64,000 nt of DNA from an uncultured Actinomycetota bacterium. GTDB taxonomy: Bacteria > Actinomycetota > Actinomycetes > JAHEKZ01. Shown here in pieces: positions 1 to 64,000 of this stretch (positions within the stretch are counted from its first letter, which is position 1; the number at the start of each line of letters is the position of its first letter). The notes under the pieces were generated by a model, which saw only the letters and a list, made by a program, of their open reading frames with translations, did not search any database and was not told the origin of the DNA. The translations under genes were made by a program, and so were the position numbers. The stretch spans positions 64,001 through 128,000 of the forward strand of contig CAWHIJ010000003.1 of assembly GCA_963829525.1 (NCBI GenBank), read 5' to 3'.

Positions 1-61
1 GGTTTTCGCTCCGAAGTTGGACGCCGATCAGCTGCGCAGACCGATTCAATGCCGGGCGACG

Positions 62-1084
62 TCAGTGGTGTTGCGGCAACACTGTCTCGATGGTGACCGG
101 TAGCGAGGCGACGGCCCCCTCAGCGGCAGCGGCATCGGCAGCAGCCCCCTCAGCGGCAGCGGCAGCGGCAGCGGCAGCAGCCACCCCGTCACCGGCCACA
201 CCCGCCACCGGGCGGGGCACCGCGACCACCGGGGCGTCGTCCGGCACCTGGCGCTTGACCAGCCCCAGGGCCACCGGTCCCAGCTCGTAGTGCTGCACCA
301 CGGTGCCGACGAACCCCACCGTCCGGCCACCGAACGCGAGCGCGTCACCGCGCTCAGGCAGCCGGTCATCGCTGCCGTCGAGGTGCAGACGCACCAGCCG
401 CCGCGGAGGCTTACCGAGGTTGTGCACGCGCGCCACCGTCTCCTGTCCGCGGTAGCAGCCCTTCTCCAGGTGCACGGCGAGACCGATCCAGTTCACCTCG
501 GCCGCGATCGTGCGGTGGTCGGTGTCGAACCCGAGCCGTGGGCGTCCCGCAGCAACGCGCAGCGCCTCGAACGCCCAAGTCCCGGCCGCCTTGCCGGCCA
601 TCGATGCAATGTCCTCACGCGGAACGAACGCGTACGAGTCGCTACCGTCCATGCCGGATGCCCCCGGCCGCCAGACCACGCCAAGGTCGTCGCGCACACG
701 CACCTCGACCTTGCTCCAGAAGACCATCTTCTGCAGGTAGTCCAGCAACACGTCGGCTGTGCCCGGCTCGATGTGCGCCAACACCCGCTCGCCATCGTCG
801 ACGAGGTCGAGGTGGTGTTCGACGCGACCGTTGGCGTCGAGGATCAGCGCCTCCGTCCACTGGCCGGGTGGCAGCGCCGACACGTGCTGCGACGTCAGGG
901 TGTGCAGCCACGACAGCCGGTCCTCACCAGCCACCTCGATCACGGGGCGGTGCGAGAGGTCGACGAACCCCTCACCGCGGTCGAGCATGCGCTGCTCACC
1001 GAGCGGGTCACCGTAGTGCCAGGGGACGCCGGCGTCGGGTGATCCCTCAGGTGGCGCTACCGCTGTCTGGGTTTGGGACACCAT
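62..1084 (-). CDS. ygfZ: YgfZ/GcvT family folate-binding protein (Fe-S cluster repair)
   Basis: KGCYRGQE signature and GcvT-like N-terminus; ATG at 1084 overlaps the upstream TGA; contains an Ala-rich insert near the C-terminus. Confidence 0.9.
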   Translation of the reverse strand: MVSQTQTAVAPPEGSPDAGVPWHYGDPLGEQRMLDRGEGFVDLSHRPVIEVAGEDRLSWLHTLTSQHVSALPPGQWTEALILDANGRVEHHLDLVDDGERVLAHIEPGTADVLLDYLQKMVFWSKVEVRVRDDLGVVWRPGASGMDGSDSYAFVPREDIASMAGKAAGTWAFEALRVAAGRPRLGFDTDHRTIAAEVNWIGLAVHLEKGCYRGQETVARVHNLGKPPRRLVRLHLDGSDDRLPERGDALAFGGRTVGFVGTVVQHYELGPVALGLVKRQVPDDAPVVAVPRPVAGVAGDGVAAAAAAAAAAEGAAADAAAAEGAVASLPVTIETVLPQHH

Positions 1085-1578
1085 CACTCCTGCTCGTTTG
1101 CGGCGGGCTCACGGCGGACGCCTGGGACGGACTCGCCGGTGACGCCCGAGGCGGCGCCCACAGCTGCAGCGCAGCCCGCACACCTACCGTGCATCGCGAC
1201 ATGGGCCACATTCACCTCGAACCCGTTGAGGTCCCGCAAACTTCCCATCATCGGTTCCACCGCCTCCGAGGGCACCGCGAGGATGTCCCCGCAGTCGGTA
1301 CAGACCAGGTGGACGTGGTCACTCTCGTCGGCCGGGTGGTAGGTGGGAGCGCGGTGCCCAAGGTGGGTGTGCGTGACGAGTCCGACCTCCTCGAGCAGGT
1401 CGAGCGTTCGGTACACCGTCGACAGGTTGACCGACGGTGTGGTCTCTTGCACGGCGCCCGCGATCTCGTCCGGCGTCCCATGACCGAGGCGACGCACAGC
1501 GTCCAGAACCAGCTGTCGCTGCGGCGTCAGGCGGTAGCCGCGCGAACGCAGCTCGGCCTGCCAGTCGCCGGCGGTCAC
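1084..1578 (-). CDS. nur: Fur-family nickel-responsive regulator Nur
   Basis: DWQAELRSRGYRLTPQRQLVL...STVYRTLDLLEEVGLVTHTHLGH...HVHLVCTDC closely resembles Streptomyces Nur; located between nitrobindin and ygfZ; GTG at 1578 overlaps the upstream stop. Confidence 0.85.
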   Translation of the reverse strand: MTAGDWQAELRSRGYRLTPQRQLVLDAVRRLGHGTPDEIAGAVQETTPSVNLSTVYRTLDLLEEVGLVTHTHLGHRAPTYHPADESDHVHLVCTDCGDILAVPSEAVEPMMGSLRDLNGFEVNVAHVAMHGRCAGCAAAVGAASGVTGESVPGVRREPAANEQE

Positions 1579-2078
1579 TCCGCTCGTTCCGCGCGCGCCA
1601 ACCGGGCCGACAGGTGCGGCTGCAGCGGCTCGCCCATCGCCGCCATGTCGAAGGCCCACATCAAGTCACCCTCTACGAGGCCGTAGAGGCGGTGGCCGGC
1701 GGTGTACTCCTTCGCCGTCGAAGTGCGCGCCACGAGGTCGGTGTGGAGCTCGATCCGCGGGCCGTCGACCTTGCCCTCCCATATCTCGGAGAACCCGGTG
1801 GGGTGCGACAGCAGCATCTCCAGTCGTCCATCGGGCTGCGGTCGCCAGAATCCGGTTTCGGTAGCGAGCGGACGAACACGTGCACCCTCGGCGTCCAGCA
1901 ACCAGCTACGTGAGCGGTAGATGAGGAACGGCTTGCCGTTCTGCTCGAAGCTGACCTCCTGCGCGAAGCGGAAGTCGTCGATCGTGGGGTAGCCCCCGAC
2001 GCCCTCGCCCGACCAGGTGCCCAGCAACCAAGCGACCGGTGCGCACGCCGGCGCGAGATCAGCCGGGATCTCGAACAC
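1575..2078 (-). CDS. FABP/nitrobindin-like heme-binding beta-barrel protein (Rv0813c-like)
   Basis: WLLGTWSGEGVGGYPTI, ETGFWR, RLYGLVEGDL and PHLSARL motifs. Confidence 0.9.
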   Translation of the reverse strand: MFEIPADLAPACAPVAWLLGTWSGEGVGGYPTIDDFRFAQEVSFEQNGKPFLIYRSRSWLLDAEGARVRPLATETGFWRPQPDGRLEMLLSHPTGFSEIWEGKVDGPRIELHTDLVARTSTAKEYTAGHRLYGLVEGDLMWAFDMAAMGEPLQPHLSARLARAERAE

Positions 2079-2087
2079 GGTCCGGGC

Positions 2088-2189
2088 CTAGCCCTGACCC
2101 TTGTAGAGCTTGTAGACGACGTAGAAGGAGAACCAGGCGATGAGGATCGACACGGCGACCAGCAGACCGGTGTACACGACTTCAAGCAT
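2088..2189 (-). CDS. mtfM: 33-aa small membrane protein (MtfM-like), below ORF-track cutoff
   Basis: Manual translation MLEVVYTGLLVAVSILIAWFSFYVVYKLYKGQG*; single hydrophobic helix, GC-rich third positions, directly upstream of the nitrobindin gene. Family name is from recall. Confidence 0.75.
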   Translation of the reverse strand: MLEVVYTGLLVAVSILIAWFSFYVVYKLYKGQG

Positions 2190-2302
2190 GGGACCATCCT
2201 ACGGGGCGCAGCGGCGAGTCGGCTCGACCAGGACGGCCAAAGTGGGGCAGGACGAGAACGGTGACGGCCCGACCAGGACAGCCAGGACGGAGCAGTGACG
2301 CG

Positions 2303-2977
2303 GTGAGCGAGCAGTTCGATCACGAGACCGAACAGATCCTCGGTGTCGACAGCCGGAGCGCGGGCATCGATGACAGCTCCGATGACAGCCGCAACGCGAG
2401 CTCCGGCGTCGGCTCAGGTGACACCTCCAGCGTCGGCTCAGGTGACACCTCCAGCGTCGGCTCAGGTGACACCTCCGGCGTCGACCACGCAGCCCTGCGC
2501 GAGGCCGAGCACCAAGCCCACAAAGTCGCCGGCGCCATATACGGCACGATCCTGGCAACCACCGTGGTGGCCGCTATCGGGCCAGGGCCAGAAGAGCTGA
2601 GCCGATCACTCGCTGTCGTCCTCGTCACCTCTGCGGTCTTCTATGCGGCGCACGTCTACTCAGTAGCGGTCGGCGCGCGCATGGTGGCGCGACGTCATCT
2701 CACCGGCTCCGAGGTAGCCGGCATCGCTGCTGCTGAGTGGCCCATGCTGCAGTCGTCATGGCCCGTGGCGGTGCCGCTGCTCCTTGGCAAGCTTGGCTGG
2801 ATCCCTGCAGAAGCGGCCACCGACGTCGCCATGGTGGTCGGGATCGGTGCGCTCTTCGTCTATGGAGTACTGCTGGGTGTCCGCGAAGGACGCGGCTGGC
2901 TGAGCGTCGTCGTCAACGCGCTCGTCGTCGGCTCGTTTGGCGTCCTGATCCTGCTGCTGAAGATCGTTGTCCACTGA
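2303..2977 (+). CDS. hypothetical integral membrane protein
   Basis: GAIYGTILATTVVAA plus about 5 hydrophobic segments; acidic/Ser repeat N-terminus; start codon uncertain. Confidence 0.7.
   Translation: MSEQFDHETEQILGVDSRSAGIDDSSDDSRNASSGVGSGDTSSVGSGDTSSVGSGDTSGVDHAALREAEHQAHKVAGAIYGTILATTVVAAIGPGPEELSRSLAVVLVTSAVFYAAHVYSVAVGARMVARRHLTGSEVAGIAAAEWPMLQSSWPVAVPLLLGKLGWIPAEAATDVAMVVGIGALFVYGVLLGVREGRGWLSVVVNALVVGSFGVLILLLKIVVH
2401..2482 (+). repeat. 24-bp in-frame tandem repeat (about 3.4 copies)
   Basis: CTCC(G/A)GCGTCGGCTCAGGTGACAC repeated; encodes S(S/G)VGSGDT. Confidence 0.9.
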
Positions 2978-3060
2978 GCCATCCAGGACCGCCGCGTCCC
3001 GCCCGCCGCGCATGCCCAACGAGCATCACCCAGGGAGCCACTTCTACTAGCCGAATGTCG

Positions 3061-3819
3061 CTACCTGCGTCGAAGCTCGGCGTGCCGCACCAAGACGTCG
3101 GCGACCTGACTTCGGTACTCCGGTGTGGTCGACGGCGGCAGCTCGACGGTGACTGCGGTCTGCTTGGGAAACTCCCGATTGAACCAGGACGTCATGGTTC
3201 CGCCGCCGGTCACCTGGATGTTCGAAACCGGCAAGTCAAGGTTGCGCGCGAGCCACCGTGTCACCTCCACGTCCCCTCCAGAGGTGTCGACGGAGGAGAG
3301 CGGCTGGTGGATCGAGATGACCGTCTGAGGCCTGACCCGGCTGAAGAACCGCACCATCGCGCGCGTCTCGGGCTCACTGGCTGGTCTTGGTCCCGAGTAG
3401 TAACGCGTCCCCTCACCGTGGCGTACCCACGTGCGGCTGGGAAAGTTGCGGTTGAGGTCGACCGATCTCGCGTTCACGCGCGTTCGACGAATGCGGCCGT
3501 CTGGGTTCATCGTTGGTACGAGCCACAACGCGACATCAGGAATCGGATCGGTCGTGAGCAACCGGTTCAGCACCACCAGCGGGCCAGCAGGCTCGTCGCC
3601 GTGCATCTGACCCATGACGACATAGCGGTTACGCGCCTGCCTGTCGCCGATCAAGAACGCCCGGATCGGACGTCCCGCCGTCGAGTGACCGACGACCTTC
3701 TTGATGGGTCCGTCGACTGCGCTGGCTGTCCCGGGGAGCAGCAGCCCACCTAACGCTCCCGCGGACGCGACGGCAGCACCGGCTACGCCTGCGCGCGCGA
3801 GAAAGGTGCGCCGGTCCAT
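3061..3819 (-). CDS. Tat-exported M14 zinc carboxypeptidase (MpaA-like murein peptide amidase)
   Basis: Twin-Arg signal MDRRTFL; HGDE, NPDG, DLNRNF, SIHQ and VELP motifs. Confidence 0.85.
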   Translation of the reverse strand: MDRRTFLARAGVAGAAVASAGALGGLLLPGTASAVDGPIKKVVGHSTAGRPIRAFLIGDRQARNRYVVMGQMHGDEPAGPLVVLNRLLTTDPIPDVALWLVPTMNPDGRIRRTRVNARSVDLNRNFPSRTWVRHGEGTRYYSGPRPASEPETRAMVRFFSRVRPQTVISIHQPLSSVDTSGGDVEVTRWLARNLDLPVSNIQVTGGGTMTSWFNREFPKQTAVTVELPPSTTPEYRSQVADVLVRHAELRRR

Positions 3820-3984
3820 GGGTTCCATGGGTTGCAGTATCGGCACGAACCGTCGTGGACTGTCGAACCGGCGTAGCGATGGTTTCGTGGCCTCCACTGC
3901 CGTCGCCGCTGCCGTCGTCTACCAGCGCCATGGTGCTCGGTCGCTCGGGACGGGCCATGTGGCGGATTCCCTGCGGTGGCAGGT

Positions 3985-4093
3985 AGCAGCGTCCGACCCC
4001 GGGCGGAGTAGCGTCCGACCCCGGGCGGAGCAGCGTCCGACCCCGGGCGGAGCAGCGTCCGACCCCGGGCGGAGCAGCGTCCGACCCCGGGCG
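3985..4093 (+). repeat. 22-bp tandem repeat, about 5 copies, no spacers
   Basis: AG(C/T)AGCGTCCGACCCCGGGCGG starting at 3985, 4007, 4029, 4051 and 4073. Confidence 0.95.
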
Positions 4094-4271
4094 CGTGGAT
4101 GCCGCACGTCGAGGACGCCGTTCCACCACTTGCGCGCTGACCGTCCAGAACCGCTGGGATTCGGCCCCCACCCACAGACCCGCCCGCGAAGACCGGCGGG
4201 AATCCTCCACTGGCGGATTTCCTGCGTTCCAGAGCCGGGCAGAGGCCGAAAACCGCAGGGAACCCGCCACT

Positions 4272-4317
4272 CGAGAATTGTCCACAGCATCGGCCGAGAA
4301 TTGTTCACAGCATCGGC
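4272..4317 (+). promoter_or_regulatory. 23-bp direct repeat, each unit carrying a DnaA box
   Basis: CGAGAATTGT(C/T)CACAGCATCGGC x2; TTGTCCACA at 4278-4286 is the actinobacterial DnaA consensus and TTGTTCACA at 4301-4309 has one mismatch. Confidence 0.6.
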
Positions 4318-4385
4318 GGACGCAGGGAGTCCCCAGATCGGTTGCCGCGTGCCCGCACCCTGCCGGACGCCGCGACCCTTCGTTC

Positions 4386-5492
4386 ATGCCCCGTCCGCTC
4401 CCCGCCCCAGTGCTCGCCGCCATCGCGGCACGACACGGAGTGATCACGCGCCAACACCTGCTGAGCCTCGGAGCCAGCGAGAGGAACATCGGCACCTGGG
4501 TGCGACGCGGCCAACTGCGACGACTGTCCGTCGGATGCTTCGTGGAGTCCGCCCAGTGGGAACGCGCGGCACCCACCTTGCGGCACACCATGCACGTCTA
4601 CGGAATCCAACTGAACTGTCCCGACGTCGTGGCCCGATGTGCGACGTCAGCCGTTACCTGGCGGTTGCCGGTCCGCAGCATCCCCGACCGGCCACAGGTG
4701 GTCCGCGCCCCGAACCGTGCACACCTGACCAGCGCGTCCGTGCAACGGCGGCACCTAGATCCCGGCCACGCCGTCACCCGACGTGGGCTCACGACGTTGA
4801 CACTGGCGCACACCGTGGTCGACGTCGCCGCTGTCGCCTCCCTTCCTGATGCGCTGATCACCGTGGACGCGGCACTCCGTGGTGGCCTCCGGCTCACCGA
4901 CCTCGACGCTGCGCTCCGCTCGCGAGGCACCTTCACCGGCTGCAGCAACGCCGCAGCCGCCATCGATGCCGGCGATCCGGCGTCGGAGTCCCCTCTCGAG
5001 TCGCTCTCCCGAGGACGCGTCATCGAGCGCCGGCTTCCACTTCCCTTGTGCAACATCGTGATCAAGCACCAGGGGAGGGAAGCGCGCGTCGACAAGCTGT
5101 GGGCCGAGGACGGTGTCGTCGGCGAGGCCGACGGCAAGTCCAAGTACTCCGAGGACGACGCCCCCACGGTGATCTGGAAAGAGAAGCGCCGACACGAGTG
5201 GCTGGAAGAGTTGGGTTTCGCTGTCCCCCGCTGGGGAATGCCCGAGGTCGGCGACGACGGCGCTGCCCTCGAGCGCCGCTACCGGAAGGCGGCGGCTACG
5301 CAGCGGGCGGTGGGATTCCGGTGGCCCGATGCGGTGACCATGGAGGTGCCACGGCTACCTGGCGTCGAGCTGCCAGCCCGCGTGCTGGCTGAGGTGAAGC
5401 GCCTGGCGGCGTCCGGCTACCCGATCGGCATCGTGGACGCGCGCCGGCGTCCTGGCGGATTTCCTGCGCTTTGGACGCCGGTGAGCGCCTGA
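4386..5492 (+). CDS. AbiEi-type wHTH protein fused to a DUF559/Vsr-like PD-(D/E)xK nuclease domain
   Basis: N-terminal HGVITRQHLLSLG...VRRGQLRRL (AbiEi wHTH); middle HTVVDVA...VDAALR; C-terminal SESPLESLSR...RVDKLW...VVGEADGKSKY...EKRRHEWLEELGF. Confidence 0.85.
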   Translation: MPRPLPAPVLAAIAARHGVITRQHLLSLGASERNIGTWVRRGQLRRLSVGCFVESAQWERAAPTLRHTMHVYGIQLNCPDVVARCATSAVTWRLPVRSIPDRPQVVRAPNRAHLTSASVQRRHLDPGHAVTRRGLTTLTLAHTVVDVAAVASLPDALITVDAALRGGLRLTDLDAALRSRGTFTGCSNAAAAIDAGDPASESPLESLSRGRVIERRLPLPLCNIVIKHQGREARVDKLWAEDGVVGEADGKSKYSEDDAPTVIWKEKRRHEWLEELGFAVPRWGMPEVGDDGAALERRYRKAAATQRAVGFRWPDAVTMEVPRLPGVELPARVLAEVKRLAASGYPIGIVDARRRPGGFPALWTPVSA

Positions 5493-5529
5493 AACCGCAA
5501 GGAATCCCCCACTGGCGGATTCCTTGCGG
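5453..5529. repeat. right cluster of the same 17-bp REP-like repeats
   Basis: Copies at 5453-5468(+), 5495-5511(-), 5513-5529(+); the last two form a hairpin with a perfect 13-bp stem CCGCAAGGAATCC/GGATTCCTTGCGG. Confidence 0.85.
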
Positions 5530-5569
5530 CCAGACCCAATGGACCACGACCGATGGCCGCCCGTGTGCG

Positions 5570-5863
5570 TCAGACGGTGATCGCGAGGTCGGCGACCTCG
5601 CCAAGCTCAGCATGCACCGCACGGTCGACCGACGTCCCTGGCGCGAGCACCCGCACCGTCCAGGCGCCGGGAGCCGCGAAGAAGCGGAACTGACCCGTTG
5701 CCGACGTCGGCACCTCGGCGGTGAACTCGCCGCTGCCGTCGAGCAGCCGGACGTACGCCGGCGACACCGGTTCACCGCCACGCGAGACGACGCCCTGGAT
5801 CACCGCCTCCTTGGTGGCGTCAACGCCGGTGATGTCTGGTCCTCCTGCGATGGCTCCGCACAT
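5570..5863 (-). CDS. sseC: DUF1416 protein (SseC-like)
   Basis: MCGA...AYVRLLDGSGEFTAEV...GQFRFFAAPG; downstream of the rhodanese gene. Confidence 0.9.
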   Translation of the reverse strand: MCGAIAGGPDITGVDATKEAVIQGVVSRGGEPVSPAYVRLLDGSGEFTAEVPTSATGQFRFFAAPGAWTVRVLAPGTSVDRAVHAELGEVADLAITV

Positions 5864-5874
5864 GTGACTCCCCC

Positions 5875-6714
5875 CTAGGATCTGTCGCCGAGCTCGATCG
5901 GCACCCCGACCAGCGAGCCGTACTCGGTCCATGAACCGTCGTAGTTCTTCACGTTTTCGACACCGAGCAGCTCATGAAGCACGAACCACGTGTGCGCCGA
6001 ACGCTCACCGATGCGGCAGTAGGCGATCGTGTCTCTTTCAAGGTCGACCCCGGCGCCGACGTACAACGCAGTGAGGTCGTCGTCGGACTTAAAGGTGCCG
6101 TCGTCGTTGGCCGCCTTCGACCACGGGATGTTCTTCGCGGTGGGTATGTGACCCGGCCGCTGCGACTGCTCCTGCGGCAGGTGCGCCGGCGCCAACAGGC
6201 GTCCGGCGTACTCGTCGGGTGAGCGGACGTCGACGAGGTTCTGCTCGCCGATCGCCTCGAGGACGTCGTCGCGGAAAGCACGGATCGTTGTGTCCTGCTC
6301 CTGCGCCGTGTACTTCGATGACGGACGCTTGATCACCTCGGTCGTCAGCTCGCGGGAGTCCAGCTCCCACTTCTTGCGGCCACCGTCGAGCAGCTTGACC
6401 GACGCGTGCCCGTACAGCGTGAAGTACCAGTACGCGTAGGACGCGAACCAGTTGTTGTTGCCGCCGTAGAGGACGACGGTGTGGTCGTTGCTGATGCCAC
6501 GCTCAGAGAGCAGCGCCTCGAACGCCGGACGGTCGACGAAGTCGCGCTTGACCGGGTCCTGCAGGTCGGTCTTCCAGTCGAGCCGGACCGCGCCGCGGAT
6601 GTGACCCTTCTCGTACGCGGACGTGTCTTCGTCGACCTCGACGAGGACGACGGACGGATCGTCGAGGTGTGCCTCGACCCAGTCTGCGTCGACGAGTACT
6701 TCGGTGCGGCTCAT
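5875..6714 (-). CDS. cysA: thiosulfate sulfurtransferase (tandem rhodanese, CysA2/CysA3-like)
   Basis: GHIRGAV, YCRIGERS active-site loop, NYDGSWTEY signature. Confidence 0.95.
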   Translation of the reverse strand: MSRTEVLVDADWVEAHLDDPSVVLVEVDEDTSAYEKGHIRGAVRLDWKTDLQDPVKRDFVDRPAFEALLSERGISNDHTVVLYGGNNNWFASYAYWYFTLYGHASVKLLDGGRKKWELDSRELTTEVIKRPSSKYTAQEQDTTIRAFRDDVLEAIGEQNLVDVRSPDEYAGRLLAPAHLPQEQSQRPGHIPTAKNIPWSKAANDDGTFKSDDDLTALYVGAGVDLERDTIAYCRIGERSAHTWFVLHELLGVENVKNYDGSWTEYGSLVGVPIELGDRS

Positions 6715-7169
6715 GCGGCTGCCTCCTCGGCAAGTGGTGAAGGGGACGTGACGGCCGCAGTGCGCGACGGCAGCAGGCGGCGTCCGATCAGGTACATCTC
6801 GCAGCCGAGGCAGAATCGGAAAGCTGCGTTGAGGAACGCTGCAGCCAGCGCGAGACCGACGGCGACCAGTCCGACCGTCGACGCTCCGAAAGCCAACGCC
6901 AGCGTGCCAACAAGACCGAAAGCGAAGCCGACGCCCTGGGCGAACCGCGGTGGGGTCGGTGACTCCAGATCGTTCGGCGGCCCAAGACGCGGGCGTACGA
7001 CGCGTCGGTACAGGACGCCGTACGGGCTGCGCTGCACTCCGGCGAAGGCGCCGATCGCGAAGACGACGGTCTGCGCCGCGAGCAGCCACGCACTTCCAGT
7101 CAGCAGCACAACGGCGAGGACGCCGGTGGTCAGAGCCGCGGCGAAGCGCGGTCCACGTGCATCAATCAC
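6711..7169 (-). CDS. DUF4395 membrane protein
   Basis: IDARGPRF...PPRFAQGVG...FLNAAFRFCLGCEMY; GGAGA RBS 5 nt before GTG at 7169. Confidence 0.9.
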   Translation of the reverse strand: MIDARGPRFAAALTTGVLAVVLLTGSAWLLAAQTVVFAIGAFAGVQRSPYGVLYRRVVRPRLGPPNDLESPTPPRFAQGVGFAFGLVGTLALAFGASTVGLVAVGLALAAAFLNAAFRFCLGCEMYLIGRRLLPSRTAAVTSPSPLAEEAAA

Positions 7170-7279
7170 GGTGATCTCCGTAAAGGTCTTGTGGGGGAGC
7201 AGACGGCCGACGCCTTTGGAGGCGTCCAGCCCGGTGCCACGCGGCATCGAACGAGCCGGGGCGTGCGGTCAGCGACCGG

Positions 7280-7372
7280 TCAGGAGCCGCAACACAAGCA
7301 GCCGGCGATGCGGCAGAGGTCGACAGCGCGTCGCTGGGTGAGCCCCCACGCGCGGGGAGTGTGACCGGACAT
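7280..7372 (-). CDS. Cys-rich leader peptide (Ms5788A-like attenuator sORF)
   Basis: Manual translation MSGHTPRAWGLTQRRAVDLCRIAGCLCCGS*; RRAVDLCR..CxCC motif; TACGCT -10 box 7 nt upstream, implying a leaderless transcript. Confidence 0.85.
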   Translation of the reverse strand: MSGHTPRAWGLTQRRAVDLCRIAGCLCCGS

Positions 7373-7428
7373 AGCCGCGAGCGTAGGCAGGGGCCAAGTC
7401 AGGCGCACCTTGGTCTCAGATAGTGAGA

Positions 7429-7928
7429 TCACGTCTCACTTCCCGGACGATGCGAGGCTGCCGCGCCGCCCAGGGCGCCGATCGCAGCGATCACGTCGGC
7501 CTTGCGGGGCTGCCCGACCGCTCGCTGGGTGACTGCACCTGCGGGGTCCAGGACGAAGACGGTCGGCGTCCGCATCACGTCCCACTGCCGAACGAGGTCG
7601 AGGTGCGCCTCAGCGTCGACCTCAACGGCGACCACGCCGTCAACGATCTCGGCGACCTCGGAGAGGACTCGTCGAGTGGCGCGGCAGGGCTGGCAGAACG
7701 CGGTGGAGAACTGGATGAGGGATGCCCGCTCCCCAGCTCGATCCCGAGGTCGGACGCCGGAAAGACCGGCCCTGGCCGTTGCGCCGCTGCTGCCGATGCC
7801 GGATCGGACGCCGTTGGCGCCACGGCAGGGACGGCGCGAAGGCGACCGTCGGTGCGACGCCGCCATAGCCCGAACGTGGTGGCCACGACGAGCACGACCA
7901 CGAGCACTATCAGACCGACGTTGTCCAC
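7429..7928 (-). CDS. membrane-anchored thioredoxin (ThiX/Rv0816c-like), frameshifted
   Basis: N-terminal TM in ORF 7575..7928 and QFSTAFCQPC domain in ORF 7429..8064; one extra G in the 4-G run at 7731-7734 joins them (IELG|ERAS). Confidence 0.85.
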
Positions 7929-7988
7929 GCCGTTTCCAGCACTCGTGCGGGCAGCGGCATTCCCGCCCGCAGCTCCCGAAGGCCCACG

Positions 7989-8822
7989 TCAGCCGATCAA
8001 CCGCACGACCACGTATCCCAACGGGGCGGCCAGCAGCACCGGCCAGACACCGCCGGGGAGCCATCCGGCACCGTCTCCACGCACCCGTGCCTGCGTCACC
8101 GCGGCCAGCGCCACCGGCACAGCGGCCGCGACACCAAGCGCGGCGCCCACCAGGACGTCATCGACACCCACTCCCAGCAGGACACCGGCCGCGATACCCG
8201 CCCCAATGGGGGCGGCGGCTGCACCGATCACTCCAGGTGCCAGGCGCCCGACGGCGGCGGCGGCGCAGGCACCGGCCAGCACCACCGTTGTGGAGTTGCC
8301 GTCCTCGAGCTGGGAGAGAACGACCCAGGCGGCACCGAGGGAGGCGACCGTTGCCAGGGTGACCGTCGTCGCCAACGCGTCGACGAGATCGGCGCGGCCG
8401 TCCTGTCGGACGAGCTGCTGGACGACGGCGATCAGGTACCCCGCACCGAGCACGACGGCAATCGGTCCGAGGCTCGGGGCGTTGTCGGTGGTGGCGACGA
8501 TGACATCGACGATCGCCGCGAGGCCGGCTCCGACTGCCGCCCCCGTGGCGGCCGACGGCGCGCCCAAGGACCGGTGCCAGGTGAGAACGACGACGGCCTG
8601 CAGTGCGATCACCGGAACCCACAGCCAGGGCAGCTCCAACAGCGCGCCGACCAGAACAAGGCCGCTGCTCATTGCGCCGACCAGAGCCGGACGCCAGTCA
8701 GGCAGGTGGAGGTGCTGCGGCATCGCCGCAGACTGGGCAGCAGGAGGCTGCGACGACGCAGCGGGACGCGGCGACGCGGCCCCAGATCCGGAGTCCGACG
8801 CAGCAGGACGATCGGCGGTCAC
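7989..8822 (-). CDS. hypothetical multi-pass membrane protein
   Basis: About 8 hydrophobic segments; co-oriented between moaD-like and thioredoxin genes; start uncertain. Confidence 0.7.
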   Translation of the reverse strand: MTADRPAASDSGSGAASPRPAASSQPPAAQSAAMPQHLHLPDWRPALVGAMSSGLVLVGALLELPWLWVPVIALQAVVVLTWHRSLGAPSAATGAAVGAGLAAIVDVIVATTDNAPSLGPIAVVLGAGYLIAVVQQLVRQDGRADLVDALATTVTLATVASLGAAWVVLSQLEDGNSTTVVLAGACAAAAVGRLAPGVIGAAAAPIGAGIAAGVLLGVGVDDVLVGAALGVAAAVPVALAAVTQARVRGDGAGWLPGGVWPVLLAAPLGYVVVRLIG

Positions 8823-8945
8823 GCGCCGATCATGCCCGAACCGTCAGCCCGCCCGCACGTCAGTCGCGCCCGCGATGACCACCTCACCTGGCCATCACGG
8901 GGCGAGGCGGCGTTCGGCGGCCACCTTGGTGCGCTAACGCCACCT

Positions 8946-9005
8946 CGGCTCAGGACGCACGGGCTCAGGACGCCGGGGCTCAGGACGCCCGGTGTCGGGA
9001 CGTCA
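8946..9005. repeat. 15-bp tandem repeat (3 copies plus 1 degenerate)
   Basis: (C/G)GGCTCAGGACGCNN at 8946, 8961, 8976; repeats the stop-codon region of the moaD-like gene. Confidence 0.8.
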
Positions 9006-9273
9006 CACACGCCGGGGTCCGCCCGGAACCGCCCGCGAAGGGCGGCAGCACCTCGACGACAGTGTCGGCGGCCAGCAGCACGTCGGGATGCGGAGTCATC
9101 CCGATCGGCTGCTCGTCGACGACGAATGAACAGACGCTCAGCACCTGGGCGAATCGCTCGTCTCGACCTGAGCGCGCCGCGTCGAGCGCCTCGGCCAAAG
9201 TGGGGGCCTCGACCGACTGCTCGCTGACGCCGGCAGCTGCGCGAGCGCCCGCCCAGTATCTCAGCAGCGCCAT
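8980..9273 (-). CDS. MoaD/ThiS family sulfur carrier with a 15-aa tail after GG
   Basis: LRYWAGARAAAG...VEVLPPFAGG followed by SGRTPACVTSRHRAS. Confidence 0.85.
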   Translation of the reverse strand: MALLRYWAGARAAAGVSEQSVEAPTLAEALDAARSGRDERFAQVLSVCSFVVDEQPIGMTPHPDVLLAADTVVEVLPPFAGGSGRTPACVTSRHRAS

Positions 9274-9444
9274 GGCGTCCTCTCCTCGCTGGCCCGGCCC
9301 CCGCAGCAGAGAGCCGGCCTATCCCGGCGGGACAACTCAGCTACCAGTCTCACTCGTGGCCCCTCGCCACTCTGACGCACCCTTGCGGTGGACGCCGTCC
9401 TGGGCTCACATTTGTCAGATCGGGCGATCTCGTTCTACAGTTAC

Positions 9445-9463
9445 TTAGGTAAGGGTGTCCTAA
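9445..9463. promoter_or_regulatory. IdeR/DtxR/DmdR1 iron box
   Basis: TTAGGTAAGGGTGTCCTAA, 19 bp, similar to consensus TTAGGTTAGGCTAACCTAA; just after a TACAGT -10 (9436-9441) upstream of an iron permease. Confidence 0.85.
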
Positions 9464-9553
9464 CTTAAGTTGCCGGCTCGGGGCCGGACGACTTGAGACC
9501 CGACAGGGCACGCGCAGCCGACTCCCCGCCCGGGACGACCGATAGGACAGCCG

Positions 9554-10396
9554 ATGCTCGCCGCCTTTCTCATCACCCTCCGCGAGGGGCTCGAAGCCGC
9601 CCTCGTGGTGAGCATCTTGATCGCCTACCTGGTCAAGACTGACCGTGGCGGCTCGGTCCGCTACGTCTGGGCCGGGGTCGGAGCCGCAGCGGTCTTCTCG
9701 CTCTCAGTCGGTGGCGCGCTCGCAGTCGCCGCTGACCGTTTGCCTGAGGAGGCACAGGCCGCGTTCGAGGGCACCATGGCCCTGCTCGCGGTTGCGTTCG
9801 TCACCTGGATGGTCTTCTGGATGGCGCGCAACGCACGCGCGCTCAAGAGCGAGCTGCACGCTCACGTCGACAAGGCTGCGGCCGCGGGTGCTGGCGCCGT
9901 CGCGGCGATGGCGTTCATCGCCGTCTCCCGCGAGGGTTTCGAGACAGCACTCTTCCTGTGGTCGTCGCTGCAGACCACCGGCGGCGGCTGGGTGGCCATT
10001 CTCGGGGGGCTTTTGGGCTTGGCCACGGCGATCGCCCTTGGCCTGTTCATCTACCGCGGCGCCCTGCGGGTCAATCTCGCCGTCTTCTTCAAGTGGACCG
10101 GAATCGCGCTGATCGTCATCGCCGCCGGGGTCTTCACATACGCGATCCACGAGCTGCAGGAGGCAGGCCTGCTCTTCGGTGAGGATTCCATCGCGTTCGA
10201 CATCAGCGGCGCGTTCCCCGAGAGCTCGGTGCAGTACGCGGTCTTCCGCGGTCTCTTCGCCGTCCGGACCGTGCCGAGCTGGCTCGAGGTCTTCGTCTGG
10301 TTCGCCTACCTGGTCCCCACGATGTGGCTCTTCCTGCGCACCATCCGGCGGCCACTGAAGCCAGCTGCGCCAGCCCCCGTCGACAGCGCTGCCTGA
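9554..10396 (+). CDS. efeU: FTR1/EfeU iron permease
   Basis: Two RExxE motifs (REGLE, REGFE) and about 7 TM helices. Confidence 0.92.
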   Translation: MLAAFLITLREGLEAALVVSILIAYLVKTDRGGSVRYVWAGVGAAAVFSLSVGGALAVAADRLPEEAQAAFEGTMALLAVAFVTWMVFWMARNARALKSELHAHVDKAAAAGAGAVAAMAFIAVSREGFETALFLWSSLQTTGGGWVAILGGLLGLATAIALGLFIYRGALRVNLAVFFKWTGIALIVIAAGVFTYAIHELQEAGLLFGEDSIAFDISGAFPESSVQYAVFRGLFAVRTVPSWLEVFVWFAYLVPTMWLFLRTIRRPLKPAAPAPVDSAA

Positions 10397-10460
10397 AGTC
10401 ACCGTTCACCCGAAGCAGGAACCGGTCGATAGTCTGGGCGGGTTCTGACGAGGAGGACGC

Positions 10461-11143
10461 GTGGCGCGGTTGCTGCTCTTGACGCACGGTGGTCCCACCG
10501 TCGAGTCGGTGTTGCCCGCGCTTGAGCTGCTGCCCCATCAGGTCCGGGTACTCCCCGCCGAAGCGGCAGCGCTGCTGGACTCCGGGCCGGTCGACGCCCT
10601 GCTGATCGACGGTCGCGGCGACCTGCCCCGCGTTCGCTCGCTCTGCCGGCTGATCCGCACGACCGGGGTCACTGTGCCGCTGTTGTTGGTCACCACCGAG
10701 GGTGGCCTCACCGCCGTCACTGCCGACTGGAGCGTCGACGACGTCGTGCTCGCCACCGCAGGCCCAGCTGAGGTCGAGGCCCGACTGCGTCTCGCCACCG
10801 AACGTCTGGCTGCGTCATCGGACGACGTGCAGCCACTGATCAGCAACGGCGACCTCGTCATCGACGAGTCCACGTACACCGCGAAGCTGCGCGGCAATCC
10901 ACTCGACCTCACCTACAAAGAGTTCGAGCTCTGAAATTCCTCGCGCAACACCCAGGACGCGTCTTCACCCGCGGACAGCTGCTGCAGGAGGTCTGGGGCT
11001 ACGACTACTTCGGTGGCACCCGCACGGTCGACGTCCACGTCCGACGGTTGCGCGCCAAGCTCGGTGGTGAGTACGAGCAGCTGATCGGCACCGTGCGCAA
11101 TGTCGGCTACCGCTTCGTGGCAGCCCCGTCTTCGGCCCCCTAA
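10461..11143 (+). CDS. glnR: orphan OmpR-family nitrogen regulator GlnR, frameshifted
   Basis: [18 protein letters not shown]...TEGGL...[14 protein letters not shown]; after KEFEL (about 10930) a one-base shift continues [14 protein letters not shown]...[18 protein letters not shown] to TAA at 11143; adjacent to mshD. Confidence 0.9.
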
Positions 11144-11247
11144 TCGACCCCATGAGTGGCGCGGTCATCGGCCCCGTTACGCGTGCCGGTTGTCGGGTCA
11201 TATTCATTGGATGAGATGGGTGCTCGCAGAAGCCTTAGGCTGACGCC

Positions 11248-12228
11248 ATGGCAGAGCACCCGTTTCACGTCGAGGTGCTGGCCAGGCTTGACCCAGACGA
11301 GACCGACGCCGTGACGCTGCTTGCTGAACGCGCCACAGAGAGCGACGGCGTCCGGCCCCTCTCCGAGCACGTCTCCCTGCACCTTCGGCACGGCGGCGAC
11401 TACGGCGTCCGCCACCTGCTGGCCTACGGCGATGGGCGCGGCACCCTGCCGCACCTCGCTGGATACGCACACCTCGACGTCACCGACGAAGTCGCCGGAT
11501 CCAGCGCAGAGGTCGTCGTCGACCCGGCGTGGCGTCGCCAGGGAATCGGCCGTCTGCTGGTGGACGCGGTTCGAGCCGAGACACCAGACGGGCGGCTTCG
11601 GCTCTGGGCACACGGCGAGAGCCCCGCCGCGTCGGGTTTGGCCGCATCCCTTGGGTTCGCCAAGACGCGTGAGCTGATGCAGCTGCGACGGTCGCTGTCC
11701 GCGCCATTGCCTCCGGCCGAAGTGCCAACCGGTGTCACCATTCGGCCTTTTCTGCCGGGCAAAGACGACGAGGCCTGGGTTGCTCTCAACGCCCTGATCT
11801 TCGCCGACCATCCTGAACAAGGTGCCCTGACTGTGGACGATCTGTGTCGGCGCCTGGACGAGCCGTGGTTCGACGCCGCAGGGTTCTTTCTCGCCGAGCG
11901 CGACGGGAGGTTGGTGGGCTACCACTGGACCAAGGTGCACGGTGGCCAGCCATTGGTTCACGAGCATGACGACCACGGTCCGCACACCCACGACGCGCAT
12001 GGTCACGAGCCGATCGGCGAGGTCTACGTCGTCGGGGTGCACCCCACCGAGCGCGGCACCGGGCTCGGAACGGCCCTGATCCTGCTGGGGCTGCATCACC
12101 TGCGAAGCTCTGGCCTGCTGGAAGCAATGCTCTACGTCGACGCCGACAACACCGCAGCCATCGCGGCCTACCGACGGCTCGGATTCACCCATTGGGACAG
12201 TGACGTTCAGTTCCGCTCGCCTGCGTAG
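11248..12228 (+). CDS. mshD: mycothiol synthase
   Basis: Tandem GNAT; DGVRPLSEH, WAHG, GYHWTKVH, GEVYVVGV, LYVDADN motifs. Confidence 0.95.
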   Translation: MAEHPFHVEVLARLDPDETDAVTLLAERATESDGVRPLSEHVSLHLRHGGDYGVRHLLAYGDGRGTLPHLAGYAHLDVTDEVAGSSAEVVVDPAWRRQGIGRLLVDAVRAETPDGRLRLWAHGESPAASGLAASLGFAKTRELMQLRRSLSAPLPPAEVPTGVTIRPFLPGKDDEAWVALNALIFADHPEQGALTVDDLCRRLDEPWFDAAGFFLAERDGRLVGYHWTKVHGGQPLVHEHDDHGPHTHDAHGHEPIGEVYVVGVHPTERGTGLGTALILLGLHHLRSSGLLEAMLYVDADNTAAIAAYRRLGFTHWDSDVQFRSPA

Positions 12229-12249
12229 TGACCCAGCAGCTCGAGACCG

Positions 12250-12741
12250 TTAGGCCACCGCAGTACGCAGCAGGCGGCGTTTGCCGTACTCGCGATAGGT
12301 CAGCCAAACCATGAACACGTCGAAGACGGTGAGCAGTGCGATGCCGACGGTCGGGTTCACGACCATCAAGTAGCACTGATACACGATGAACGCGAGCAGA
12401 AAGGCGATCATCCAGGGGTAGGCCCAGAGCTTGTCCTTCAGCACTGCCGCCACCAAGACCACCTTGACCACGCCGTGCGCGAGCAAGTAGAAGGCGGCAA
12501 ACAGCTGACTGCCGCCAGACAGGTGTCCGGCGGCAGTCAGCAGATGATTAGCGATGAAGTCGTTTGGGTCCTCGGACAGCTCATGCTGGGTGAGGGTCAC
12601 CGCCCACGAGGTGAGCTGGTCTTTGGATATGGCTAGCAGAAGAACGCCGCCAACGATCTCCAGAACTCCGTCGAGCCCCTTGAGGATCAGCGCGATCTCG
12701 AAGGTCCAGTCGAGGGGACCTGAGGGCCGCAACCGCGTCAC
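12250..12741 (-). CDS. DUF2127 membrane protein
   Basis: LILKGLDGVLEIVGG...HELSEDPNDFIA...YLLAHGVVK...WAYP; GTG overlaps the PAP2 stop. Confidence 0.85.
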   Translation of the reverse strand: MTRLRPSGPLDWTFEIALILKGLDGVLEIVGGVLLLAISKDQLTSWAVTLTQHELSEDPNDFIANHLLTAAGHLSGGSQLFAAFYLLAHGVVKVVLVAAVLKDKLWAYPWMIAFLLAFIVYQCYLMVVNPTVGIALLTVFDVFMVWLTYREYGKRRLLRTAVA

Positions 12742-13328
12742 ACTTGGGCCGGGCCAACTGCCAGTACCGGCCGGAGCGCTGACTCCTTGATCCGGGCCAC
12801 CAGTCGCGCCAGCGGCTGTCGGAACAAAAGAATCATCAGGCACGTCACCGCGGCCCCGAAGACCAGACCCGCCAACACGTCCAGCGGCCAGTGTGCACCG
12901 ACATAGACGCGGGAGAAGGCCATGAGCACCGCCGTGGCCATGGCCAGCCAACCGAGCCTTCGGTCGACGAAAAAGAGCCCAGCCGCTACGGCCCCGGCAA
13001 CGCACGCATGGTCACTGGGAAACGAGGGGTCGGTGGTCTTGGCGATCAGAATCAGCGCATTCGGTTCCAGGCTGTAAGGACGCGCCTCGCCGACGGCTTG
13101 GATGATCACCTGCTGCAGACCCAGCGCTGTTACCGCTCCGACCGGGGTGAGGAGCGCAGCCGCCATGGTCCGGTTATCGCGCCCACGTGCCAGCCACCAG
13201 CCCAGAACGAGGTAGCCGACAAAAAGCAGGATGCCGTAGCGAGCGAACGCGAGCATCGTGCCGTGCAGCCAAGGCGTCTCTGCGGCAAAGGAGTTGATCG
13301 CGTCGAAGAGACCGCTTCCAGGAGGCAC
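12738..13328 (-). CDS. PAP2 family phosphatase (undecaprenyl-diphosphatase-like)
   Basis: RP, SFPSDH and SRVYVGAHWPLD motifs. Confidence 0.9.
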   Translation of the reverse strand: MPPGSGLFDAINSFAAETPWLHGTMLAFARYGILLFVGYLVLGWWLARGRDNRTMAAALLTPVGAVTALGLQQVIIQAVGEARPYSLEPNALILIAKTTDPSFPSDHACVAGAVAAGLFFVDRRLGWLAMATAVLMAFSRVYVGAHWPLDVLAGLVFGAAVTCLMILLFRQPLARLVARIKESALRPVLAVGPAQV

Positions 13329-13483
13329 ATGCCAACCCTAGACCCGTCTCGCTCGGTGCCGAACCATCGTCAAATTGGCTCGACAAGTTGGCTCGCAGAC
13401 GTATGCCTGGACATTGACTGACACCAATCCTCAAGGGTGGCTTCCCGACGCTCGATGACATCGCTACAGCTTGAAAGGCTCTG

Positions 13484-14068
13484 GTGGACGAACTCGACTC
13501 TCTTGTGGTCGCCGCGCGCGCAGGTGGCGGCTGGGCCTTTGCGCGCCTTTGGGAAGAGCTCGCTGGTTCAGTGGCCGGCTATCTGCGCGCGAGGGGCGTC
13601 GAGGAGGTCGACGACGTGACCAGCGAAGTCTTCCTGGCAGCCTTTGCGGGGATACGGCGTTTTGAAGGGGACGGCGCCCGCTTTCGATCCTGGCTCTTCA
13701 CCATTGCCCACCACCGAGGAGTTGACGGGCTGCGAGGGCAGATCAAGGCTGGTGAGCGCGAGACGTACATGCGCGATCTGGATCGTCGGACGGTTCCGAG
13801 CGCCGAAGACAGTTCCTTCGAGCGCCTGCAGTCCGACGAGGTGAGAGTCGCCCTTGCGGCCCTTACCCCCGAACAGCGGGACGTCGTGCTGCTGCGCTTC
13901 GTCGCCGACCTGAGCTTGGACGAGGTCGCCGCTATCACCGGTCGCAACACAGGCGCCGTCAAGCAGCTGCAGCGACGCGGTATCCAGCAGCTACGACGTC
14001 ACCTGAATGGAGCAATTCCGACCAACCCCATAACTTCAGTACCCGCTCTTCCGATTGCCGAGTTGTGA
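13484..14068 (+). CDS. ECF RNA polymerase sigma factor
   Basis: Region 2 (DDVTSEVFLAAF...FRSWLFTIAH) and region 4 (LTPEQRDVVLLRF...EVAAITG...AVKQLQRRG). Confidence 0.92.
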   Translation: MDELDSLVVAARAGGGWAFARLWEELAGSVAGYLRARGVEEVDDVTSEVFLAAFAGIRRFEGDGARFRSWLFTIAHHRGVDGLRGQIKAGERETYMRDLDRRTVPSAEDSSFERLQSDEVRVALAALTPEQRDVVLLRFVADLSLDEVAAITGRNTGAVKQLQRRGIQQLRRHLNGAIPTNPITSVPALPIAEL

Positions 14069-14832
14069 TGAACGAGAACGAGTTCCCAGAGGAAGTCATC
14101 CGGCACCTGCGCCAGATGGCCGACGAACCGCCACCCGCGCCAAGCGCTGCCCTCGGCAAGTTCTTCGCCGACCCAAGCAGCACGCCTGCTGCGGCTGGGG
14201 TTGCCGCCACATTGGCCGAGTCTGGCCTCACGGGAGCTGTAACTCACCCAACGAAGGAGAGCCGGATGAAGACCCTGTTTGCACGGATGGGGATGGCCGG
14301 TCGGGTCGCCCTGATCACGGGCCTGATCGCTGCAGCAGGTGTGGGAACCGCTGCGGCTGCCACCGCGGTCAACCTGGTCACTGACGACGAGCCAACGACC
14401 TCGATCGAGCTGCCTACGGTCACCGATGGCGATCAAGGCGATTTCGCCGACGACCAGGGCGACGACAGCCAGTCAGGCGCTGTGGCAAACGACAAGGCAG
14501 ACGACAAGGCTGGCGACAAGGCTGGCGACGACCAAGGCGACAACAATCAAGGTGACAACAACCAAGGCGACAACGCTGCCGATCAAAGTGACGACAACGG
14601 CGTCGTGAGCCAGAGTGACGACTCACTGGCGACGACCGGCGACGACCAAGGTGATGACCAGGGTGATGACAACGGCGATGACCAGGGGGACGACAACTCC
14701 GGAAACGCTCAGGGAGACGATGACCAGGGCGACGACTCGGGGAACGACAACTCCGGCAGTAGCTCCGGAAGCGACGACCAGAGCGATGACTCCGGCGACG
14801 AGTCCGACGGTGGAGACAGCCAGGACGACTGA
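14068..14832 (+). CDS. putative anti-sigma factor: one TM plus Asp/Asn/Gly/Gln-rich repeat tail
   Basis: Start overlaps the sigma stop; hydrophobic VALITGLIAAAGVGTAAAATAV; many GDDQ/GDNN units. Function inferred from position. Confidence 0.7.
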   Translation: MNENEFPEEVIRHLRQMADEPPPAPSAALGKFFADPSSTPAAAGVAATLAESGLTGAVTHPTKESRMKTLFARMGMAGRVALITGLIAAAGVGTAAAATAVNLVTDDEPTTSIELPTVTDGDQGDFADDQGDDSQSGAVANDKADDKAGDKAGDDQGDNNQGDNNQGDNAADQSDDNGVVSQSDDSLATTGDDQGDDQGDDNGDDQGDDNSGNAQGDDDQGDDSGNDNSGSSSGSDDQSDDSGDESDGGDSQDD

Positions 14833-14844
14833 CCCTGCTTCACC

Positions 14845-14883
14845 CGAGAGTGAGGGCGCCGACGGGCGGCGCCCTCACTCTCG
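14845..14883. terminator. 17-bp stem hairpin, probable intrinsic terminator
   Basis: CGAGAGTGAGGGCGCCG-ACGGG-CGGCGCCCTCACTCTCG just after the stop at 14832. Confidence 0.75.
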
Positions 14884-15047
14884 CAATTCTGTGGCTCCGA
14901 GCCCCAAGCCGGCCACTTCAGCCAAGTGGGTCCCCCGGGTCCCCTGGTCGGTGGAGAATGGCCCCGATGGGGTGATCGGGACCTTCGCCAGGTGACGTGG
15001 CCCGGAGGCGCTGTCACCATGGATCCACCTGACCGAGAGGGGACCTA

Positions 15048-17151
15048 GTGAGTTCCGAGTCCGACGCTGCCCTTGAGCCACTGCCAGCCGACCGCTTCTC
15101 CGACCGTGAGTTGTCGTGGTTGGCGTTCAACCAGCGTGTGCTCGAGCTCGCCGAGGACACCGCGGTCCCGCCATTGGAGCGCGCCAAGTTCTTGGCCATC
15201 TTCGCAAGCAACCTCGACGAGTTCTACATGGTCAGGGTCGCCGGACTGAAGCGACGAATCGCCGCTGGTATCGCGGTGCAGGCGGCCAGTGGCCTGACCC
15301 CGCGCGAACTGATGAAGCGGGTCCACGACCGCACTCGCACCTTGATGTCGCAACACGCCCAGGCTCTTCGCGACCTCATGCCAACACTTCGAGAGGGCGG
15401 CATCGAGATCCTGCGATGGCGTGACCTCGACGTCGACGAGCAGAAGGCGATGGGCAAGCTTTTCGACGACCAGATCTTCGCGGTGCTCACTCCGCTCGCC
15501 GTCGACCCCGCGCACCCCTTCCCCTACATATCCGGTCTCTCCCTCAACCTCGCCGTCGTCGTGCGCAACCCGAACACCGGCCAAGAGCATTTTGCCCGTG
15601 TCAAAGTGCCACCGACGCTCCCACGCTTTGTCCCACTCGACGGCGGTGAGCACTTCGTCCCACTCGAAGACGTCATCGCCGCCCATCTCGACTCGCTCTT
15701 TCCCGGCATGGAGGTGCTGCAGCGTCACACCTTCCGGGTCACGCGTAATGAGGACGTCGAGGTCGAGGAGGATGAGGCCGAGAACTTGCTCAAGGCGCTT
15801 GAACGCGAGCTGTCACGTCGGCGGTTCGGCCCTCCAGTACGCCTCGAGGTCGAGGAGACCATCGACCCGCACGTGCTCGAGCTGCTCATCGAAGAGCTCG
15901 ACATCGACCACAACGAGGTTGTCACCGTGCCGTGGCCGCTCGACCTCACCGGCCTGTTCGCCATCGCCGGCCTGGACCGACCGGAACTGCTCTACCCACC
16001 GTTCGTCCCCATGACGTCGTCGGAGCTGAGCGAGGTCGAGACCAGCGATGCGCCCGAGATTCTTCGAGGTCATGCGCAACCGTGACGTCCTGCTGCACCA
16101 CCCGTACGACTCCTTCAGCACGAGCGTTCAGGCCTTCCTTGAAGAGGCCGCTGACGACCCGAACGTGTTGGCCATCAAGCAGACGCTGTACCGCACCAGC
16201 GGTGACTCACCCATCGTGCACGCACTGATCAACGCGGCCGAGGCCGGCAAGCAGGTGTTGGTGCTCGTCGAGATCAAGGCACGCTTCGACGAGCAGGCCA
16301 ACATCCGATGGGCACGCAAGCTCGAGCAGGCCGGTTGCCACGTCGTCTACGGGGTCGTTGGCCTCAAGACGCACAGCAAGCTCAGCATGGTCGTGCGCCA
16401 GGACGAGGATGGTGTGCTGCGTCGCTACACCCACATCGGTACCGGCAACTACCACCCCAAGACGGCCCGGCTGTACGAAGACCTCGGGCTGCTCACCTCG
16501 AGCGCTGCGGTCGGCGACGACGTCAGCAAACTCTTCAACGTCCTCACCGGCTACTCACTCACCACCGACTACCAGCGCCTGCTCGTCGCTCCTCACTCGG
16601 TACGCACCGGCCTGGTCGAGCGCATCGATCGTGAGATCGACAACCACCGCCAAGGACGGCCAGCGACGATCCGGTTCAAGGTGAACTCGATCGTCGACGA
16701 GCGCATCATCGATTCGCTCTACCGTGCCTCACAGGCCGGTGTCCCCGTTGACGTCCTCGTTCGGGGAATCTGCGGGATCAAAGCGGGCGTCCCCGGACTG
16801 TCGGAGAACATCCGGGTGCGGAGCATCCTCGGACGGTTCCTGGAGCACTCGCGGATCTACTGGTTCGAGAATGACGGTGAGCCGGACGTGTGGATCGGCA
16901 GCGCCGACCTCATGCACCGCAACCTGGACCGCCGCGTCGAAGCCCTTGTGAGCATCACCGGTGAAGCCCACGTTGCCTCACTCGGTGCGATGCTCGACCT
17001 CTCCTTCGACCCCGGGACGGCGTCCTGGCACCTCATGCCCGATGGCGAGTGGCAGAAGGTCAGCCAGGACGCCGACGGAGAGTCGCTCGCTGACCTTCAG
17101 GCCGAGCTGATCTCACTGAAACGCCAGTCCCGTCGCTCTCCACTTCGATGA
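15048..17151 (+). CDS. ppk1: polyphosphate kinase 1, frameshifted near 16050-16060
   Basis: [26 protein letters not shown] in the first ORF; [39 protein letters not shown] in the second. Confidence 0.95.
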
Positions 17152-18689
17152 CGGCGCCTACATCCACCACCGAGGTTGAGCGCAAGCTGACCGTCCCGGC
17201 GTCCTTCGACCTCGACGACATGACCGCGGGCCTGGCTGCAATCGGCGACGTGACGCGTGAGTCGCGGCGCAACCTCACAGCGGTGTACTACGACACCGAG
17301 GACTTCGCACTTGCGCGATCGCGCGTCACCCTCCGTCGTCGCACCGGGGGTGATGACTCCGGGTGGCATCTGAAGCTGCCGCCGGTCGACTTGGGCTCCG
17401 ATGCACGGGAGGAGGTCGTCCTTCCCCTGACAGCGGGACGCCCCGGTCGAGTGCCCAGTGCCCTCACCTCCGCCGTCGTCGCCCTCATCGGTGGCCAGCC
17501 GCTGCTTCCGCTGGCCACACAGAAGACCCGGCGCACGCCCTATGTCGTGCATACACCTGACGGCCAACCTGGGGTGGAGATCGTCGACGACCTGGTAGCC
17601 GTCACGGAGGGCCCGCAGTCAGGGACGGAGTACCGCGAGGTAGAGGTCGAGGTGCTGAGTGCGGCCGACCTCCTCGAACCGGTCGTCGCTCTGCTGACCG
17701 CTGCGGGCGCCGTGCCATCGTTGTCCCAGAGCAAGGGGATCAAGGCGCTCGTCGGAGACACCGCACTGGATCCACTCATCGAGATCGGCGAGCGGCCTCG
17801 TCCCAAGGACCCCGCAGCAGACGCCGTCAGGTTTCACGTACGCACCCAGGTGACCGCGATCATCACCCAGGATCAGCGTATTCGTCGACACCTTCCGGAC
17901 TCGGTTCACCAGTACCGCGTCGCTGCCCGACGTCTGCGAAGCGTCCTGCAGGCATTCGCCCCGCTCGTCGACGACGAGTGGGCGCGCGAACTTCGCACCG
18001 AGCTCGGCTGGATCGCATCCGTGCTCAGCCAGTCACGTGACCGGGAGGTGCTCGAGGCCCGCCTGGTGGAGGCGGTGCGCGCGCTCCCTGCCGAGGCTGA
18101 TGGAGCAGCCGCACTGGTCGTGATCCAGCGGCATCTCGACTCCGAGCTCGTCGAGGCGAAAGCGTCGATCGCAGCAGCAATGGAGTCGCCGCGCTACCGC
18201 GACCTGATGGCGAAGCTGCACGCCGCCGCGGCCAGCCCTCGCACGACAGAGCTGGCCAACGACAAGGCATCAGCGGTTCTTCCCCCACTGGCCAAGGCCA
18301 GCTGGCGCAAGCTCGCCAAGCAGGGCCGCCGGCTGCACGACGAGCTGGAGGGCCATGACGACCACTGGCACCGCACCCGGATTACCGCCAAGCGGGCGCG
18401 CTACACCGTGGAGGCCTGTGTTCCGGTCTTCGGTGGGCCGGCCAAGAAGTTCGCCAAGCAGCTGGAGTACGTCACCGAGCTCCTCGGCGAACACCAGGAC
18501 GCTGCGATCGCCGCCGAGCTCGTCCAGCAGCTCGCCACGACAGCACGCGGAGCCCGCGCACCCTTTGCACTCGGTGTTCTCTTTGCCCAACAACGCAGCC
18601 GGGTTGCCGACACCCGTCGAGAGTTCGTCGATACCTGGCCGCGAGTTGCCCACTCGGGGTGGCGCACCTGGATGGAGCCGAAGGCATGA
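17148..18689 (+). CDS. CYTH + CHAD domain protein
   Basis: EVERK and YYDTED..L..TLRRR (CYTH); [13 protein letters not shown] and [12 protein letters not shown] (CHAD). Confidence 0.92.
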
Positions 18690-19612
18690 GCCGGTCGCCG
18701 ATCGTTGCGGCCGGGTGTTTGGTCACACGAGACACCGCCGGTGGCACCGAGGTGCTCCTCATCCACCGCCCGCGGTACGACGACTGGTCGTTGCCCAAGG
18801 GCAAGGCGGACTCAGATGAGCACCTGACGTTGACCGCCGTTCGCGAAACCCTCGAGGAGACCGGTCTGGTGGTGGCACTGCGCCGCCCATTGCCGATGCA
18901 TAGCTACCTGTTCGAGGGCGTCCCGAAAGAGGTTCACTACTGGCGCGCTGTCGTCGTCGAGGAGACCGAGTTCGTTCCAGGCGACGAGGTCGACGAGATT
19001 CGGTGGCTCTCAGTCGACAAGGCGGCAGCCAGGGTCACCCGTCCCGACGACGCGCTTCTGATCAAGCTCGCGGACGACCCACCCGGCACACCGTTTCTCG
19101 TGCTCCGGCACGGCAACGCGGTGAAGCGCGTCGACTGGCCCGGCGACGACGTCGACCGGCCGCTCGACGCCTCCGGAGTGGCTCAAGCCGACGGCCTGGT
19201 GGGGCGTCTTGCGGCGTACGGCGTCCAGCGGGTCCACTCCTCCGCTGCCCGCCGTTGCTCAGACACGGTTCGCCCCTACTCACTTGACGCGGGTGTGCCA
19301 CTCGCCTCCGAGCCGACACTCACCGAAGTCGGCTTCGCGTCAGCGCCCGAGGCCGCGCTCGAGCGAGCCGCAGGCCTCTTGGCCGACGTCTGGCGCTCAC
19401 ACGAGCCAGCCGTCCTCTGCGGGCACCGGCCCTACCTGCCGGTCCTCGTCGACCACTTGGTCGAGCTGTGCCCTGGAGCACCATCGGCCGATCCTTGGGA
19501 TCACCCGCTCCCCGACACAATGCCGACGGCGTCCATGACGGTTCTCCACGTCCACCAGGACGAGCGCACTGGTCAGCCGGTCACTGTGGCTCTGGAGCAC
19601 CAACGGGCCTGA
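18686..19612 (+). CDS. mutT1: NUDIX + histidine-phosphatase fusion (MutT1-like)
   Basis: HRPRYDDWSLPKGK, AVRETLEETG Nudix box, LRHG motif. Confidence 0.88.
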   Translation: MSRSPIVAAGCLVTRDTAGGTEVLLIHRPRYDDWSLPKGKADSDEHLTLTAVRETLEETGLVVALRRPLPMHSYLFEGVPKEVHYWRAVVVEETEFVPGDEVDEIRWLSVDKAAARVTRPDDALLIKLADDPPGTPFLVLRHGNAVKRVDWPGDDVDRPLDASGVAQADGLVGRLAAYGVQRVHSSAARRCSDTVRPYSLDAGVPLASEPTLTEVGFASAPEAALERAAGLLADVWRSHEPAVLCGHRPYLPVLVDHLVELCPGAPSADPWDHPLPDTMPTASMTVLHVHQDERTGQPVTVALEHQRA

Positions 19613-19616
19613 GCCT

Positions 19617-19756
19617 GTTCACCTTCTGCGGCCTTGTTCACCTTCCGTTCACCTTCTGGACGATGATCGTCCACCGACGTTTCGCACAATCGATAGGTGC
19701 CGTAAACCGACCGTTCACCGGCTATCTCCTGCACGGTCATTGGGCCTCCCTAACGT
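19617..19756 (+). promoter_or_regulatory. PHO box array (PhoP/RegX3-type) and -10 of pstS
   Basis: GTTCACC at 19617, 19636, 19647, 19713; GTCCACC 19669; GTAAACC 19702; GGTCAT 19735 (all from 19636 onward in 11-bp phase); TAACGT at 19751. Confidence 0.85.
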
Positions 19757-19803
19757 CACCGCGACAGCAGTCAGAAGTTTCCTCGAACGGAAGGTCCACG
19801 CAC

Positions 19804-20793
19804 GTGAAACGCATCCCTTTGCGCCGGGTCATCGCACCGGCCGCAACAGTCGCGGCCCTGGCCCTGACCCTCGCCGCTTGTGGCGGCGACAACAACGACG
19901 GTGGCACCGACACCACCACCTCTGGGCTGAGCGGCTCAGTGCTGGTCGACGGATCGAGCACGGTCGGACCGATGGCCGAGGTGGCCAACGAGCTCTTCGG
20001 TGAGTCCAACCCCGACGTCAAGGTGACCGTCGGCGAGTCCGGCACCGGCGGCGGCTTCGAGAAGTTCTGCGCCGGCGAGACCGACATCAGCACGGCATCG
20101 CGTCCGATTGAAGATGACGAAGCCGCGATCTGCGAAAAGAACGGCGTCAGCTACCAGGAGCTGGTCGTCGCCAACGACGCCCTCACCCTGGTGATCAACA
20201 AGGACAACGACTGGGCAACGTGCCTCACGGTCGAGCAGCTCAAGACCATTTGGGAGCCGAAGGCCGAAGGCAAGATCACCAACTGGAACCAGGTCGACCC
20301 GTCGTTCCCCGACCAAGAGCTCACCCTGTTCGGCGCCGGCACCGACTCCGGAACGTTCGACTACTTCACTTCCTCGATCAATGGCGAAGAGGGTGCAAGC
20401 CGCACCGACTACTCGCCGACCGAGAACGACAACAACACCGTCACCGGTGTTCAGGGCAGCGTCGGCGGGTTGGGCTACTTCGGCTACTCGTACTACGAGC
20501 AGAACGCCGACACCTTGACCGCTGTCCAGGTGGACAACGGCGACGGTTGCGTGGCTCCGAGCCCCGAGACCGTAGCCGACGGCACCTACCAGCCGCTCTC
20601 CCGCGAGCTGTACATCTACCCGTCGATCGAGAAGGCGGCCGGCAACGACGCCGCGAAGGCCTTCACCGAGTTCTTCGCTGAGAACGACTCGACGATCGCC
20701 GAGACTGCACAGTTCATCGCTCTCAACGATCAGCAGAAGTCGATGCTCGACTCTGAGCTGGCCGACTTCCAGTCGGCGGTGGACGCGGTCTGA
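19804..20793 (+). CDS. pstS: phosphate ABC substrate-binding lipoprotein
   Basis: Lipobox LAAC; DGSSTV, SGTGGGF, SGTFDYF motifs. Confidence 0.95.
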   Translation: MKRIPLRRVIAPAATVAALALTLAACGGDNNDGGTDTTTSGLSGSVLVDGSSTVGPMAEVANELFGESNPDVKVTVGESGTGGGFEKFCAGETDISTASRPIEDDEAAICEKNGVSYQELVVANDALTLVINKDNDWATCLTVEQLKTIWEPKAEGKITNWNQVDPSFPDQELTLFGAGTDSGTFDYFTSSINGEEGASRTDYSPTENDNNTVTGVQGSVGGLGYFGYSYYEQNADTLTAVQVDNGDGCVAPSPETVADGTYQPLSRELYIYPSIEKAAGNDAAKAFTEFFAENDSTIAETAQFIALNDQQKSMLDSELADFQSAVDAV

Positions 20794-20795
20794 CC

Positions 20796-21761
20796 GTGAG
20801 TTCACTGTCGTCGACGACCGTCGACAAACGCGCTGTTGCCGCAGGGGCCGAAGGGTTCCTGCGGCAACAGCGCGCCCGGAATGGTGAGCGGGTCGTCTTC
20901 GTCGTCCTGCTGATGGCAGCGCTGGTGTCGGTGGCCACCACGGTGGGCATCGTCATCTCGCTGTTCGTTCCGGCTTTTCAGTTCTTCCAGGAAGTCCCAC
21001 TTACCGATTTCCTGTTCGGCACGACGTGGAGCCCCACATTTGCAAACCCGGGCTTCGGGGTGCGGCCGCTCGTAGTCGGCACGCTGCTGATCACCGTCAT
21101 CGCGAGCATCGTTGCGCTGCCGCTCGGCCTTGGCTCGGCGGTCTACTTGTCGGAGTATGCCAACGACCGTGTACGACGTACGCTCAAACCAGCGCTGGAA
21201 GTCCTCGCCGGAATTCCCACGGTCATCTACGGCTTCTTTGCCCTCACACTGGTCACCCCAGTGCTCCGGTGGCTCATACCCGGCGATGCGGAGGTACCGC
21301 AGATCTACAACGCCCTCTCCGCCGGCTTGGTCATGGGCGTCATGATCATCCCCACCATCGCCTCGCTCTCCGAGGACGCCATGTCAGCGGTCCCCAGTGG
21401 GTTGCGACAAGGTGCGTTCGCCCTTGGCAGTAACCGCCGGCAGGTGTCCACCCGCGTCGTGGTCCCCGCCGCGCTGTCCGGCATAACTGCTGCCTTCGTC
21501 TTGGGGATCTCACGCGCGATTGGCGAGACGATGATCGTGGTCATGGCAGCGGGCCTGCAGCCGAACACCTCGTGGAACCCGCTGGAGATCCACCAGACGA
21601 TGACCGCGTTCATCGCATCTACCGCGGCCGGCGACATCGCGACTGGCACGACGATCTACAAGACGATCTTCGCCGTTGGGGCGCTTCTCTTCGTCATGAC
21701 CTTCGTCATGAACATGATCAGTATCCGTCTGGTGCGCCGGTATCGGGAGGTGTACGAATGA
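20796..21761 (+). CDS. pstC: phosphate ABC permease
   Basis: AVYLSEY, LAGIPTVIYG, SRAIGETM motifs. Confidence 0.95.
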   Translation: MSSLSSTTVDKRAVAAGAEGFLRQQRARNGERVVFVVLLMAALVSVATTVGIVISLFVPAFQFFQEVPLTDFLFGTTWSPTFANPGFGVRPLVVGTLLITVIASIVALPLGLGSAVYLSEYANDRVRRTLKPALEVLAGIPTVIYGFFALTLVTPVLRWLIPGDAEVPQIYNALSAGLVMGVMIIPTIASLSEDAMSAVPSGLRQGAFALGSNRRQVSTRVVVPAALSGITAAFVLGISRAIGETMIVVMAAGLQPNTSWNPLEIHQTMTAFIASTAAGDIATGTTIYKTIFAVGALLFVMTFVMNMISIRLVRRYREVYE

Positions 21762-22663
21762 CGATCACCGAACCTCCCCCTTCCCCAGCCACCCCCGCCG
21801 CACGGCCGCTCCTCAAGGCCACCGGCGAACCGCTCCGTGAGCGCGCCTTCAAGTGGATGCTGTGGTTCTGCATGGCCGTGGGACTGGTCACCCTCGTCGT
21901 CCTACTCGTCTACGTGTTCATCAGGGGATGGGGTGCACTAGACACCCGGCTCGTCACGAACATGCCGTCGTCGGTGCTGCCGGAGACCGCTGGAGCACAG
22001 TCAGCCATCACCGGCACGCTCTGGCTGATGGCCTTCACCGCCCTGTGGGCTCTACCGACCGGCATCCTGGCCGCCATCTACCTCGAGGAGTACGGCGACC
22101 CCACCCGTTGGTACAACCGGCTGATCGAGATCAACATCCTCAACCTCGCCGCGGTGCCTTCCATCGTCTTCGGGATCCTCGGACTCGCCTTCATCTCGCG
22201 CGGTCTCGGCTTCGGACCCACCGTGTTGACCGGCTCAATCACTTTGGCGCTGTTGGTGCTCCCGGTCGTGGTGATCGCCAGCCGTGAGGCCATCCGTGCA
22301 GTGCCCCAGTCAATTCGCGCCGGGTCTCTGGCGGTGGGGGCCACGCAGTGGCAGACCATCTACCGCCAAGTGCTGCCCGCAGCGATCCCCGGCATCGCGA
22401 CCGGCGCCATCTTGGCCCTCTCCCGAGCCATCGGAGAGGCGGCGCCGCTGTTGATGCTCGGCGTCTCATTCGTCCGCTTCAATCCCGACGGCTTGATGAG
22501 CACGTTCACCGCGCTCCCCGTGCAGATCTACAACTGGACCACCGAGGCCAGGCCTGAGTACACCACCCTGGCGGCAGCTGCCAGCGTCGTCCTGCTGGTC
22601 CTGCTGCTGGCCATGAACTCGGTCGCCATCTACATCCGAAACAAGACCCAGAGGCGGTGGTAG
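21758..22663 (+). CDS. pstA: phosphate ABC permease
   Basis: [27 protein letters not shown]; ATGA overlap with pstC. Confidence 0.95.
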
Positions 22664-22667
22664 CTCC

Positions 22668-23627
22668 ATGAGCATCCCGAAGAACCCCCCGGGCCCATCG
22701 TCAACCAGTAGCGTGTCTACCACCGGTACACGCATCCGCGTCAACGAGTCGCCAGCAGGAGCCATGACCGAGTCCACGCCCGACCTCCCCGTCTCTGTCT
22801 CTGTCGCTGCGAGTGCGGCGAACACGGGAGACGGTGCCGGCCGCGCGTTCGAGTCTGTCATCACGACACGCGATCTCTCGGTCTACTACGGCAGCTACCA
22901 GGCTGTTCGCCACGTCGACATGAACTTTGGCAAGAACCGGATCACCGCCATGATCGGACCGTCCGGCTGCGGCAAGTCGACCGTACTGCGCTGTTTCAAC
23001 CGGATGAACGACCTGATTGCCGGTGCTCGCGTCGAAGGAACCATCACGTACCACGGCCAGGACGTCTACGCCGAAGACGTCGACACCATCGAGGTCCGTC
23101 GTCGAGTCGGCATGGTTTTCCAAAAGCCCAACCCGTTTCCGAAGTCGATCTACGACAACATCGCCTACGGCCCTCGGGTCAACGGGTGGAAAGTCAGCTC
23201 CATGGACGACGTCGTCGAGGAGGCACTCACGCGCGCTGCACTCTGGGACGAGGTAAAGGACAAGCTCAAGGAGAGCGCGCTGGCGCTCTCCGGTGGACAG
23301 CAACAGCGGCTGTGCATCGCCCGATGCATCGCCGTGCAGCCAGACGTCATCTTGATGGACGAGCCGTGCGCCTCATTGGACCCGATCGCCACCTCGAAGA
23401 TCGAAGACCTGATGCGCGAGCTCGCCGACGACTACACGATCATCATCGTGACGCACAACATGCAGCAGGCGGCTCGCGTCTCCGACCGCACGGCGTTCTT
23501 CACCGCCGACGTCGATGACGAGGGTGTTCGGCACGGCCGCCTTGTCGAGATGGACTGGACGAACCAGATCTTCACGAATCCTTCCGATCCCCGCACCGAG
23601 GGCTACATCTCCGGCCGCTTCGGCTGA
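22668..23627 (+). CDS. pstB: phosphate ABC ATPase
   Basis: [32 protein letters not shown]; start may be ATG near 22763. Confidence 0.95.
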
Positions 23628-24062
23628 TCGTCGCGGGCAAGCCTGGGAGCCAGCGCGGCGCAGCCGATCGCAGCCACCAGGGTTGGCACGGCGATCACGG
23701 TGGTGACGTCAGGCTCGAGCACACCCACCGTGTGAGTGACGTACTCCCACAGCGTGAAGACAAGTACCGGTACCCCGCCAGCAGCGGCGCCGAGGATCCG
23801 CTGCGTCGTAACCGTTTGTCCACGATGGGCTGCACGCTGCCAGCGATACACCGCTGACTGCTCCAAGGAGCAACCCGAGCGCAGCTCCAACGCCGACGAA
23901 GAGCACCAGCCCGAAGAGGGAAAGCGGCTCACTGCCGAGCACGGAGGTGAAGACCGACAACGCCCCGATCATGATGAAGTACAGCGTCCCCGCCGCCAGC
24001 CCGAATGGCACCGTCGTCCGCCAAGCAAGCGTCGTCCTGCCACGCAAACTCGGCGTCGACAT
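23603..24062 (-). CDS. hypothetical membrane protein, probably split by a frameshift near 23800-23830
   Basis: Hydrophobic helices in ORF 23709..24062 continue in the distal part of ORF 23603..23932 ([15 protein letters not shown]...). Confidence 0.5.
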
Positions 24063-24083
24063 CGTTGGGGTTCCTGGCCGACG

Positions 24084-24401
24084 TCAAGCGCAACTGACGC
24101 AGTGGGTCGACCAGAAGCGCGCCTCGAGGCGGGCCGGTGCAATCGGCGTCCCACAGGTGTCGCACACGCCATAGGTTCCTTCAAGCACCTTGGCCTCTGC
24201 GCGGTCGATCTCAGCGAGCATCACCTGGAGCCCGTCGTGGGCAGCGACCTGGGTGATGCGCTCGACAGCGATGCTGGTGCCGTCCCCAACACGCTTGCCG
24301 AACGAGATCCCACCGGCGTCCGGCGTGGGAGTGGTCAGCTGATCGAGCTCAGCCACTACCTCGGCGCGCTTGGCACGCAGCTCGGTCAACGGTTCGGTCA
24401 C
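24084..24401 (-). CDS. TraR/DksA C4 zinc-finger protein
   Basis: GTYGVCDTCGTPIAPARLEA....HCVSC. Confidence 0.9.
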   Translation of the reverse strand: MTEPLTELRAKRAEVVAELDQLTTPTPDAGGISFGKRVGDGTSIAVERITQVAAHDGLQVMLAEIDRAEAKVLEGTYGVCDTCGTPIAPARLEARFWSTHCVSCA

Positions 24402-24480
24402 ACAGTGACGGTACCTTAGCCTGGTCAGTCTCGGCGGTGCTGCCTTTACGGCTCTCGCCAATGCCAATCCAGGGAGTCTC

Positions 24481-25086
24481 ATGCGTTCGCTTCGCGTCAC
24501 CGCCGTTGCCCTCATCGCGTCCTGCGCAATCGTTCTGACCGGATGCAGTGGCAATGACGCCGAGCCAGCGGCCGGCGATACCACTGCCTCAGCAGGGACT
24601 TCGGCCACCCCCGACGCCAGTGAGTCAACCACTGCGGACACCACTGACAGCACTGCTACCGCCGACGCGGGCGACCTCGCTGACTTCCCCACCGTGGATG
24701 GTTTCACCTACACCGAGCTTCCAGGCGCCGCCTTCAAGAGCCTGAACGCGACCCTCAAACAGACGCCGCAGATCGAGGGCGTCGAGGCCAAGCTCATCGA
24801 GAAGAACGGCAACGAAGCAGGACTGATCATGCGCATGTCCATCGACCCGCAGGCGGCCAGCATGCCGGGCTTCGAAGAAGGTTTCCTTCCAGGATTCGCC
24901 GGAGGATTTGCGGGAAGCAACGCTGCGCCCGACTACGAGGACATCAACGGGACCAAGGTCGTCGTGATCGACACCCCCGACCAGACCGGCACCGCCTACG
25001 CCTGGCTCGAAGGCTCCGTCGCGACGATCCTGGTCTTCAAGGAAGCCGCCGATGCCGAGGCCTTCGCCCAAGGCGCCCTCGCCTAG
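24481..25086 (+). CDS. hypothetical lipoprotein
   Basis: Lipobox LTGC, Thr/Ala-rich linker, GGGAG RBS. Confidence 0.8.
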   Translation: MRSLRVTAVALIASCAIVLTGCSGNDAEPAAGDTTASAGTSATPDASESTTADTTDSTATADAGDLADFPTVDGFTYTELPGAAFKSLNATLKQTPQIEGVEAKLIEKNGNEAGLIMRMSIDPQAASMPGFEEGFLPGFAGGFAGSNAAPDYEDINGTKVVVIDTPDQTGTAYAWLEGSVATILVFKEAADAEAFAQGALA

Positions 25087-25096
25087 AGCCGTATCC

Positions 25097-26722
25097 GTGA
25101 CACGCACCACTGCCGACCGCGTCCTCGACGCGCTCGCTGACGCCGGCGTCACCACAGCGTTCGGGCTTCCCGGCGTTCATAATCTGCCCTTCTGGCACGA
25201 GCTCGACGAAGCCGACACGCACCCAAGCGGAATCCGGGTCATCACCGTCCGCCATGAACAGACTGCGGCCTACGCCGCTGACGGGCTCGCACGCGCCACC
25301 GGAGGACTCGGCGTCGCGCTCGTGACATCGGGCCCGGGTGCGGCCAACACCCTGGCTGCGTTCGGTGAGGCGGCTGCCAGCGGAATCCCGCTGCTCGTCA
25401 TCGCGAGCGACGTTCCCGAGTCGCTGCGCAATCGCGACAACGTACGGGGCCTGCTGCACGAGTCACCCGACCAAGGCGCGTGGTTCGCGCCACTGGCAAA
25501 AGCGGTCCTGCAACCGCGGACGGCGGCCGCCGCAACCGCAGCAATCACTGACGCGATCATCGCCGCAATGAGTCACCCACGAGGACCGGCCTTCCTCGGC
25601 ATCCCGTCTGACGTCCTGCGGGCGCAAGCTCCGGAGGCTCCACCAGCGATCGTTACACCCCCTCTGGCGCCAACCACCGGTGACGTGACCGCAGTCGTCG
25701 ACTTGCTGCAGCGATCGCGACGACCCGCCCTTTGGGTGGGGGGAGGCGCTGTCTCCTCAGGGGCCGACGTCGACATGCTCGCCTGGCGACTCGGCGCCCC
25801 GGTCTTTGCCACGTACGCCGCCCGTGGCGTACTCCCACCCGGCCACCCGCTGCTCGTCGATGTCCCGGCCATGGAGCCACGAGCAAGCGCGCTCCTGGAC
25901 GACACCGACCTGTTGCTGGTGCTCGGCTCTGCCCTCGACGCCATGACGACCGCAAACTGGTCGCTGCCGCGGCCGTCCCAGGTGATTGACGTCAACCTTC
26001 GGCCCAGCGGCGCTTTCGACCCCGACCTCACTGTCGTGGCGGACGCCGCCGCATTCGTCGACGCCATTGCACTGCGGCTCGGCGGACGCGAGCCATGGGC
26101 CGACTCTCCCTTCCTGATCCGCGACACGGTCCGTACGGCCGCAGCAGCCGACGCCCGCGCGCGTGAAGCGGTCGCCATCGTCGACGCTATTGAGCGCACC
26201 TGGCCACCAGGCAACCCGGTCGTCTGCGACATGGCCGTTGCCGGCTACTGGGTCGGCGGCTATGCCAAGGTGCACGGACCCCGCCAGCTGCTCTACCCGG
26301 TTGGTTGGGGAACCCTCGGCTACGGGCTACCTGCCGCGCTGGGAGTCGCTGCCACCGGGACCCCGACCCTTGCGGTTCTGGGCGACGGCGGCCTGGCCAT
26401 GGGCACCGGCGAGCTGGCCACCCTGGTCCAGGAAAACCTTCCAGTGACTGCTCTCGTCGTAGCCGACGGCGGCTACGGGATGCTCCGCTTCGATCAGCAA
26501 CGAGGCGGCCACCGCGAACGCGGAGTCGACCTCAATGCGCCCGACTGGCCCGCACTCGGCGCGGCGTTCGGCCTGCCGGTCGAGCAGCCGGCCACCCCCG
26601 ACGACCTCAGGGACGTCCTGGCCAAGTCTGCTGTGTCAGGCGCGCCACGCCTCGTGGTGTACAACGCCACCCTCTTCCCCCCACGATCGACGTCGCCCCG
26701 GTGGGCCGATCCGGCGCCTTAG
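25097..26722 (+). CDS. thiamine diphosphate-dependent enzyme (acetolactate synthase-like)
   Basis: FGLPGVHNL, VRHEQ, TSGPG, GDGG motifs. Confidence 0.9.
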   Translation: MTRTTADRVLDALADAGVTTAFGLPGVHNLPFWHELDEADTHPSGIRVITVRHEQTAAYAADGLARATGGLGVALVTSGPGAANTLAAFGEAAASGIPLLVIASDVPESLRNRDNVRGLLHESPDQGAWFAPLAKAVLQPRTAAAATAAITDAIIAAMSHPRGPAFLGIPSDVLRAQAPEAPPAIVTPPLAPTTGDVTAVVDLLQRSRRPALWVGGGAVSSGADVDMLAWRLGAPVFATYAARGVLPPGHPLLVDVPAMEPRASALLDDTDLLLVLGSALDAMTTANWSLPRPSQVIDVNLRPSGAFDPDLTVVADAAAFVDAIALRLGGREPWADSPFLIRDTVRTAAAADARAREAVAIVDAIERTWPPGNPVVCDMAVAGYWVGGYAKVHGPRQLLYPVGWGTLGYGLPAALGVAATGTPTLAVLGDGGLAMGTGELATLVQENLPVTALVVADGGYGMLRFDQQRGGHRERGVDLNAPDWPALGAAFGLPVEQPATPDDLRDVLAKSAVSGAPRLVVYNATLFPPRSTSPRWADPAP

Positions 26723-26782
26723 GTCAGCCTTCGGTGAGTGAAATGCTGCGATCACGGTACGGATGAAAGGTGGAGCGGAGGT

Positions 26783-26809
26783 GGAACCTCGGCTCTGTTG
26801 ACGGCGTCT
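26783..26809 (+). promoter_or_regulatory. candidate ECF-sigma promoter of the whiB gene
   Basis: GGAACC-N16-CGTCT about 40 nt before the ATG. Confidence 0.4.
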
Positions 26810-26850
26810 TATCAGTCTCGCCCTTGACCGGGCCAGACCGCGGAGGTGCC

Positions 26851-27099
26851 ATGAACTGGGATATCGAGGCCGGTTGCCAGTCGATCGACCCTGACGTCTT
26901 CTTCCCTGATCGCCCCTCGGACCGCGCTGCGGCCGCCAAAGCGATCTGTCGGGGATGCCCGGTCCGCACGCAGTGCCTGGAGTTCGCCCTCGCTGCGCGA
27001 CTCGATCACGGCGTGTGGGGTGGGCTGAACGAGGTCGAGCGCCGGTCGCTTCGTCGCTCACGCCAGCGCAAGGCTCGCCGAACTGAGGCTGCTGCCTGA
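26851..27099 (+). CDS. WhiB family Fe-S transcription factor
   Basis: C..DPDVFFP, CRGCPVRTQC, GVWGG; GGAGG RBS. Confidence 0.93.
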   Translation: MNWDIEAGCQSIDPDVFFPDRPSDRAAAAKAICRGCPVRTQCLEFALAARLDHGVWGGLNEVERRSLRRSRQRKARRTEAAA

Positions 27100-27153
27100 A
27101 CCCACCCGATGGGCCGATGACTCACCCCCTGGTGCACCCCTCACACTTGGGGG

Positions 27154-28131
27154 ATGACTACCCGGGTGACGCAAGACGCGAGCGACGCCGTCGCCGCTCT
27201 TCGCGCCGGGGGGCTGGTGGCCCTGCCCACCGAGACCGTCTACGGCCTGGCCGGCGACGCCCGCGACCCTGCAGCCGTCGCCCGAATCTTCGCCGCCAAG
27301 GGCCGGCCGGCTCACCATCCGGTGATCGTGCACCTGCCAGGTACAGATTCGCTGGACCGCTGGGCCCTGGCCGTCCCGACATGGGCGCGGGCCCTCGCCG
27401 AGGCCCTGTGGCCGGGACCCTTGACGCTCGTCGTCGCCCGGGCGCCCGGCGTGCTGGACGTAGTCACGGGAGGCCAACCGACCGTTGGCCTCCGCGCGCC
27501 GGCACACCCGCTGACCCAGGAGGTGCTGCGGCAGTTCGGTGGGGGGCTCGCCGCTCCGTCGGCGAACCGCTACGGACACGTCAGTCCCACCACCGTCGAA
27601 CATGTCCTGTCCGAGCTCGGTGGAGTGCTCGACGAGAGTCGAGACGTCATCCTCGACGGCGGCCGCTGCCCCGTTGGCGTCGAGTCGACCATCATCGGTG
27701 CATGGGACGACACGCCCCGGCTGCTTCGCGCCGGGGCCATCACCGCCGAACAAGTCGCTGAGCTCACCGGCCTCGACGTGTCCCGAGTCGACGGAGGCGT
27801 CCGCGCACCTGGGACGACCGTGGCGCACTACGCACCCTCCGCGCAGGTGATACCCGTCGAGGCCGATGAGCTGCCAGACGTCGTCATCGATGTTGCCGGC
27901 CCCTTCGGGCTCATTGCGCTTTCTTCGGTCTCCGTGCCCGACGTCGGCCATGTACGCCTCGCAGCTCCGATCGATGCCGGCGAGTACGCGTTCGCCCTAT
28001 ATGCCGCGCTACGGGCCGCCGACGATGCCGGACTCAAGGTCGTCGTCGCTGTCTTGCCGCCAGACACCGGCGTTGGTCACGCCGTCCGCGACCGGTTGCT
28101 CCGCGCCGCGGTTCCGGGGGTGCGGTCGTGA
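27154..28131 (+). CDS. sua5: L-threonylcarbamoyladenylate synthase (Sua5 type)
   Basis: PTETVYGL, KGRP, PSAN, GVESTI, HYAP plus SUA5 C-terminal domain. Confidence 0.93.
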   Translation: MTTRVTQDASDAVAALRAGGLVALPTETVYGLAGDARDPAAVARIFAAKGRPAHHPVIVHLPGTDSLDRWALAVPTWARALAEALWPGPLTLVVARAPGVLDVVTGGQPTVGLRAPAHPLTQEVLRQFGGGLAAPSANRYGHVSPTTVEHVLSELGGVLDESRDVILDGGRCPVGVESTIIGAWDDTPRLLRAGAITAEQVAELTGLDVSRVDGGVRAPGTTVAHYAPSAQVIPVEADELPDVVIDVAGPFGLIALSSVSVPDVGHVRLAAPIDAGEYAFALYAALRAADDAGLKVVVAVLPPDTGVGHAVRDRLLRAAVPGVRS

Positions 28132-29651
28132 AACGACTTCGCACGGCATCGCCCGCAACACCTGAGTCGCATGCCGGCGTCGTCTTTCCGCTCACCCAAG
28201 GCGAGCGGGCTACGCAGCCAGTGGGCCGGCACATCATCTCGACGTCGACCGGCCGCGTTGACACAGCCGCCAGCGAGTCCGCACGCGACGAGTCCCGTTG
28301 GTACCGGAACTACCCAGCGCACTTCCGCGAGCTGACCCGGCTCTCTGCTGGTGCCAACGCTGGGCTGATCGCTTCGGACGGCCTCGCCGCACTCCACCGC
28401 ACAATGCGCTTCCGCAGACAAGGCGCTGAAGGGTCCATCCTCGGGGCCATGGCTGTGCCGCGTGCTCGCTACTTCAAGGGCGTCACCATCGGTGGAAGCG
28501 GCCCGACGAGTGACGCCGGACTCGTGCTCTATGACGGAGAGCGACCAGTGCGCGGGTCCGACCTGTCGCTGTTGCTCGACAGGTGGACCGACGAGGGCAC
28601 CGCGGAGCCGTCCGCAGCGGACGCCCTGCGGCTCGTCAACGAACACCACGACTGGCTCGATCTCCGCGGACGCACGCTCGTGGTCATGGGCGCAGGTGCC
28701 GAGATGGGTCCGTACGAGGCGCTCCTGGGGTGGGGCGCTCACATCGTCGCTGTGGACCTCCCCAACTCCGGAACCTGGCAGCGCCTGATCGACATCGCCA
28801 GACGCTCCCCCGGACAGCTGACACTTCCAGTGCGTCACTCACTCGATGTCGACGCAGACGACAGCCAGCTCGCGGCGGCCGCAGGGGCCGACGTCGTCAC
28901 CGAAGCTCCTGAGGTCACCGAGTGGTTGATGCAGATAGACCGACCTTTCGTCGTCGGCGACTACGTCTACGCGCCCGGCGCCATGCACGTCCGCACGTCC
29001 GTTGCCGTCGACGCGATCGTGGCAACACTGCTCGACCGACGCCGCGACGTTGGGCTCGCATACCTCGCAACTCCGACGGACGCCTACGCAGTTCCCAGCG
29101 AAGCCGTTACGGATGCACTCCAAGGCTTCAAGGGGTCGAGCCCGATTGTCGCGATGGCCCGGGGCCTCGCCGGCAGTCGAGTTTTCCGGGCCAACTACGA
29201 GGCCATGCTGACCATGCCGACCGGGCGCCGATTCGGGGTCTTCGATGGTCTGATCACCCAGCAGGGATCCAACTACGCTCTGGCCAAACGCATCCAGCAG
29301 TGGCGCGCCATCAAGGCCAGGGAAAACGCTGTGTGGGTCTCGATCAATGTCGCACCGGCGACTCGGACTCGGTCAGTGACAAGCAGCTCGATGCTGCAGG
29401 CCGCATACGGTGGGTCACACCGATTCGGGCTGCGCGTGTTTGAGCCCCAGGCGAGTCGTCAGGTGATGGCCGCGCTCTTGGTACATGACCTCTGCAACCA
29501 GACTTCGGTTGCCAACCCCGAAGTTCAGTTGGGGGACGCGATGGATCTGTTCGCCTCCGAGGCGCTGCACGGGGGCATGTGGCGAGCACCGTTCGAGCCA
29601 CGCTCGGTGCTCGGCTTCGCTGCCGCCACCGGGCGCATCAGCCGCACCTAG
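28128..29651 (+). CDS. hypothetical protein with Rossmann-like motif
   Basis: 507-aa ORF coupled to sua5 by GTGA overlap; LVVMGAGAEMGP and NYALAK motifs. Confidence 0.75.
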   Translation: MKRLRTASPATPESHAGVVFPLTQGERATQPVGRHIISTSTGRVDTAASESARDESRWYRNYPAHFRELTRLSAGANAGLIASDGLAALHRTMRFRRQGAEGSILGAMAVPRARYFKGVTIGGSGPTSDAGLVLYDGERPVRGSDLSLLLDRWTDEGTAEPSAADALRLVNEHHDWLDLRGRTLVVMGAGAEMGPYEALLGWGAHIVAVDLPNSGTWQRLIDIARRSPGQLTLPVRHSLDVDADDSQLAAAAGADVVTEAPEVTEWLMQIDRPFVVGDYVYAPGAMHVRTSVAVDAIVATLLDRRRDVGLAYLATPTDAYAVPSEAVTDALQGFKGSSPIVAMARGLAGSRVFRANYEAMLTMPTGRRFGVFDGLITQQGSNYALAKRIQQWRAIKARENAVWVSINVAPATRTRSVTSSSMLQAAYGGSHRFGLRVFEPQASRQVMAALLVHDLCNQTSVANPEVQLGDAMDLFASEALHGGMWRAPFEPRSVLGFAAATGRISRT

Positions 29652-29682
29652 CCCGCCGCCGAGGCGTCCGTTGCTTCGACGC

Positions 29683-30132
29683 TCAAACCCATGGTCGCGG
29701 CACGAAGCGCGGAGTCTGCGCCGCGTATTCGGCGTAGTCAGCGAACCGTGCCACTAGGAGCCCCTCCTCGTACCGGGACTTGACAGCCAGCAGCACGGTG
29801 AGCGTCAGGGCCGCGACAGCTGTCGCCCACGTCGGGTGGGCCAGAGTCCAGCCCCAGGCCATGGCGAGGACGCCGCTGTAGATCGGGTGCCGCACCCACT
29901 GGTAGAGCCCAGAGGTGACCAACCCAGCGTCCGCTCGTGGCTCGGGCAACGGCGTCAGCGCAGGGCCGAGCTGTGGGAAGGCAGCCAGTGTGACAACGAC
30001 GCCAGCCGCGGCGAGGGCCCAGCCGACCCAAGAGACCCACGGAGGCGCGGACCAGCCGTCGCCCAAGCGGGGCGCCAGCACCACGAGGACGATCAAGACC
30101 CCCTGGGCAGCGACAAAGAGGCGTCCTTTCAC
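29683..30132 (-). CDS. isoprenylcysteine carboxyl methyltransferase / PEMT family protein
   Basis: LVTSGLYQWVRHPIY, EE..L...F..Y..Y....PRFVP. Confidence 0.88.
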   Translation of the reverse strand: MKGRLFVAAQGVLIVLVVLAPRLGDGWSAPPWVSWVGWALAAAGVVVTLAAFPQLGPALTPLPEPRADAGLVTSGLYQWVRHPIYSGVLAMAWGWTLAHPTWATAVAALTLTVLLAVKSRYEEGLLVARFADYAEYAAQTPRFVPRPWV

Positions 30133-30261
30133 ACCACCATCTTCCCAATCCCGCCGAGTGTCCCCCAAGTGCCACCCAATCGCGCCGAGCGTCCCTCTGG
30201 GCGCCACATCTGGGCGCCGAGTGTGGTCAGGTCGCCGTCGCCGCGAGCCGATACCTGGTCG

Positions 30262-31043
30262 ATGGGTTCCTTTTCACGACGTTCTGTCGTCGCTACCGCC
30301 GTCGGGTCAGCACTGATCGCCGTCCTGGCCATGGCCGGTGCGCCCGGAACCGGTTCGGCCGCTGAGCGACTGCCGCTACCCGAGCGACTGACCCACATCG
30401 GGGAGAGCCGACAGGTGGTTGTCGTCACGACCCGAGGCTGGAACACCAGCTACGCGAAGCTGCAGACCTGGCAACAGTCCCGCGACGGGACGTGGAAGCA
30501 GGTCGTTGCCCCAGTCTCTGCCAGGGTCGGGTGGAACGGCGTAAGACGCGCAGAGAATCGTCAGCAGAGCACCGGAACCACGCCAGCTGGAACGTTCGAG
30601 CTGTTGCGGGGGTTCGGTCTGGATCGGCCCTCTGGCGTCGAACTTCCCTTCCGGCTTGTGGACAAGAACGACTGGTGGCCTTACGACCCGACCGACCCCG
30701 AGACGTACAACGTGCTGCAGCCGCGTCGCGTGCAGCACGCGACGTGGCGGACGGACGTGGGCCGAGCGGCTGAGGTCGTACAGCTCGCAGTACCGGTACG
30801 CCGTGGTTCTTGACTACAACCTGCCGAGCGGGGTCACCGTGGCGTCGCGGTGAGCGCGTCGCCACCAACTCAGCTGACACGGCAGCCGGCGGTGGCATCT
30901 TCTTGCACGTCAACGGCTCGGGCGCGACAGCCGGATGTATCTCCATCGCACGCGACGAGATGCGCCGTGTGCTGAAGTGGCTCGACCCCAACCTCAGCCC
31001 GGTCATCGTCATCGGGCCGCGGGAGCTCATCGACGAGATGTAG
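30262..31043 (+). CDS. L,D-transpeptidase (YkuD-like) family protein with two frameshifts
   Basis: Signal peptide, ARVGWNG, TTPAGTF; frame changes near 30756 and 30848; GGGIFLHV...TAGC catalytic motif in the last segment. Confidence 0.8.
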
Positions 31044-31539
31044 ACCGGCGCGCTACCGCCGCAAGTGCTCGATGCAGACGCAGGCGGTTGTACCGCTGCA
31101 CGGCAATGCAGGGCAGATTGCTCCCGGCCGCGACAGCAACATTGGCCGGGACAGCCCACCAGGGGTTCCAGAGAATCGTCAGCGCAACTCCGCACACCAT
31201 CCCCCAATGCGCATGCTCTGCGCGCCGGGTCTCGACGATGAACTGCTCCATCACCTGGCGATCACCGGCTGCGACGGTCCGCTTCTCGAACCCCCCGAAC
31301 ACCGAACCGGCCTCCGGTAGCCGCGTCTTCCATCGATCGATGCGCAGCGTATCTCGGTACCACCCGCCTCCGCCCTCGAAGCTGCGCTGGCGGGTGATTC
31401 GGTCGTCCTCGGCGAAGTGCGCATCGGGTGTCCGTTGCGCGGCATAGCCCACGAGTGCCGTCCACGCCGGCCAGAACACCGCGTTACCGGCAATGACCAG
31501 GGACGCGGGAAGCCTGCCGACCGGAGTAGAGACGCGCAT
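31027..31539 (-). CDS. CrtO-like glycosyl-4,4'-diaponeurosporenoate acyltransferase family protein
   Basis: LRIDRWK..LPEAG, ETRRAE..H, NLPCIAVQRYNRLRL. Confidence 0.8.
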   Translation of the reverse strand: MRVSTPVGRLPASLVIAGNAVFWPAWTALVGYAAQRTPDAHFAEDDRITRQRSFEGGGGWYRDTLRIDRWKTRLPEAGSVFGGFEKRTVAAGDRQVMEQFIVETRRAEHAHWGMVCGVALTILWNPWWAVPANVAVAAGSNLPCIAVQRYNRLRLHRALAAVARRSTSRR

Positions 31540-31608
31540 GCCATCCATTCTGCTGGCTGACCGGTCCGCCCCGCGGCGGCCTCCCCACCAACCGGGTAGC
31601 GTCGCTGC

Positions 31609-32505
31609 ATGAGCGTCGTCGCAATCGTCAACCCCACCAAGGTCAGCGACCCCGACGAGCTTCGGTCGCAGCTCACCACCGCCGCTGAGCAGTACCATCT
31701 CGGTTCCCTGAAGTGGATCGAGACCAGCCCAGATGACCTGGGAACCAGGTCAGCCGCTGCGGCTGTTGCCGACGGCGCCTCTCTCGTCATCGCCTGCGGC
31801 GGTGACGGCACGGTTCGTGCCGTGGTGGCCGGCATGGTGCACAGCGATGTTCCCCTGGGGATTCTTGCGCGAGGTACGGGCAACCTGCTCGCCCGTAATC
31901 TCAACATCCCACTCGAGACGACCGAGTCGCTGGGAACAATCTTCGGTGGTGACGACCGGCGCATCGATGTACTCGACATCTCGCTCGGCAAGGGTCAGCG
32001 TGCGGTCTCAGCGGTGATGTGTGGCATGGGGTGGGACGCGGCAATGATGGACGTGAGTGAAACGGTGAAAGCACGACTGGGCTGGGGAGCCTACGCCGTG
32101 CAAGCTGCTCGCACCGTGCGCGACCACCCGATCCGGCTACGCGTCCAGGTCGACGACGGCCCCGAGAACACTTTCTATGCCCGCACTTGTCTGATCGCAA
32201 ACGTCGGCACGCTAGTTGGCGGACTCGAGCTGCTACCGGAGTCGTCCCCTGATGACGGCGTCCTAGAGGTCTTGGTCTTCGAGCCGACGACGAGTGTCGA
32301 CTACGCGCGCTCGTCCTGGGGCGTCTTTCGTGGGCACAGCAACGAGGGTGACCCGTCACGCACCCTGCTTCGCGGGAGCAAGGTGGTGGTCACCACCCAT
32401 CGAGCGCGTCCGCGTCAGATCGACGGCGACGTCATCGACGAGGGTCATGGCTTCATCGCGCGCGTGCTGCCCGCGGCGCTCACGGTCCGCGTGCCGCACG
32501 CCTGA
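31609..32505 (+). CDS. diacylglycerol/lipid kinase family protein
   Basis: IVNP, GGDGT, GTGNLLARNL, QIDGD. Confidence 0.92.
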   Translation: MSVVAIVNPTKVSDPDELRSQLTTAAEQYHLGSLKWIETSPDDLGTRSAAAAVADGASLVIACGGDGTVRAVVAGMVHSDVPLGILARGTGNLLARNLNIPLETTESLGTIFGGDDRRIDVLDISLGKGQRAVSAVMCGMGWDAAMMDVSETVKARLGWGAYAVQAARTVRDHPIRLRVQVDDGPENTFYARTCLIANVGTLVGGLELLPESSPDDGVLEVLVFEPTTSVDYARSSWGVFRGHSNEGDPSRTLLRGSKVVVTTHRARPRQIDGDVIDEGHGFIARVLPAALTVRVPHA

Positions 32506-32521
32506 CGGCAGGCGGCGCGCA

Positions 32522-33700
32522 TCATCCGACCGGCCCAGCTCCTTCGATGTGCGGAAGCGGAGACACGTGCTCGGCTAGCGTCGCCTCATCGGGGATCTCG
32601 TCGGCAACGTCCGACGCCCGAACTGCGTGCGTCATCGCGTACGCGATTGTTCCACCCATGACGAAGAGCAGTGCACCGACGCCAAGCCAAGCGGCCGGGG
32701 TCGGCAGCTGCGTCAACCGGTACACGAGAAAAGCCATCGTCCCTGCCACCGGAATGGTGACGGCCCAGGCCAGGAGCATCTCGCCAACGACGCGCAGGTT
32801 GATGCCCCTTCCCGATGAGATACCCGCCCCCATTACTGAGGATCCGGCGGCCTGAGTGGTCGAGATGGGGATCCCCAAGGAAGTTGCGCCAAATATTGAC
32901 ACCGTCGCGCCGATGTTGGCGGCCACACCCGAACTCGCGTGCAAGCTGGTGATCCGCAGACCCATCGTCTCGATGATCTTCCATCCACCCCACATCGTCC
33001 CCAGCGCGATTGCGGAATAGGCGCCCAGCGCAACCCACTCGGGAACCGGGATCGTTCCATCGACATCGACCGTGCTGTACCCGGCGCCTGCCAGGAGCGA
33101 TGCGATCACGCCCATCGTCTTCTGCGCATCGTTGGCACCGTGCCCGAACGAGACCGCCGCAGCCGAGAGGAGTTGGAGGTATTTGAATGGACGGGCGTTG
33201 TCTGCCCAGCCGGTCAACCGCTGGATACCCACCACGAGGTACATCGCGGCAAATGCGATCGTGAAGGCCACCACCGGGGACGCGAAGATCGCAACTGCGG
33301 TCTCCTCCACCTTCCCCCAGTCGATTGCGTCGACCCATCCGGCGGCCAGACCAGCCCCAACCAAGCCACCAATAAGGGCGTGGCTCGACGACGACGGCAT
33401 GCCGACCCACCAGGTGAGGTAGTTCCAAGCGATCGCACCGATCAACGCAGCGAAGACTACGGCCACCCCGGCGTACTGCGCGTCGACGACTTTGCTGACG
33501 GTGTTGGCGACGGCGGTGCCGACAAAGAAGTACGCGAGGAAGTTGAAGAACGCAGAGAAACCCACGGCAGCTCGCGGTCCCATCGCTCGCGTAGCAACCA
33601 CGGTTGCTACCGAGTTCGCTGCGTCGTGGAACCCGTTACTGAAGTCGAACAGCAGGGCCAGGGCGATGATCGCGATGACCGCAAAGAGCAGTGGGTCCAC
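32522..33700 (-). CDS. pit: PiT inorganic phosphate transporter
   Basis: NGFHDAANS, PSSSSHALIG, HGANDAQK. Confidence 0.95.
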   Translation of the reverse strand: MDPLLFAVIAIIALALLFDFSNGFHDAANSVATVVATRAMGPRAAVGFSAFFNFLAYFFVGTAVANTVSKVVDAQYAGVAVVFAALIGAIAWNYLTWWVGMPSSSSHALIGGLVGAGLAAGWVDAIDWGKVEETAVAIFASPVVAFTIAFAAMYLVVGIQRLTGWADNARPFKYLQLLSAAAVSFGHGANDAQKTMGVIASLLAGAGYSTVDVDGTIPVPEWVALGAYSAIALGTMWGGWKIIETMGLRITSLHASSGVAANIGATVSIFGATSLGIPISTTQAAGSSVMGAGISSGRGINLRVVGEMLLAWAVTIPVAGTMAFLVYRLTQLPTPAAWLGVGALLFVMGGTIAYAMTHAVRASDVADEIPDEATLAEHVSPLPHIEGAGPVG

Positions 33701-33785
33701 ACCGGCTCCTCGGAGGATGGGGCCTACGGCCCGTGAACACGGTCAGAATGGTCGCCGACAAGGGCGGCCCCCTGGCAACCAGAAG

Positions 33786-33832
33786 ATGAACGGAAGGTGA
33801 ACACCGGTCCGACCTCAGCCTGACGGGTGAAC
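33786..33832 (-). promoter_or_regulatory. PHO box upstream of pit
   Basis: Minus-strand GTTCAC-N5-GTTCAT at 33802-33786, plus single GTTCAC units at 33832-33827 and 33738-33733. Confidence 0.7.
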
Positions 33833-33895
33833 AGATTGCCAGAAAACGGCCATTAGTCCCTTGGTTCAGACCATGGGTGCCGTCAGGGTTGCCCT

Positions 33896-34894
33896 GTGCA
33901 CGCATGGGTGGTCGACCGACCGGGGCCAATGGCCTCAAGGCCGCTGCGCTGGATCGAGCGGCCCGACCCCACTCCCGCGACCGGTGAGGTCGTTGTCGAC
34001 GTCCGAGCATGCGGCGTCTGCCGGACCGACCTGCACCTGGCCGAGGGGGATCTGCCACCGCGGCGACCGCAGACCGTTCCCGGTCACGAAGTGGTCGGCG
34101 TCGTCGCCGCCCTGGGGGCAGACTGCACCAGGTTTGCCGTCGGCGACCGTGTGGGGATCGCCTGGCTGCGGTACACCTGCGGCACGTGTCGCTGGTGCCG
34201 CAGTGGCCTCGAGAACCTGTGCCAGAGCGCGCAGTTCACCGGGTGGGATGCCGATGGCGGCTACGCCGAGCGTGCCGTCGTGCCCGAAGAGTATGCCTAC
34301 CGCATCCCGGAAGCGTGGTCGGACGCCTACGCCGCTCCGCTCCTCTGCGCCGGCATCATCGGTTACCGCGCGCTCCGGTTGTCATCACTGCCAACCGGCG
34401 GGCGGCTGGGCATCTACGGCTTCGGGGCCTCCGCACACCTGACGGCTCAGGTCGCCATGAACCAGGGGGCAACGGTGCACGTCATGACGCGATCCCGGGA
34501 CGCCCGTGCACTTGCACTGCAGTTGGGATGCGCGAGTGCCGGTGACACCTTCGACGCCCCGCCGCAGCCGCTCGACTCCGCCATCATCTTTGCACCGGCC
34601 GGTGAGATCGTGCCAGCTGCGCTCGAGGCCCTTGACGACGCTGGCACCCTGGCGATCGCCGGCATCCACCTCAGCGACGTCCCGGTGCTGAGCTACCAGC
34701 GTCACCTCTTCCGCGAACGCTCCGTCCGATCTGTGACGGCCAACACCCGCGCCGACGGCGAGGACTTCCTGCGCGTCGCGGCGTCCATGCAGTTGCACGT
34801 ACATCACCAGGAGTATTCCCTGGACGAGGCCGGTCAAGCCCTCGCCGACCTCGCCGCCGACCGTGTCGAGGGCGCGGCCGTCCTCATCCGCTGA
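33896..34894 (+). CDS. zinc-dependent alcohol dehydrogenase (AdhA-like)
   Basis: CGVCRTD, GHE, CGTCRWC..G.ENLC, YGFGASA. Confidence 0.93.
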
Positions 34895-34986
34895 CCCCCG
34901 TTGACCGTCGGCGGTGCCGCCTAGTGCACATCAGGTTGCCGCCCAGGCGCACCAAGTGCACGCTCTGAGCGCGCAATACTGGCCAG

Positions 34987-36435
34987 GTGACCGACCCGAC
35001 GCCTCCCCGCTGGCGCACCGCCCTGTGGCGTGGTGAAACGGCCCCGATCCCGATCGTCCGCGCCCCCACCCGCGCGGTCTACCCGAGACGGGGGCCAGGT
35101 GACGACGCCGAGCTGGCTGCCGTCGACCAGGGTGCATCCCTTGCGCTCCGCTTCGGCACCCTCCTGCTCGCCGGAGGTGCGCCCACCGAGGAGGTCGAGG
35201 CCGCGATCTTCGCCGTCGGCACCGCGGTAGGCCTTGGCGACTTCGAGGTCGACATCACCTATGGCTCCATCATCATCAGCATCGCGCCTCGCGGAGATCG
35301 CCCAGGCTTCACCGACATGCGGGTGGTGCGGGGGCGTTCAACCCACTTCGCACGCGTCGCAGCTGCCCATCAACTGCTGCTCGAGCTGTCCGAGGGACGA
35401 GTGCCGCCAGAGGAAGTGGATACCCGGCTCTCCGAGATCGAGCACCTGAGGAGGCCCTATCCACGCTGGTTCGTCATCGCCGCCTTCGGTGCTCTGTCGG
35501 CTGCGATCACCGTGCAGCTCGGCGCCCTGTCGACTTACGGCCCAGATCGGTTCAACGCCAAGGACTTGCTGACGCCCACCGTCGCCTTCATCGCTGCGGT
35601 TGCGACCGGCTACGTCGGCAACATCATGGCCCGCCGACGGGTGCCCACGTTCTTCGTCAACCTCACACTTGCGTTCGGGTCAGCCATGATCGCTGTGGGC
35701 GTCACCCAACTTGAGTCCACCTCGGATGGCTATCCGGTGGAGACTTCTCTGGTGATTGTCGGCGGCATCATCGCCCTGTTGCCGGGGATGAGCCTGATGG
35801 TCGCTGCACAGGAGGCGATCGGATCGTTCGCCGTCACCGCGGCAGCGCGCATCGTCGAGCTGACCTTCTCGACCATCGGAATCGTGTCCGGGGTGCTGCT
35901 CGGCCTGATCATCGCGGCCGAGCTGGGCGTCCCTATGGCTGACGCGCTAAAACTCAACACGAGCGCGACCACCGTCACGACAGCGGTCGTGGCCGCATCC
36001 GTCGCAGCAGCTGCGGCAGCGATCACCTATCAGTCTCCAGCGCTACTCGCCATCGTGGGCGGCGCGCTCGCCGGTCTCGGCATCTTGGTCTACGGCACGG
36101 TGAGCGCCGTCAGCGCCAGCCCCGGCGCAACCACGGCGGCCGCAGCAATCGTCATTGGCTTTGCCAGCCGGTTGCTGGGGGCGCGATTACGCGTACCCCC
36201 AGTTCTGCTCACGGCCGCAGGCATCATTCCCCTGCTTCCCGGTCTCGCCGTCTACCAGGGTCTTCTCGCCCTCAGCCGTGACGAACCCGACAAGGGAATC
36301 GCTGCGCTGGTAGAGGCCGCAACGATCGCGATCGCGCTCGCGGCGGGCGTCCTCTTGGGACAGCTCATAGCTGGGCGCATCGTGCACCGTCCAACCCTCA
36401 TCCCCCCGCGCGACGTGCGGCGCAGCCAGGGCTGA
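34987..36435 (+). CDS. ThrE family threonine/serine exporter
   Basis: Multi-TM protein with GIIALLPG and GIIPLLPG repeats. Confidence 0.88.
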   Translation: MTDPTPPRWRTALWRGETAPIPIVRAPTRAVYPRRGPGDDAELAAVDQGASLALRFGTLLLAGGAPTEEVEAAIFAVGTAVGLGDFEVDITYGSIIISIAPRGDRPGFTDMRVVRGRSTHFARVAAAHQLLLELSEGRVPPEEVDTRLSEIEHLRRPYPRWFVIAAFGALSAAITVQLGALSTYGPDRFNAKDLLTPTVAFIAAVATGYVGNIMARRRVPTFFVNLTLAFGSAMIAVGVTQLESTSDGYPVETSLVIVGGIIALLPGMSLMVAAQEAIGSFAVTAAARIVELTFSTIGIVSGVLLGLIIAAELGVPMADALKLNTSATTVTTAVVAASVAAAAAAITYQSPALLAIVGGALAGLGILVYGTVSAVSASPGATTAAAAIVIGFASRLLGARLRVPPVLLTAAGIIPLLPGLAVYQGLLALSRDEPDKGIAALVEAATIAIALAAGVLLGQLIAGRIVHRPTLIPPRDVRRSQG

Positions 36436-36599
36436 GTCCACCGGATTCACCCAGATGGCCCAGCGTACGGAAGTAACGAACCTGCTGCGTCCTCTCAGCC
36501 GGGCGATCTAGCGCCCCACCTGCGCATTTGCACTCAAGAAACGGGCGAAGTCACCCGATTCATCTGCGGGGGCAACGTTCCAACTCTTGAGGGGGCCAG

Positions 36600-38909
36600 G
36601 TGAATCAGCGTGCGACCGCGAGCCTGCTCGCTCGCCTGACCGGACCTCGTGTGCTGTACGTCGTGATCGCCCTGGTCTTCGGCGTGTTCGTGGCGTCGAC
36701 GATCCCGGGAGTCCGCTCAACGGTTGGCTATAACCTCCTGCTCGACGGCTTGCTGAACAACATCGCCTACGAACTGTGCGCCGTCCTCTGCTTCGTGAGG
36801 GCGCGCCGTGACCCGACGTTTTCGTTGAGCTGGCGCTTCCTCGGAATCGGCCTGGCCCTCTATGGCGCTGGCAACATCTACTGGACGGCATTCGTCCGTG
36901 GGCTCGACCCCGAGCCATGGCCAACCTTCGCTGACGCGCTCTGGCTCTCCTTCTATCCGTTCGCCTTCATCGCTCTTCTGCTGGTCGTCCGTGAGATCGC
37001 CGATGAGCTTCCGCTCAGCGTGTGGTTCGACGGCATCGTGGGCGGCCTTGCGGTAGCGGCCGTCGCCGCTGCCTTCTGGGGTCCGCTTCTCGACTACATC
37101 GAGGGTGGCAGCACTGCGTCGATCGTGACGACGATGGCCTACCCATTGCTCGATATCCTTCTGCTACTGGTCACGACGGCTGTTCTTGCCCTGTTCCACT
37201 GGAAGCCGCCAACGGGTTTGTGGTTCATGGCTATCGGTCTGATTCTGTTCAGCGTCGCCGACGCCATCTACCTCTTCGCCGCAAACGCCGGAACCTACGA
37301 GTCAGGCGGCGTCAACGACGGCGTCTGGGTGCTCGCGACGCTTGCCATCGGGTTCGCTCCTGGTTGGCCGGACCGGCGAACCGGAGTGACGCTTCCCGCC
37401 TGGGCTCTGCTCGGCATCCCCGTCATCGCGACTCTCGCCGCACTCTTCCTTCTGGTCCTCGACCACGACCGGACACTGTCCCCTCTCGCGATCGCTCTAG
37501 CCGCCGGAACCGTGATCTTTGCCCTGGGACGTCTGATCGTCACCTTCCGCGAGGCCAACATCTTGGCGCACAGCCACGAGCTGGCCCTCACCGACGAGCT
37601 GACCGAGCTGCCCAACCGACGTGCGTTCTACGAGCAGGGCCAGGTGATGATCGACGCAGCCGCTCACGACGGCCGCCATGGGGCAATGCTGCTGCTCGAC
37701 CTCGACCGTTTCAAGGAGGTCAACGACAGCCTCGGACACCACGCCGGTGACACCCTCCTCAAGGATGTCGCCCTCCGGCTGACCGAAACCCTCCATGAGG
37801 AAGGCGACATTCTTGCCCGCCTCGGGGGTGACGAGTTCGTCGTGATGCTGTTGGACGTCGACGCGCCGGCAGCCATCGCCGTCTCGGATCGAATCCGGGC
37901 GGCCATCGCCGCACCGTTCGCCCTCGAAGGTGTCACTATCCGAGTTGACGCAAGTGTCGGTATCTCGCTCTTTCCCTGGCATGGCGCAGAGGTGACCACC
38001 CTGCTCCGGAATGCCGACATCGCCATGTACCAGGCAAAGGGAGTTCGCGCGGGATGCCGGGTGTACCTCGCCGACGAAGACTCCAACGGAGGTGCCGAGC
38101 GACTCCGCACCCTCGAAGAGCTGCGGGTTGCCATCCTCGAGCGCAAGCTGGCTGTGCACTACCAGCCCAAGGTCAATGCCCAAACCATGGCGGTCGCCGG
38201 AGTTGAGGCGCTCGTTCGCTGGGATCACCCGACGAGGGGGCTTCTCCCACCGATAGCTTTCCTCCCACTTGCCGAGGACAACGGTCTGATGCGCGAGCTC
38301 ACGGTGGCGGTGCTCGAGCAGTCTCTCGACCAGGTGCGTACATGGCGCGAAGCCGGTCGTGAGCTATCGGTCGCCGTCAACCTCTCCGCGTCATCGCTTG
38401 TCGACATCGAGCTGCCAGAGACGATCTGGAAGATGCTCTTCGACCGCGACCTTCCGGCGTCCACGCTCGAGCTGGAGATCACCGAGGACTTCCTGATGGG
38501 TGACCGCGAGCGGGCTCGCGACATCTTGACGCAGCTGCGGCGCCTCGGCGTCAGGGTGGCGGTCGACGACTTCGGTACCGGCTACTCGTCACTGGCGTAC
38601 CTCAAAGAGCTTCCGATCGACGAGCTCAAGCTCGACCGTTCGTTCGTGACACCGATGTCAACTGACACCCGAGCCGCAGCGATTGTCCAGTCAACGATCG
38701 ACTTGGCCCACTCGCTCGGCATGACGCTCGTTGCCGAAGGCGTTGAGGACGGTGACACGGCCGTACAGCTGGCGCACTCCGGTTGCGACGAGGCTCAAGG
38801 CTTCTTCTTCTCCAAGGCTCTCCCCGCCCTTGAGCTGGAGACCTGGATCGATGCCCACGACCGCGACCGGACGCAGGCGGCGCCAGCTGTGGCGGGCAGC
38901 CCCACGTGA
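36600..38909 (+). CDS. membrane-bound diguanylate cyclase/phosphodiesterase (GGDEF-EAL)
   Basis: About 9 TM helices; DLDRFKEVND, RLGGDEF, EALVRW, DDFGTGYSS. Confidence 0.95.
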   Translation: MNQRATASLLARLTGPRVLYVVIALVFGVFVASTIPGVRSTVGYNLLLDGLLNNIAYELCAVLCFVRARRDPTFSLSWRFLGIGLALYGAGNIYWTAFVRGLDPEPWPTFADALWLSFYPFAFIALLLVVREIADELPLSVWFDGIVGGLAVAAVAAAFWGPLLDYIEGGSTASIVTTMAYPLLDILLLLVTTAVLALFHWKPPTGLWFMAIGLILFSVADAIYLFAANAGTYESGGVNDGVWVLATLAIGFAPGWPDRRTGVTLPAWALLGIPVIATLAALFLLVLDHDRTLSPLAIALAAGTVIFALGRLIVTFREANILAHSHELALTDELTELPNRRAFYEQGQVMIDAAAHDGRHGAMLLLDLDRFKEVNDSLGHHAGDTLLKDVALRLTETLHEEGDILARLGGDEFVVMLLDVDAPAAIAVSDRIRAAIAAPFALEGVTIRVDASVGISLFPWHGAEVTTLLRNADIAMYQAKGVRAGCRVYLADEDSNGGAERLRTLEELRVAILERKLAVHYQPKVNAQTMAVAGVEALVRWDHPTRGLLPPIAFLPLAEDNGLMRELTVAVLEQSLDQVRTWREAGRELSVAVNLSASSLVDIELPETIWKMLFDRDLPASTLELEITEDFLMGDRERARDILTQLRRLGVRVAVDDFGTGYSSLAYLKELPIDELKLDRSFVTPMSTDTRAAAIVQSTIDLAHSLGMTLVAEGVEDGDTAVQLAHSGCDEAQGFFFSKALPALELETWIDAHDRDRTQAAPAVAGSPT

Positions 38910-39946
38910 GGACGTCGCCCTGGCTCAAAGCTGAGAGTCAACACCAGACGGTGGGTCGCGACGGCTTCACCGCCCTTACCGTGCACGGCCATGGTGCTCT
39001 GCACGCTGTCCGCGCAGAAATCGCTGAGCTCGCCGCTCGATGCCAGCTGCCGACCACAGCGTCCGCTGACTGGATCTTCACCTCTCTCTCAGCCATCCCG
39101 TCAATGCAACCGTGGGCAGTACTTGTGCGTGACGACCACGGTGTCTTGCGTTCTTTCATCGTCTTGGCGGGGACCGACGAGAACCAGGTCCGGATCGTGG
39201 GCACCGACCAGGGCAACCGCGGAGCCATCGCCGCCGATAGTGCTGCTGCCGTCGAAGCGCTCGCTGAAGGGGTCCATCGATCACTGCGGAGCAGACCCCC
39301 CGGTGAGACCGTGGTTCTCGGCCCGGTGAATGCCCACCACCCGCACACCCAGATGTTTGCTGCCGCTCTGCCCGGATCAACACTGCTTGAGGACGACCCG
39401 ATCCCGTTGATCAGGAACGAGGGTCTGGCGCTCACTGAGTACCTTTCCAACGGGATGAGGCGGCAGCTGCGCAAGGCCTATAACCGACTCGAGACGGACG
39501 GGCTTGACTGGATCGTCACGGTGACCACCGACCCAGACGAGATCAGGAGGCACCTGCCTGTCCTGGAACGCTGTCATCGCGAGCGGGACCACGCCCACGG
39601 CCGCGCGAGCGCCCTCGATGACGAGCAAGGTCTGCAGCTGTGGCGGGCGCGCATCGAAGCCCTCTCCCGTGCCGGAGACCTCGAGCTTGCGACGCTTTCC
39701 ATCGGCGGCGAGTTCGCCGCACACACCCTCAGCATCTTTGACGACAACGTCTACCGGGTTCTCGAAGGTCGCTTCATCTCGAAGTGGGCTCGCTACTCAC
39801 CTGGACGCCTGCTCGAAGCCCACATCGTCGAACGAGTACTCAACGAAGAGTCCGTTGCGATTGTCGACTGGATGACCGCAACTGCCACGGAGAAGCTGTT
39901 GGCCACCAACGCCTCAGAACCCATGGTCTACGTGCACGTGCGCTGA
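38906..39946 (+). CDS. GNAT protein (CelD/BcsL-like acetyltransferase)
   Basis: YLS..MRRQLRKAYNRL and YSPGRLL motifs; GTGA overlap with the GGDEF-EAL gene. Confidence 0.75.
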   Translation: MRTSPWLKAESQHQTVGRDGFTALTVHGHGALHAVRAEIAELAARCQLPTTASADWIFTSLSAIPSMQPWAVLVRDDHGVLRSFIVLAGTDENQVRIVGTDQGNRGAIAADSAAAVEALAEGVHRSLRSRPPGETVVLGPVNAHHPHTQMFAAALPGSTLLEDDPIPLIRNEGLALTEYLSNGMRRQLRKAYNRLETDGLDWIVTVTTDPDEIRRHLPVLERCHRERDHAHGRASALDDEQGLQLWRARIEALSRAGDLELATLSIGGEFAAHTLSIFDDNVYRVLEGRFISKWARYSPGRLLEAHIVERVLNEESVAIVDWMTATATEKLLATNASEPMVYVHVR

Positions 39947-39949
39947 ACG

Positions 39950-39993
39950 ACACCGAGCCCCGGTCCGTGACCTGCTGGACCGAGGCTCGGTGT
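39950..39993. terminator. hairpin between convergent genes
   Basis: ACACCGAGCCCCGGTCC-N10-GGACCGAGGCTCGGTGT, 17-bp stem with one mismatch. Confidence 0.7.
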
Positions 39994-40012
39994 ATCGGAC
40001 GGAACGGCCCTC

Positions 40013-40918
40013 TTAGGCGGGTGCCACCGCGTTCCAAAGCCCCAACGGGTTCAGCACCGAACGCATCCACGCCTGCACCTCAGCGGTGTCGACGCGGTAC
40101 GGGAACCCCTGGCCACCGCAGCTCCAGTTCTTCACAAACGAGTTGACTGCGAGAACCGTGTTCGTGTCGCCAGCGAAGATGGGACCGCCGGAATCTCCGA
40201 AACAAGTTCCGACCCGGCCACCACCGAAGTTGGACGCGAGCTGGAGGTTGTAGCCAGCCGTGGTGGTGTTGCGAGTGTTGATGATGAAGGTCTTTCCCGT
40301 CAAACGCTCGCGGAACGACAGAGTGTTGTTGCCATTCTTGCCATTCGTACGGCTCACTCCGTAGCCAGAGACAGTGACGACTGCGTTGATGCCTGTACCA
40401 AGGTCGTCGGCAGCACCCACCACTGGCAGAGTGCCATAGGAGCTGATGCTGGGATAGACATCGTGAACAGCACCTGAGTCCAAAACGATGAGGCCGACGT
40501 CGTGCGTCTCAGGGATGGAGGCGAGGTCGGTGAACCCGTAGTTGTATAGGTGGGTCGACGTGACCCCGCCCGTGACCGGGTAGCCCGACGTGGCAGGAGT
40601 ACCAGTTACTGGGTCATAGTCAGCGCCAGCGTCCTGCTCGAACCAGATCCGTGCCAATGGGGCGACGTTACCTGCGTCATCGCCCGCAACGCAGTGTCCC
40701 GCGGTGAGGAACACCCGAGAGGAGAGCAATGTGCCGGTGCAACGGTGGAGGAATTCTCCATCAGCGTTGTAGAAGGCGACGAGGCCGACGTAAGGATGCT
40801 CGAAGTCTTGTTGGATGTTCGGGCCGGTAACCGCGCCGGATGGGGGGGCCAGTAGTGCTGAAGATGCCACGGCCAGGGCTAGTGGTGCCAGCACCCAGCG
40901 AGCGAGCTTTGAGAGCAT
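40013..40918 (-). CDS. secreted trypsin-like (S1) serine protease
   Basis: Signal peptide; LTAGHC, HDVGL, GDSGGP triad. Confidence 0.93.
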   Translation of the reverse strand: MLSKLARWVLAPLALAVASSALLAPPSGAVTGPNIQQDFEHPYVGLVAFYNADGEFLHRCTGTLLSSRVFLTAGHCVAGDDAGNVAPLARIWFEQDAGADYDPVTGTPATSGYPVTGGVTSTHLYNYGFTDLASIPETHDVGLIVLDSGAVHDVYPSISSYGTLPVVGAADDLGTGINAVVTVSGYGVSRTNGKNGNNTLSFRERLTGKTFIINTRNTTTAGYNLQLASNFGGGRVGTCFGDSGGPIFAGDTNTVLAVNSFVKNWSCGGQGFPYRVDTAEVQAWMRSVLNPLGLWNAVAPA

Positions 40919-41070
40919 GTAACGCTCCTTCACTTGTTGACGTTCATGATCGGACTTCTGGAAAACACCTCGCATCTACCCCGATGGTGTCGTTCTAAGC
41001 ACCGTTTGCCTAGTCCCCTTGCGCAGCGCATGAGCGACCAAGCCGACCGGGAACCACAGTCAGGACCGTG

Positions 41071-41730
41071 TCATCGACGCCCCTTGATGCGGCCCGTCTC
41101 GTAGGCCCACATCGCCAGCTCCACCCTGTTGCGGGCCCCGAGCTTGTTCATCAGGGCGGTGAGGTGCGTCTTCACCGTGCTCAGGCTGATGTTCAGCTCG
41201 TCGGCGATCTCTGAGTTCGTGCGGCCGCGAGCAACCGTGAGGAGCACCCCTTCCTCGCGGTCGGTCAGCGGGGCGATCGGTTGGGCGGGCGATTGACCCG
41301 TCGGCTCGCTGAATGCCGCGAGCAGCCTGATGGTGATGTTGGGGGCGATCAACGCATCCCCGTTCGCGGCAGCACGGACCGCCTGGATGAGCAGCTCCGG
41401 TCCGGCGTCCTTGAGCAGGAAACCCCTCGCACCCGCCTTGAGTGCCCCATGCACGTACTCATCGAGGTCGAATGTCGTGATGACCACCACCGCCATCGGT
41501 TCGGCCACGTCGGGACCGGCCAGCTGACGCGTTGCCTCAAGGCCGTCCATCTCTGGCATGCGGATGTCGAACAGACAGACGTCCGGACGCAGCTCACGGG
41601 CGAGTTCGACGGCCGTCAGCCCGTCAGCAGCCTGGCCGACGACCTCGATGTCGCTGTGGGCGTCGAGGATCATGACCAGTCCAGTGCGCACGATCTCCTG
41701 GTCGTCGGCGACCAGCACTCGGATCGTCAT
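41071..41730 (-). CDS. NarL/LuxR response regulator
   Basis: ADDQ, DIRMP, TTFD, LTDRE...TVKTH. Confidence 0.95.
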   Translation of the reverse strand: MTIRVLVADDQEIVRTGLVMILDAHSDIEVVGQAADGLTAVELARELRPDVCLFDIRMPEMDGLEATRQLAGPDVAEPMAVVVITTFDLDEYVHGALKAGARGFLLKDAGPELLIQAVRAAANGDALIAPNITIRLLAAFSEPTGQSPAQPIAPLTDREEGVLLTVARGRTNSEIADELNISLSTVKTHLTALMNKLGARNRVELAMWAYETGRIKGRR

Positions 41731-42872
41731 GCGTAACCCCCGTTACGAGGCAGGACGGCAGTGACCCGCCAGCCTCCCTCGCGCTGCGGACCCGCCTCGA
41801 ATGTCCCACCGAGCAGCGCCGCGCGCTCACGCATCCCGAGCAAGCCGTAGCCCTGGCGGTCGGAGGTCGATGTTGACGGTGCACCGTCGTCGATGACCGT
41901 CAGGCCGATGTCACCCTCACCCGCGTGGACCCGGACATCGACGCGCGTGGCCCCGCGCGCGTGCCGGACGGCGTTGGTGATCGACTCCTGGGCCATCCGG
42001 TACACCGCTGCATCGACCGCCGAACTGAGACCGTCCATAGAGCCCGCGATGTGCACGGCGATGACGGGAGAGTGATCGTCGGGCGCGAGCTGCGGGATGT
42101 CGCGAATGCCGCGTTGTGGGGTCAGGTCGGCGTCCTCGCCCCTCCGCAGCGCCCCCACCATGACCCGCATCTCGGTGAGAGCCCGCGAGGCCTCCTCCTC
42201 GATGATCCGCAGTGAGTCGATGGCGCGCTCGGGGTCAGTGGCGGACACATAGCGGCCGGCCTGCGCACGTACGGCGATGGCTGACACGTGGTGCGCCACG
42301 GAGTCGTGCAGGTCGCGTGCGAGCTGTTCGCGTTCACGTAGCTTGACCTGCTCCTTCTCCTGCGCGTGCATCCGGGACTGCAGTCGCACCAGGACGCCGA
42401 GGACCGCGGGGAACAGGCCGAAGAGCAGGCCGGCGCCGGACTCTCCGAAGTTGGTGTAGTCGGCAGCGATCCCCAGGACGTACGTCGTCATGATCAGGGG
42501 CAGACCGAGCAACACGTCTCGACCGCTTCCCCAGCGCAGCAGTGCGTAGGGGAGAAGGAGAATGAACCCGTTCGTGTACAGGCCTACGGGTGCCACCCCG
42601 CTCGCCAACGATGCAGTAGACAGCGCCGCCAGAGGCATGAAGGCGATCGCCACCATGAGCAGCGGATGCGTCCGACGCCACAGCAGCGTCCACACCAGGG
42701 TCAGGGCCAGGATCAGTGCTACGGGACGCCACAGCACGTCACTGCGCAGCGTCCCTTCGAGCAGCGCAGACAGGGACAGCGCCCCGACCAGCACCCAGTC
42801 GCGCCATACCCGCGCGGGAGCGCCGGGGGCACGAGGTTCGTCCCACAGCGAGCGAAAGGTCTCTGACAGCAC
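41727..42872 (-). CDS. HisKA_3 sensor histidine kinase
   Basis: ARDLHDSVAH, QESITNAVRHA, GYGLLGMRER. Confidence 0.95.
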   Translation of the reverse strand: MLSETFRSLWDEPRAPGAPARVWRDWVLVGALSLSALLEGTLRSDVLWRPVALILALTLVWTLLWRRTHPLLMVAIAFMPLAALSTASLASGVAPVGLYTNGFILLLPYALLRWGSGRDVLLGLPLIMTTYVLGIAADYTNFGESGAGLLFGLFPAVLGVLVRLQSRMHAQEKEQVKLREREQLARDLHDSVAHHVSAIAVRAQAGRYVSATDPERAIDSLRIIEEEASRALTEMRVMVGALRRGEDADLTPQRGIRDIPQLAPDDHSPVIAVHIAGSMDGLSSAVDAAVYRMAQESITNAVRHARGATRVDVRVHAGEGDIGLTVIDDGAPSTSTSDRQGYGLLGMRERAALLGGTFEAGPQREGGWRVTAVLPRNGGYA

Positions 42873-43011
42873 GCGATCACAGTAGGGGTGCGTGCGCTTC
42901 AGCGACTCGGCCGAAAGTTCTAGACGTGTCCTGGCGGATAGGCCGGGACAGCTCGCGCCTGCTGGCCGATGCCCGCGCTCAGTTTTCTGGCGATGCTCGA
43001 GGTGTCTCGGT

Positions 43012-43046
<35 letters not shown>

Positions 43047-43065
43047 GCAACCTCGAGGAGCTGTG

Positions 43066-45237
43066 ATGTCAGGTCTGTTGCACCGGTGGGGTCGACTGGC
43101 CGCCAGACGTCCGTGGCGCGTGATCGGGGTCTGGCTCGTCGTGGTCGTCGCTGTGCTGGCTGCGTCAGCTGGATTCGGTCGAGAGCTCGAGGACTCGTTC
43201 GTGGTACCTGGCCTCGACTCCCAGCAGGCAGTGGACCTGCAGGTCGCGGCCGCGTCGGACCGCGCCGGTCTGACCGCTCAGGTCGTCGTCACTCCGCTGG
43301 ACGACGACACCCGGCTGGACGTGGCGTCGGCAGTGCGTTCGGCCACCGACGACCTGGAGGCGGCACTGGCGGACCTGCCGCAGGTGCTCGGGACGACCCG
43401 CACCGTTTCGGCCGACGGTCAGGTTGCGCTGATCCGGGTTCAGTACCCCGTGGTCGAGCAGCTGGACCCCGAGCACCTCGACGCACTCAAGCAGGTGGTC
43501 ACCAACTTTGGCGAGGACTCGGTGCTGCAGGTGGAGGCGAGCGGCGACCTGTTCTTTGCCTTCGAGGAGGCACCGACTGGTGTGGGTGAGGTGCTGGGTC
43601 TGCTCGCTGCCGTGGTCATCCTGCTGGTCGCCTTCGGGTCGGTGCTGGCCATGGGTCTGCCGATCGGCATCGCGCTCATCGGATTGACGGTCAGCGTCAG
43701 CGGTCTGTCCCTCATCACCTATCTGGTGGACATCCCCAGCTTCGCACCCGTGGTGGGAGCCATGGTGGGCCTGGGGGTCGGGATCGACTACGCGCTCTTC
43801 GTGGTCACGCGGCACCGTGAGTACCTCGCCGAGGGCCTCGAAGTGCCCGAGGCCGCTGGGCGCGCTGTGGCGACCGCCGGCCAGTCGGTGATCTTCGCCG
43901 GCGGCGTGGTCGTCGTCGCCATCCTCGGTCTGGCTGTCTCAGGCATTCCCTTCATGACAGCGACCGGCATCGCGGTCTCGGTCGTCGTCGGCACGATGGT
44001 GGTGGCTGCGGTCACCTTGCTCCCTGCTCTGCTGGGGCTGGCTGGCCACCGGATCAACGGCCTCCGGCCCGGACGCCGGCAACGCCAGGAGAAGCGCGGC
44101 TCCGACCGAACCTGGCAACGATGGGGCGGTCATGTGTCGGCGCACGCCTGGGTCTACGCCGTCGGCGCGACGGCCCTGCTCGTGGCCCTCGCGGCACCGG
44201 CCCTGTCACTGCGTCTGGGCTTCCCGGACGAAGGCGCCCTGCCTGACAGCCGAACCGAGCGCCAGGCCTACGACATGCTCGCCGACGGCTTCGGCGCGGG
44301 AGTCAACGGGCCGCTGGTCATCGCAGTGGACACCTCGGCCGACCCCGCGGTCGTCGAGCCGTTGACCGCGGCGGTTGCTGCAGATCCGGGAATCGCCTCC
44401 GTGGCGCCACCTGAGTTCAGCGCGGATGGAGCGGTGGCGACGCTGGTGGCCATTCCGTCGACCCCGCCGCAGGACGCCACGACCATGAGGACCGTCGAGC
44501 GGCTCCGCAGCGAGGTCTTCCCCGCGGCGCTGCAGAACAGCCCGGCTACAGCTCATGTCGGCGGACAGACCGCCACCTGGGGTGACCTGGGCGGCCGAGT
44601 CGGTGATCGACTTCCGTGGTTCATCGCTGCCGTCGTTCTGCTCTCCTTCCTGCTACTGACCATCGTCTTCCGCTCGGTCCTGGTGCCGCTCAAGGCGGCG
44701 CTCATGAACCTGCTGAGCATCGGTGCTGCCTACGGCGTCCTCGTCATGGTCTTCCAGTGGGGGTGGGGCAAGGACCTCATCGGGCTGGAGGAAACCGTTC
44801 CGATCATCGCGTTCATCCCGATGCTGATGTTCGCGATCCTGTTCGGGCTGTCGATGGACTACGAGGTCTTCCTGCTGAGCAGAGTCCGGGAGGAGTACCA
44901 GCTGAGGGGCGACAACGAGGCATCGGTCGTGCAGGCCATCGCGCGCACCGGCCGGGTGATCACGAGCGCTGCCCTCATCATGATCGCGGTGTTCTTCGGA
45001 TTCATGCTCGGCGATGACCCGGCCATCAAGATGATGGGGCTGGGTTTGGCCACCGCGATCCTCCTGGACGCCACAGTGGTACGCCTCGTCCTGGTGCCGG
45101 CCACCATGAAGCTGCTGGGGAACGCCAACTGGTGGCTGCCCGACTGGATGGACCGGGTGCTTCCGACCTTCGACCATGAGGGCCGGGGGGAGCAGCCCCG
45201 GCCGTTGGAGCCCGTACCCGCCAGCATCGTCGGGTGA
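43066..45237 (+). CDS. MMPL/RND family transporter
   Basis: GVGIDYALF and FGLSMDYEVFL; GAGGAG RBS; divergent from the two-component system. Confidence 0.95.
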   Translation: MSGLLHRWGRLAARRPWRVIGVWLVVVVAVLAASAGFGRELEDSFVVPGLDSQQAVDLQVAAASDRAGLTAQVVVTPLDDDTRLDVASAVRSATDDLEAALADLPQVLGTTRTVSADGQVALIRVQYPVVEQLDPEHLDALKQVVTNFGEDSVLQVEASGDLFFAFEEAPTGVGEVLGLLAAVVILLVAFGSVLAMGLPIGIALIGLTVSVSGLSLITYLVDIPSFAPVVGAMVGLGVGIDYALFVVTRHREYLAEGLEVPEAAGRAVATAGQSVIFAGGVVVVAILGLAVSGIPFMTATGIAVSVVVGTMVVAAVTLLPALLGLAGHRINGLRPGRRQRQEKRGSDRTWQRWGGHVSAHAWVYAVGATALLVALAAPALSLRLGFPDEGALPDSRTERQAYDMLADGFGAGVNGPLVIAVDTSADPAVVEPLTAAVAADPGIASVAPPEFSADGAVATLVAIPSTPPQDATTMRTVERLRSEVFPAALQNSPATAHVGGQTATWGDLGGRVGDRLPWFIAAVVLLSFLLLTIVFRSVLVPLKAALMNLLSIGAAYGVLVMVFQWGWGKDLIGLEETVPIIAFIPMLMFAILFGLSMDYEVFLLSRVREEYQLRGDNEASVVQAIARTGRVITSAALIMIAVFFGFMLGDDPAIKMMGLGLATAILLDATVVRLVLVPATMKLLGNANWWLPDWMDRVLPTFDHEGRGEQPRPLEPVPASIVG

Positions 45238-45513
45238 CCTTAGGGCACCTAGCTCACGCGTCGGCTCCGACTCGCTCTCGAAGTTCACCGGCTTGGCGAG
45301 GACGCGGCGCACCATCGGCTCGAAAACGCCGCCACATCGGTCACGGTCTCACCATCGGCAAGAAGACCAGCCACAGTGATCTCCCTCGTCCAGGGAGTGT
45401 TACCAATCAACCGAAACAGCTGTAACCCATCAGCCGAAACACTGTCCGGGATCAACCGAAGGCCAAACGTCACCTATCAACCGGAGTAATACAGGAACCA
45501 AACATCAAGCGAG

Positions 45514-45586
45514 TGGGCCGCCAGGGACTCGAACCCTGAACCTACGGATTAAAAGTCCGCAGCTCTGCCAATTGAGCTAGCGGCCC
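45514..45586 (-). tRNA. tRNA-Lys(UUU)
   Basis: GGGCCGCTAGCTCAATTGGCAGAGC...CTTTTAA...GGTTCGAGTCC...GCGGCCCA cloverleaf. Confidence 0.97.
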
Positions 45587-45736
45587 GCGAGGTGTGCCTC
45601 GACGACAGAACGCTACCGCTAACCGTTTGGCCGTCACGCATGACGGACCACCTGGCGTTGCGCGTTCGCGGGCGCGGATGCGTTACAGAACTGCGGGTCA
45701 GCACGCCGGGGCCCAGACATAACTCACACCACCCGA

Positions 45737-47731
45737 TCAGGACTTGATCGGTAGCCGAACGAACGGGCCGCTCTCAAGTCGCAGCGGTCCGATCACTTTG
45801 AGTGTCAACTTCTCCTGTCCACGACGGATGGAGACCGTGGTGTGGAACGTGCCGCGAGCGTTGAAGACCACTGGCAAACGCTGCGTGCGGTCTCCGCGCC
45901 TGAGAACGAGAGCAGCGTGCTCGCCGACACAGGTGGGAGAGCCACAGACTCGATCGGCCAGCAGTGGGCTAAGCGATCCTTCCAACTCAGCCTGCTGCGG
46001 CGCGAGCGCAGCAATCCAGGCGACGTGCGAGCCGAACAGTGCCGGCGAGTCCCGGTTAACCCGCTGCCATCGCGACCCTATGTACCGGCCCTCATCGTCG
46101 CGATTAACCTGCAGCAGCACGACGTGAGCGTCCAGCCACCGACCGCGGAGCCACGGCCCCGAGTCCTGCAACCGTACGGTCATCCCAGTTGGGAAGGGTT
46201 GGTCCGGATCGACGCGAACCTTGCCTTGGCCACCGCCCCTGCTGTCGTTGTAGTCGACGAAGGCTGTGATCTTGTCCACCTTGCTCGTGTCATCCGGGAC
46301 GTTCCAGGTGATACGCATCCGGTCGCCCGAGCGGGTCATGTGGATCCCGGTGAGGCGTGCGGGAGGAACCTCGGTGAACGATTCTGGCGACTGCGGGTAC
46401 GTGACGAGATCCCCGGACGGTAAGTGGGCTGTCACCGTCCACCAGCTTCCAGCCGGTAGGAGCACATTGGCTCGCACGGTCATGCCATCGACATCGGTAA
46501 CCGTCACTCCTTCGTCGGTATACGCCGAGACGGTATATCCAAGTACGGCACCCGCATGCGGCGGCGTCCACGACACAACTGCGGCGTCCCCCGTGTCACC
46601 CCATACATCCTGGTACCACGTCGCCATGAAGTTCTGAGGCACAGCCTCTGGCCCTGCCACACCAACGGCAGCAGCCACGTCGACGATTCCGAAACCACTC
46701 TCGGGGTCGCGCCCCGAGATCCCAATGTCCTGTGCCGTGGAGGTCAGCCGGTCAGCTACCTGTTGGGCAGTCCAGGAAGGGTGCTGCTCGATCACCAGCG
46801 CGGCGGACCCGGCCACGATCGGGGCCGCCATCGACGTACCACTGGCCAGCAGGTGGGGACTCGCGCTCACGTCCGCAACTGTGGAGTCGACGGAGAGGAT
46901 GTCCTCACCCGGCGCCGCGATGTCGACAGCAGCGTCGTAGGAAGACCAGTAGGTGCGGTCAAAAGTCGGCGAGAGCGCCGCGACCGTAACTGCGCCCGGG
47001 CACGCCGCCGGCTTCATCTCGGGGTTCCCCCAGGTTCCTTCATTGCCGGCAGATGCCACCACGACCACGCCGGACTCAGTTGCGGTGTTAACCGACGTGC
47101 ACAGCGTGTCCAGAGCCTTCAGATACCTCTTGGTGTACTCATTTCCGGGCGCAACGCCGCTGGACGCACCTCCTAGCGACATGTTGACCACCCTGGCTCC
47201 GTGGACGGCGGCGAAGTCAATTCCCGCGGCCACCATCTTGAAGAACTGAGGGGAGCCGTCGATGGCGTTACGCCTGGGCTCGAGGTCGATGGGCATTATC
47301 TGCGCATCGGGGGCGATACCAGTCACGCCATTGCCGTCGTCGTCGGCGGCCGCAATTCCGGACACGTGCGACCCGTGGCCATACCAATCGTCGGACGTCT
47401 GTTCCACCGTGGCCGGGACTAGGACGGGTTTGCCGTCCTCGTCACTTCGCAGGATGGCCCCAGCGACAACTCGACCCTCGAGGTCGGGATGGCTCGCATC
47501 CACGCCGGTATCGATCACGGCGATCGTGACCCCGGTGCCTGTCGCTTCCGCATGCGCCTGCTCAGCGTTCGTCGCCGGCAACATCCACTGGTACCCGGTC
47601 AGGTCCCCGAGGACTACCGGCCCAATCGTTGAGGGGTAGGAGTCTGCATCAGCCAGTGCCAGCGAAGGCAAGCCCAAGGATGCCAACACGACCGATACGG
47701 AGAAGATTGAAAGAACGCGTGCAGTACGCAT
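45737..47731 (-). CDS. secreted S8 subtilisin-like serine protease with C-terminal extension
   Basis: Signal peptide; IDTG, HGSHVSG, GTSMAAP. Confidence 0.93.
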   Translation of the reverse strand: MRTARVLSIFSVSVVLASLGLPSLALADADSYPSTIGPVVLGDLTGYQWMLPATNAEQAHAEATGTGVTIAVIDTGVDASHPDLEGRVVAGAILRSDEDGKPVLVPATVEQTSDDWYGHGSHVSGIAAADDDGNGVTGIAPDAQIMPIDLEPRRNAIDGSPQFFKMVAAGIDFAAVHGARVVNMSLGGASSGVAPGNEYTKRYLKALDTLCTSVNTATESGVVVVASAGNEGTWGNPEMKPAACPGAVTVAALSPTFDRTYWSSYDAAVDIAAPGEDILSVDSTVADVSASPHLLASGTSMAAPIVAGSAALVIEQHPSWTAQQVADRLTSTAQDIGISGRDPESGFGIVDVAAAVGVAGPEAVPQNFMATWYQDVWGDTGDAAVVSWTPPHAGAVLGYTVSAYTDEGVTVTDVDGMTVRANVLLPAGSWWTVTAHLPSGDLVTYPQSPESFTEVPPARLTGIHMTRSGDRMRITWNVPDDTSKVDKITAFVDYNDSRGGGQGKVRVDPDQPFPTGMTVRLQDSGPWLRGRWLDAHVVLLQVNRDDEGRYIGSRWQRVNRDSPALFGSHVAWIAALAPQQAELEGSLSPLLADRVCGSPTCVGEHAALVLRRGDRTQRLPVVFNARGTFHTTVSIRRGQEKLTLKVIGPLRLESGPFVRLPIKS

Positions 47732-48043
47732 CCGAGGCACCCCCTCGGTGAACCCGACGGGGCCTAGCGCACCCGTTCGGGCATCTCTCACGCTAGGCCG
47801 ACCGATGCCACAACGGCAGAGTCGCTGGTCCTCCGTCCGGACGCCCGGGCCGCCGATCCGAATGTCGCAACCCTGCGTGTCCGTACCGTCACGCAGCGCC
47901 GACCAAGCGGCGTCCACAGCCCACTGCCTCACTGTGACTCATCTCTCATTTCTTCGACAAAGTCGCAGGAGGGTGTCTGATTTGTACCTTTCCGCCCTGT
48001 GGACGTTCCACAGCGAGGTTGGCGGGGTGTCCCCGGCCGTGGT

Positions 48044-48200
48044 TAGTGTCTTGCCTCGTTGCGTCCGATCGGACGCGGCCCGCCATGGGCCACTGCGCCG
48101 GGATTCCCCGCCGGCGCTGACAGTCGGGATGAAGCCCGTAGGACCCGCGCAGCCCTTGTTGCGCTGTGCTTCTGCCCGATCCGTACGAGCTCTGGAGCTA
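48044..48200 (+). promoter_or_regulatory. -10 box and highly structured 5' leader of rpfB
   Basis: TAGTGT at 48044 followed by five consecutive hairpins (see findings). Confidence 0.5.
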
Positions 48201-48201
48201 C

Positions 48202-49179
48202 ATGTTCGTCTCGCGTCTGACGCAGGGTGGCGCATCACTGCGCGCCTTTGGCTCAGCAGCCATCGGCACCGCGGTCATCGCAGCCGGCTTGGTCACCACG
48301 GCCACGCCCGCCTCCGCTACAGATGGTGCCGCCACCTTGACCTTGACCGTCGACGGGGTGAGCACGTCGGTCACCACGACGACAGCGACAGTGAGCGACC
48401 TCCTCACCGAGCGGTCAGTCCCGTTCGACGCGACCGACCTGATCAGCCCCAACTTCCAGGCCCCGCTCTTCGACGGCATGTCTGTCTCGTGGACTCCCGC
48501 CAAGCGTGTGTACGTTCGCGACAACGGCGAGCGCACCGCCCACAAGGTGGTGGGCGACACGGTTCGCGAGGTCACCAATGAGCTCAATCTCCCCACCGGT
48601 AGCGCAAAGGAGCGTCGCCGCGACGCCTACTCCTACGAAGATGCGCAGATGTACGGACCAGGCGGAACCCAGTTGGCTGCCGATGCGTTAGTTCGGGAGA
48701 ACAGCGTCGCCATCGTCCACAAGATCCGGTTCGCATTCCCTGACAGGTACCTGCGTATCGAGCGCAAGGTGGTCAAGGACCGCAGCCCACTGGTTCGCTC
48801 AGGTGGAATCCGCGTCCTCAAGGACGGCCGCGACGGACGCAAACACGTCGTCTACCGCAAGCGCTTCGTCGACGGCGAGCTGATGTCGAAGCGCATCGTG
48901 AAGTCGAACGTGGTGCGTGACGCCGACAGGCGCGTCGTACTCGTCGGCACCGGCCCGAACTGGGTCGGCCTGGCCGCCTGTGAGTCCGGCGGCAACCCCA
49001 ACGCGGTCAACCCCGCCGGCTTCTACGGCCTCTACCAGTTCTCCATCTCCACGTGGCGTTCGGTTGGCGGTAGGGGAATCCCCACCGACTACGGTTACTG
49101 GGAGCAGACCAAGCGGGCCTGGAAGCTCCTCAAGATCTCCGGCCCCTCGTCCTGGCCGGTCTGCGGTAGCCGGCTCTAG
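48202..49179 (+). CDS. rpfB: resuscitation-promoting factor RpfB-like (DUF348 + G5 + transglycosylase)
   Basis: LTVDG..TVSDLL (DUF348), DGRDG..VVLVGT (G5), W..LAACESGGN...GLYQF...WPVCG (Rpf). Confidence 0.9.
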   Translation: MFVSRLTQGGASLRAFGSAAIGTAVIAAGLVTTATPASATDGAATLTLTVDGVSTSVTTTTATVSDLLTERSVPFDATDLISPNFQAPLFDGMSVSWTPAKRVYVRDNGERTAHKVVGDTVREVTNELNLPTGSAKERRRDAYSYEDAQMYGPGGTQLAADALVRENSVAIVHKIRFAFPDRYLRIERKVVKDRSPLVRSGGIRVLKDGRDGRKHVVYRKRFVDGELMSKRIVKSNVVRDADRRVVLVGTGPNWVGLAACESGGNPNAVNPAGFYGLYQFSISTWRSVGGRGIPTDYGYWEQTKRAWKLLKISGPSSWPVCGSRL

Positions 49180-49202
49180 CCACACCCACCCGGAGGCTGA
49201 CG

Positions 49203-50129
49203 TTGAAGGCACTGGTCACCACCGGACCGAACGGCCCAGGCCTCGAGCTCGCTGACGTCGCGGAGCCGCAACCGGCATCGAACCAAGCGCTCGTTCGGCT
49301 CACCGCAACCTCGCTCAATCGCGGCGAGGTACGGCATCTGAGCGACGAGGAGCCGGGCACGGTGCTCGGCTGGGACGTCGTCGGCACCGTTGCACAGGCC
49401 GCGTCCGACGGATCTGGCCCCTCCAGCGGATCGCGCGTCGTCGGCCTGGTCGGCGAAGCCGGATGGGCTGAGCAGGTAGCCGTCCCCACCCACGCCCTCG
49501 CCGTCATCCCGGAGGGTGTCTCCGACGCCGCGGCTGCGGTTCTGCCCATCGCCGGGCTCACCGCGTGGCGAGCGCTGGAAATGGGCGGCCTGCTCCTCGG
49601 GTCCCGCGTCTTGGTCACCGGCGGCGCTGGAGGTGTCGGGCGCCTTGCCATCCAGTTGGCCAACCTTGCCGGCGCTGAGGTCACTGCCGTCGTCGGCCGT
49701 CCCGAACGACGGGCCGGCCTCGTCCAGCTCGGGGCCACGGACGTGGTGGTCGGCATCGAGGCTGCCACCGGCCGTTTCGACCTCATCTTGGAGTCGGTCG
49801 GGGGCACCTCGATGCGCACCGCATCGGAGATCCTTTCGCCGGAGGGTGTGCTCGTCACCTACGGGCGCTCGTCCGGTGAGGACGGCGAAATCGATCCCTA
49901 CTGGTTCGGCGACCACTCGGGGGCACGAATCGAGGGGCTGCTGGTCTTCACCGAAGTCGACCGGCATCGGCTCGGCACCACCCAGTTGGAGCGCATGCTG
50001 GCGCTCATGGCCGCTGGACGCTTCGATCCGCAGGTCACGCGCACCGGTTCGTGGCACGACCCGATGCCGCTAGTGAATGCCCTGCTCGATCGGCAGGTGG
50101 ACGGCAAGGCCGTCCTCACCGTCGACTGA
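49203..50129 (+). CDS. NADPH:quinone oxidoreductase-like MDR protein
   Basis: SLNRGE, LVTGGAGGVG, GKAVL; GGAGG RBS before TTG. Confidence 0.9.
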   Translation: MKALVTTGPNGPGLELADVAEPQPASNQALVRLTATSLNRGEVRHLSDEEPGTVLGWDVVGTVAQAASDGSGPSSGSRVVGLVGEAGWAEQVAVPTHALAVIPEGVSDAAAAVLPIAGLTAWRALEMGGLLLGSRVLVTGGAGGVGRLAIQLANLAGAEVTAVVGRPERRAGLVQLGATDVVVGIEAATGRFDLILESVGGTSMRTASEILSPEGVLVTYGRSSGEDGEIDPYWFGDHSGARIEGLLVFTEVDRHRLGTTQLERMLALMAAGRFDPQVTRTGSWHDPMPLVNALLDRQVDGKAVLTVD

Positions 50130-50166
50130 CTCCGGGACGCCGAACGCCCCTCGTGTCGGACGTCGG

Positions 50167-50520
50167 TCAGGCGTAGCCGAGCTCGTGCAAGCGGTCGTCG
50201 TCAATGCCGAAGTGGTGGGCGATCTCGTGTACGACGGTGATCCGCACCTCGCGCACCGCCTCGTCCCAGTCCTGGGTCATCCGAAGCGTCGGGCCGCGGA
50301 AGATCGTGATGTGGTCGGGCAGCACCCCGCTGTACTGACCATCCCGCTCAGTCAGCGGGATCCCCTCATAAAGGCCCAGCAGGTCACGCTCCTCACCTGC
50401 GGGTGGCTCGTCTGCAGTAAGCACCACCACGTTCTGCATCAGGTCCAGCAACGCAGGCGGCACGCCGTCGAGCGCCTGCGCGACCAGCTCTTCGAAGGTC
50501 GCAGCGTCCATGGGTAGCAC
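50167..50520 (-). CDS. zincin-like metallopeptidase (DUF1025)
   Basis: LLGLYEGIPL, HEIAHHFGIDDDRL. Confidence 0.92.
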   Translation of the reverse strand: MLPMDAATFEELVAQALDGVPPALLDLMQNVVVLTADEPPAGEERDLLGLYEGIPLTERDGQYSGVLPDHITIFRGPTLRMTQDWDEAVREVRITVVHEIAHHFGIDDDRLHELGYA

Positions 50521-50589
50521 CCCGCCAGCGTAGATCCCGACCCGACTACGCTCTAGCGGTAGCGTCCACCACTTCCAGGAGCCATCACC

Positions 50590-51471
50590 ATGAACCGCCT
50601 ACGAGACCTGCTCGGCGGAGAACTCCCTGTCCTGTTCGACGGCGGCATGGGAACTCTGCTCCAGGAGCGCGGCCTTGAGGGAGGCGGCTCGGGCGAGCTC
50701 TGGAACGTTGAGCACCCGGACATCATCCGCAAGATCCACACCGAGTACGCCGAGGCCGGCGCCCGCGTCCTCACGACAAACACCTTCGGCGGAACCGAGC
50801 CGCGCCTGACCATGCACGGCCTCGGCGAACGCGTCCATGAGCTCAACGAAGCCGCTGCCTCGATCGCCCACGAGGTCGCCGGACAGCACGGCAGCCTTGT
50901 TGCTGGAGACCTCGGCCCTACTGGTGAGCTGATGTTCCCCATGGGCACCATGGACGAAGAGCAGGCCACCACCCTGTTCGAGGCGCAGCTGCGCGGCCTG
51001 GTCGCCGGCGGTATCGACCTCGTCCTGATCGAGACCATGAGCGATCTGTCCGAGGTGAGGGCAGCCATCGCCGCAGCCGAAAAGGTCGCCCCCGAGTTGC
51101 CGGTCGTGGCCACGCTCAGCTTCGACACCAACCTGCACACGATGATGGGCGTCGCTCCGGCGCAAGCCGTCACCGAACTGGCCGAGACCTCCGCTGATGC
51201 CGTCGGGGCCAACTGCGGACGCGGCCTGGCCGAGCTCGAGTCGATCATGACAACCATGGTCGACGTACGCCGCGACGACCTGCTTCTCATCGGTCAATCG
51301 AACGCCGGGTTGCCGCACCTCGTCGGCGATCGGTTCGTCTACGACGCATCGGTGGACGACGTCGCAGCGCACGCGGTCCGGCTACGCGACCTCGGGATCG
51401 ACCTGATCGGGTCCTGCTGCGGGTCGACCCCGGCCTTCACCGCAGCGATGCGCGACGCCCTCGCCCACTGA
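50590..51471 (+). CDS. stand-alone homocysteine S-methyltransferase domain protein
   Basis: FDGGMGT, TNTFG, ETM, GANC, NAGLP, GSCCG. Confidence 0.9.
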   Translation: MNRLRDLLGGELPVLFDGGMGTLLQERGLEGGGSGELWNVEHPDIIRKIHTEYAEAGARVLTTNTFGGTEPRLTMHGLGERVHELNEAAASIAHEVAGQHGSLVAGDLGPTGELMFPMGTMDEEQATTLFEAQLRGLVAGGIDLVLIETMSDLSEVRAAIAAAEKVAPELPVVATLSFDTNLHTMMGVAPAQAVTELAETSADAVGANCGRGLAELESIMTTMVDVRRDDLLLIGQSNAGLPHLVGDRFVYDASVDDVAAHAVRLRDLGIDLIGSCCGSTPAFTAAMRDALAH

Positions 51472-51539
51472 CGCCTCCGCCCCGGCTTTGGAGCATCTCG
51501 ACCGCATCCCCTATGCTGAGCGGGCTTCCGGCGGAGCTA

Positions 51540-51615
51540 GCCCTCATCGTCTAGCGGCCTAGGACGCCGCCCTTTCACGGCGGTAGCGCGGGTTCGAATC
51601 CCGCTGGGGGTACCA
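51540..51615 (+). tRNA. tRNA-Glu(UUC), CCA encoded
   Basis: GCCCTCATCGTCTAGCGG...CTTTCAC...GGTTCGAATCC...TGGGGGTACCA. Confidence 0.97.
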
Positions 51616-51645
51616 ACCTCCTGCCGGAGGCTGACCTCACCACGA

Positions 51646-51720
51646 GGTCCCGTGGAGCAGTTCGGAGTGCTCGTCGCCCTGTCAAGGCGAAGGTCGCGGG
51701 TTCAAATCCCGTCGGGACCG
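51646..51720 (+). tRNA. tRNA-Asp(GUC)
   Basis: GGTCCCGTGGAGCAG...CTGTCAA...GGTTCAAATCC...CGGGACCG. Confidence 0.97.
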
Positions 51721-51766
51721 CTCAGTTTTGCCGTTGCTCGCCCCCCGGGGAAAACAGGCGGAGCTG

Positions 51767-51840
51767 GGGCAGGTAGCTCAGTTGGTACGAGCGTCCGCCT
51801 GAAAAGCGGAAGGTCGGCGGTTCGATCCCGCCCCTGCCCA
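51767..51840 (+). tRNA. tRNA-Phe(GAA)
   Basis: GGGCAGGTAGCTCAG...CTGAAAA...GGTTCGATCC...CCTGCCCA. Confidence 0.97.
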
Positions 51841-52116
51841 CCGCACGCGCTCTCCGGCTCCGGCCCTGAAGAGTTACCCCGAGTTCTGAGGCTGCCTCGG
51901 CCGTCGAAACTCGGGGTAAGTCTTCACGAAGCCGCGAAGGCCGCCGACGCTGCCCGCCGCGCCAGGCGCTGTTCCCGCAGCGCCGCGCCATCGAACGTGA
52001 CCAAGTGGCGCGGGTCACATCAGCGTTTGACCCACCGCCCCTCGGGTATCTCTCACTGTGTTCGTCAACCGCCGGTCCCGAATCACGGGACGGTTCACCG
52101 ACAGGAGGTGCGAACC

Positions 52117-52626
52117 ATGGAGCACGAAGCCCAGACCCGGGTCGAACGCCCCGTGTCCACGGTCTACAACCAGTGGACGCAGTTCGAGTCATTCCCTGAG
52201 TTCATGCAAGGTGTCAACAAGGTCACTCAGCTCGACGACTCGACCACCCAGTGGGATGTCGAGATCGCCGGTGTCGCGCGGGAGTTCACCGCCGAGATCG
52301 TCGAGCAGCGTCCCGACCGCACAATCCACTGGCGCTCCCGCACCGAGCCGATGCACGAGGGACGCGTCAGTTTCATGCCCCAAGGCGACGCCACCGACGT
52401 CACCCTTTGGCTCAACTTCCAGCCGGACGGCGTCATCGAGCAGCTCGGCGACAAGCTCGGCTTCGTCAAGGGCCGGGTCGAGGGTGACCTCGACCGTTTC
52501 AAGCACTTCATCGAGCAGCGCGAGCACGCCACAGACGCCTGGCGCGGCAGCATCCCCTCTAGCGCTGAGCAGACCCCCGGGATCGACCGTCCGGTCACCC
52601 ACACCATGGAAAAGGATCAGTCATGA
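52117..52626 (+). CDS. SRPBCC/cyclase-dehydrase family protein
   Basis: VYNQWTQFESFPEFM...GDLDRFKHFIE...WRG; AGGAGG RBS. Confidence 0.92.
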   Translation: MEHEAQTRVERPVSTVYNQWTQFESFPEFMQGVNKVTQLDDSTTQWDVEIAGVAREFTAEIVEQRPDRTIHWRSRTEPMHEGRVSFMPQGDATDVTLWLNFQPDGVIEQLGDKLGFVKGRVEGDLDRFKHFIEQREHATDAWRGSIPSSAEQTPGIDRPVTHTMEKDQS

Positions 52627-52862
52627 AGCTAGTCACCATCGCCATCGGCGCCGGCCTCGGATACCTTGCGGGCAACGAGGACGCCCGCCACAAGACCTGG
52701 GCCGCCCTTAAGCAGGCCCAGCAGTCCCGCTCGGCGAAGTCTCTCGAGGGCAAGGTCAGCGGAGCCGTGAGCCAGCTGTCGGACCGGCGCCGCGGGTCCG
52801 ACAACGACGCCGACGCCGAGCTCATAGCGCCTGCCGTGGTAGACCGCTCCGTGATCGGCTAG
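52623..52862 (+). CDS. small membrane-anchored protein (YtxH-like)
   Basis: MKLVTIAIGAGLGYLAG; ATGA overlap with the SRPBCC gene. Confidence 0.7.
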   Translation: MKLVTIAIGAGLGYLAGNEDARHKTWAALKQAQQSRSAKSLEGKVSGAVSQLSDRRRGSDNDADAELIAPAVVDRSVIG

Positions 52863-52887
52863 ACGGCTCAGGAGCCACCTCACCGGT

Positions 52888-52928
52888 GGCAGGGTGACGC
52901 TGCTGCTGGGGAGCAGCGTCACCCTGCC
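52888..52928. terminator. 17-bp stem hairpin
   Basis: GGCAGGGTGACGCTGCT-N7-AGCAGCGTCACCCTGCC. Confidence 0.75.
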
Positions 52929-53069
52929 GTTCCCGGCTGCCGCAGTCGCTGTGGAGTCGCTCTCTCACTTGTCAGGTAAACCCGAAATCGGCTCACGCTT
53001 GACCGCTCACCTGCCGATATGGGCGGGAAGGGGCGCGCCGGCGCCCCACCGTCGACGTAGGGAGCCGAC

Positions 53070-53222
53070 GTGGTCGAGGCCCGGGGTGTCGTCATCGCCA
53101 CCGTCCTCGCGGCCTTGGTTGTTCTCGGACTGCTCGCCTTCGCGGCGTCCAACGTCATGCCCCATAACTTCGGCCTGCGGGCCTGCCAGACCGGCGAGCT
53201 GCCTGAGTCGGAGTGCGACTAA
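53070..53222 (+). CDS. 50-aa single-TM small protein, not in the ORF track
   Basis: AGGGAG RBS then GTG; MVEARGVVIATVLAALVVLGLLAFAASNVMPHNFGLRACQTGELPESECD*. Confidence 0.6.
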   Translation: MVEARGVVIATVLAALVVLGLLAFAASNVMPHNFGLRACQTGELPESECD

Positions 53223-53296
53223 GACAGCAATCGAGCACCGGCATCATCATCCCCGGCCCCAGATGAGGCCAAACGCCGTTGGTGCTGCCCGGTTGT

Positions 53297-53986
53297 CTAC
53301 CTCTTCGGCAGCACCCGAACGATGAAGTAACTGCTGGTCCATATCGGATCGGTCTTGACGTTCGTGCCAGGACGCGAGGCGTGCAGGATGTTGCCGTGTC
53401 CTGCGTAGATCGATGCGTGATAGACCCCGCCCGAGTCGTACATGAACACCAGGTCTCCCGGGCGGGCGTGCTTCCGGGAAATCCGCTCTCCACTTCGGCT
53501 CTGAACCGATGCCGAGTGTTGCAGCGTCTTGCCGGTCGCCTTCTCGTAGACGTACCGGGTCAGCCCTGAGCAGTCGAACGCGTTCGGCCCGGCCGCTCCG
53601 TACACATAGGGATCACCCTTCTGAGCGCGGGCAACCTTCATGATCCGGTGGTACTCGTTGTTGATCCTGGCGCGGGCCTGCAGGATCTGCTCCCACCGGG
53701 TCTTGAGTGCGCGGTAGGTGCGCTGGTTGATCACCCCCGTGACGTCAAAGCCTCGACGGTCCTGGAAGTGCTTCACCGCATGTCTGGTCTTGTCGTTGAA
53801 CGTGCCAGTGCGCGGGTCCACGTCGAGGACTCGCTGGGCCAGGAGCACGCGGGGGCCAGAGTCGCCCATGCGCAAGGTGTTAAAACTCGTATCGGCCGCA
53901 GTGGCGGTGCTGGTGGCAAGTGGGCTGGCCAGGGCGATCGTCAGGCCGACGGCAAGCAGACGTCGACGCGCGAGAATTCGCGACAT
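53297..53986 (-). CDS. secreted NlpC/P60 (C40) peptidase with peptidoglycan-binding domain
   Basis: LRMGDSG...AVKHFQ...TGVI (PG-binding); PYVYGAAGPNAFDCSG, PGDLVF, HASIY. Confidence 0.93.
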   Translation of the reverse strand: MSRILARRRLLAVGLTIALASPLATSTATAADTSFNTLRMGDSGPRVLLAQRVLDVDPRTGTFNDKTRHAVKHFQDRRGFDVTGVINQRTYRALKTRWEQILQARARINNEYHRIMKVARAQKGDPYVYGAAGPNAFDCSGLTRYVYEKATGKTLQHSASVQSRSGERISRKHARPGDLVFMYDSGGVYHASIYAGHGNILHASRPGTNVKTDPIWTSSYFIVRVLPKR

Positions 53987-53990
53987 GTTT

Positions 53991-54180
53991 CCTCTCCGAC
54001 GCCTGCGAGGTCAGCTGTCGGGTTCGGGCCAGAGAGTGCCCGGTCATGCCAAATCGGCAACGACTTAACCCCAAGACCGTCCGCGCTCTGGCGGTCGGTC
54101 ACTAACCTTGGGTCCCCCGCTCCTGCCCACGTGCATATCGTCACCCACCGGGCTGGACAGGATTCGGCGTACCCGGTGAG
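53991..54180 (-). ncRNA. cyclic di-AMP (ydaO/yuaA) riboswitch
   Basis: Minus strand CGCCGAATCCTG...CAGGAGCGGGGGACCCA...TTGGGGTTAA...CCCGAACCCGACAGCTGACCTCGCAGGCG, directly before a cell-wall hydrolase. Confidence 0.92.
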
Positions 54181-54343
54181 CCCCCACCTGGTGGTGAGGT
54201 CACGAAAGGGTATCGGGCGATCTGGCCCCCAACACAAGCCTGGCCCGCAAAAGTGGGCCAATTCACACCCGTTCGGCCTAGTGTCTACGGACTAGTCACA
54301 ATCCGTGCCCGCGAGACTGGTCCTTAGATCGGCTAAGCAGTCA

Positions 54344-54592
54344 TCAACTCAGGGGTGGAGACTCCGCAGGGGGCTGCGGCACGCTCACCGGAGGAACGTC
54401 GTCACTCTGAAGCCCGTCCAGCAGCGCCTGGACCTCGGCAGCCCGGTAACGCCGGTGCCCGCCCAGGGTTCGTATCGCGCTCAGCTTGCCGGCTTTTGCC
54501 CACCTGGTGACGGTCTTGGGATCAACCCGGAAGAGCGCCGCCACCTCCGCAGGCGTCAGCAACGCCTCAGGCTCGGGTGGTAGTTGTGCCAT
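54344..54592 (-). CDS. bldC: BldC family transcriptional regulator
   Basis: LLTPAEVAALFRVDPKTVTRWAKAGKLSAIRTLGGHRRY; divergent from vdh as in Streptomyces. Confidence 0.93.
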   Translation of the reverse strand: MAQLPPEPEALLTPAEVAALFRVDPKTVTRWAKAGKLSAIRTLGGHRRYRAAEVQALLDGLQSDDVPPVSVPQPPAESPPLS

Positions 54593-54787
54593 GTGTCCCC
54601 CACGTGACGTCATCGGTGCTCCGGTCCTCGATAGCGCTCCGCGAGCGTACCAATGCAAAGAGTGACGGATGTCGCGCTTGTCCGTAATCCCTCATCAGTG
54701 CCATTCCTCCCCTATCGACGGGACTAACCCATCTGGGTTCGCCCAGCCCTCGAGCTTCATCGAAGTCGAGATCGGTAGGGTCCGAAC

Positions 54788-55873
54788 GTGACCGAACAAC
54801 ACCCCAAGCCGGGCGGACGACTCTTCGACCGGTTCGACGGGCACGAGCAGGTGGTCCTGGCCTCAGATGAGGCAACCGGGCTTCGTGCCATCATCGCCAT
54901 CCACTCCACGGCACTCGGTCCTGCACTTGGCGGCACGCGGTTCCACCTCTACCCCGACGACGACGCCGCCCTCGATGACGTCCTGCGGCTCTCGCGCGCC
55001 ATGAGCTACAAGAACGCCTTGGCCGGCCTCCCCCACGGGGGCGGCAAAGCGGTCATCCTCGGTGACCCGACGCAGGCGAAGACCGACGCCCTGCTCGAAG
55101 CCTACGGACGAGCCGTCGAGTCGTTGGGGGGCCGCTACTACACCGCCTGCGACGTCGGCACCTACGTGGCTGACATGGATGTCGTTGGGCGGACCACCCG
55201 CTTCGTCACCGGACGCAGCGAGAGCAACGGTGGGAGCGGCGACTCGTCTTTACTCACCGCACTCGGGGTCTTCTGCGCCATGCGCGCCTGCGCCCAGCAC
55301 CTGTGGGGCTCAGACGATCTGACGGGACGTCGGGCCGCAGTCTCCGGAGTCGGCAAAGTCGGGCGCCGACTTGTGGAACACCTCTGTGGCGCCGGGGCGT
55401 CCGTGGTGATCTACGACCTCAGTCCTGACGCCATCGCCACCGTGCTCGCGAGCCACCCAGAAGTCGACGTGGCGGCGAGCGAGTCCGAGTTGGCCACTCG
55501 CGAGGACATCGACATCTACTCTCCCAATGCGCTCGGCGGTGCCCTGAACGACGTGAGCGTCGCGGGCCTGGCAGCTGCCGTCGTCTGTGGCGGAGCCAAC
55601 AACCAGCTCGCTCACCCTGGGGTCGAGCAGCAACTGGCCGACCGGGGGATCACCTACGCCCCCGACTACCTCGTCAATGCCGGCGGCGTCATCCAGGTCG
55701 CCGACGAGCTGAACGGCTTTGATCTCGGCCGAGCCCGCGAGCGCGCGCTGGGCATCTACCAGACCACGCTGGACGTCCTCCGGCTCGCCTCCGATGAGGG
55801 GATGCCCCCAGCCCGGGCTGCCGACCGGCTGGCCGAGTCGATCATCGCTGCCGGACCACCGGCTACCGGCTGA
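54788..55873 (+). CDS. vdh: Leu/Phe/Val dehydrogenase
   Basis: [31 protein letters not shown]. Confidence 0.9.
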
Positions 55874-56032
55874 TCCCAAGGTCCAGGACGTGCACCCGAT
55901 TGGCTCAGATCAAGGTGCGCCTGCCTGCACGCAGCGGGGATGGATCGTCTACTCTAGAGAGCAGTGCGCCCCAGGGGCGCCATCCGATAGACACGCCTAC
56001 TGGGGCCGATGCCCCAACGAGGGGGTCAGCCC

Positions 56033-56221
56033 ATGGGTCGCGGGAGGGCCAAGGCCAAGCAGACCAAGGTTGCCCGGCAGCTGAAGTACTCCAGCTCCGA
56101 GCTCGACGTCGACGCGCTCACCGTCGAACTTGGTGGCGAGGCCCCGCATGCCGACGTGGTCGAGGACGACCCCTACGACCCGTACACAGCTGCTTACGGT
56201 GAGGCCGAGTCCGGCCGCTGA
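56033..56221 (+). CDS. DUF3073 protein
   Basis: MGRGRAKAKQTKVARQLKY. Confidence 0.93.
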   Translation: MGRGRAKAKQTKVARQLKYSSSELDVDALTVELGGEAPHADVVEDDPYDPYTAAYGEAESGR

Positions 56222-56271
56222 GCGCCACACTCTCCGCACCGGCACTCAGCGTTGCCACGATGTTGGGTGAT

Positions 56272-56307
56272 GGCGGGGTAGGTCAGGCGGGGTAAGTCAG
56301 GCGGGGT
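56272..56307. repeat. 14-bp tandem repeat (about 2.6 copies) at the purM 3' end
   Basis: GGCGGGGTA(G/A)GTCA repeated. Confidence 0.75.
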
Positions 56308-56309
56308 GG

Positions 56310-57386
56310 CTACCGACCAATGTCGGCGGTCGGGCCTTCTGATGCCCCCTGCACTTGGCCGCAGATCCACGCTGGAACACCACGCTCGTCGAGCAAGCGC
56401 ACGCTCTCCTCGGCCGCATCTCTATCGACGACGGCGATCATGCCGACCCCTTGGTTGAACGTGCTCTCGAGATCTTGGCTCTTGACCCCACCGAGTTCGC
56501 CGATCAGCGAGAAGACCGGTGGGGGCGTCCAGGTGGTTCGGTCAACCGTTGCCGACAGGTGTGCCGGAATCACCCGGGCTAGGTTCTCCGCGAGTCCACC
56601 ACCGGTGATGTGTGAGAGGGCATGAAGCTGCTCACGGTGCGAACGAGCGAGCGCAAGACAGTCGAGGCTGTAGATGCGGGTCGGCTCGAGCAGTTCTTCA
56701 CCGACGGTGCGGCCGAGCCCGTCGACATCATGGTCGACGTCCCATCCTGCGATCGTAAAGAAGACATGCCTCGCCAGTGAATAGCCATTGGCGTGAAGCC
56801 CGCTGCTAGCCATGGCGATCAGCACGTCACCGGAGTTAACGCGCTCGGCCCCGAGCACATCGTCGGCGTCGACGATGCCCGTTCCAGCTCCGGCCACGTC
56901 GTACTCGTCCGGCTCCAACAGCCCCGGGTGTTCGGCCGTCTCACCACCGACGAGCGCTGCTCCCGCACGACGGCAACCTTCAGCGATACCGGAGACAATG
57001 GCGGCGATCTTCTCCGGGTAGACCTTCCCGGTTGCGATGTAGTCAGTCATGAAAAGAGGTTCGGCACCACAGACCACGAGGTCGTCCAAGACCATCGCGA
57101 CCAGATCGATACCGATGGTGTCGTGGATACCCATGCGGCGAGCAACGTCGACCTTCGTGCCAACACCATCAGTCGACGACGCGAGCAGCGGTTTGCGCAG
57201 ACGCGTGTACGGCGTCAGGTCGAAGAGTCCGGCAAACCCGCCGATTCCGCCGACGACCTCGGGACGCGTTGCACGCGCGATGCTCGCCTTCATCAGCTCG
57301 ACGGCGCGGTTGCCCTCTTCGATACTGACACCGGCACTCTCGTACGTCGTGCTCACGTGTTGGGATCCCTCCGGGCTCGCCGTCAC
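56310..57386 (-). CDS. purM: phosphoribosylformylglycinamidine cyclo-ligase
   Basis: GGFAGLF, STDGVGTK, GGETAEHPG, HITGGG; the true end may be 56297 (TLVGSHPA*) if there is an indel near 56325. Confidence 0.95.
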   Translation of the reverse strand: MTASPEGSQHVSTTYESAGVSIEEGNRAVELMKASIARATRPEVVGGIGGFAGLFDLTPYTRLRKPLLASSTDGVGTKVDVARRMGIHDTIGIDLVAMVLDDLVVCGAEPLFMTDYIATGKVYPEKIAAIVSGIAEGCRRAGAALVGGETAEHPGLLEPDEYDVAGAGTGIVDADDVLGAERVNSGDVLIAMASSGLHANGYSLARHVFFTIAGWDVDHDVDGLGRTVGEELLEPTRIYSLDCLALARSHREQLHALSHITGGGLAENLARVIPAHLSATVDRTTWTPPPVFSLIGELGGVKSQDLESTFNQGVGMIAVVDRDAAEESVRLLDERGVPAWICGQVQGASEGPTADIGR

Positions 57387-58972
57387 GGGCGGCCCAACGC
57401 ATCGGACGCCCCGGTTGCCGCCGTGAGGGAGGCCAGGCCATCGGCATCACCTGAAGTTGTGGCGGAGGTGCTTGTGCTCTCGCGCTCGTACCCTTCGAGC
57501 AGGTGCTTTCCAAGCGCCTCGGGCTCGGGCAGCTCGATCGGATACACACCGGTGAAGCACGCGGTGCACAGCTTCTCAACCGGGATGGTGGTCGCTTCGA
57601 CGAGCTCATCGAGAGACACGTACGTAAGCGAGTCTGCGCCAACGGACTGGCGGATCTCGTCGACGGCCAGACCATTGGCAATCAGCTCGGCACGGGTGGC
57701 GAAGTCGATGCCGTAGAAACATGGCCATTTCACGGGTGGGCTCGAAATACGCACGTGGACCTCTGCTGCGCCGGCCTCGCGGAGCATTCGCACTAGGGCA
57801 CGCTGAGTGTTTCCTCGGACGATCGAGTCGTCGACGACGACGAGCCTCTTTCCGTCGATGACCTCGCGCAGCGGGTTGAGCTTGAGCCGGATACCGAGCT
57901 GACGGATCGTCTGCGACGGCTGGATGAACGTACGTCCGACGTACGCGTTCTTCACGAGGCCCTGTGCGTACGGGATGCCCGATTCCTGGGCGTACCCGAT
58001 CGCCGCCGGTGTCCCCGACTCGGGCACCGGAATCACAAGATCAGCCTCAACCGGATCGTGCCGGGCCAACCGCCGACCGACGTCTACGCGCGCCTCATGC
58101 ACGCTGCGACCAGCGATGCTCGTGTCCGGCCTCGCAAGGTAGACGTACTCGAAGATGCACCCCTTTGGGTCGGCATCGGCGAAACGCTGACTACGGAGTC
58201 CATGCTCGTCGACAGCGAGCAGCTCACCCGGCTCGACCTCGCGTACATAGCTAGCACCCACGATGTCGAGTGCTGCAGTCTCCGACGCAACAACCCATCC
58301 GCGTTCGAGGCGTCCGAGCACCAGGGGCCGAATCCCTTGAGGATCGCGAGCCGCGTAGAGCGTCGACTCGTCCATGAAGACAAAGCTGAACGCGCCTCGG
58401 AGCAGTGGCAGCACCTCGAGCGCCGCCTTCTCCAAGGAGCGTGATGGGTGGTTGGCCAGCAGCTCGGTGACGAGGTCGGTGTCGGAGCTGGCGTCGGGGG
58501 TGCCAAGACCGGGGAGCAGCAGTTCACCGCGCTCAACCTCGGACTCCGCAGCCAGTCGAGCGAGCTCTCCGGTGTTGATCAGGTTGCCGTTGTGGCCGAG
58601 GGCGATGCCCCCGTCTCCAGTGTGGCGAAAGGCCGGCTGGGCGTTCTCCCAGTTGCTTGAGCCGGTGGTCGAGTAGCGGGTGTGGCCGATGGCCAGGTGG
58701 CCGACGAGTGTGGCCAGGTGTCGCTCATCGAAGACCTGGGCCACCAGTCCCATGTCCTTGTAGACGACGATGCCTTCGCCGTCGCTGACTGCGATTCCGG
58801 CAGATTCTTGGCCGCGGTGCTGCAGGGCGTAGAGCCCGAAGTACGAAAGCTTGGCGACCTCTTCGCCGGGCGCCCAGACGCCGAAGACGCCACAGGCGTC
58901 TTGCGGGCCTTGCTCGCCGGGCTCACCGGGAAGGAGATCGTGGGTGAGCCGACCGTCACCGCGCTTCACCAC
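57383..58972 (-). CDS. purF: amidophosphoribosyltransferase
   Basis: Propeptide then CGVFG, LQHRGQESAG, VDDSIVRGNT. Confidence 0.97.
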   Translation of the reverse strand: MVKRGDGRLTHDLLPGEPGEQGPQDACGVFGVWAPGEEVAKLSYFGLYALQHRGQESAGIAVSDGEGIVVYKDMGLVAQVFDERHLATLVGHLAIGHTRYSTTGSSNWENAQPAFRHTGDGGIALGHNGNLINTGELARLAAESEVERGELLLPGLGTPDASSDTDLVTELLANHPSRSLEKAALEVLPLLRGAFSFVFMDESTLYAARDPQGIRPLVLGRLERGWVVASETAALDIVGASYVREVEPGELLAVDEHGLRSQRFADADPKGCIFEYVYLARPDTSIAGRSVHEARVDVGRRLARHDPVEADLVIPVPESGTPAAIGYAQESGIPYAQGLVKNAYVGRTFIQPSQTIRQLGIRLKLNPLREVIDGKRLVVVDDSIVRGNTQRALVRMLREAGAAEVHVRISSPPVKWPCFYGIDFATRAELIANGLAVDEIRQSVGADSLTYVSLDELVEATTIPVEKLCTACFTGVYPIELPEPEALGKHLLEGYERESTSTSATTSGDADGLASLTAATGASDALGRP

Positions 58973-59036
58973 CTCAGTCTAGGGGACCGGTCTCGACACG
59001 CCCAAAGTCACGCATGGCGTCGGACCCACCGCGGCG

Positions 59037-59822
59037 TCACCACGGGCGCGATCTTCGTGATGGGGCCTCAGAGCCGCCCACCTCGGCCTTGATCGCCTCC
59101 CGCACGGCCGGGAAGGCGTCGCTGCGTGGGTCGATCAGCTCGAAGTGGCCGCACCGCAGCTCGGTGACCCGCGTCCCCGTGTGACGGCGGGCGTAGCTGA
59201 GGCTCTGCTCGATCGGGATCAATGTGTCGGTGACACCGTGCAGCAGATGAATGCTGGCACGCGGCGTCGGCAACAGTGCTGGGTCGGCCAGGTCGTATCG
59301 GTCTGGATGCCCCTGAGGAGTTCCGCCCAGCAGGTCGTGGACCGGATTGTCGCCGTCCCCGAAAGTGCGAGACATCGCTGTGAGGTCAGCGATCGGAGCC
59401 AACGCAACCACCGCGTCCACCAGCGGCGTCGGCTCGGTCGCAGCCACCCACAGCCCCAGGTGTCCTCCGGCGCTGTGGCCGACCAGGATTCGACGAGACG
59501 CGGCCGGATGGTGCTGGACGATCCTGCGAAGACCGGTGCGGACGTCATCGAATGTGGCCGGCCATCCCCCACCTCCGCCTACGCGCCGGTACTCCAGCAG
59601 CACGACTGTCGATCCAAGCTGGGCGAGTGACGCCGCGAGCCCTCGGCAGTGCCCCCGGTCGTACTCCTGCTTCCAGAACCCACCGTGCAGCACCACGATG
59701 AGTGGTGCTGCAGGTGCTCCTGCCCAGATCTCGGCCACCTGCTCGGGGTCAGCGCCGTATGACACCACATCGGGAGGTGCGATGGACGAGCGCGACAGGA
59801 CCGACCGGTCTTCGGAGAGCAC
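59037..59822 (-). CDS. alpha/beta hydrolase (possible kynurenine formamidase)
   Basis: HGGFW, GHSAGG, GHFELIDP; 17 bp downstream of kynU. Confidence 0.85.
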   Translation of the reverse strand: MLSEDRSVLSRSSIAPPDVVSYGADPEQVAEIWAGAPAAPLIVVLHGGFWKQEYDRGHCRGLAASLAQLGSTVVLLEYRRVGGGGGWPATFDDVRTGLRRIVQHHPAASRRILVGHSAGGHLGLWVAATEPTPLVDAVVALAPIADLTAMSRTFGDGDNPVHDLLGGTPQGHPDRYDLADPALLPTPRASIHLLHGVTDTLIPIEQSLSYARRHTGTRVTELRCGHFELIDPRSDAFPAVREAIKAEVGGSEAPSRRSRPW

Positions 59823-59839
59823 GGCGAGACGTTATCGCT

Positions 59840-61093
59840 TCACGTGACGTGGTCCCGCGCAGCGCGCAGGGCGAGATGAGCTTCGGACGCAACGAGGTCT
59901 CGCAGGCGCCCCATCGCCTCCCACACCTCGGTGAACGACGTCGTGAGTGGTGCGGGGGCCAGCCTGAGCAGGTTCGGTGGTCGCGCATCACCCACGACGC
60001 CGGCAGCTGCGGCTGCGCGACTGATCCGGTAAGCCTCGTCATGGGACAGAACAACGTGACCACCGCGACGTTGCGCATCGCGCGTCGACGCAACCGAGAA
60101 ACCCAGGGGAACGAGCCAGGAGTCGGTCAGGTCAATCAAGTACTGGGTGAGGCGCATCGACTTCTCCCGCAGCCGGTGCACGCCGGCTTCCGCCAGCAGA
60201 CCGGCGCTCTCCTCCGCAGCCACGAGCCCCGGGATCGGGGGCGTTCCGGTCTGCCAACGCCCGATACCGGTGGCTGGTGTGTACGGGGCATCCATGTCGA
60301 AGGGGTCTGCCGCACTCCACCAACCCTGGATCGGGTTGGCAAGCCGGTCCTGAAGGTCGCGACGCACGTACAGAAATGCCGGGGCACCAGGACCGGCGTT
60401 GAGGTACTTATACGTACACCCGACAGCGAAATCTGCGCCGATCGCATCAAGGTCGATCGGCACCGATCCAATCGAGTGGGCCAGGTCCCACAGAACGAGG
60501 GCGCCAGCGCGGTGCGCCTGCTCGGTGAGAGCAACGACGTCGTTGATCGCCGCCGACCTGTAGTCGACGTGGGAGAAGGCAACCATGGCAACATCGTCCG
60601 CGAGGTAGGTGTGGACGTTGTCCGGGTTGACGCCGACGAGCGGATCGGTCGGCACCAGACGCAGCTGACCCTTGCGGCGCTCAGCCACCCCCTGCAGCAC
60701 ATAGCGGTCGCTCGGGAAGTTTCCGGTGTCGGTGACCAGCACCTTGCGGCCAGGCTGCGCCTCGAGTGCGGCGGCCGCGAGCTTGTAGAGGTTGACCGAG
60801 ATCGAGTCGCAGACAACCACCTGCCCCGCCGCTGCCCCGATCAGATCCCCGATCCGGTCACCGACATCCAGCGGCAGGGAATCCCAGTGCTGCCAACCCC
60901 GCACTAGCTCGCGCCCCCACTCCTCATCGATGAGCCGATGCATGCGCTCCCGAGTCGCATGCGGCAGCATGCCGAGGCTGTTGCCATCGAGATAGATCAG
61001 GTCGTCGTCAGGTCGGTAGAACTGGTCTCGGAATACCGCGAGCTCGTCGGCTGCGTCCAACTTCAGTGCCCGGTCACGGGTCAGGTCGGTCAC
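59840..61093 (-). CDS. kynU: kynureninase
   Basis: YLDGNSLG, NFPSDRY, WDLAHSIG, GCTYKYLNAGPG. Confidence 0.95.
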   Translation of the reverse strand: MTDLTRDRALKLDAADELAVFRDQFYRPDDDLIYLDGNSLGMLPHATRERMHRLIDEEWGRELVRGWQHWDSLPLDVGDRIGDLIGAAAGQVVVCDSISVNLYKLAAAALEAQPGRKVLVTDTGNFPSDRYVLQGVAERRKGQLRLVPTDPLVGVNPDNVHTYLADDVAMVAFSHVDYRSAAINDVVALTEQAHRAGALVLWDLAHSIGSVPIDLDAIGADFAVGCTYKYLNAGPGAPAFLYVRRDLQDRLANPIQGWWSAADPFDMDAPYTPATGIGRWQTGTPPIPGLVAAEESAGLLAEAGVHRLREKSMRLTQYLIDLTDSWLVPLGFSVASTRDAQRRGGHVVLSHDEAYRISRAAAAAGVVGDARPPNLLRLAPAPLTTSFTEVWEAMGRLRDLVASEAHLALRAARDHVT

Positions 61094-61096
61094 TGG

Positions 61097-61915
61097 CTAC
61101 AGCCTGGTGTGAGCTGGATCATCGGAGAGCCGCTGTGCGAAGTAGACCGGGATGATCGAGATGATGATGACAAGCGCGGCAACCACGTTCACGAGCGGTG
61201 CGACGTTGGGACGCGACAGGTTGTTGAATATCCAGATGGGGAGAGTCTCGATGCCGGCACCCGCGGTGAGCTGGGTGACGATGATTTCATCAAAGGAAAG
61301 GCCAAACGCGAGTAATGCGCCGGCCAGCAGGGCTGAGCGTATCTGGGGGAACGTCACCATGCGGAAGGTCTGAAAGGTTGAGGCACCGAGATCCATCGAT
61401 GCCTCCTCCATGCTCTGTCCCGTCCGGCGAAGACGCGCGACGACATTGTTGAAGATCACCACGATGCAGAACGTCGTGTGGCCGATCGCCACCGTCCAGA
61501 AGCCCAGCTGAATTTGGAATCCATCGGTGCTGAGCACATTGATGAAGGCGTTCTGAAGCGCCACACCGGTGACGATGCCTGGCAACGCGATCGGCAGGAC
61601 GAAGAGGAATGAGATCGAGGTTCGCCCGAACCACGTGTACCTGGCAACGGCGAACGAGATCATGGTGCCCAGAGTCAGTGCCACCACCGTGGCCAGTGAC
61701 GCCACCTTGAGCGACTCGATGATGGCGTTACGGATGCCCTCGTTGTCCACCGCCGAGGTCCACCAGTGGGTGGTGTACGACGTCGGAGGCCACGAGAAGA
61801 TGCGGCTCGTGTTGAACGAGTTGATCAGCACCAGCAACAGCGGCACATACAGAAAGCCGAGCACGATGATCAGAGATACGCGCAGAATCCAGCGCGCGCC
61901 GGGCGAGAGTGTCAT
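61097..61915 (-). CDS. polyamine-type ABC permease (PotC/YdcV-like)
   Basis: EEASMDLGA loop, SFDE, TLP. Confidence 0.92.
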   Translation of the reverse strand: MTLSPGARWILRVSLIIVLGFLYVPLLLVLINSFNTSRIFSWPPTSYTTHWWTSAVDNEGIRNAIIESLKVASLATVVALTLGTMISFAVARYTWFGRTSISFLFVLPIALPGIVTGVALQNAFINVLSTDGFQIQLGFWTVAIGHTTFCIVVIFNNVVARLRRTGQSMEEASMDLGASTFQTFRMVTFPQIRSALLAGALLAFGLSFDEIIVTQLTAGAGIETLPIWIFNNLSRPNVAPLVNVVAALVIIISIIPVYFAQRLSDDPAHTRL

Positions 61916-61919
61916 CTGA

Positions 61920-62834
61920 TCAGAGCTCCCTCAACGCGCCGGTACGTGACACGAGGAGCATGTAGATCGTGATGGTCAACACGGAGATGAGGGCAAGCGC
62001 TGCTCCCAGCGGCGTGTTTCCACCGCCCGCGATGTTGTTGTAGATCTGGTTCCCCGTCACCGTGAAGTTCGGGGCTACCAGTCGTACTGCGATGTAGTCA
62101 CCGAGCGACAGTGAGAACGTGAAGATCGAGCCGGCCGCGATCCCGGGCAAGACGATCGGGAAGACCACCGACCGGAAGGTTCGCCATGACTTGCCGCCGA
62201 GGTCACCGGATGCCTCAAGGAGAGAGTTCGGAAGCCGATCAAGCGAAGCGTAGATCGGCAAGATCATGTATGGCAGCCATAAGTAGGTCAGCGTGATGAT
62301 GACGGCGATCTGACCGAAGCCGGGGCCGCTGAGCCCAAGAGGCTTCAAGGCCCAGTCCAGCACGCCGTTCTCGCCAAGGATGCCGCGCCACGCATACGCC
62401 TTGACCAAATAGGAGGCCCAGAGCGGGACCAAAAAGGCGACGATGAGCAGTCGGCGCCCTCGTGGCTTCGCCACCTTTGCTGCGTAGAACGCGACGGGGA
62501 GGGCAAGGACCAGACACAGCAAGGTCACCGATGATGCGATCACGAGGGTGCGCACCCCGACGGTCCGGTACGCCGGGTTGGTGAATGCTTCCTTTACGTT
62601 GTCTGTGGTGAACTGACGAACGAGCTGGCTGGTGAAGGGGTCCTGCTGCCAGAACGCTGCGGCAAAGAGCAGCGCCAGCGACGCCAGGTAGATCACCACC
62701 AGCCACAACAGCGGTGCCGACAGCAACGCCGCCAGCCGAGTATGGGGGTGCCGGTGGAGGAACGCTGACGGCCGGTGGGACAGCCCCGTCTTTTGGGGCC
62801 GTTCACCGACGGTAGATTCAGCGGTAGTCATCAT
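61920..62834 (-). CDS. polyamine-type ABC permease (PotB/YdcU-like)
   Basis: PLWASYLVKAYAW, LEASGDLG, FSLSLGDY. Confidence 0.92.
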   Translation of the reverse strand: MMTTAESTVGERPQKTGLSHRPSAFLHRHPHTRLAALLSAPLLWLVVIYLASLALLFAAAFWQQDPFTSQLVRQFTTDNVKEAFTNPAYRTVGVRTLVIASSVTLLCLVLALPVAFYAAKVAKPRGRRLLIVAFLVPLWASYLVKAYAWRGILGENGVLDWALKPLGLSGPGFGQIAVIITLTYLWLPYMILPIYASLDRLPNSLLEASGDLGGKSWRTFRSVVFPIVLPGIAAGSIFTFSLSLGDYIAVRLVAPNFTVTGNQIYNNIAGGGNTPLGAALALISVLTITIYMLLVSRTGALREL

Positions 62835-62907
62835 GAGCTGTCAGACCTCACGGTCTCGGGTGTGGGTGAGGCCGGAGCCCCACCCACACCCGACTGCAAA
62901 CCCGTGC

Positions 62908-64000
62908 TCAGCCTGCTCGAACCTCGTCCCAGGCCGTCTTCCATTCTGCGTAGCTGGTGCATGTGACGTCACGCCCATCAGCGCAGTCCGGAGTTGGCGT
63001 CTCCCAGTAGTAGACGTTCTCCCAGTACGCCGCATCATTTGCGTGGTAGGTATCGCAGTGGTTCTTGTCCGAGGTCAGCGCACAGGCCTTCTCATTGGCC
63101 GGGGCTTCACCAAACCACTCCGCCACCTGCGCCTGAGGTTCCGGCGACGTGATGTAGTTGACCCACGCGTACGCACAGTTCACGTTCGGCGAGTCGTGCG
63201 CCACCATCCAGGTGTCTGACCAGCCGGTCGAACCCTCACTCGGCAGAAACGCTTTGACCGGTGTGCCCTGGTCAGCGACATAGTTGGCGTTGTACTGCCA
63301 AGTGGTCCCGAGGTAGATGCGCTCCTTGGTGAAGGACTCGATCGAGGCAAATGCATCGCTCCAGTACTCGCCAATGTTCGGCGCCTGCTGCATGAGCAGC
63401 TCTTTGGCAGCGGCCAACTGATCCTGATCCAGCGCATACGGGTTCTCGATGCCGAGATCGGGCTGTGTCGACTTCAGGTACAGCGCAGCATCAGCGATGA
63501 AGATGGGGTTGTCATAGGCGGTGATGTAGCCGGCGTAGGGACTGTCTGCCTCCCATGTGGGCGCCCACGACGTCGGAGCCGGCTTGACCTTGTCGGTGTT
63601 GTACATCAGAAGGTTCGCTCCGCGGCCGTGCGGAACGCCGTAGGCGACGCCGTCGACGGAGTTCCACGGCTTGTCCTTCAGGTCGTCGAAGATGTCGTCG
63701 TAGGTGGTCGACAGGTCAAGATTGAACGGGTCGACCAGCCCCGCGTAGATCAGGCGACGAGAGGCGTCTCCCGAAGCTGACACCACGTCGTACTGCTTCG
63801 TTCCCATTTGCTTGAAGGACTCATCTGAGGTGCCGAACGTGGTGACGGTGACGTCGCAGCCACTGTCTTGCTCGAACGGGGTCACCCAGTCCGTGTTCTT
63901 GTAGGCGGTGCCATCTTCTGCGTAGCCAGGCCAGGCGAGTACCCGAAGCTGCCCTTCGTTGGCCCCCAACTCTTGCAGCGCCGTGTAGTCCGGCGGCGTC
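62908..64000 (-). CDS. polyamine-type ABC substrate-binding protein (YdcS/PotD-like), 5' end outside the window
   Basis: LAWPGYAE, DWVTPFE, SGDAS, EGSTGWSDTW. Confidence 0.9.
   Translation of the reverse strand, partial: TPPDYTALQELGANEGQLRVLAWPGYAEDGTAYKNTDWVTPFEQDSGCDVTVTTFGTSDESFKQMGTKQYDVVSASGDASRRLIYAGLVDPFNLDLSTTYDDIFDDLKDKPWNSVDGVAYGVPHGRGANLLMYNTDKVKPAPTSWAPTWEADSPYAGYITAYDNPIFIADAALYLKSTQPDLGIENPYALDQDQLAAAKELLMQQAPNIGEYWSDAFASIESFTKERIYLGTTWQYNANYVADQGTPVKAFLPSEGSTGWSDTWMVAHDSPNVNCAYAWVNYITSPEPQAQVAEWFGEAPANEKACALTSDKNHCDTYHANDAAYWENVYYWETPTPDCADGRDVTCTSYAEWKTAWDEVRAG

What the first reader, a model, noticed from the sequence alone, without database searches (positions are those of the whole stretch)
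3960..5529. Lone AbiEi-wHTH/DUF559 nuclease gene bracketed by a fixed-geometry REP-like repeat family: candidate RAYT/REP-analogous system
Seen: a 17-bp motif (TGGCGGATTYCYTGCGG) occurs 8-9 times, and I saw it only around this gene: 3960(+), 4151(-, degenerate), 4193(-), 4211(+), 4253(-), 4321(-, degenerate) on the left, and 5453(+), 5495(-), 5513(+) on the right. Geometry is the same on both sides: (-)/(+) pairs are separated by a single C (4210, 5512), and (+)/(-) pairs by exactly 26 nt of differing sequence (4227-4252 and 5469-5494). One copy lies inside the last codons of the ORF. No AbiEii toxin is adjacent, and the unit sits between two conserved actinobacterial blocks. Established: REP/BIME/REPIN arrays flank the HUH transposase RAYT in Proteobacteria; this protein is not HUH but wHTH plus a Vsr-like PD-(D/E)xK fold. 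Inference: the protein may bind or cut its own flanking palindromes and maintain or spread them, forming a non-RAYT repeat-associated nuclease system normally annotated as an orphan antitoxin.
Basis: partly seen in the sequence, partly recalled or inferred. Interest (0 to 1): 0.82.

Follow-up and report, generated by a model that had tools for sequence, protein, structure and literature searches.

The report
Nuclease gene framed by own palindromes
A gene for a DNA-binding nuclease in an uncultured actinobacterium sits between copies of a 63-letter palindrome that is also scattered, and still spreading, through the genome, an arrangement described so far only for an unrelated enzyme class (RAYT transposases with their REP repeats).

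Summary
The 17-mer is the arm of a ~63-nt hairpin-forming palindrome. One full copy plus extra arms lies on each side of a 368-aa gene (window 4386-5492). The AlphaFold model of its product is an AbiEi-like winged-helix module fused to a Vsr/DUF559-like nuclease fold. The repeat is not exclusive to the gene: this genome has at least 6 further solo copies. No RAYT (Y1 transposase) or AbiEii toxin gene was found.

- 43 of 49 homologous loci from Actinomycetes carry a strict hairpin beside the gene, and 18 of 40 carry one on both sides.
- In 15 of 17 two-sided loci the 5' hairpin's best match is its own 3' partner.
- At least four protein clades in this genus each have their own arm sequence.
- One distant genome holds two paralogues, each with a separate dispersed family (27 and 19 places).
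- Two hairpin inserts in a sister species are missing at the same site in all 13 other genomes of the genus. One has a roughly 10-18-nt target duplication.

Best reading: a REP/RAYT-like partnership built on a non-HUH nuclease. Binding, cutting and mobilisation are inferred. Earlier unchecked notes of this scan describe the same arrangement on other genomes. I found no paper on it.

The parts
3960..3976 (+). Orphan left-type arm of the repeat (exact match to the 17-mer)
   Evidence: In a contig of run X7 an R-type arm stands directly in front of it (loose end at 3959).
3985..4093 (.). Tandem array, 22 nt x 5.0 (AGCAGCGTCCGACCCCGGGCGG), between the orphan arm and the hairpin cluster
   Evidence: Its link to the system is uncertain. 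Short GGACGC-containing tandem arrays also lie upstream of clade-B genes (L010 2825-2900).
4193..4209 (-). Extra right-type arm (R'), joined by a single C (4210) to the full hairpin
   Evidence: 3 mismatches. The same R'-C-hairpin layout is seen at the solo copies C3:1246015 and C1:74.
4208..4272 (+). 5' full hairpin unit: arm 4211-4227, 25-nt loop, arm 4253-4269; 114 nt upstream of the start codon
   Evidence: nhmmer 49.0 bits on + against 33.9 on -. R1 covariance model 68.6 bits. DNA fold -15.6 kcal/mol, z -2.37.
4272..4317 (+). 23 nt x 2 direct repeat (CGAGAATTGTCCACAGCATCGGC); candidate promoter or operator element holding a GTCCACAG motif
   Evidence: One copy only in a contig of run X5 (23 nt left out at 4283). 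By eye, a GTCCACA(G) motif also lies upstream of clade B and D genes and in L009 and L011.
4386..5492 (+). Gene, 368 aa: AbiEi-like module (wHTH plus AbiEi C-domain, residues ~1-197), Vsr/DUF559-like PD-(D/E)xK fold (~198-308) and a C-terminal beta-alpha-beta extension. The last ~13 codons are encoded by the 3' hairpin.
   Evidence: Pfam AbiEi_4 in 14 of 14 clade members, best E 6.2e-10. AF2 pLDDT 89.8. 6y8q Z 9.5, 3hrl Z 8.6, 3r3p Z 8.4, 1cw0 Z 7.6. R234, D236, E247, D249, G250 and K253 are invariant in 14 of 14.
5450..5514 (+). 3' full hairpin unit: arm 5453-5469, 25-nt loop, arm 5495-5511; overlaps the stop codon (5490-5492)
   Evidence: nhmmer 53.1 bits on + against 35.8 on -. R1 73.1 bits. 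DNA fold z -3.17. 45 of 65 columns identical to the 5' unit.
5513..5529 (+). Extra left-type arm (L') after a single C (5512). With arm 5495-5511 it forms an alternative tight hairpin.
   Evidence: exact. The fold of 5450-5532 prefers the R:L' pairing, -24 kcal/mol, z -4.47. In a contig of run X6, 38 nt behind 5519 are replaced by 3 nt.

Best explanation
This is a repeat-plus-cognate-enzyme partnership, organised like REPIN/RAYT systems but built on a different enzyme.

- The gene is single-copy and sits at the same locus in the species of the genus where the locus could be read. It encodes an AbiEi-type winged-helix DNA-binding module fused to a Vsr/DUF559-like PD-(D/E)xK nuclease.
- It is bracketed by its own ~63-nt palindromic repeat.
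- The same repeat occurs as gene-less copies, mostly just behind the 3' ends of other genes, and new copies are still being inserted in related species.

Proposed mechanism (inferred):
- The wHTH module recognises the clade-specific arm sequence of the palindrome, as duplex, cruciform or extruded hairpin.
- Binding at the 5' copy autoregulates the gene, as AbiEi proteins do at inverted repeats.
- The nuclease domain nicks at or next to the palindrome.
- Repair or replication of such nicks copies palindromes to new sites, with a short and variable target duplication. It also keeps the copies of one family alike, and it produces the extra half-arms next to full units.

Shown: the association, the structure conservation, the clade-specific co-variation, the dispersal, the recent insertions and the fold of the protein. 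Inferred: binding, cleavage, and that this protein rather than a host function drives spread.
For: 1. Enrichment at the locus. 7 of 8 window matches lie at 3960-5529 against 0.66 expected. 2 of 8 full units in the genome flank the gene.
2. The palindrome is kept through compensatory change. 92.5% of cells are paired against 32-45% when the partner is slid. 5 of 14 pairs change on both sides. 0 of 500 shuffles reach the covariation score.
3. Generality. In 49 homologous loci from Actinomycetes, a strict hairpin lies in the 5' zone in 30 of 43 loci, in the 3' zone in 30 of 46, in both in 18 of 40 and in either in 43 of 49. Background is 0.455 per kb in the rest of the loci and 0.284 per kb in this genome.
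4. Specificity. In 15 of 17 two-sided loci the 5' hairpin's best match among all 17 3' hairpins is its own partner. Within-locus median score is 0.55 against 0.15 between loci.
5. Clade-specific arms in this genus: A TGGCGGATT..., B GTGAAGAGTTA..., C GGCTCTGAACTG..., D GAGACTTGCATGAG.
6. This genome has only a clade-A gene and only A-type arms: 9 hits at 2 mismatches or fewer, against 0 for B, C and D.
7. Among the rows listed (53 matches, which may lie in any genome, were not listed), exact C-type 12-mers occur only in G012 (8), G006 (3), G002 (3) and G008 (2). Three of these four hold a clade-C gene and the fourth is 76% complete.
8. Genome G041 holds two paralogues. Each is flanked by its own hairpin type and each has a separate dispersed family, 27 and 19 places. 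The only shared place is one gene flank.
9. Recent insertion. 7 of 15 solo sites of G008 are empty in this genome. For the two sites tested across the genus, 13 of 13 other genomes match both flanks and none has the hairpin there. One insert is flanked by a repeated CTAGAGCGA(G/A) that is single in this genome.
10. Protein: AbiEi fold Z 9.5 and Vsr-like fold Z 7.6-8.6. Acidic and basic core residues are invariant in 14 of 14.
11. No Y1 transposase and no AbiEii were found in the genome.
12. The gene sits between the M14 peptidase and DUF1416 genes in the 11 related loci that show at least one flank, like the vertically inherited single-copy RAYTs described in the abstracts listed.
Against: - No biochemical or genetic evidence links the protein to the repeat. 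Linkage and co-variation alone are also expected for a cis-regulatory site that evolves with its binder.
- The census of A-type hairpins across the genus is confounded by phylogeny and by a model built from clade-A genomes. Kin are not independent.
- A few A-like hairpins occur in genomes without a clade-A gene: G003 6, G010 7, G004 4, G002 4 and G005 2 both-strand matches. One B-type solo each occurs in G007 and G008, where no clade-B gene was found.
- The two distant paralogues in this genome have no flanking hairpins.
- 6 of 49 loci show none under the strict criteria.
- One genome (G042) has only the two flanking copies and no solo.
- Families are small (8-27 places), far below classical REP numbers.
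- The inserts in G008 are 124-339 nt, longer than the hairpin, and their non-hairpin parts share no obvious sequence. The mobile unit and its ends are therefore not defined.
- The target duplication is clear at one site only (L075). At others it is variable (62 nt at L079) or not visible.
Confidence: 0.55

Rival explanations
1. Self-contained mobile cassette. The unit hairpin-gene-hairpin moves as a whole, by homing or transposition catalysed by its own nuclease. The gene-less hairpins are then what is left after recombination between the two direct copies, like solo LTRs, or they are MITE-like derivatives.
For: - Both flanking hairpins are in the same orientation, so recombination between them would leave one solo copy.
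- The clade-C cassette has different conserved flanks in G008 and L037 (about C3:442.8 kb of this genome) than in G012 (about C3:705.8 kb).
- At the M14-DUF1416 locus, clade-B genes lie inverted relative to clade-A genes.
- G006 holds a clade-A gene next to a relic of a second, clade-B-like C-terminus with a B-type hairpin. This suggests repeated occupation of one site.
- Earlier unchecked notes of this scan report a clean absence of such a cassette in sister species.
Against: - Each type is single-copy in every genome examined.
- The A/B locus is syntenic across the genus.
- The recent inserts in G008 contain a hairpin and no trace of the gene, and they are G008-specific. Under this model each would need a full insertion followed by a precise loss of the gene.
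- No empty gene site could be examined here.
Confidence: 0.2
2. Purely cis-regulatory sites. The protein is an autoregulator of the AbiEi type. The 5' palindrome is its operator and the 3' palindrome is a terminator or mRNA-stabilising hairpin, or a second operator for looping. Solo copies are further binding sites or neutral by-products spread by host processes.
For: - AbiEi antitoxins repress their own promoter by binding inverted repeats (abstract of PMC7319586, as listed).
- The N-terminal 197 residues match AbiEi.
- The 5' unit lies 114 nt upstream of the start, and the 3' unit abuts or overlaps the stop codon in clades A, B, C and D.
- Operator and binder are expected to co-vary.
Against: - It does not explain the conserved nuclease core.
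- It does not explain why the 3' copy keeps the same clade-specific arms as the 5' copy.
- By reading the flanking frames, 5 of the 6 solos in this genome lie about 20-100 nt behind the 3' end of an unrelated gene. This is a poor place for an operator.
- It does not explain species-specific insertions with target duplication, or the 17-24 solos per family in G041.
- No run of T follows the hairpins.
Confidence: 0.15
3. Coincidence of place. An unrelated small palindromic element (REP- or MITE-like), mobilised by some other enzyme, tends to accumulate in this variable intergenic region, and the gene merely lies there.
For: The locus is variable: tandem arrays, extra arms and strain differences. 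Solo copies elsewhere show that the repeat can exist away from the gene.
Against: - Bracketing recurs in 43 of 49 homologous loci with many unrelated hairpin sequences, at different genomic sites and in different orders of Actinomycetes.
- The own partner is the best match in 15 of 17 loci.
- Two families keep to their own paralogue within one genome.
- No Y1 transposase was found.
Confidence: 0.03

Closest known systems
REPIN/REP repeats with their RAYT (REP-associated tyrosine transposase) genes
   Same: - A single-copy gene that stays at one locus within the genus, flanked by its own palindromic repeat.
- The same repeat dispersed as gene-less extragenic copies, mostly behind genes.
- Several gene/repeat pairs can coexist in one genome, each with its own repeat type.
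- The hairpin-forming doublet is the unit.
The RAYT features are taken from the abstracts listed and from the abstract and passages of PMC3733652.
   Different: - The enzyme is not an HUH/Y1 transposase. No PF01797 was found in the genome, and the fold is AbiEi plus Vsr-like.
- The arms carry no GTAG or CGTC tag; the units start (A)GTGG or CTGG.
- Families are small (8-27 places).
- At least one insertion shows a target duplication. From my own knowledge, IS200/IS605-type chemistry does not make one.
- The host phylum is Actinomycetota. PMC3733652 does not mention Actinobacteria (0 occurrences).
AbiE type IV toxin-antitoxin systems (AbiEi antitoxin with AbiEii toxin)
   Same: The N-terminal wHTH plus AbiEi C-domain: Pfam AbiEi_4 in 14 of 14 members, and 6y8q and 1zel are the top structural matches. 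There is a palindrome upstream of the gene, as at AbiEi operators (abstract of PMC7319586, listed).
   Different: - No AbiEii/DUF1814 partner lies next to the gene or anywhere in the genome.
- A nuclease domain is fused.
- The palindrome is also present at the 3' end and dispersed in the genome.
Vsr endonuclease, DUF559 proteins (for example NGO0050, PDB 3hrl) and the Vsr-like homing endonuclease I-Bth0305I (3r3p)
   Same: The fold of residues 198-308: Z 8.6 (rmsd 2.6, 92 residues aligned), Z 8.4 (2.6, 97) and Z 7.6 (2.7, 104). The acidic core is conserved. PMC3424549 (passages) places VSR, DUF559 and DUF2726 in one PD-(D/E)xK clade, with a group I intron homing endonuclease among its members.
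   Different: - Pfam DUF559 is reached by only 1 of 14 members, at E 0.0042.
- The gene lies in no intron or intein, and it is not inserted within a split target site.
- No cytosine methyltransferase partner was looked for.
CGTC-tagged REPs and other palindromic repeat families without a known mobilising enzyme
   Same: A dispersed extragenic palindrome with no transposase of a classical type in sight. [quoted passage not shown]
   Different: Here a candidate dedicated enzyme is physically bracketed by the repeat.
MITEs (miniature inverted-repeat transposable elements)
   Same: A small non-coding palindromic insert, present or absent between species, with a target duplication at one site.
   Different: No cognate DDE transposase element with the same ends was seen. 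The duplication length is not fixed (about 10-18 nt at L075, 62 nt at L079). The whole unit is one long hairpin, not terminal repeats around a core.

Membership tests
REP/REPIN-RAYT system | The associated gene encodes an HUH Y1 (IS200/IS605-like) tyrosine transposase | tested here: not met
   PF01797 gave 0 matches in the genome, while the control search found it in 6 of 14 control genomes. The protein folds as AbiEi plus a Vsr-like nuclease.
REP/REPIN-RAYT system | The gene is flanked by its cognate palindromic repeats | tested here: met
   Full units at 4208-4272 and 5450-5514. 18 of 40 homologous loci have both sides and 43 of 49 have at least one. The own partner is the best match in 15 of 17.
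REP/REPIN-RAYT system | The same repeats are dispersed as extragenic copies in the same genome, type-specific where several systems coexist | tested here: met
   6 solo units in this genome. Two separate families of 27 and 19 places in G041, each tied to its own paralogue. One genome (G042) has no solos.
REP/REPIN-RAYT system | Conserved GTAG (or CGTC) tag at one end of the REP | tested here: not met
   The alignment of 19 units starts (A)GTGG or CTGG and ends CCAC(T). No GTAG or CGTC tag is present.
REP/REPIN-RAYT system | Single-copy gene, inherited vertically at a fixed locus | tested here: met
   One clade-A copy in the genome. The gene lies between the M14 peptidase and DUF1416/rhodanese genes in the 11 related loci that show at least one flank. 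No species tree was built, so 'vertical' rests on synteny.
AbiE type IV toxin-antitoxin | AbiEi wHTH antitoxin domain | tested here: met
   PF13338 in 14 of 14 clade members, best E 6.2e-10. The window's own protein scores 23.9 bits, just under the 25-bit cut-off. 6y8q Z 9.5 over residues 4-197.
AbiE type IV toxin-antitoxin | Adjacent AbiEii (DUF1814 nucleotidyltransferase) toxin gene in one operon | tested here: not met
   The neighbours are M14 peptidase and DUF1416 genes. PF08843 gave 0 matches in the whole genome, while the control found it in 3 of 14 genomes.
Vsr/DUF559 PD-(D/E)xK nucleases | Vsr-like restriction-endonuclease fold with a conserved acidic core | tested here: met
   3hrl Z 8.6, 3r3p Z 8.4 and 1cw0 Z 7.6 over residues ~198-308. 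Foldseek 3r3p probability 0.98, TM 0.71 on the target. D236, E247, D249 and K253 invariant in 14 of 14.
Vsr/DUF559 PD-(D/E)xK nucleases | Match to the Pfam DUF559 (PF04480) profile above its threshold | tested here: inconclusive
   1 of 14 members at E 0.0042. MTES_1575 matched 2 of 14 at 0.073. None for the window's own protein.
Homing endonuclease gene | The gene sits inside an intron or intein, or splits its own recognition site, and the empty allele carries the intact site | tested here: not met
   The gene is free-standing between two complete palindromes, not between two halves of one. An empty allele of the gene site could not be examined.
Nuclease activity and specific binding to the palindrome (either family) | Biochemical activity on the repeat | not testable with these tools
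   No tool here models protein-DNA recognition or cleavage.

The most novel reading that the evidence does not exclude
Vsr-like (DUF559) PD-(D/E)xK nucleases, here fused to an AbiEi winged-helix module, may be the dedicated partner enzymes of a second, HUH-independent class of persistent palindromic repeats in bacterial genomes. On this reading each nuclease lineage recognises, nicks, copies and homogenises its own hairpin family. That would give 'orphan' REP-like repeats in Actinomycetes a mobilising enzyme, and thousands of 'DUF559' or 'orphan AbiEi antitoxin' genes a function. If the earlier unchecked notes of this scan hold, the same would apply in other phyla, including E. coli.
Probability: 0.35. 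Interest if true: 0.92.

Novelty: new variant of a known kind. Interest (0 to 1): 0.82.

Why it matters
REP/REPIN-RAYT systems are the only described case of a non-autonomous repeat family that persists with a dedicated single-copy enzyme in bacterial chromosomes. Several repeat families have no known enzyme.

If this pairing is functional, three things follow:
- The same genetic arrangement has arisen with a completely different catalytic chemistry, a restriction-endonuclease fold instead of HUH.
- A very common family of unknown function (DUF559, or orphan AbiEi antitoxin) gets a testable role.
- Each clade provides a sequence-specific binder and nickase with its ~63-nt target already known from the genome.

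The pairing also explains assembly breaks and local rearrangements at these loci in actinobacterial MAGs.

Tried and rejected
- **Rfam**: only a sub-threshold microRNA match (25.7 bits against a gathering score of 85). No known RNA family.
- **NCBIfam** and a sequence search of the PDB: nothing meaningful.
- **RNA evidence**: no RNA holder listed among 20 runs. Only metagenome contigs could be laid, so nothing can be said about transcription.
- **Empty gene site**: I looked for the M14-DUF1416 locus in genus members without a clade A or B gene. In G002 and G011 the DUF1416 match lies 19 and 113 nt from a contig end. It was not found with this query in G007. No empty gene site could therefore be read.
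- **Clade-D locus**: in this genome it holds a different, unrelated ORF of similar length, so there is no clean empty site.
- **Pattern searches with 1 mismatch**: close to the reversed-pattern control in most genomes. Only exact matches and (+)/(-) pairs about 50 nt apart were used. 44 and 53 matches were not listed, so the counts for G000, G001 and G010 in those calls are incomplete.
- **My GC3-based ORF picker**: unreliable, since it missed the gene itself. The contexts of solo copies rest on reading the flanking frames.
- **The nhmmer profile** missed a diverged copy at about C3:2379460-2379520 (seen by eye), so copy numbers are lower bounds.
- **The search of earlier findings** by place and by sequence gave nothing.
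- **Not attempted**: correlating wHTH recognition-helix residues with the variable box in the arms.
- **The E. coli ycjD/BoxC lead** from earlier notes was not tested. A search for 'ycjD' listed 15 of 21 papers, none on repeats by title.
Full report
**1. The observation**

The window is G000:C3:64001-128000 of a 2.96-Mb, 65% G+C assembly in 3 contigs.

The 17-mer TGGCGGATTYCYTGCGG, with up to 3 mismatches, matches 8 times in the window. Shuffles give 0.66 on average, and 0 of 100 shuffles reach 8.

The one at 4320-4336 has 4 mismatches and the one at 4151-4170 needs an indel (read).

A single C joins each (-)/(+) pair. The (+)/(-) pairs are 25 nt apart. Copy 5453-5469 lies within the last codons of the ORF 4386-5492.

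**2. What the motif is**

Each (+)/(-) pair with its 25-nt spacer is one ~63-nt palindromic unit.

A profile of whole units finds 8 full units in the genome. Two flank the gene (C3:68211 and C3:69453). Six lie elsewhere (C3:325915, 865423, 1064077, 1246033, 1312035 and C1:91). All score better on one strand, so the unit has a direction, and both gene-flanking units point the same way.

Extra single arms abut some units. The layout R'-C-unit occurs at the 5' side of the gene, at C3:1246015 and on C1. The layout unit-C/G-L' occurs at the 3' side of the gene and at C3:325973. With such an extra arm a second, tighter hairpin can form (-24 kcal/mol, z -4.47).

In an alignment of 19 units from six genomes, 92.5% of cells pair, against 32-45% when the partner is slid. 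Five of 14 pairs change on both sides, and 0 of 500 shuffles reach the covariation score. G-U and C-A cells are equally frequent (10 each, my count). The data therefore do not say which strand, or whether duplex symmetry, is under selection.

Rfam has no such family.

By reading the flanking frames, 5 of the 6 solo units lie about 20-100 nt behind the 3' end of a gene. The sixth lies upstream of a purD-like gene at the start of contig C1. C1 is a strain variant of C3:134-140 kb.

**3. The gene**

The 368-aa product reaches Pfam AbiEi_4 just below threshold (23.9 bits against 25). All 14 aligned clade members match it, with a best E of 6.2e-10. DUF559 is reached by 1 of 14 (E 0.0042).

The AlphaFold model from the 14-sequence alignment is confident (pLDDT 89.8, pTM 0.88).

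- Residues 4-197 align with the AbiEi antitoxin 6y8q (Z 9.5) and with Rv2827c (1zel).
- Residues about 198-308 align with the DUF559 protein NGO0050 (3hrl, Z 8.6), the Vsr-like homing endonuclease I-Bth0305I (3r3p, Z 8.4) and Vsr (1cw0, Z 7.6).
- The ES.LES helix, R234, D236, E247, D249, G250 and K253 are invariant in 14 of 14.

The neighbours are an M14 peptidase gene and DUF1416 plus rhodanese genes. No AbiEii gene and no Y1 transposase gene were found in the genome. The protein is therefore neither a canonical antitoxin nor a RAYT.

**4. The same locus in the genus**

The protein has relatives in 13 of 13 other genomes of the genus. In the 11 related loci that show at least one flank, the gene lies between the M14 peptidase and DUF1416/rhodanese genes.

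Relatives at 92-51% identity (G008, G013, G006, G001, G009) keep A-type hairpins on both sides.

Relatives at 46-49% identity (G003, G005, G010) lie in the opposite orientation at the same locus. They are bracketed on both sides by hairpins of the same size and layout but with different arms (GTGAAGAGTTA...).

G006 holds, beside its clade-A gene, a relic of a second C-terminus followed by a B-type hairpin. The simplest history is therefore an old head-to-head pair of paralogues A and B, one of which was lost in each lineage.

Two further clades at other loci have their own hairpins on both sides:
- C: G008:C170 and G012:C298, arms GGCTCTGAACTG.
- D: G007:C27 and G013:C301, arms GAGACTTGCATGAG or GCGACTTGCATGAG.

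In clades A, B, C and D the 3' hairpin overlaps or abuts the stop codon.

**5. Type-specific co-occurrence**

This genome has only a clade-A gene and only A-type arms: 9 hits at 2 mismatches or fewer, against 0 for types B, C and D.

The covariance model of the A-type unit gives these both-strand matches: G008 40, G001 22, G006 20, G009 19, G000 15 and G013 4 (73% complete). All of these carry a clade-A gene. The other genomes give 0-7. This contrast is confounded by relatedness and by the origin of the model.

Among the listed rows, exact C-type 12-mers occur only in G012 (8), G006 (3), G002 (3) and G008 (2). Three of these hold a clade-C gene, and G002 is 76% complete.

Against a strict rule, a few A-like units occur in genomes without a clade-A gene. 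Single B-type solos occur in G007 and G008.

**6. Generality outside the genus**

A scan of one genome per species returned 49 loci with relatives of the protein. They come from MAGs labelled Actinomycetes or Nanopelagicales, and from Jiangella, Nesterenkonia, Microbacterium and Pseudonocardiales.

I used a strict definition of a hairpin: 16-nt arms with 3 mismatches or fewer, and a loop of 12-40 nt. The counts are:
- 5' zone: 30 of 43 loci.
- 3' zone: 30 of 46 loci.
- Both zones: 18 of 40 loci.
- Either zone: 43 of 49 loci.

Background is 0.455 per kb in the rest of these loci and 0.284 per kb in this genome. That corresponds to about 0.1-0.15 expected per zone. The loci are not independent, since about a quarter come from this genus.

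For 17 two-sided loci (I dropped L052, a duplicate of L051), the 5' hairpin's best match among all 17 3' hairpins is its own partner in 15. In the other two it ranks second behind a close relative. The median score is 0.55 within loci and 0.15 between loci.

**7. Two systems in one genome**

Genome G041 (4.1 Mb) holds four relatives of the gene. For two of them (L061, L069) I searched the genome with the flanking hairpin.

- The L061 type has 47 both-strand matches at 27 places. Two flank its gene.
- The L069 type has 37 matches at 19 places. Two flank its gene.
- The only shared place is one flank of the L069 gene, which the other query matches weakly.

This is a within-genome control that species-level drift of one repeat family cannot explain.

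By contrast, the small genome G042 has only the two flanking copies.

**8. Mobility**

The 17 A-type matches of G008 outside the gene locus make 15 sites.
- At 5 sites the hairpin is also present at the orthologous place in this genome.
- At 2 sites this genome has a decayed or diverged copy.
- One site is rearranged.
- At 7 sites this genome has the two flanks next to each other without the hairpin. The inserts are 124-339 nt.

For the two sites tested across the genus (L075, L078), all 13 other genomes match both flanks and none has a hairpin match there. In 8 (L075) and 1 (L078) of them the flank matches overlap. In the rest they are 11-254 nt apart in diverged spacer. These are therefore insertions in the G008 lineage.

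The L075 insert has the R'-C-unit layout of the solo at C3:1246015. It is flanked by CTAGAGCGA(G/A), which occurs once in this genome. Another insert (L079) is flanked by a 62-nt duplication of a gene's 3' end. A DUF1416 3' fragment likewise lies between two hairpins in G005 and G010.

The non-hairpin parts of the inserts share no obvious sequence, so the mobile unit is not yet defined.

Metagenome contigs of related strains show small differences exactly at the repeats:
- one instead of two 23-nt repeats at 4283;
- 38 nt replaced by 3 nt behind the extra arm at 5519;
- an opposite-strand joint between 3920 and 4018 in contigs of three runs.

**9. Interpretation**

The arrangement matches what defines REPIN/RAYT systems at the level of genome organisation:
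- a single-copy gene at a fixed locus;
- its own palindromes on both sides;
- type-specific dispersed copies;
- several systems per genome.

These RAYT features are taken from the abstracts listed and from PMC3733652 (abstract and passages).

It fails the molecular definition. There is no HUH enzyme and no GTAG or CGTC tag, and at least one insertion has a target duplication.

I therefore file it as something that works like REP/RAYT without being a member. The AbiEi-like module is the likely reader of the clade-specific arms, and the Vsr-like domain is the likely nickase.

The rivals are:
- the whole cassette is the mobile unit;
- the palindromes are only operator and terminator;
- the association is a coincidence of place.

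**10. Novelty**

- 'DUF559': 25 papers, 22 listed by title and abstract start, none on repeats.
- 'AbiEi' with 'DUF559': 0 papers.
- 'repetitive extragenic palindromic' with 'Actinobacteria' and 'RAYT': 0 papers.
- 'AbiEi', 'Vsr', 'endonuclease', 'inverted repeats': 39 papers held at least 3 of the 4 terms; none of the 15 listed is relevant by title.
- 'ycjD': 21 papers, 15 listed, none on repeats by title.

The library lacks most subscription journals, so absence from print is not proven.

Earlier notes of this scan (AI notes, unchecked) describe the same gene-plus-palindrome arrangement on eight other genomes. Three are actinobacterial AbiEi/DUF559 cases and five are small DUF559 genes of other phyla. 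They agree with this reading and were seen only after it had been formed. I did not test the E. coli lead they give.

Noticed in passing
window 3985-4093: A 22-nt unit repeated 5.0 times (AGCAGCGTCCGACCCCGGGCGG) between the M14 peptidase gene start and the hairpin cluster. Short tandem arrays and single copies with a GGACGC core recur near homologous genes and inside some hairpin loops (for example L010 2825-2900, L025 2667-2722, L058 1604-1648).
   Followed up: partly
window 4272-4317: A 23-nt direct repeat x2 with a GTCCACAG core, 69 nt upstream of the start codon. A contig of run X5 has only one copy. A GTCCACA(G) motif also lies upstream of the clade B and D genes and of the L009 and L011 genes.
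   Followed up: partly
window 3815-3833: A 9-nt tandem (TCCATGGGT x2.1) at the start of the M14 peptidase gene. A contig of run X5 carries one more copy (put in behind 3823).
   Followed up: no
window 3914-4018: Contigs of three metagenome runs (X5, X6, X7) join about 3920 to about 4018 on opposite strands. This is a possible inversion or a different arrangement of the region with the orphan arm and the tandem array in related strains.
   Followed up: no
window 2261-2977: An ORF with a threefold GSGDTSSV peptide repeat near its N-terminus and no Pfam match. It is conserved next to the M14 peptidase gene in G001 and G010.
   Followed up: no
G000 contigs C1 and C2 against C3:133.5-143.2 kb: C1 (98% identical) and C2 (80-92% identical) are strain variants of one C3 region. 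C1 starts with a hairpin unit next to a purD-like gene. C3 and C2 carry about 3 kb at that place with ORFs that look like a two-component system. The hairpin and the 3-kb segment therefore alternate at one site.
   Followed up: partly
G000 C3:325765-325910: An array of imperfect repeats (GACCGCACTTCC...ATGCCA) directly upstream of the solo hairpin at C3:325915.
   Followed up: no
G000 C3:856960-858311: At the site where G007 and G013 carry the clade-D cassette, this genome has an unrelated 466-codon open frame on the minus strand with an apparent signal peptide. The site is a replacement hot spot.
   Followed up: partly
G000 C3:60003-60833 and C3:1395569-1396510: Two distant paralogues of the gene (29% and 35% identity) without flanking hairpins. 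The first lies only 7.5 kb upstream of the gene studied, just outside the window.
   Followed up: partly
G000 C3:2379460-2379520: A diverged member of the hairpin family (arms TGGCGGATTCTGCACCG and CGGTGCGAAATCCTCCA) that the nhmmer profile missed. It lies at the site where G008 has a regular A-type unit.
   Followed up: no
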